Position numbers and translations under genes: made by a program. The notes below the pieces were generated by a model, which ran no database searches, had not been told where the DNA came from, and was given only the letters and a program-made list of their open reading frames with translations. A DNA stretch of 24,000 nucleotides. It comes from Fervidicoccaceae archaeon. GTDB taxonomy: Archaea > Thermoproteota > Thermoprotei_A > Sulfolobales > Fervidicoccaceae. This document shows, in pieces, positions 1-24,000 of the stretch (position 1 is the first letter of the stretch; each line of letters opens with the position of its first letter). Where the stretch lies: positions 17,859 through 41,858 of the forward strand of contig JAVYOA010000004.1 of assembly GCA_038734945.1 (NCBI GenBank), read 5' to 3'.

Positions 1-2
1 GA

Positions 3-14
3 AAAGCTTAAATG
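3..14 (+). promoter_or_regulatory. BRE/TATA-like box for the tRNA-Gln 5' half
   Basis: AAAGCTTAAATG ends about 25 nt upstream of the first tRNA nucleotide (40). This is the usual archaeal TATA-to-start spacing. Confidence 0.4.
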
Positions 15-39
15 ACCTTTTGAGCAGAAAAATATACGA

Positions 40-77
40 AGCCGGGTAGTCTAGCGGCCAAGGATGCGGGGCTCTGG
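40..77 (+). tRNA. tRNA-Gln(CUG) 5' half (positions 1-37 only); split-tRNA half or truncated tRNA gene
   Basis: AGCCGGG-TA-GTCT-AGCGGCCAA-GGAT-G-CGGGG-CUCUGG folds as acceptor 5' strand, D arm, anticodon-stem 5' strand and loop with anticodon CTG (74-76). A1 is typical of archaeal tRNA-Gln. After G37 the sequence is TCCTCCTCCTCAACCCCC. The matching CCCCG strand, a T arm and the CCCGGCT acceptor 3' strand were not seen on either strand of the window. Confidence 0.55.
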
Positions 78-327
78 TCCTCCTCCTCAACCCCCAAGCT
101 CCTACTTGAAGTTTATCTGAGCTCCATCCCTTGAGAGATCTCAATGCATTGAAGTGCAATGAGCTGAGGAGGAAAATTACAGCATAACCTTTTTCTTAAA
201 AGCATCCTAGATTCTCAGCAGCACATGCTTTCATAGCATTACTAAAAAAGAATCATTTTCTATTTTTCAGGGAAAAAAGCAATCAACGGAAAACTTTTTT
301 AAAAAAATAGAACAACAATGCCTTGAG

Positions 328-1317
328 GTGCTTTTGTTGGCAAGGGTCCTTGTGACATTCAAGCTGAATGAGGAATTCAAGGAGATTCTTGAGAGAAGCG
401 GTGAGTCCTTTTCAATTTACTCTGGCTCTGAACCTTTTGAATCCTGGTTCGAGAGGGAAAGCAGGGATGCAGTAGTAGCAATAGTCTTTCCTGGGCAGCC
501 CTTTGGTGAGAAGGAAATCCTTCAATCTCCCAAGCTCAAGCTGATAATTGTTCATGGATCTGGATTGGATAAAGTTGACATAAGGGCAGCATCATCCAGA
601 GGTGTATGCGTAGCCAATGCTCCAGACGAGATAGCTGTGGCTGTTGCTGAGCACTCTCTTGCACTAACCATGGCTGCCTTGAGAAAAATAACTGTTGGAG
701 ACTCCATAATTAGAGAGGGGAAATGGGTTAGGGGAATACAGTCATCTCTCACTGGGAGAAGCATAAAAGCACTCCAGGTAGGAGTGGTCGGGCTGGGAAG
801 AATAGGTTCAGAGGCTGCCAGAATATTCTCCAGCTTGGGAAGCAGAGTGGTCTACTGGGACAGAAGGAGGAAGCCTGAGATAGAGCATGCGCTGGGAATA
901 ACATATGCAGGCCTTGAAGATCTTTTCAAAACATCCGATGTCATCATAGTTTCCATTGCCCTCACAGAGCAGACGAGAAGGATAATTGGAGAGAGGGAAA
1001 TAAACAGCATGAAAAGAGGGGCACTGCTGGTCAATGTCTCCAGAGGCCAAGTCATAGATGAAAGGGCCCTCATAGAGAGGCTCAAAAAGGAAGAAATATA
1101 TGCAGCTCTCGACGTCTTTGAGGAGGAGCCAATTGGAAAAGATCACCCGCTTTCCCAGCTAAGGAACACAGTTCTCACTCCCCATGTCGCTGGTTTCACA
1201 TATGAGGCTCTAAACGGCACAAGTAAGATGGTTATTGAATGGTCCATTGACTTTCTCAGGAAAGGCAAGCTGCCTTATACAGTTGTGAATCTGGAAAGCT
1301 GCTCGTCTAGGCTCTGA
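328..1317 (+). CDS. D-isomer-specific 2-hydroxyacid dehydrogenase (glyoxylate/hydroxypyruvate reductase or PGDH-like)
   Basis: NAD-binding motif VGVVGLGRIGSEAARIF and C-terminal LTPHVAG motif; length typical of the family. The true start is probably the in-frame TTG at 334/337, just after GAGGTG (325-330). Confidence 0.85.
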   Translation: MLLLARVLVTFKLNEEFKEILERSGESFSIYSGSEPFESWFERESRDAVVAIVFPGQPFGEKEILQSPKLKLIIVHGSGLDKVDIRAASSRGVCVANAPDEIAVAVAEHSLALTMAALRKITVGDSIIREGKWVRGIQSSLTGRSIKALQVGVVGLGRIGSEAARIFSSLGSRVVYWDRRRKPEIEHALGITYAGLEDLFKTSDVIIVSIALTEQTRRIIGEREINSMKRGALLVNVSRGQVIDERALIERLKKEEIYAALDVFEEEPIGKDHPLSQLRNTVLTPHVAGFTYEALNGTSKMVIEWSIDFLRKGKLPYTVVNLESCSSRL

Positions 1318-1407
1318 TTTTAAAAAGATCTCATGAACTCGAGGTCATCCTTTGTTCCACCTCTTTTAAACCTAGTGAAGACCATATTTCCTATCAGGGA
1401 CCAAAAA

Positions 1408-2073
1408 ATGTCAGCAATTGATAAGTTCGGCAAGAAGTGGAGTCCACAGGAATCGGAAAACATATTTGATAAGGTGAAGGCAAGGATTGCTCCTCCCCCA
1501 CCTGTTAGATACAGGATCACAATGGCCCTGTTCAAAATAAAGGTTCAGAAGAACAGACTTGAGTACACTCTGAATAAGCTTCAGGAGAGATCCAATTCAC
1601 TCTTCGAAAAGGTAGTGGATGCACAAGTAAAGAAGGACATGGACAGAGCAGCTATGTACGCCTCCGAAGTTGCTGAAGTGAGAAAGGTAGCTAAGACAAT
1701 ACTCAGCTCAATATTTGCTCTTGAGAGAATAGGGCTGAGGCTTGAGACTGTTAGAGATGTTGGAGATCTCGTTTCCGCAATGGGCCCAGTCGTTGGCGTG
1801 GTAAAGGAAGTAAAGCAGAACCTGATGGGAATAATGCCCGAAGTGGCATTCGAGCTAGGAGAAGTAGACGAGATACTGCAGTCCACAGTCACAGAGCTAG
1901 GAGAGTTCACCGGAATACAGATGAGCAACATCTACGTCTCAGAGGAAGCCAAGAAGGTAATGGAGGAAGCATCTGCAATCGCGGAGCAGAGAATGAAGGA
2001 GCAGTTCCCAGAGCTGCCAACTGGAGGCTCTTTGAACCTTCCAGCCCCTCCATCTGCCAATACCAACAAGTAA
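1408..2073 (+). CDS. cdvB: ESCRT-III / Snf7-family cell-division protein (CdvB paralog, no winged-helix tail)
   Basis: Helical protein with blocks remembered from crenarchaeal CdvB paralogs: KF..KW, PP.RYR, LQER...LFEKVV, AAMYA.E.AE.RK, ALE...LRLETV, EA...AEQRMKE.FPELP. The ORF is open from 1333, but a TTTTAAAAAG TATA-like box at 1318-1327 and the N-terminal similarity favour the ATG at 1408. Confidence 0.75.
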   Translation: MSAIDKFGKKWSPQESENIFDKVKARIAPPPPVRYRITMALFKIKVQKNRLEYTLNKLQERSNSLFEKVVDAQVKKDMDRAAMYASEVAEVRKVAKTILSSIFALERIGLRLETVRDVGDLVSAMGPVVGVVKEVKQNLMGIMPEVAFELGEVDEILQSTVTELGEFTGIQMSNIYVSEEAKKVMEEASAIAEQRMKEQFPELPTGGSLNLPAPPSANTNK

Positions 2074-2163
2074 AACAACATACATGCAGTAAAAAGGGAG
2101 CATCAAACAAAATTTTTACATTTTTTGGATAAATTTATATATTTTTAACCAAATATTTTTTCG

Positions 2164-3147
2164 ATGATTGAAATGATGAGCACATCTCAGTCCATACATT
2201 CTCCAGCGAAGGGGGAGGATGAAAAGGAGGCCATAATTCTAGGACACTGCATTCTGAACATGAACACAAGGGCACCTGGGATTGCTGTCTGGGAAGGAGG
2301 AATTGTTCCAGTATTGAGAGCGCTGAAGCGCTATTATGGTGAAAAGCATCAATACCCCTGTCTCGAAGCATCTGTTGTTGGCATGAGGAGATGGTGGCAT
2401 GTAAAGGAGCAGTACAATACTTTCACCTTCAGATTTCTCTCTCAGAGGCTTTCCCAGATGTATTCCCATCATTTTCTGAGAAACGGCATAACCAAAGTTA
2501 AAGTCCTCGGCTTGGGCCTCAGTCCAACATGCGGCCTCAGATACACACAGAGCGATCCAACATATGGGGGAAGGCCCAGAGAGATAGATCCCTCAAGAAT
2601 AATAAAGAGGGGAAAGGGCGTTCTCATTGAGGAGATGGACAGCGAGTTCAAGAGGGCTGGACTAGATGCGAGCATCCTCGACGTCTCCCCCTCTTTAATT
2701 TATCCAGAATATGAAGAAAGAATATCGAATGCAGGAGAATACCCAGCAACACCATATGAGGCGCTTGAAGAGATAGAGTCATTCCTAGAAGTCAAGTTAG
2801 CATTCAGGGATGAGGAAATATCCCGCATAAGCTCACTGAAAGAGGACATTCGCTCCAAGAGGACACTGGTCATTCCAAGAAAGCTCCTCGATACACACAT
2901 TGACGCTCTCATTGGATATGCAGAGAGAGGAGTAGGCATAACATTGATAGAGGACATATACGGGAATGAGGAGGAAAGGGAGCTTCTATCGTTCATATAT
3001 GCATCCATGCTGGCAAACATGGTCCTTGCTGATCACAGCATAAGAATAGCTGTTGGAAATGGAGAATCCGATGAGCTTGTTGAGAGCATCATGGAGAAGC
3101 TGGAGGAGTCCAGGATTCTGCAAAAAATCAGCATTAGAAAGATATAG
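2164..3147 (+). CDS. Uncharacterised protein: N-terminal DUF523/TudS-like three-Cys domain plus unknown acidic helical C-terminal domain
   Basis: 327-aa ORF preceded by TATA-like AAATTTATATATTTTT. Cys29 (GHCILNMNTRAPG), Cys66 (YPCLEASVVGMRR) and Cys123 (SPTCG) resemble the three conserved Cys contexts of DUF523. This is remote similarity judged by eye. Confidence 0.6.
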   Translation: MIEMMSTSQSIHSPAKGEDEKEAIILGHCILNMNTRAPGIAVWEGGIVPVLRALKRYYGEKHQYPCLEASVVGMRRWWHVKEQYNTFTFRFLSQRLSQMYSHHFLRNGITKVKVLGLGLSPTCGLRYTQSDPTYGGRPREIDPSRIIKRGKGVLIEEMDSEFKRAGLDASILDVSPSLIYPEYEERISNAGEYPATPYEALEEIESFLEVKLAFRDEEISRISSLKEDIRSKRTLVIPRKLLDTHIDALIGYAERGVGITLIEDIYGNEEERELLSFIYASMLANMVLADHSIRIAVGNGESDELVESIMEKLEESRILQKISIRKI

Positions 3148-3225
3148 ATATTTGAAGCATTTCAGCCTGGTTTTCATATCATCGCCAGCGGCTCATCGCT
3201 TTTAACCATCATCATCAGCACAAGA

Positions 3226-4542
3226 TCAAATGAACAGGGATCTCCCTGCATATCTTGCCTCTCCATCGAGCTCCCACTCAACTTCGAGCAGCCTGTTGTA
3301 CTTGCTTGTCCTCTCTCCTCTTGCCGGCGCTCCCGTCTTTATTCCCTCAGACTCAATCGCTATGGAAAGATCGGCTATGAAGGAGTCATCCGTATCTCCG
3401 CTCCTGTGGCTCACTACTCTCTTAAGACCGCTCTCCAGAGCTAGAACTGAAAAATCAACGGTCTCGCTTACAGTTCCAACCTGGTTCGGCTTTATTAGAA
3501 CTGCAGACACAGCCCTTCTCTCAAGAGCCATTCTAAGCCTCTTAACATTAGTAGTTAGAAGATCATCTCCAACAATTATTGTCTTTCTCCTCCTCATCTC
3601 CTCAGTTATGGCTGCGAACATAGAGAAATCATCCTCTGCGAAGGGATCCTCAATCAGCTTAACTGGATAGGAATCAACTAGCTTAATATATATCTCCATC
3701 AGCTCTCCAGCATCTATTTTCTTCCCGCTTACCCTGTACATCTTCTCCTCTTCGCTGAAGAAGCTTGAGGCAGCAGCATCAATACCAAGGGAGAAGTCCT
3801 CCTCCATCCTGTAGCCAGCAGCCTGCACTGATTCAGAGATCAGCTTCAGAGCATCTTCAGGCTCACTTATTGGAGGAGCAAATCCCCCCTCATCCCCAAC
3901 CGAGGTGAATATGCTTCCATACTTCTCCTTTACTCTATCCTTCAGTGAAAAGTACACCTCAACAGATGCCCAGAGAGCATCGGAGAACCTTGAGAAGCCA
4001 TGGGGTATCAATAGAAACTCCTGAAAGCTGAGGGGATTTCCAGCATGCTTACCCCCATTTATTATGTTCAGAAGAGGAGTTGGGATTCTCCTCCTCAGAG
4101 CTCCCCCGAGCACAGCATAGAGAGGCACTTCCTTCACATAGGAGAGGAGCCTGGCTGCAGCCATGCTTACTCCTATTATAGCATTCCCACCAATCTTTGA
4201 CTTGTTCTCCGTTCCATCGATTGAAATGAGAAGATCATCAATTTTCCTAATGTTTTCAATGTCCTCCCCAACAATTGCCTGGGCAACAACATCTGTTATG
4301 TTTGCTGCAGCCCTTCTCACCCCCCTTCCCCTAACCCTTCTCTCCCCATCTCTCAGCTCAAAGGCCTCATTCTTTCCAGTGCTTGCTCCTGATGGGACAG
4401 AGGCGCATGCTGTCTTTCCACAGGCCTGCAGGCAGACCTTAAGTGTAGGATTTCCCCTTGAATCGAGTATCTCGATAGCACTTACCTTATCGATTACACA
4501 TCTGTTCATGCTCCAAGACACCTCCAGGGAAATTGAGCTCAA
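3226..4542 (-). CDS. eno: Enolase (phosphopyruvate hydratase)
   Basis: Canonical enolase motifs: IEILDSRGNPTLKV, SVPSGASTGKNEAFELRDG, GDDLLTTN, IKPNQVGTVSET, SHRSGDTDDSFIADLSIA. An alternative start at 4509 (MNRCVIDKV...) matches typical enolase N-termini. Confidence 0.95.
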   Translation of the reverse strand: MSSISLEVSWSMNRCVIDKVSAIEILDSRGNPTLKVCLQACGKTACASVPSGASTGKNEAFELRDGERRVRGRGVRRAAANITDVVAQAIVGEDIENIRKIDDLLISIDGTENKSKIGGNAIIGVSMAAARLLSYVKEVPLYAVLGGALRRRIPTPLLNIINGGKHAGNPLSFQEFLLIPHGFSRFSDALWASVEVYFSLKDRVKEKYGSIFTSVGDEGGFAPPISEPEDALKLISESVQAAGYRMEEDFSLGIDAAASSFFSEEEKMYRVSGKKIDAGELMEIYIKLVDSYPVKLIEDPFAEDDFSMFAAITEEMRRRKTIIVGDDLLTTNVKRLRMALERRAVSAVLIKPNQVGTVSETVDFSVLALESGLKRVVSHRSGDTDDSFIADLSIAIESEGIKTGAPARGERTSKYNRLLEVEWELDGEARYAGRSLFI

Positions 4543-4628
4543 TTACACAGAGGGCTCCCAATTTAATATAGGATAACGATCAAATATAATATTCTAGTGC
4601 ATTAAGCATTTCCATGAGTTGATTCATC

Positions 4629-4940
4629 ATGCCCAAGGCCCAGAAAAAAGCTAATGTCTGTCCAATCTGCGGAACAGAGGTATCCTCTCCAGACAAAACC
4701 TGGAACCTCATCTCACCATTACCAGATGAGATGGGAAGGATAACAGTGACACTTATGGGATCCTTCACCTGCCCAAACTGCGGTTATAAATGGAAGGGCG
4801 TCATCTCAAAGATAAAGGTCGGGGGAAGCGAGGTCGAAGTTGAGGCAGGCGGAAAGAAGAAGAGCATAAAGGGTAAGGCAGAGGAGGAGAGCAGAAAAGA
4901 GGTAATCATTGTAAACCTAGATGAGAATGAGGAGGAGTAA
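4629..4940 (+). CDS. Small zinc-ribbon protein (CPxCG-type) with Lys/Glu-rich tail
   Basis: Two CxxC pairs (CPICG ... CPNCG) and a charged C-terminus. Divergent from eno, with AT-rich promoter boxes between them. Confidence 0.6.
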   Translation: MPKAQKKANVCPICGTEVSSPDKTWNLISPLPDEMGRITVTLMGSFTCPNCGYKWKGVISKIKVGGSEVEVEAGGKKKSIKGKAEEESRKEVIIVNLDENEEE

Positions 4941-4947
4941 AGGAGAA

Positions 4948-4958
4948 ATTTTTAAGGG
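4948..4958 (+). promoter_or_regulatory. TATA-like box for tRNA-Thr
   Basis: AATTTTTAAGG ends about 26 nt upstream of the tRNA 5' end (4985). Confidence 0.4.
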
Positions 4959-4984
4959 ACATTTTCAGAAAAAAGGAGAAGTGA

Positions 4985-5075
4985 GCCGCCGTAGCTCAGC
5001 GGGTAGGCCTCATGGGCCCTCAGCGCCAGCCTTGTAAGCTGGTGGTCGCGGGTTCGAGTCCCGCCGGCGGCTCCA
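4985..5075 (+). tRNA. tRNA-Thr(UGU) with a 15-nt non-canonical intron in the D arm and encoded CCA
   Basis: GCCGCCG-TA-GCTC-AGCGGGTA-G[GCCTCATGGGCCCTC]AGC-G-CCAGC-CTTGTAA-GCTGG-TGGTC-GCGGG-TTCGAGT-CCCGC-CGGCGGC-T-CCA. Removing 5007-5021 restores the D stem GCTC/GAGC. The anticodon is TGT. Confidence 0.9.
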
Positions 5076-5846
5076 CACTCTGTTTGTGATGATTTGCAAG
5101 CAATTGTTTCAGACTGCTTTCATATGTTATGAGACGATTTAAGTAATATTGCTGATACTAGGAAAAAACTTTAGGAATAGATTGTGAAGCTTTGGCACGA
5201 TGTGCTGAACTTCTTGGATTTGTACAAGATGATAGAACCATTCACATGCTTCTGCCTTATGGTTTAGCTGGCTCCAAAGAACAAGCTTTACAAAGAAGAT
5301 CTCTGCCATGAAAAAACAACCATGGATCAGTTTCTAGAGGTCAATGAAAATATTTTAGTGCAACGTTACTGTCATGATTGTATTTCTCACCTGTAATAAG
5401 GAACGATATTGAATCCACCCTGTACTTGACAACCAGGAACCTTTCTGAAAAGTAGAAAAATTCCTCAACTCCTCCAAACCATAAACGACCAAGTTGCCTG
5501 GAGACCTGCCCTGATAGAGAATGAGAGCAATAAAATGATAGCTGAAGAACAACTGAAGAAGGAAGTTGTAATGAATTTCGGAGGATCCGTTTGTTCGCTT
5601 TAAGGTCTTCAACTTTATCAGCATTTGGCAGGTATGTCTCTGTCTTTTCCCTTTAGCTTCCTAAGACCCTTGATATCATATATCGAAACAATTTTACCAA
5701 CAACATCTCCAGTTAAAATCAGATTTTGGTTGAAAGCGACTTCATGACAGTCTACTTGCCCCTTTTCCACTACTTCAAGTCCTGCAGACAGTTAATAGTA
5801 CCAAGCAGAATGACACAATAATTGAGAGAGACCCTCTAGTGCCTGG

Positions 5847-6130
5847 ATGCGGGTCACAGAAAAGGTCTTTCAATACATCAGGAAGCTAGTTGGTGAATCG
5901 CCGTATAAAGCATATAAGGATGTAGATTCGGCGTTAAACCAGGTTTACTTCATAAAAATCAAGGAAAAACGAGTAGATGGAAAGCTAGTGATAACAAACC
6001 CACACAAGCCTGAGCAGAAAAAGAAGGTCAAGCAAATAGAAGCTTTAGTCGAGCCAGACCATATATATCCACTAATCAGATGGAGTGGGTAAAGATATGT
6101 CGGTCTTTGTAGAAATACGAACGTTGTAAG
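5847..6130 (+). pseudogene. Fragment resembling the C-terminal TaqI-like/HsdS-like specificity region of an N6-adenine methyltransferase or type IIG restriction enzyme (frameshifted)
   Basis: ...IEALVEPDHIYPLIRWSG stops, then continues in the +1 frame as GKDMSVF.... Together these resemble the remembered motif hE.E..YPLl+G+Dh. Surrounding frames are broken. Confidence 0.3.
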
Positions 6131-6962
6131 TTACTGCTGTTGTGCAGTAAAATCGCTTTTCAAAAGAAGGCTAAGGAGTTCAAATTTTTCAGCTTACATG
6201 TATGATAGAATCTTAATACTCCTAAGAGTTGGAGTTGATCGACAAAATACCCAATGGGACGAGCTCTTGGAAGTGGGTAGCAACATCAGTTTTGAGGAAA
6301 TCAAGCTCCTTCTTCAGCGAAGAAAAGTGAAGATAGTATTATAGGATTTGCAGTAACACAGCTCAGGGATGCGAGGGCGATGAGGTCATCGTGGCCGATG
6401 ATTTAACGGTTCTTATACCAGAGGTGCTTCAAGGTGTTAATAAAATAGCAATACCTGACTATATTAAGAGAAGTACCCCATGTACCTAGGAAACCCTACA
6501 GAGGAGGAGAACTAAGAAGTACCAGATGATCAGTTGGAACTTCAAGTGGGAGGACTGCGTCATGGTGGATATACCTAGGGAATCACAGACAGATTCGTTT
6601 ACGAATTTAAAACAAACAGGAACCCGTTTCTATAGAACACCGTCAAGCCTGGGGCATTCACACAAGCAGATTTCTAAAGGTATTTATCTAGAGAAACTAG
6701 AATATGGATGGAAAAGTCTGTGGGAGAAATGCGATGGAGACGCTGAAAAAATTAAAAAAGTGAATGCCGGAGTCAAACTTCGCGCTCTAACAAGTGGAAG
6801 TGCTGAGCTTGTGAATTCATAGAAAGATGTTCAAGAGAAATTGTTTGGGATGCTTCAATGAGCCTCAGATAATATAGGTGAAGGGAAAGGGATGAATGTA
6901 TATGAAATACACAAAATTCGATTTTATCTCGAGCATACCTCAACATACAAAAACCTCTTTTA

Positions 6963-7250
6963 CTAACTCTGAGAACTATGGTATAGGCTGATAGTATGGA
7001 ATTCATTACCACCTACTACGATATTCAAGGGCAACAGCAGCTCAACGTAGTACCAGGCTTCATGCTGCGCGTTGCGATTGCTTACACACTCCACTGCGTC
7101 TCCGCTCCATCGAAGTCTACAAGTTTCATACCCAAATTTGGATAGACAAATGAGTCCCTCAATGATCTTTATCGTCCCCATTGTCCCAACTTTTCCAATT
7201 ATTGGGGAGCTCTTTACATTGAAGGTACGGGTGAGAGAAAAACAAATCAT
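6963..7250 (-). CDS. Hypothetical 95-aa protein, possibly a truncated LamG/concanavalin-like fragment
   Basis: Its ATG overlaps the TGA of the upstream glycosyltransferase (ATGA at 7247-7250), which suggests translational coupling. The C-terminal VVGGNEFH is weakly LamG-like. The next ORF downstream is in another frame. Confidence 0.4.
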   Translation of the reverse strand: MICFSLTRTFNVKSSPIIGKVGTMGTIKIIEGLICLSKFGYETCRLRWSGDAVECVSNRNAQHEAWYYVELLLPLNIVVGGNEFHTISLYHSSQS

Positions 7251-8587
7251 TTCTTGAGCATGACCCTTTTTATTAAGTTGGTTTCTTCCTGCATAATTTC
7301 ATTCCAACTCCTTAATTTAGGCGGCTCGACCTCTACCCTTTTCGAGCTAATGGTATTCAGAGCCTCAGCAACTAACGCCTCTATGTCACCTTCCTTTACG
7401 AGCCTTACTCCAGAACATCCACCATAGTATAGTTTCAGTGCAGGTATATTGTATGCTACCACAGGCGTGCCCAAATAGAGTGACTCCAATATGGAGTAGG
7501 GGAATGAATCTACATGACTTGGATAGAGCATTAAATTAGCATTAGCCACGATTCTAAATCTTTCGGCCCTAGGAATATTCCCGGTTAGAACAATTCTATC
7601 TTCAAGTCCAAGCCTTCTCACAAACTTCTCCACTCGTACTCTTAGCCTATTGCCAATATACCCTGTTATAACGAGCTTTAGCAATGAATTCCTTCTACTA
7701 ATTTCTCTGAATGCATACAATGCTTCTACAAATCCTTTTAAGGCATCCACGCGCCCACCAAATACCATGTAGTTACCTTTTTCTCTAAAGTTCTCCTTTA
7801 TTTTCGACATCAGCTTTTCATCCTCTTCATTAAGCGAGACACCCGGATCCATGACGTAGAACCTGTCTAATGGTTTTCCACCCATCTCAATAAAAACAGC
7901 CTTACTTACTGCTATTAACACATCATAACTTTTGAGAAGTTCATTAGTTAATCTAGAGTGTGCCAACAGCAACTCCAGTCTTGTCCTTAGTTCCCTAACA
8001 AACTTACCTACATAACTGTCTCTATATAGTTCATTGAACCAGAGCCTAAAGGCATTTGTGATGGCCTCCCTCCTCCTCTTGTCGCTATAGAAGAGTGGAA
8101 GTTGAATCATTGCAAGAGAAGGGACATTAAACTCCTCCTTTAGTAGCTTACCTATACTTAGGAAGTTGCTTGGCTCGTTTAAGACAACGATCGCTTTAGG
8201 TCTTGCCTTTAACTTATCAATTCTCAGCAACATTCTTAAAACTTTAGGTGGGATGGCAATGTATGTAAAAGCAAGCCTACTATCGTTCAGGAACTTCAAT
8301 TTCGCTTCAACTGGATTAACATCTTGCACTCCTAAATCATTCTTTAATAGCTGTAGCTCATAGCTCGTAAACTTATACCTAGGCTGTATTACTAGATTGA
8401 CATAGAAGTGCTTGGTGTACTCCTTGATAGAACGTGTAGACCTTAAGACCCCCCCAGTTAGTACGACGTTTGGCAATCCTACGTCAGCTACTACTAGAAC
8501 ATTGCTTTTCTCCAATATCACCACCAACCACGATTCCCAAAGACCCCTATATATTTTTCCAATATCCCTTACAGCTTTAGGTGTCAT
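7247..8587 (-). CDS. Glycosyltransferase, GT4/GT-B family, with an atypical roughly 200-aa N-terminal region
   Basis: C-terminal GT-B signature: FGGRVDALKG, LVITG, LMLYPSHVDSFPYSILESLYLGTPVVAYN (E-x7-E-type motif). Its codon usage is AT-richer than in the flanking core genes. Confidence 0.8.
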   Translation of the reverse strand: MTPKAVRDIGKIYRGLWESWLVVILEKSNVLVVADVGLPNVVLTGGVLRSTRSIKEYTKHFYVNLVIQPRYKFTSYELQLLKNDLGVQDVNPVEAKLKFLNDSRLAFTYIAIPPKVLRMLLRIDKLKARPKAIVVLNEPSNFLSIGKLLKEEFNVPSLAMIQLPLFYSDKRRREAITNAFRLWFNELYRDSYVGKFVRELRTRLELLLAHSRLTNELLKSYDVLIAVSKAVFIEMGGKPLDRFYVMDPGVSLNEEDEKLMSKIKENFREKGNYMVFGGRVDALKGFVEALYAFREISRRNSLLKLVITGYIGNRLRVRVEKFVRRLGLEDRIVLTGNIPRAERFRIVANANLMLYPSHVDSFPYSILESLYLGTPVVAYNIPALKLYYGGCSGVRLVKEGDIEALVAEALNTISSKRVEVEPPKLRSWNEIMQEETNLIKRVMLKK

Positions 8588-9303
8588 CGCAATAATAAGC
8601 TTGTATTATGTTAACATAAAAAAGTGGGAATAAGAAGACGTTCACTCCCCCAGTATACAGCCTGTCGATTATAGTAACGAATCCACCTACATCTCTAGAC
8701 TCAACTAGCACACTTTACCAGTGCAGTACGGTAAAGCAACTGGGTTCCTATCCACCATCCAGAGTCCTGCTTATGAGCAGTCTGCTTACTGATCATCACA
8801 GCCGCGGACTTAGTCCAGTTTGTTCAGAGTTTTTTTATGTTGTGAATCAACAGAAAAAACTAAAGACTCTTCATCAATGAACTTCAATGACAATTACCTA
8901 TAAATTCTCTTGCTTTGGAGAATTACTTTCTTCTTTCAAAAAGAGAAAAGTTAGAACGCAAGCAGATTTTTGAATGTTCCTTGGTGCTTTAATATTTGAT
9001 GATAAGTTTGTGAGTAGTAGGTATGCTAGTGTTCAAACTTTCATTCCTGGGAGTGGTACTCTTCTCCATCCCAATGTTTCTGTAGTTTTCCCTGGAATGG
9101 TTCATCGAACTTCTTAGACCCCACAGTCAGCTGTAGGTCCAGAAAAACCTATGGTTAACGAAATATTCATAGATGCAGAGCTTATAATTGTTGGTGCATT
9201 CCCAGTCGTGCTAAGAGCTTCGAGCATCATAAAAAGACCTACATCACACTAAGATAGAGAAGCTCAAGGAAAGGCTGCATCTACATCAGCACTTATTTCT
9301 TTG

Positions 9304-9627
9304 TTATTTTGCAGTATTTGCTTTTGTTTCTATGGTTATTGTCCCAAAGCCGTTGGCTCTGCTTGCCCCTATCCCGTAGATCCTTGCTGTTTGCAGTGTT
9401 CTCTTGACTATCTCCTCGCACTTATTCTCGCTTGCTATAACAATGTATTTTGCTTTTGCTGTTAGTGCCGGCTCTCTGTTGTTGTCGTAGTTTATGAACA
9501 CAGTCCTCTGCTTAGTAGAGTAGTGCTCAGCTAGACAGGACTCGAGCTCTATTAAGGCTTGGAATATTTTTTGGGGTTCGAGGCTGAGAATCCCCTGGGT
9601 AATCATGTAAGGAACCCAGAAGAACAC
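9304..9627 (-). pseudogene. Cas6/RAMP-like C-terminal fragment (glycine-rich loop)
   Basis: The ORF ends ...ARIYGIGASRANGFGTITIETKANTAK. GIG-x5-GFG about 12 aa from the C-terminus fits the GhGxxxxxGhG loop of Cas6-type RAMPs. The upstream reading frame is broken (a second frame covers 9527-9769), and the ORF is too short for a full Cas6. Confidence 0.35.
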
Positions 9628-9768
9628 GCTTGGGCTTGTGGTAAACCTCCTGACATGCTGTGTTGGGGTTAGCGGGTTTGAAAGTAGCGCGCTTTCTCAC
9701 CAAAACTCTTATAAAACTCTGGTAAGAAAAGAAAAAGCAAGCAAAAAACACCCGAAAAACATCACACA

Positions 9769-9847
9769 AAATAACAAAGAACTAAAAGCCAGTGTGGAGA
9801 AGGCAGTTGATGAACCTAACGATTACGAAATAACAAAGAACTAAAAG
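9769..9847 (+). repeat. Two-copy direct repeat with a unique spacer (CRISPR-like remnant)
   Basis: AAATAACAAAGAACTAAAAG is identical at 9769-9788 and 9828-9847. Degenerate similarity extends 5' (ATCACAC / ATTACG), giving roughly 27-nt units. The intervening sequence is unrelated to the sequence before repeat 1. An A-rich leader-like tract lies at 9720-9766. Confidence 0.6.
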
Positions 9848-9851
9848 AAAA

Positions 9852-10964
9852 TCACATCAACATTTCTTCTAGAGCCCTGGCAAGATCCCCAGAAGCTATT
9901 CCTCTCTCAGTAATTATCGCGCTGATCAGCTCAGGAGGGGTTAAATCAAATGCAGGATTTAGAGCTCTGGCTCCCTCAGGAGCTATTCTCAGCTTTCCAA
10001 GAATGCTTGTGACCTCTTCCTCGGATCTGTACTCAATTTTCTCTCCCGATACTTCGCTTTTTCTATCTATCGTTGATGTAGGAGCTGCCACATAGAATGG
10101 AACTTTGTGGAAATTTGCGGAAATTGCTATCGTATATGTTCCTATCTTATTGATAACGTGGCCGCTCCTGAATATCCTATCTGCCCCAACTATTGCCTTA
10201 TTCGCAAGGCGATTTGCGAAGACATAGCCTACCATGCCATCTGTAATGAGCCTAAATGGTATCCCCTCTTTCTTCAGCTCCCATGCTGTAAGCCTTGCTC
10301 CCTGAAGGAGGGGCCTCGTCTCTGTTGCTATAACCGAGATCCTCTTTCCCTTTCTCCATGCAGTCTTTATTATTCCCAGGGCAGTTCCATGGCCTCCAGT
10401 TGCCAGGGAACCTGTATTGCAGTGGGTCAGAATAGCATCACCATCTTCTATGAGAGATTCCCCTATTTCCCCCATTTTCAGATTTCCCTCGATGTCCTCA
10501 ACCTGTATCTGAAGAGCCTCGCTAAGAAGAGCCTCTCTCAGCTCATCGGCAGATGCATTGGATAGCTCATCGATCTTTTTCCTCATTCTCTCAATGGCCC
10601 AGAAGAGATTAACAGCAGTTGGCCTAGTCCTGGAAAGCTTCTCAGCAGCTTCCAGTGAGGCCCTTTTAACATCATCTGCCCCACCCCTTGCATTGTATGC
10701 TGCCATGGCAATTCCGAGGGCAGCTGCAATTCCAATGGCTGGAGCTCCCCTGATCTCCAGGCTTCTTATTGCATTGGCTAGCTCATCTATCCTATTGCTC
10801 TCAACATATTCCTCCCTCCAAGGTATCTGCGCCACGTTCAGCCATACAACCTTTCCATCGTTCCATTGAACAGGAATTACATCTACCTTTCTCTTTAGCT
10901 CCTCCACTCTTTTTATCAGATCATCAAGCCTTCCCATGCCAAGATTCACCTCACAAAGCGACAT
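9852..10964 (-). CDS. mtnA: Methylthioribose-1-phosphate isomerase / aIF-2BI (eIF-2B alpha/beta/delta) family
   Basis: Family motifs: RGAPAIGIAAALGIAMAA, TRPTAVNLFWAIERM, LTHCNTGSLAT, ETRPLLQGARLTAWEL, VGADRI, NKIGTY, VPFYVAAP.STID. An alternative start lies at 10937. Confidence 0.9.
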   Translation of the reverse strand: MSLCEVNLGMGRLDDLIKRVEELKRKVDVIPVQWNDGKVVWLNVAQIPWREEYVESNRIDELANAIRSLEIRGAPAIGIAAALGIAMAAYNARGGADDVKRASLEAAEKLSRTRPTAVNLFWAIERMRKKIDELSNASADELREALLSEALQIQVEDIEGNLKMGEIGESLIEDGDAILTHCNTGSLATGGHGTALGIIKTAWRKGKRISVIATETRPLLQGARLTAWELKKEGIPFRLITDGMVGYVFANRLANKAIVGADRIFRSGHVINKIGTYTIAISANFHKVPFYVAAPTSTIDRKSEVSGEKIEYRSEEEVTSILGKLRIAPEGARALNPAFDLTPPELISAIITERGIASGDLARALEEMLM

Positions 10965-12019
10965 GAGCGTGTAAGTATATGCTTTATCCTTTCCAAATTA
11001 TAATTTTCCCTGAGCTTAATTATTACAATGTTCCCATGTCCCCCCACGTCCGAGGAAAAGCCCTCAGCAATGAGCTCATCAGCTATGAGCTTTGCTGCAT
11101 TGTTCCTCGTCCTTATCACAAGGATCTCTCCTCCCTTTATTGATGCAAGAAGAGCTACCGGGCACCTCAGCTTTCTCGACAGCCTTGTTGCAAGGCTCGA
11201 TACACCCCTTCTCTTCCACCTCTTTCTTGCATCAATGAATCTGAAGCATCCCAGCTTCTGTGCCCCTATCGAGAGATCCTCAACAGCCCTATCAAGCTCC
11301 TCATCCCTCTTCTTCGCCTCCTCATTCACTCTCTTCAGAACCTCCATATCGCTCTTGCTCATTGGTATTGGGATTGGGTTTGACATCCACTTTACCATCT
11401 TGTTCCAGAAGTTGCTGTCCTTCCCCAGCTTCAGTGCCCTAGCTATTGAGGCTACAAGCGAAACAACATTCATCATCTCATCTGCAGGCCTCCTCCCCAT
11501 CTCAATGTACCCTATTGACTTCGCAAAGACTTCCAGCCTCTCAGGAAGGGGCTTTCCAAGCTCATGTGCCAGCTCAACTAGAAGCAGGCTTGTTGGCTTG
11601 CTCCCTCCTATTCTGTGCTTTGAGAGGAGAGGCCTCAGCTCCCTCATGTGCTCCAGAGTGGAGAAGTGGTGATCTATGTACACAATTTCAGATGAGGGGC
11701 ACCTTTCCTTGAATGACTTAAGGGCCTCACTTATCTCTGGAATATATGCTATGTCGAGCAGTGCAACGTATGATGGACATCCGACAATTCCTTTCAGTAT
11801 CCTTTCCACATCCCTCGGTCCAGAGGGAATGAGATTCATGTTGACCTTTCTTCTAGCAGGAAATATTTCCGAGGACTGAAGATAGAGCAGTATTGCTGCG
11901 GAAACTGCTCCATCAGCATCCCAATCAGCTAGGACCAAGGCATCATCTTCTGTAAGCAGCATGATCACACTTCCTCTGAAATTTTCAGCCCTTATCCTCA
12001 AGCAGCTTTCCATTTGCAT
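10946..12019 (-). CDS. DHH/DHHA1-family phosphoesterase (RecJ/NrnA-like), paralog 1
   Basis: DHH motifs: DWDADG (motif I), LLDIA, YIDHH (motif III), and a C-terminal DVGGHGN DHHA1 motif. Confidence 0.8.
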   Translation of the reverse strand: MQMESCLRIRAENFRGSVIMLLTEDDALVLADWDADGAVSAAILLYLQSSEIFPARRKVNMNLIPSGPRDVERILKGIVGCPSYVALLDIAYIPEISEALKSFKERCPSSEIVYIDHHFSTLEHMRELRPLLSKHRIGGSKPTSLLLVELAHELGKPLPERLEVFAKSIGYIEMGRRPADEMMNVVSLVASIARALKLGKDSNFWNKMVKWMSNPIPIPMSKSDMEVLKRVNEEAKKRDEELDRAVEDLSIGAQKLGCFRFIDARKRWKRRGVSSLATRLSRKLRCPVALLASIKGGEILVIRTRNNAAKLIADELIAEGFSSDVGGHGNIVIIKLRENYNLERIKHILTRSCRFVR

Positions 12020-12116
12020 TTAAGAAAAAAGCTATAAAATAACTATTAATATTTTCGCATTCCTGCGGCGAATATTTTTATATTTTTTCTAAAAAATAAT
12101 AACTAAGGTGCCAGCA

Positions 12117-13319
12117 ATGGAAATTTATGATCTAGTAATAAGAAATGCAAGAACAAGGGAGAACCCTGGATCCCTCGTGGATATAGCTATAAGCGAGGGA
12201 AAGATTTCCGATATAAGGGAAAAAATTGAGGCGAGAGGAGAGAGGGAGATTGATGCAGAGGGAAAGCTGGTTTCTCCGCCCTTCATAGATCCCCATCTCC
12301 ACATGTGCAAGGTCTACACTTTCCTCATGATAGGGGAGGAGGCTGTCAAGCACTATCACGAAAGCAATATGGGAACTTCTGAGCTTGCAATACTTCTCGC
12401 CTCAAAGATTAAGGAAAAGTACAATGAGAGCTGGATATATGAGAATGCGAGGAAGGCTGCATTAGAAGCAATAGAGCACGGAACTCTCTTCATAAGGGCC
12501 TTTGTGGACACTGATACCAAGGCCAGGCTGGAGGGAATAAAGGCTCTGCTCAGAGTTAAAGAGGAGCTCAAGGACAAGATCACAATACAGGTGGTTGCTT
12601 TCCCGCAGGACGGAGTTGCAAGGGATCCAGGTGCTGAGGAGTACATAAGGAAGGCTGTTGAGCTTGGAGCAGATGTTGTGGGCGGCATACCATGGATAGA
12701 GCTCACATCAGAGGAGGAGGACTACCACATAGAGAAAATGTTCGAGATAGCCAAGGAGTTCAACAGAGATGTTGCCATGCTGACCGATGATACGGGAGAT
12801 CCAAATCTGAGAACGACTGAGAAGCTGGCAAAGAAGGCAATAAAGGAGAATTGGATAGGAAGGGTTACTGCAAATCATGCAAGGGCTGCCAGCATGTACA
12901 CTCTCCCATATCTAACAAAGCTTGCCCAGCTCCTTAAGAAGGCTGATATGAGCCTGGTCACAGATCCCCACACAGGCCCCCTTCACATTCCAGTGAAGTT
13001 CTTCCTCTCTCAGGGAGTGAATGTTGCTCTCGGTCAGGATGATATAGCTGATGCATACTATCCCTATGGAAACAACAACATGCTTGAAATAGCCTTCCTG
13101 AACTCCCACATTCTCTGGATGACAACTCTGAGAGACATGGAAACACTGTTCGACATGATAACCTACAATGCAGCGAAAGCAATGGGCATACGCAGCTATG
13201 GAATAAAGGTTGGAAACCCTGCTGATCTCCTTATTCTCAATGCCTCCTCAGTCTATGAAGCAATATGGAGGCACGAGAAGCCTCTCAGGATAATCAAGGG
13301 AGGCAAAATGCTCAAGTAG
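12117..13319 (+). CDS. Amidohydrolase, cytosine deaminase (CodA)-like subfamily
   Basis: PFIDPHLHMCK HxH metal motif. ALGQDDIADAYYPYGNNNMLE closely resembles the CodA GHDD...P.YPLG..NML block. AAGGTG precedes the ATG at 12117; the ORF is open from GTG 12108. Confidence 0.8.
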   Translation: MEIYDLVIRNARTRENPGSLVDIAISEGKISDIREKIEARGEREIDAEGKLVSPPFIDPHLHMCKVYTFLMIGEEAVKHYHESNMGTSELAILLASKIKEKYNESWIYENARKAALEAIEHGTLFIRAFVDTDTKARLEGIKALLRVKEELKDKITIQVVAFPQDGVARDPGAEEYIRKAVELGADVVGGIPWIELTSEEEDYHIEKMFEIAKEFNRDVAMLTDDTGDPNLRTTEKLAKKAIKENWIGRVTANHARAASMYTLPYLTKLAQLLKKADMSLVTDPHTGPLHIPVKFFLSQGVNVALGQDDIADAYYPYGNNNMLEIAFLNSHILWMTTLRDMETLFDMITYNAAKAMGIRSYGIKVGNPADLLILNASSVYEAIWRHEKPLRIIKGGKMLK

Positions 13320-13581
13320 TTTTTTCCGAATTCTTCCCCCTCTCCTCATATATTTTTGCAAAAAACTGATATCCGCTCACCAGAACTGCAAAAAGATTCA
13401 GGGCAGAGAAAACTAGATCTTTCTGAGCAAAAGCATATATGAAGAGCATCAGGCTTCCAAGCGAATAAAGGCCGCTGAGAGTTGCCGGAGGCTTGTTCTT
13501 TATCGATGAGACCCATCCCAAGGATATCAGGATCAAACCAATTAACCCTAAATAGCTTACTGCTGACATATTAGCCCCCAA
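13312..13581 (-). CDS. Small three-TM membrane protein (PQ-loop/SemiSWEET-like or LAB_N-like)
   Basis: 89-aa ORF with three hydrophobic segments. The function is a guess based on size and topology. Confidence 0.5.
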   Translation of the reverse strand: MGANMSAVSYLGLIGLILISLGWVSSIKNKPPATLSGLYSLGSLMLFIYAFAQKDLVFSALNLFAVLVSGYQFFAKIYEERGKNSEKTT

Positions 13582-13632
13582 GAACCTAGAAAAAATTGTT
13601 GATTATAAAATTAATTGTTGCGGTGCTCCTGA

Positions 13633-14682
13633 ATGCCAAAGTGCGACAGATGCAATGAGAGAGAGGCAGCATACTATCAGCACTTCACTGGCCTCAAGCT
13701 GTGCGGCAGGTGCCTGATAGAGGATGTGAAAAGCAGGGTGAAAAGAGAAATAGACAGGTTCTCCCTAATAAAGAGCAGCGACACAGTCCTCCTAGCTCTG
13801 AGCGGAGGAAAGGACAGCTTCGTCCTCCTCGATGCTCTTTCCAGCATCGTTGACAGCAGCAGGCTAATAGGATTCTCAATCGTTGAAGGAATTCCAAACT
13901 ACAACAGGGAAGAGTACATTGCTAGGCTGAAAAAATATGCTTCAGATAGAGGAGTCGATCTAGTTGTATCGAGCCTGAAGGAAATGTTCGGCTATTCTCT
14001 GCATGATATAGTGAGCAGGGCAAGGGCAGTGAGTCTTGAGATCTCCCCATGCACTTTCTGCGGGGCAATGAGGAGGAGGGGGATAAATTTAGCAGCGAGG
14101 ATGCTTGGTGCAAGCAAAACGGCCACAGCCCACAACCTCGACGATGAGGTTCAGACTCTCTTCATGAACATCCTGAGGGGGGATCCGGAGAGGCTTATAA
14201 GGCAGCACCCACTGGCACCAAGGCTTAGCAGCCTCCTTGTTCAGAGGATAAAGCCCCTCAGAAAAATCTATGAGAGGGAGGCAACAGCATATGCTTTTGA
14301 GCTCGGCTTCAAATTTCAGGAGACGGAATGCCCCTACATAACATTTCAGCCTACCCTCAGAGCAAGAATAAGGCATTGGCTTTACATGCTCGAGAGGGAG
14401 AGGCCTGGAGCAATGCTCTCCATTTTGGAGAAATTCGACTCGCTCCTCATAAGAAAAATAGCTGAGAGCAAATACAGCGATCTCCCAACTTGCAGAATAT
14501 GCGGGGAGCCTACAAGCATAGGAAGAACAATATGCAAGCTATGCGAGCTAATGCAGGCAATGGGGATTGAGAATGGCGAAAATGCTGTGCAATTGAAAGC
14601 GCAGCTTTCTAGAACTCGTAGAAGTAGTCAGGTATCTCAGCAATCCTCCTTCCAGCAACAACCTGATCTATCCCATGTATAG
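13633..14682 (+). CDS. tRNA 2-thiolation PP-loop ATPase, TtuA/NcsA (Ncs6/Ctu1) family
   Basis: SGGKDS PP-loop, N-terminal CxxC...CxxC and C-terminal CRICG...CKLC zinc fingers, and central CTFCGAMRRR plus ECPY Fe-S ligand contexts. Confidence 0.85.
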   Translation: MPKCDRCNEREAAYYQHFTGLKLCGRCLIEDVKSRVKREIDRFSLIKSSDTVLLALSGGKDSFVLLDALSSIVDSSRLIGFSIVEGIPNYNREEYIARLKKYASDRGVDLVVSSLKEMFGYSLHDIVSRARAVSLEISPCTFCGAMRRRGINLAARMLGASKTATAHNLDDEVQTLFMNILRGDPERLIRQHPLAPRLSSLLVQRIKPLRKIYEREATAYAFELGFKFQETECPYITFQPTLRARIRHWLYMLERERPGAMLSILEKFDSLLIRKIAESKYSDLPTCRICGEPTSIGRTICKLCELMQAMGIENGENAVQLKAQLSRTRRSSQVSQQSSFQQQPDLSHV

Positions 14683-14905
14683 CAACTCCAAACCTATCGA
14701 GAACGCTCTTCAGCTCTAGCATGTCTATGTTCTCCCCCTCAACTACTACGAGCAGGGTCTGGGTGCTCACATCGAATTCCTTCACTGTTATGTTCACTGA
14801 CTCAACTCCCTCTACCTTTTCAATGCTCAGAGCAAGCTCATCTATGCCCAGCCCCCTTATGGGCATCAGTATATCAAGAACAACCCTCCTTATTCCCAAG
14901 CTCAT
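14609..14905 (-). CDS. DUF211 (COG1888) family protein
   Basis: IRRVVLDILMP...VEGVESVNITV.E.D..T..L.V.VEG.NID....K..L...G..IH.ID.VVAG matches the conserved archaeal DUF211 pattern as remembered. Confidence 0.75.
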   Translation of the reverse strand: MSLGIRRVVLDILMPIRGLGIDELALSIEKVEGVESVNITVKEFDVSTQTLLVVVEGENIDMLELKSVLDRFGVAIHGIDQVVAGRRIAEIPDYFYEF

Positions 14906-14924
14906 GCACCTCCTAGCTAGGAAA

Positions 14925-15965
14925 TCACTCCTTCTCCCTGAACCTCTTCTCTATGAACTTAACCTCTCCGTCAGCATTCCATATAAGCCTTAGAACAAGA
15001 GACCTGGCATCCTTTGGAAGCTTAACTGAAATTGTTTTCCTTACCTCCTCTCCTTCCTTGAGCTCTCCAAGCAGCTCTCTGTGGACAACGCTTCCAAGCG
15101 ATAATGCAATGAGCGATGCTTTTTTCACAGGTGCGCTCCCAACATTCCTAACTATGCATTCCACTACAACTTCATCCTTAGCAGCTCTCTTTACATGGGC
15201 ATCAACATCCATCTCCCTCTCCTCCTCTGCTGAGGCCGCTATGCTGAAAGATGAGAGAACTGTGCATGCCTTTTTCCTCCCGAGGACATCCCTCATTCTC
15301 CTCAGTCCAATGCTCTTCATCCCGCTTCCAGCTAGGAAAAGCTCAATGTCCTCAGCCTGCCTGTTTAAATCAATCAATCTAGAAATCTTTCCATCAACTA
15401 GAACTTCGAGCGAGTGGGGAGGATCAACTGCATAGAGAAATGCCCCCATGGCAACTCTGCTGAACTCTCCTCCCATCGAAACATCTATTTTCTCTCCTTC
15501 ATGAAGAGAAGCACCGCCGCTCTTGTAAATTACTCTCTTCTCCTTCCCCTCCCCCACCAAAGTGAAGAGGGAAGCATGGGTTACAGTGAATGGGGCAGAT
15601 CCGGAATTTATTATAATTACCCTGCTCCTGCTCCTTGCATTTGCCCTCTTCAGAATTGGAAGGACATCTATCAATACTGTTGAGAACTTGAGATCCTTCA
15701 GATCCAATACGTAGTTTGGACGAAACTCCTTCACCAGGGAGACTCCATCCATCCAAATCCTCAGCCTAAGCTGCTCGGAGGAGCGGGAAGCTATTCCAAT
15801 ATCGAGCAGCCCGTTCTTCAGGAGATCCCTAGAAGAAACATCGAAGCTGATAGCTGCCTTGTTGTTATTGTAGAGACCCCCAACAGTTTTTCCGAGGGAG
15901 ACCATCATGTGCCTTACTCTTCCTTTCGTCCACATATCCAGCATAAAGGGAAGTTCCTGACTCAA
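14925..15965 (-). CDS. Hypothetical protein, beta-rich, with a CARDB/Ig-like C-terminal segment
   Basis: Uninterrupted 346-aa ORF with core-like codon usage and TATA-like TTTATATAACG upstream. No recognisable catalytic motif, signal peptide or TM segment. Confidence 0.6.
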   Translation of the reverse strand: MSQELPFMLDMWTKGRVRHMMVSLGKTVGGLYNNNKAAISFDVSSRDLLKNGLLDIGIASRSSEQLRLRIWMDGVSLVKEFRPNYVLDLKDLKFSTVLIDVLPILKRANARSRSRVIIINSGSAPFTVTHASLFTLVGEGKEKRVIYKSGGASLHEGEKIDVSMGGEFSRVAMGAFLYAVDPPHSLEVLVDGKISRLIDLNRQAEDIELFLAGSGMKSIGLRRMRDVLGRKKACTVLSSFSIAASAEEEREMDVDAHVKRAAKDEVVVECIVRNVGSAPVKKASLIALSLGSVVHRELLGELKEGEEVRKTISVKLPKDARSLVLRLIWNADGEVKFIEKRFREKE

Positions 15966-16052
15966 TCCTAAGCACCATTCTCTGAACTCTAAAACAATTT
16001 CTGTAATACGTTATATAAAGATACCTAGCAGATCTGTTGAAAACAGGAGCTC

Positions 16053-16385
16053 TCATGCTTCCATGCTCTGAAGCTCAAAAGACGGAGTGCTGTGAGCACT
16101 TTTTCCTGCTTCAGCCATCTGTGAGAGGAGGAGCTCCTCGAGGCAGGCATCAAGGCATGGCAGCTCCACAGCCCTATCCTCATTCACTTTCACAAGCGGG
16201 TGGAAGTTCTCCACGATCTCTGGAAGCGTTATTGTGAGAAGATCTATCTGCAGAGAGTACTTCCTTGAAATATCAATTAGGGCTTCCTTCACCCTCCTCT
16301 CAGCAATTCTGCTCTCCCTTCCCAGATCACCATAGAGCACTACTCTTATCATGATGCTCCCCAGAGAGATCTGATGTTCTATCAA
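16053..16385 (-). CDS. Hypothetical small protein
   Basis: 110-aa ORF directly upstream of, and co-oriented with, 14925-15965. Probable start at MIRVVLYG. No recognisable family. Confidence 0.45.
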   Translation of the reverse strand: MIEHQISLGSIMIRVVLYGDLGRESRIAERRVKEALIDISRKYSLQIDLLTITLPEIVENFHPLVKVNEDRAVELPCLDACLEELLLSQMAEAGKSAHSTPSFELQSMEA

Positions 16386-16428
16386 TGTTTAAAAGATATG
16401 AGATGCATAGACTTATTGCTGATGCATC

Positions 16429-17142
16429 ATGAGGACTGCGCTCCTTTACCTGGATGATTCCTATCTCAAGGAAGCTGAGGTCACAGTTCTCGAGAGCTCC
16501 TCCAACAGGGTAATCCTAGATAGAACAGTCATTCATCCTAGAGCTGGGGGGCTGATATCGGATTCTGGAGCTCTGACAATAAATGGAAGGGAATATCGCA
16601 TAGCAGAGGCAGTCGAAGAGGGAGATGAAGTCGTTCACCTGCTCTCAGAGCAGGCATCTCTATCTCCAGGAGATAGGGGAGTACTGAGGCTTGACTGGGA
16701 GAAAAGATACAGGATAATGAGGGCCCACACAGCTCTGCATGTGCTAATCTCGGTCTTCAACAGATATTCTGGAGCTCTAGTCACTGGAAACCAAGTAACT
16801 GAGGATGTCTCGAGGGTGGATCTTAACTTGGAAAAGCCAGACAGGGATCTCGTTATCTCAGCAATAGCTGAAGCGAACAGGATATTGGCTGAGGGGCATC
16901 CTGTCAAGATATACTACATGAGGAGGGAGGATGCCCTCAAATTGGAAGGAATTGTAAAGCTGGCAAAGGCCCTTCCCCCAAACGTGGAGAGGCTGAGGAT
17001 AGTTGAAATAGAGGGAGTAGACATTCAGGCAGATGGAGGCCCCCATGTCTCAAACACTAGGGAATCTGGAGAGATAGTCTTTCTGAAGCTCGAGAACAAG
17101 GGAAAGAACAACAGGAGAATATACTTCAAGCTAAAGCCGTAG
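16429..17142 (+). CDS. alaX: AlaX-type trans-editing protein (alanyl/threonyl-tRNA synthetase second additional domain, AlaX-M size)
   Basis: HTALHVL (HxxxH) zinc motif and a C-terminal block VEIEGVDIQADGGPHVSNTRESGEI that aligns with the usual CGGTHV.NT..IG. Confidence 0.8.
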   Translation: MRTALLYLDDSYLKEAEVTVLESSSNRVILDRTVIHPRAGGLISDSGALTINGREYRIAEAVEEGDEVVHLLSEQASLSPGDRGVLRLDWEKRYRIMRAHTALHVLISVFNRYSGALVTGNQVTEDVSRVDLNLEKPDRDLVISAIAEANRILAEGHPVKIYYMRREDALKLEGIVKLAKALPPNVERLRIVEIEGVDIQADGGPHVSNTRESGEIVFLKLENKGKNNRRIYFKLKP

Positions 17143-17147
17143 AGAAA

Positions 17148-18065
17148 TCAGCTTATGAACTGAATGGAGGAAAGGACATTTCTCCTCCACTCCTCATTAG
17201 AGAGATCTAGAACAGCTATTGCTGCTGATCTATTGAAATATGGAGGGCCCATCCTGCTGAAGAGAGTGAGAACCGTGCCATTGTGCTGGAGCTTGTAGCC
17301 GTAATCGCTTGGCTCGTGCCCCCTCACAATGAGCCCTATGCTGAAGCTCTTCTTTGCCCAATCTGTAACCAGGGTTCCCCAGAGATAGCCTGCTCCTCTG
17401 GGAGAGGGGAGCCTGACTATGGGATCATCAATTGGATCATTCCATAGAAGCTCAACTGCTAAATCGAAGAAATCCTGATCTCCATGGCCAATCAGAAACT
17501 CCTCCAGGCTTTCAGCCCTCATGTAGTTCTTCGTTGGAAGCCCTCCATGAACTCCTATTATTTCCGAGTTGAGAATGAAGACAAATGGGAGGGAGTCGAA
17601 GAGCTGCCTCGCTGCATTGTATATCTCGCTCCCCCTCTCGTATCCAAACCTCATGTTCAGCTCAGCTGGAAAGTCGTGGGGATATGGAGTAACGCTGGGA
17701 AGGGGCTCGTGATTTCCCCTCAGAGCAACAGTGCTTTTCGGAAAGTGGGAAATGAGCTCAAGCACTGAAAAGAGGCACTCCAGCTGATTTGGGCCTCTAT
17801 CTATGTAGTCTCCCAGGAAGAAAATCTGCGTTTCCCCGGAATCGAGGAGACTTGCATCAATTCTCGACAGGATCTTGCTCAAGCTATCCAGATCTCCATG
17901 TATGTCTCCAACGAAGACAGCAGTTCCTCTGTGCTCCCTCCTCACAATTCTCTCTCTATAGCTTTCCTTGATGAAAGAAGCATATTCCTCAAGGGCTCTG
18001 GAAATTCTCGATGGAGAGCTCAACTCTCTCTCCATATTTTCTCTTGCTATCTCCCAGGCATTCAC
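17148..18065 (-). CDS. PPP-family metallophosphoesterase (Ser/Thr protein phosphatase-like)
   Basis: GDIHGD, GDYIDRG, RGNHE, GVHGG and VRGHE motifs in the canonical order. Its GTG start overlaps the TGA of the upstream DHH gene (GTGA, 18062-18065). An alternative ATG lies at 18035. Confidence 0.85.
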   Translation of the reverse strand: MNAWEIARENMERELSSPSRISRALEEYASFIKESYRERIVRREHRGTAVFVGDIHGDLDSLSKILSRIDASLLDSGETQIFFLGDYIDRGPNQLECLFSVLELISHFPKSTVALRGNHEPLPSVTPYPHDFPAELNMRFGYERGSEIYNAARQLFDSLPFVFILNSEIIGVHGGLPTKNYMRAESLEEFLIGHGDQDFFDLAVELLWNDPIDDPIVRLPSPRGAGYLWGTLVTDWAKKSFSIGLIVRGHEPSDYGYKLQHNGTVLTLFSRMGPPYFNRSAAIAVLDLSNEEWRRNVLSSIQFIS

Positions 18066-19036
18066 CTGGAAATCGCCTCTGAGATGAGCTCGAAGAACTC
18101 AGCCATCCTTCCAATTGGAATCCTGGCCCCGCAAGCTAGGGGGTGCCCCCCAGCATTTCCTCCAAGCCTGGGAGCAATCTTCATGGCAATCTCGTTGATT
18201 TTCATTGAAGCATCAACAGCCCTGAGGCTCATGACTGCCATATCCTTCCTCCTCTCAACAGCTGCACCTACCGGCATTCCAGAAATGGCTCTAGCATATG
18301 TTGCTGCCCTTGGAATGCTGCCTGGAGGATCCTCAACATAGGCTATCTTTCCAGCACTCTTCAGATTCCTCGAGACGAACTCTATTAGAAGCTTCTCATT
18401 CCTGCTCATGAAAATGCTGTTAACAACTATCTCGCTTATTGAGCTCGGATCCCTTCCGGAGGCAAGGCTCTTCACTATCTCCCTCTTAAGATCGTGATAC
18501 TTCCTCATGCCCTCTAGGCCCTGCGAAAGTACTCCAGCCTCATAGTATATGTATCTCTTGTCCCAATTGTTCAGAGCTCTCTGAGCCCAATCAGAGCTGT
18601 CTAAATAGTCGCTTATCGCTCCATACAGGGCAATCTTCTCAAGCTCCCTCTCTTCTACAGAAACAACCTTGAACCTCCTGCTAAGATATTTGTAGCTTAG
18701 CTCTGAGGCTGAGCAGCACTCATCATGCACAAATGCTCCCGGAACTGACCTCTCATCCAGCTCTGGGGGGAGGGGATGGTGATCTATGTAGATTATATCT
18801 CCACCATCATCATGAATCCTCCTTAGCTCCGATATGACCTTCCTCTCATCTCCTGAGGAGAGGGCTATATCTACTATTAGAACGCTCTCTCCGCGCTCAA
18901 CAACAGAGAGATCCTCCTTCAGACCAGCAGGATGGCTGAAGTATATGTTCCTCACATCCCTCAGAGCAAGGAGCCCTATAGCAGCGCTCGATATTCCATC
19001 ACCATCCCCATGAGCTATTATCCACCATCTGCTCAT
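18062..19036 (-). CDS. DHH/DHHA1-family phosphoesterase (RecJ/NrnA-like), paralog 2
   Basis: AHGDGDG, YIDHH and GGNAGGHPLACG motifs. The ATG at 19036 (MSRWWII...) is preceded by GGTG about 9 nt upstream. The longer ORF to 19165 has an implausible N-terminus. Confidence 0.8.
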   Translation of the reverse strand: MSRWWIIAHGDGDGISSAAIGLLALRDVRNIYFSHPAGLKEDLSVVERGESVLIVDIALSSGDERKVISELRRIHDDGGDIIYIDHHPLPPELDERSVPGAFVHDECCSASELSYKYLSRRFKVVSVEERELEKIALYGAISDYLDSSDWAQRALNNWDKRYIYYEAGVLSQGLEGMRKYHDLKREIVKSLASGRDPSSISEIVVNSIFMSRNEKLLIEFVSRNLKSAGKIAYVEDPPGSIPRAATYARAISGMPVGAAVERRKDMAVMSLRAVDASMKINEIAMKIAPRLGGNAGGHPLACGARIPIGRMAEFFELISEAISR

Positions 19037-19218
19037 ATTGGAAGCACCTTTTTCATAAATGCCTTGAAAGAAAACTCTAACTTCAAAAATAAATATGTAT
19101 CCCCTAAATTTCCCAAGCTTGAAAAAGATAATATTGCATTTCTCTGAAGTTATGTTATTATACAACCAATGAACAATTTTTAAGTGAACTTAACATTTCC
19201 CCAAAAGTTGATGGGCCC

Positions 19219-19440
19219 ATGGGAGTAAAGGCTGGAGTGAAGGAGCAGAGAGTGGAGTTCTATGAGGGCTACAAGCTCACATTTCTTTCCTCTGAGAGCG
19301 GGGATGTTCTCGGAGTAATAATTGAGGGGCCCAAGCTTTCCAGACCTCTCTATCTTCCCAAGACCCCCGGGGCGCGCCTATCTGTGAAGATTCCAGAGCG
19401 CGTTAGAAAATACCTTATAAAGGAGGGCTTCATTTTATAG
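19219..19440 (+). CDS. Hypothetical small protein
   Basis: 73-aa ORF with core-like composition, immediately upstream of the GltD-like gene. No recognisable motif. Confidence 0.4.
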   Translation: MGVKAGVKEQRVEFYEGYKLTFLSSESGDVLGVIIEGPKLSRPLYLPKTPGARLSVKIPERVRKYLIKEGFIL

Positions 19441-19459
19441 GAAAAAGGGTGCAGTTTGA

Positions 19460-20467
19460 TTGCGTTTCCTGAAGTGCGATCTTTCTAGGCTTCCTCCTCT
19501 AAATGGAAAGAGAGTTGCAGTAATAGGACTTGGACCAGCAGGACTTGGAGCAGTAGGCTCTCTAATATGCAGGGGCTACGAGATAATAGCATATGATGCG
19601 CATCCAGAGCCGGGAGGCCTCCTCATGTTTGGAATTCCAGAGTTCAGAATAAGCAAGAGCAGTGTTAGGGAAGGAGTTAGAGAGCTAACAATGAGCGGGA
19701 GAGTGAGCTTTGTCAGCGGAAAGATGATAGGAAGGGACATTGAGCTGGACGAGGCTGTTGAGGGAAGCGATGCAGCCCTGATAGCGACTGGAACAATAGC
19801 TACGAAGAAAATAGGAATAAACTGCGAGGACTCTCCAGATGTTCTCCCCTCAGTCGAGTGGCTCATAGACTATCACAGACTGAAGCTCGGATACTCTCCA
19901 ATGTACGGCTACACTAGCTCATCTCTTAAGGAGCCAGTCGGCATAATAGGAGGAGGGCTGACAGCAGCAGATGCAGCCCAGGTCTCAGGCTTCGAGCTGA
20001 AGCTAAAAACAAAGATAATCTACAGAAGAAGCAAGGATGTGGCCCCAATGGGAAAGAATGAGGCATTGAGGCTGGAAAGAGGAGGGGTTGAGTTCCTGGA
20101 AAATCTCGCTCCAAAGGAATTCCTCTGTGATTCGGAAAAGAGCCTAAAGGGAGGGATTTTCTACAGAACACAGATCATTGGAAAGGGGAGGGAGGGAAAG
20201 CTTGTATATGGAGAGGAGGCTTTCGTAGACTTCTTTACAGCAATAAATGCAATAGGAGCCAAGCCCACTCCTCCCGAGAACATTGAAAAGCACGGCCTGA
20301 AGTTGAAGGAGGATGGAACAATATATGTCGATGAGAGGGGAATGACAACAAGGGAGAAAATTTTTGCAGCTGGAGACGTTGTAAACGGCCCCTCCAAGAT
20401 AGGTGTAGCACTGAAGAGCGGAATGGATGCTGCTCTAAGCATAGATAGATATCTTTCACAAAAATAG
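19460..20467 (+). CDS. FAD/NAD(P)-dependent oxidoreductase, glutamate synthase small-subunit (GltD/SudA)-like, lacking the N-terminal Fe-S domain
   Basis: VAVIGLGPAGLGA...YDAHPEPGGLLMFGIPEFRISK and C-terminal IFAAGDVVNGPSKIGVALKSGMDAA match the GltD family pattern. TTG start with AAGGGTG 7 nt upstream. Confidence 0.8.
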   Translation: MRFLKCDLSRLPPLNGKRVAVIGLGPAGLGAVGSLICRGYEIIAYDAHPEPGGLLMFGIPEFRISKSSVREGVRELTMSGRVSFVSGKMIGRDIELDEAVEGSDAALIATGTIATKKIGINCEDSPDVLPSVEWLIDYHRLKLGYSPMYGYTSSSLKEPVGIIGGGLTAADAAQVSGFELKLKTKIIYRRSKDVAPMGKNEALRLERGGVEFLENLAPKEFLCDSEKSLKGGIFYRTQIIGKGREGKLVYGEEAFVDFFTAINAIGAKPTPPENIEKHGLKLKEDGTIYVDERGMTTREKIFAAGDVVNGPSKIGVALKSGMDAALSIDRYLSQK

Positions 20468-20492
20468 AAAGCAAAATCTTTCATGGGAAAGA

Positions 20493-20569
20493 TGGTGGAC
20501 CGGCCGGGACTTGAACCCGGGACCTCTCGGATGCCAACCGAGCGCTCTTCCAGGCTGAGCTACCGGCCC
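20493..20569 (-). tRNA. tRNA-Ala(GGC), intron-less, encoded CCA
   Basis: The reverse complement reads GGGCCGG-TA-GCTC-AGCCTGGAA-GAGC-G-CTCGG-TTGGCAT-CCGAG-AGGTC-CCGGG-TTCAAGT-CCCGG-CCGGTCC-A-CCA. A G3:U70 identity pair is present. Confidence 0.95.
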
Positions 20570-20625
20570 CCAGAATATTCACTTAATACTCCAGGTTTTA
20601 AAACTTAATTCTTTGGTAATATAAA

Positions 20626-21591
20626 ATGCTCTACAACGAAATAGGAGTGGAGAAATTTCTCACAGCAACAAGAGCAGCTCTTGTTGAGGACTTCATGAGC
20701 AGCTGTTCGGATTTCATCGTTGTGGAGAGATCCCTTGTTCCAGTGAGCAGAGAGGGGAAACTTCATGCTTACTTTCTAATTAAAGCAGGGATGTCAACGC
20801 AGAGAGCTTTCGAAATTCTGAGGGAAAAGAAATATGCAGGAGAAATCGGATACTATGGCCTGAAGGACAGCAATTCCCTCTCAGTGCAGAGAATAGTTCT
20901 CTCCAAGAGCCTGGGAGACAGCTTCTGCTTGAATGGAAAGGCTCTGCTGAAATACATTGGAAAAACTAGCTTCTTTCCAAGGAGGGGAGGCTTCGATGGA
21001 AACATCTTTGCCATAAGGCTCCCAGGCAGTGAGCAATCCCTTTCAACATTGAAGGAGCTTCAAAGAACATCGCACTTCCCAAACTTCTTTGGCCATCAGA
21101 GATTTGGAACAAGGAAACCCCTGAATCATGAAATTGCCATAGATCTTCTGCAGAAGGGGAAGCTAGATCCTAGAAGATCCTGGAAGCACAGAATCATAGC
21201 AGAATCCCTCCAGGCTTTTATCTTCAACAGATGCCTCTCGAGGCTCAGAGATTCCTCTAATCTCAGCAGATTCGGCCTCCTCATTGGGAAGGAATTTGAA
21301 AAATATGAGAGAAGGGAAGGCGTTTCTGGTGAGCACTTCATCTGCGCTTTGAGGGAAGCAGAATCCCTCGGAATTCTAGAAGCAGTTAGCAAAATGAGCT
21401 TTCCAAAAGCTCAGCTGAGGCAGCTCTACATACAGAATCCCCTCACAAGGTACTACAGCTTGAATGGAAAAATTTTTGCAGTTCTCAAAATGCCTCCAGG
21501 AAGCTATGCCTCTCTAGTAATAAGAGAAATCTTCAAGGAGAACGAGGACTGGATTTTCAGAAAGTGCTCCTTCCCAAGAATATGCTCTTAG
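20626..21591 (+). CDS. truD: tRNA pseudouridine synthase TruD/Pus7 family (short form)
   Basis: GYYGLKDSNSLSVQRI (GxKD catalytic Asp motif) and FPNFFGHQRFG (NYFG.QRFG motif). Confidence 0.8.
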   Translation: MLYNEIGVEKFLTATRAALVEDFMSSCSDFIVVERSLVPVSREGKLHAYFLIKAGMSTQRAFEILREKKYAGEIGYYGLKDSNSLSVQRIVLSKSLGDSFCLNGKALLKYIGKTSFFPRRGGFDGNIFAIRLPGSEQSLSTLKELQRTSHFPNFFGHQRFGTRKPLNHEIAIDLLQKGKLDPRRSWKHRIIAESLQAFIFNRCLSRLRDSSNLSRFGLLIGKEFEKYERREGVSGEHFICALREAESLGILEAVSKMSFPKAQLRQLYIQNPLTRYYSLNGKIFAVLKMPPGSYASLVIREIFKENEDWIFRKCSFPRICS

Positions 21592-21725
21592 CTGATCTTC
21601 AACAGAAATTTTTCTCAAGCAAAACAGCAGATCACTAATTTATATTAGTCCTTTTAGGAATTGATTAATTGAAGCTGCATTTAACTGAATGAGCAGAGCT
21701 TATCTGCGATCTCCAGAAGGAGGAG

Positions 21726-22244
21726 GTGTCGAAAATAGTAAAGATACCGCTTGACTACATCTGCGTCAAGACAGGGATCCTCTGCCCCCGCTGCCACAGG
21801 CTCGTGGAGAGCGGAAAGGTGCTGCAGGAGGAAATACCGGTGATGAAGGCATTAATAGAGCTTGAGGAAGACAAGGACTTCAAGCAGCTCAAGGACATAA
21901 CATATGTGAGGACAATTGCATCGAGAGATCTCACCGTAATAATTGTGAAGAGCGGAGGGGTGGAGCAGCTTCTTCTGAAGAGAGCTGCTAAGGCGCTGAG
22001 CGACATGCTTGGAAGGAGGGTGCAGATAGTTGAGCAGACAGGCGATCTGAAGAAACTTGCATCGGAGCTGCTGAGTCCTGTCAGAATAAATGGAGTGAAC
22101 ACTGTTTGGCTCCCAGATGGAAGCACAGAGTACATAGTTAGGATAAGCCGATATGAGCTCAGATCCCTCCCCTCAAAGCTCGAGGTTCTAGAGGAGATCC
22201 TTTCAAAGATGCTTGGATCCCCAGCTAGAATAAGAGCAGAATAG
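21726..22244 (+). CDS. NusA-like KH-fold RNA-binding protein with an N-terminal Cys knuckle
   Basis: The pattern VIIVKSGG....LGRRVQIVEQTGD...L.SELLSPVRINGV resembles archaeal NusA-like KH proteins. C-x6-CPRC at the N-terminus. GTG start after GAAGGAGGAGG. Confidence 0.5.
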   Translation: MSKIVKIPLDYICVKTGILCPRCHRLVESGKVLQEEIPVMKALIELEEDKDFKQLKDITYVRTIASRDLTVIIVKSGGVEQLLLKRAAKALSDMLGRRVQIVEQTGDLKKLASELLSPVRINGVNTVWLPDGSTEYIVRISRYELRSLPSKLEVLEEILSKMLGSPARIRAE

Positions 22245-22604
22245 CTAGTAGAGCTTAAGATCTCCAGTTATTCTATCCACAGCATCGTCTGGAGCTGGCC
22301 CTATTCCAACAGCTGTTGCAGTTCCAGGCTCAAGCTGGGTCAATCCTGCATCGCTTATGAATGATGCCGGAAGCCCCATGCTTAAAGCCCTCTCATAGAG
22401 AATGCCAAGCTCCTTCTGACTGCTTACCTTCACAACAATCTTCTTCTGCCCCTCCTTAACCCATGCCCTCAGCCACTCATTCCAAGCCTCATTTTTAGAT
22501 TCTATTATGAGAAGAATGCATGAAACGCTTGCATGGGCAACCTGGACAGCGAGCTTTCCAGCCCCCATCCTCAGATCCTTTCTCGCAGCAATTACCTGCT
22601 TCAT
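22245..22604 (-). CDS. pth2: Peptidyl-tRNA hydrolase, archaeal type (Pth2)
   Basis: KQVIAARKDLRMGAGKLAVQVAHASV ... KIVVKV ... DAGLTQLEPGTATAVGIGP is the canonical PTH2 pattern, and the 119-aa length fits. Confidence 0.9.
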   Translation of the reverse strand: MKQVIAARKDLRMGAGKLAVQVAHASVSCILLIIESKNEAWNEWLRAWVKEGQKKIVVKVSSQKELGILYERALSMGLPASFISDAGLTQLEPGTATAVGIGPAPDDAVDRITGDLKLY

Positions 22605-22694
22605 TCAGCAATACCACCAATGCCTATTGCTTAAATATTTATTAACGATTTTGCTGAGAGCGATCTGAGGAACTGCTTAAGAGGAAGATCCAGC

Positions 22695-22907
22695 ATGCAA
22701 ACAAGCTATCCATCAACGAGGATAAGCCTGCATGATACAGTTAAGACAAGGACATGCACGAGCTGCAGGAAAACAATTCCTCCTGATGAGAAGCCAGTTA
22801 TATTTCTCTGCCCCAACTGCGGAAAGGTGGAAATAATAAGGTGCAACATGTGCAGAAAGCAGGGAGTGAAGTACACTTGCCCAGTGTGCGGATTCACTGG
22901 TCCATGA
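22695..22907 (+). CDS. Zn-ribbon RNA-binding protein (COG2888 family), commonly found upstream of aEF-1beta
   Basis: CTSCRK...FLCPNCGKVEIIRCNMCRKQGVKYTCPVCGFTGP: four CxxC pairs in the family-typical arrangement, with conserved synteny to aEF-1beta. Confidence 0.8.
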   Translation: MQTSYPSTRISLHDTVKTRTCTSCRKTIPPDEKPVIFLCPNCGKVEIIRCNMCRKQGVKYTCPVCGFTGP

Positions 22908-22920
22908 GGAGGTAATTGAG

Positions 22921-23199
22921 ATGGCAAGAGTTCTGGCATCGGTAAGAGTATATCCAAGCGACAGCATCAGCGATAGGGGAAAGCTGCTTGACGAGATAAG
23001 GAAGGTGCTTCCAGAGGAATACCACATACTGAAGGCCTCTGAGGAGCCCATAGCATTCGGCTACAAAGCTCTAAAGCTCTACATAACCTTCCCCGAGGAT
23101 ACTGAGGGGGGGACAGAGAAGCTTGAGGAGCTGCTCCGCTCAATCAGCGGAATTGATGACCTGGAAATAGAGAGCGTATCCAGGCTCAGCAGCTTCTGA
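22921..23199 (+). CDS. ef1b: Translation elongation factor aEF-1 beta
   Basis: 92 aa. The pattern V.VYP.D........L..EI.K.LP.......EEPIAFGYKALKLYI.F.ED.EGGT..LEE.L..I.G....E.....R is typical of aEF-1beta. GGAGGT SD upstream. Confidence 0.9.
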   Translation: MARVLASVRVYPSDSISDRGKLLDEIRKVLPEEYHILKASEEPIAFGYKALKLYITFPEDTEGGTEKLEELLRSISGIDDLEIESVSRLSSF

Positions 23200-23220
23200 G
23201 CACTTTTCAGAAAAACGTAT

Positions 23221-23234
23221 TTTAATATTTAAAC
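23221..23234 (+). promoter_or_regulatory. TATA box for SRP RNA
   Basis: TTTAATATTTAAAC lies about 15-25 nt upstream of where the GC-rich RNA begins. Confidence 0.45.
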
Positions 23235-23247
23235 AACATAATAAGAA

Positions 23248-23552
23248 GTGCGGGTAGGGCCGGGGGCTCGCCCTCCCCATTTCCGAGGTGGGCGCAAGGC
23301 GGGGCCAGTAATCCCATGGAGGGGGCCGAGGCTGGGGATGAATCCCTGGATAGTGATGAGCTCCGCCCTGTGGGGTCGTGGGAGGAGGCTGGTTGGCTGG
23401 AGGGCCAGCCAGACCTCCCTGACCGAGGGAAACTGGCCAGGCCCGGAAGGGAGCAACCTGTCCTCGGATCACGGCGTTCACAGGTCACCGGAGGGAGCAA
23501 TTCCAGGGGAAGTTCGCCTCAGCGCAGGCTTCCTCCATGGGAAGCCGCATCA
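23248..23552 (+). ncRNA. ffs: Signal recognition particle RNA (archaeal 7S/SRP RNA)
   Basis: A very GC-rich block of about 305 nt contains the universally conserved helix-8 motif CCAGGCCCGGAAGGGAGCAAC. The 5' GCGGG and 3' CCGC ends are complementary, and GGCTGG/CCAGCC forms a helix-6-like hairpin. The many overlapping ORFs here are GC artefacts. End coordinates are accurate to about +/-5 nt. Confidence 0.9.
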
Positions 23553-23571
23553 GTTTAGAACCTAAAAAAAG

Positions 23572-24000
23572 GTGGGAGAGTTGAGCAAGTCTAGCAAGGG
23601 AACAGTTGAATCTATAATGAGCAAGCCGCCGATAACTGTGCATAAGAACGATAGCGTGCAGGATGCAGCAAAGCTCATGTTCAACAACAGGATTGGTAGC
23701 GTCCTGGTTGTGGATGATGATGGAAGGCTGATAGGAATACTGACTGAGAGGGATCTCGTATATTTGGTATCAACTGGAAAGTCGCAGCTGCTGAATGAAT
23801 ATCCTGTCTGGCAGCTCATGACAGAGAATCCAGTCACTGCGAAGCCAACAGATACTATAGAGGAGGCGCTTGCAAGGATGAAGGAGATAAATGTGAGGCA
23901 TCTGCCTGTGGTGGATGATGATGGCAAGCCTGTTGGAGTCCTCTCAATAAGGGACATAATAGACTTCATGCTGAGAATGATAAGGCTCATTCACGGATGA
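23572..24000 (+). CDS. CBS-domain pair protein
   Basis: Two CBS repeats: IMSKPPITV....V.DAAKLM....IGSVLVVDDDGRLIGILTERDL and LMTENPVTA.P...I.EALARM.E..VRHLPVVDDDGKPVGVLSIRDI. The stop is at the window end. Confidence 0.85.
   Translation: MGELSKSSKGTVESIMSKPPITVHKNDSVQDAAKLMFNNRIGSVLVVDDDGRLIGILTERDLVYLVSTGKSQLLNEYPVWQLMTENPVTAKPTDTIEEALARMKEINVRHLPVVDDDGKPVGVLSIRDIIDFMLRMIRLIHG

Follow-up and report, generated by a model that had tools for sequence, protein, structure and literature searches.

The window, that is, the whole 24-kb stretch of Fervidicoccaceae DNA that was analysed, begins in the last codons of a Na+/H+ antiporter gene (562 aa, seen on contig L021), whose stop codon TGA occupies positions 13–15. 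Directly downstream of this gene lies AGCCGGGTAGTCTAGCGGCCAAGGATGCGGGGCTCTGG (40–77), which reads as nucleotides 1–37 of an archaeal tRNA-Gln(CUG). The protein gene beside it encodes a 2-hydroxyacid dehydrogenase, 99% identical to a Fervidicoccaceae MAG protein (contig L021). Within the tRNA segment, U8 and A9 stand between the acceptor 5' strand and the D arm, and G26 joins the D arm to the anticodon stem. The segment terminates at G37 (position 77), and TCCTCCTCCTCAACCCCC (78–95) then follows. The features of the locus are:

1–14, plus strand: BRE/TATA-like box GAAAAGCTTAAATG, predicted promoter of the 5' half, conserved in five lineages
40–77, plus strand: tRNA-Gln(CUG) 5' half, tRNA positions 1–37, assigned from the sequence, its identity in relatives and the joined cloverleaf
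40–46, plus strand: acceptor 5' strand A1–G7, AGCCGGG
49–65, plus strand: D arm, GUCU / AGCGGCCAA / GGAU
67–71, plus strand: anticodon-stem 5' strand, CGGGG
72–77, plus strand: anticodon loop CU-CUG-G (C32 U33, C34 U35 G36, G37), with the anticodon CTG at 74–76
78–95, plus strand: trailer of 18 nt, TCCTCCTCCTCAACCCCC, complement of the 3'-half leader and predicted to be spliced off
96–115, plus strand: non-conserved 3' tail, putative termination zone, with TTTAT at 111–115

An earlier note on this DNA had described the segment as a tRNA-Gln(CUG) 5' half with A1 and the anticodon CTG, ending at G37, and our parse of the sequence confirms that description. The TATA-like box that it had placed at a proper distance upstream is also present. 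The box overlaps the stop codon of the antiporter gene (13–15) and ends 27 nt before A1, close to the spacing seen in the same window at tRNA-Thr and tRNA-Ala, whose TATA-like boxes stop 30 nt and 27 nt short of the mature 5' end, respectively. Alignment showed that T8–G14 is invariant across five lineages. As the box of contig L035 lies about 100 nt past the antiporter stop codon, it is conserved for itself and not as coding sequence. Comparable conserved TATA/BRE-like boxes precede A1 by 26–33 nt and the 3'-half leader described below by about 26 nt, and a near-identical box, GAAAAGCTTTAAAGG, precedes the 3' half of contig L034. We infer that the box at 1–14 is the promoter of the 5' half.

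Searching the window with ARAGORN and with Rfam at the gathering score returned two other tRNAs and the archaeal SRP RNA only. The 5' half was recognised by neither program, and at E ≤ 10 the Rfam search of positions 1–400 gave zero tRNA matches. The tRNA-Thr of the window carries an intron in its D arm. A custom scan of both strands, which looked for a T arm together with a strand pairing with AGCCGGG, yielded no candidate having a T loop, and the flanks of the 5' half, read over 24 kb downstream and 11 kb upstream, contain no 3' half. The statement of the earlier note that the 24 kb hold no partner was thus correct as to the T arm, but CCCGGCT does occur once elsewhere, at 19608–19614 on the minus strand. 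This single copy lies within coding sequence, has no T arm or other tRNA context, and is at chance level (1.5 expected). When the leader GGGGTTGAGGAGG was sought in the window and in contigs L021 and L022, only the complement of the trailer itself was found; a 3' half close by, as in A. pernix and T. aggregans, was therefore rejected. A permuted tRNA gene of the Thermofilum pendens or Cyanidioschyzon merolae type is likewise excluded, since the upstream sequence is the protein-coding antiporter gene and holds no 3' half.

Two downstream elements had been suggested as parts of the same transcript, namely a 9-nt complement of 81–89 at 165–173 and a terminating T-run at 190–195. The complement exists in the window, but its role is improbable: it is missing 3' of the trailer in L022 and L036, and L035 has merely the imperfect TGAGGGAGG. 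Strings of the GGAGG type are enriched window-wide (23 against 5.5 expected). A cis intron formed through 165–173 was rejected because no 3' exon follows the complement and because it is not conserved in relatives. The T-run is not conserved either, and both elements are probably irrelevant. Termination more probably takes place in the zone at 96–115. Alignable sequence ends right behind the trailer core, and the core is directly abutted by TTTATT in L022 and by TTTGTT in L036.

Related contigs allowed us to follow the 5' half through the family. Its 38-nt body is 100% identical in L021, L022, L035, L036, L037 and L040–L045, and the Logan contigs L001, L038 and L046, which keep 27–34 nt of the half at a contig end, are identical to it over this length (L038 breaks off after 27 nt). 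On L022, where the dehydrogenase is 61% identical to that of the window, the same 38 nt again lie just 3' of the antiporter gene, and antiporter homologs of 46–48% identity led to L035, L036/L037 and L038. The box, the 38-nt body and the trailer core are kept in these contigs, whereas the spacers and the sequence past the core are unalignable.

The missing part of the tRNA was sought with two patterns. The first, built on the leader TGAGGAGGAGGA that the earlier note had predicted as the partner of the trailer, was GAGGAGGAGG, N10–40, TTCRA, N7, CCCGGCT, and it was run against species-representative genomes. Of its 19 matches, 18 were bacterial and one came from a haloarchaeal (Natronomonas) MAG; no relative of the present archaeon was among them, and they were taken as chance matches. 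That pattern was wrong, as the true leader departs from a perfect complement opposite 78–81; TGAGGAGGAGGA itself does not exist. The second pattern was taken from the trailer core common to the window and L022 and read TTGAGGAGG, N4–30, CCCCG, N9–11, TTC, N9, CCCGGCT. In a scan of JGI metagenomes it produced five matches, three of which are a genuine 3' half (L023, L025, L026); the remaining two (L024, L027) lie in high-GC coding sequence and were dismissed as chance. A scan of viral contigs for the 5' half gave zero matches.

The 3' half consists of a TATA-like box, then about 26 nt further on a leader, and then the tRNA nucleotides C38 to A73 with an encoded CCA. Its parts follow one another in the order leader, CCCCCG, variable loop, T arm, CCCGGCT, A and CCA. 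In the metagenome contigs the unit reads GGGG(G)TTGAGGAGGCTGGGGAGAT for the leader and CCCCCGCGACCGGGGTTCGAATCCCCGCCCGGCTACCA for the body, and in the species of the window the leader is GGGGGTTGAGGAGGCTGGGGAGAT (24 nt). It sits between xerA and xpf, the gene of an ERCC4 nuclease, and is convergent with xpf. XPF homologs of 57–64% identity led to the 3' half at the equivalent position in further contigs, so that it is now seen beside xpf in four NCBI Fervidicoccaceae MAGs (L028–L031), the JGI contig L034 and the Logan contigs L032 and L033, the last two of which end within it. The leader and the body are 100% identical in three lineages (L023, L028, L034), and two further lineages agree over the ends of the body. 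Where xpf ends, just behind the 3' half, L023 and L034 carry an 11–12-nt inverted copy of the 3' part of the leader, which makes an inverted repeat GGCTGGGGAGAT/ATCTCCCCAGCC. The distant 3' half that had been postulated, with a complementary leader, a T arm and CCCGGCT, is thus present in the same species and in the same assemblies as the 5' half.

Nucleotides 82–95 of the window (CCTCCTCAACCCCC) are the exact reverse complement of leader nucleotides 1–14 (GGGGGTTGAGGAGG) of L028–L031, which belong to the same species. An exact complement of the 14-nt core directly in front of a tRNA-Gln 3' half, together with 38 nt that stay identical between species with diverged flanks, goes far beyond what chance would give. 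The idea that the trailer pairs with a distant leader was therefore right, but the pairing stretch is 82–95 together with 79–80 and not 78–89. A core of 13–14 nt, CCTCCTCAACCCC(C), is invariant in the four lineages with a readable trailer, and the four trailers can be written as T-CC-T-core (window), A-CT-CTC-core (L022), G-CT-A-core (L036) and A-CT-T-core (L035). They differ only at the bulge nucleotide (T/A/G/A), at one G·U-compatible position (C/T) and in an internal loop (T/CTC/A/T). The second and third trailer nucleotides are thus CC or CU, either of which can pair with GG of the leader. As the leader is invariant, compensatory double changes do not occur in the trailer:leader helix, and only one-sided C/U changes or changes at unpaired sites are seen. 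This pattern of variation is the one predicted by a model in which the junction of the two halves folds into a bulge-helix-bulge (BHB) motif. The elements of the model are:

Anticodon stem: C27–G31 paired with C39–G43
Central helix of 4 bp: C32 U33 C34 U35 paired with leader G19 G20 A21 G22, including one G·U
Bulge of 3 nt in the 5' half: G36 G37|U78
Bulge of 3 nt in the 3' half: A23 U24|C38
Helix h' of 2 bp: C79 C80 paired with leader G18 G17
Internal loop: U81 opposite leader C15 U16
Intermolecular helix of 14 bp: window 82–95 with leader 1–14

BHB cuts fall at the equivalent site of each bulge, after its second nucleotide. We examined the motif by cofolding. With the L036 trailer, the minimum free energy (MFE) structure of the mini-duplex contains both 3-nt bulges and the 4-bp central helix. 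With the window trailer, the BHB model has an energy of −48.8 kcal/mol against −49.5 kcal/mol for the unconstrained MFE structure, a gap of 0.7 kcal/mol, and the latter is a register shifted by one nucleotide. The 13–14-bp trailer:leader helix appeared in every cofold, the full-length ones included. Unconstrained cofolds of the full-length transcripts gave no cloverleaf, because the GC-rich sequences offer alternative folds, and for this reason the junction was assessed by folding a mini-duplex and by computing the energy of the model. A BHB at the predicted junction, the presence of which the earlier note had proposed to examine, can therefore form according to the predicted structure, with its 4-bp helix and two 3-nt bulges. 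[quoted passage not shown]

When G37 is joined to C38, a molecule of 76 nt results, identified by ARAGORN as tRNA-Gln(ctg). Pairing is complete in the acceptor, T and anticodon stems, the D stem contains two G·U pairs, and the molecule has A1–U72, A73 and CCA. The A1–U72 pair is a feature of archaeal tRNA-Gln that is recognised by GatDE.

All the above point to a possible route to the mature tRNA. The transcripts of both halves would anneal through the 14-bp trailer:leader helix and through the acceptor and anticodon stems, and annealing would build a canonical hBHBh' motif at the junction. The archaeal splicing endonuclease would then cut after G37 and before C38, and an RtcB-type ligase would join the exons to yield the 76-nt tRNA-Gln(CUG) with A1–U72, A73 and CCA. 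The promoters, the terminator and the steps of cleavage and ligation in this route are inferred from the sequences. The proposal of a trans-spliced tRNA-Gln(CUG) split at 37/38 is in this way supported at the sequence level by the partner, the complementarity, the fit to a BHB and the cloverleaf, and positions 1–95 of the window are very probably the 5'-half gene of a split, trans-spliced tRNA-Gln(CUG) of Fervidicoccaceae.

How far the two halves lie from each other could be estimated in the species of the window. Its antiporter P0129 is present, at 100% identity, on seven contigs, and the exact 56 nt of the window half with its trailer occur in L021 and L040–L045. In GCA_038734195.1 the 5' half is on JAVYOQ010000009.1 (L041, 16.9 kb) and the 3' half on JAVYOQ010000001.1 (L031), at about 260.8 kb of 401 kb. 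At least 140 kb separate the 3' half from either end of its contig, and at least 5.5 kb lie between the 5' half and the end of JAVYOQ010000009.1, which gives a minimum distance of about 146 kb between the halves. In GCA_038878775.1 they are on JAVZVC010000017.1 (L042) and JAVZVC010000002.1 (L028), respectively, and contigs with a 5' half (L038) and with a 3' half (L032) also come from one sample, ERR14373517. All the genomes are MAGs with the halves on different contigs, and their co-residence rests on binning, with which two independent MAGs and the exact complementarity of trailer and leader agree. We conclude from these positions that the two parts of the tRNA are encoded at separate loci, without a cis intron.

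The ends of the Logan contigs tell something about other copies of tRNA-Gln. Logan assemblies use k = 31, and a contig that runs into a repeat stops there after k − 1 = 30 nt. The first 30 nt of the half, and no more, stand at the end of L046, which places the beginning of a repeat at A1, and L001 opens with the final 34 nt of the half, which places the end of the repeat at U33 and the divergence of the copies at wobble position 34. Similarly, L032, L033 and L039 start 30, 28 and 27 nt before the end of the CCA, which implies a second copy of the T arm, the acceptor strand and the CCA. The simplest reading is that the second copy is an ordinary tRNA-Gln(UUG) gene that has these segments in common with the split one. 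The assembly graph of L001 branches at position 34 only and not at 37/38, which argues, indirectly, that this sample contains no intact Gln(CUG) copy sharing the anticodon arm.

Four other explanations of the 5' half were considered. It might be a stand-alone small RNA, for example a regulator resembling a tRNA half, that acts alone and is never ligated. Conservation does indicate a function without telling which one, but a separate cause would then be needed for the 14-nt exact complementarity of trailer and leader, for a BHB geometry that sets both cuts exactly at 37/38, and for two bodies that make a flawless tRNA-Gln cloverleaf. We regard such an RNA as very improbable.

The earlier note had named a truncated tRNA-Gln pseudogene, a functionless relic of a rearrangement or deletion, as the alternative to a split gene. 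That the tRNA finders miss the sequence would suit such a relic, and so would the gene order. Right after the trailer, ThiN follows in L022 and the 2-hydroxyacid dehydrogenase in the window, which means that a rearrangement breakpoint abuts the unit. Against this, the 38 nt are identical, and the box and the 13–14-nt core are kept, where the neighbouring proteins are only 46–61% identical and the sequence beyond the core is unalignable. Nor would decay spare a trailer that matches the leader of a separate and equally conserved 3' half. The conserved half, box and trailer core and the matching partner contradict a relic, and there is scarcely any likelihood left for it. The proteins adjoining either half are only 46–64% identical between lineages, and the identity of the halves beside them indicates that the gene was already split before at least five Fervidicoccaceae lineages diverged, and that purifying selection maintains it in this state.

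Integrative elements of archaea insert at tRNA genes, where partial copies of the gene remain. The 5' half could accordingly be the remnant of an attachment site, that is, a partial tRNA copy left by a mobile element that integrated into a tRNA-Gln gene, and it is true that a tyrosine-recombinase gene adjoins the 3' half and that in L037 the 5' half is followed, after about 600 nt, by a TnpB-like gene. The recombinase, however, matches XerA (NF040815) with 221 bits in L023 and 212 bits in L028, the cut-off being 220, and the placement of xerA beside the 3' half is syntenic across species. These matches and the synteny identify it as the housekeeping XerA and not as a mobile-element integrase. 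Furthermore, neither a second copy of the half nor an intact tRNA-Gln was found within 24 kb on the downstream side and 11 kb on the upstream side, and the half has its own conserved promoter-like box and a trailer matched to the 3' half, so that a remnant of this kind is extremely unlikely. An artefact of assembly or binning, by which a contiguous intron-containing gene or halves from different organisms would be mistaken for a split gene, might be suspected where the genomes are all MAGs and short-read contigs break inside the halves, but it has next to no probability given that the 5' half, the trailer and the differing downstream genes are contiguous in at least seven independent NCBI assemblies as well as in ENA and JGI contigs, that the 3' half, the leader and the upstream xerA are contiguous in at least six assemblies or contigs, and that the window extends 24 kb beyond the half.

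A split tRNA-Gln(CUG) gene, the reading that we prefer, can be compared with the few systems that are known. Split tRNAs have been reported in N. equitans, C. maquilingensis and four Desulfurococcales (PMC3218864 Table 1; PMC4390854). Those of N. equitans are iMet, His, Lys(CUU), Gln(UUG), Glu(CUC) and Glu(UUC) (Randau et al. 2005; PMC3218864 Table 1; PMC4390854), with Gln(UUG) split at 32/33 (PMC3218864 Table 1). The present case resembles them in its widely separated halves, each with a promoter (predicted here), in the GC-rich complementary trailer and leader and in the BHB at the junction; several tRNAs of N. equitans are also split at 37/38, and one is also a tRNA-Gln. That tRNA-Gln, however, is UUG and split at 32/33, while here it is CUG and split at 37/38. 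N. equitans is moreover a DPANN symbiont with a reduced genome and six split tRNAs, whereas a single one was seen here in a Thermoproteota of the free-living type, and the two are not homologous as split events.

Closest in taxonomic neighbourhood are the four Desulfurococcales, whose split tRNAs are Asp(GUC) and Lys(CUU) (PMC3218864 Table 1; PMC4390854). Each of their genomes has a single split tRNA, Asp is divided at the canonical 37/38 site with a BHB, and synteny is rearranged from the tRNA onward. The isoacceptor here, Gln(CUG), is a different one. The halves in Desulfurococcales are adjacent or about 5 kb apart, and their splits were judged recent (at the species or genus level), in contrast to at least about 146 kb here. 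Since both loci are conserved over five lineages whose proteins are 46–64% identical, the Fervidicoccaceae split would be much older than the Desulfurococcales cases.

Caldivirga maquilingensis (Fujishima et al. 2009; PMC4390854) is, like the present organisms, a free-living type of crenarchaeote with dispersed halves joined through a BHB. Many non-canonical tRNA introns occur in it, and a D-arm intron is found in the tRNA-Thr of the Fervidicoccaceae window. It differs in that its split tRNAs are those for Gly, Glu and Ala, that some of the halves are common to isoacceptors and that some of the tRNAs are tri-split, neither of which is seen here. The split gene shares its splice positions, its BHB geometry and its presumed enzymes (EndA and RtcB) with an ordinary archaeal tRNA that has an intron at 37/38, and the trailer and leader look like a long intron hairpin opened at the loop, each being one arm. 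The difference is that the "intron arms" here come from separate loci and transcripts, each with a promoter-like box. On these comparisons, the split Gln(CUG) is predicted to work exactly like the split tRNAs with a 37/38 junction. The open-access literature that we searched contained no split tRNA-Gln(CUG) and no split tRNA in Fervidicoccales, and there is no mention of such a case in the tRNAscan-SE 2.0 paper.

The split tRNA-Gln(CUG) would add a new order, Fervidicoccales, and a new isoacceptor to the rare split tRNA genes. Much of the debate about the origin of tRNA genes, as halves from the outset or as whole genes broken afterwards, centres on them. A dispersed split that is kept in several lineages would offer natural replicates of the evolution of a trailer against a frozen leader. 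As ARAGORN and the Rfam tRNA model miss both halves, these genomes would otherwise seem to be without tRNA-Gln(CUG).

A wider reading may be put forward tentatively, although we consider it doubtful as a whole. The split may be ancient and fixed across Fervidicoccaceae as the sole source of tRNA-Gln(CUG), with the halves more than 100 kb apart through speciation and the 24-nt leader frozen at 100% identity. The repeat GGCTGGGGAGAT could in that case be the trace, still preserved, of a rearrangement by which an intron-containing ancestor was broken, or else a functional hairpin that cages the 3' half. If this were true, the Fervidicoccaceae tRNA would be the first one, apart from those of Nanoarchaeota and Caldivirga, whose split has the age and the breadth of sampling needed for comparative tests of how and why tRNA genes become divided.

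Comparison of the window with L022, another Fervidicoccaceae genome with an identical 5' half, showed that the shared gene order stops exactly past the trailer (L022 18831-19100 versus window 96-334). The next gene after the trailer is ThiN in L022 and a 2-hydroxyacid dehydrogenase in the window, and the two genomes show rearrangement of the blocks holding ThiN, the antiporter and tRNA-Gly(UCC). Near the breakpoint region in the lineage of L037, an ENA contig carrying the 5' half, lies a mobile-element gene:

L037 2665-3117, minus strand: Cas12f1-like/TnpB fragment of 150 aa (PF07282), about 600 nt downstream of the 5' half

Two further ORFs of the window are both kept beside the dehydrogenase in relatives:

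Window 1333-2073, plus strand: 246-aa ORF, matched only weakly to Snf7/ESCRT-III and under the cut-off (E=2e-4)
Window 2164-3147, plus strand: 327-aa ORF, next after the 246-aa ORF

The NCBI version of the first has 221 aa, with the start placed later; a search for a Pfam match to the second gave none.

In the 3' half of the JGI contigs L023 and L034, the leader's 3' portion, GGCTGGGGAGAT, recurs as a perfect inverted copy of 11-12 nt about 10 nt beyond the CCA, so that the whole 3' exon is enclosed between the two arms:

L023 8806-8817 and 8866-8877: inverted repeat arms
L034 1266-1276 and 1327-1337: inverted repeat arms

The distal arm is formed by the final codons (A-G-E-M-stop) of the convergent gene xpf. 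The repeat is degraded in L028, the 3'-half contig of the window's own species. The repeat may be a trace left by the rearrangement that split the gene, may form a hairpin, or may reflect two conserved sequences that happen to coincide.

An earlier note had pointed out window 165-173 as a 9-nt complement of window 81-89. TGAGGAGGAGGA-type strings with at most two mismatches occur 23 times in the whole window against 5.5 expected, an excess consistent with purine-rich codons for Glu and Gly and with sequences of the ribosome-binding type. It leaves the complement at 165-173 unremarkable.

Three other RNA genes were found in the window:

4985-5075, plus strand: tRNA-Thr(UGU), non-canonical D-arm intron, CCA encoded
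20493-20569, minus strand: tRNA-Ala(GGC), CCA encoded, TATA-like box 27 nt upstream
23247-23551, plus strand: archaeal SRP RNA (Rfam RF01857, 150.6 bits)

ARAGORN labelled the first tRNA-Met(cat) and placed its anticodon at position 27. The gene is in fact a tRNA-Thr(UGU) with a non-canonical D-arm intron of about 15 nt, GCCTCATGGGCCCTC, and this CAT sits within the insert; ARAGORN calls the intron-free version tRNA-Thr(tgt).

Several Logan short-read contigs start or end within the 5' half (L001, L038, L046) or the 3' half (L032, L033, L039), at offsets of 27-34 nt. These offsets fit k=31 graph branches from a second locus with the same A1-U33, T arm, acceptor strand and CCA, which is presumably a tRNA-Gln(UUG) departing from the halves at wobble position 34.
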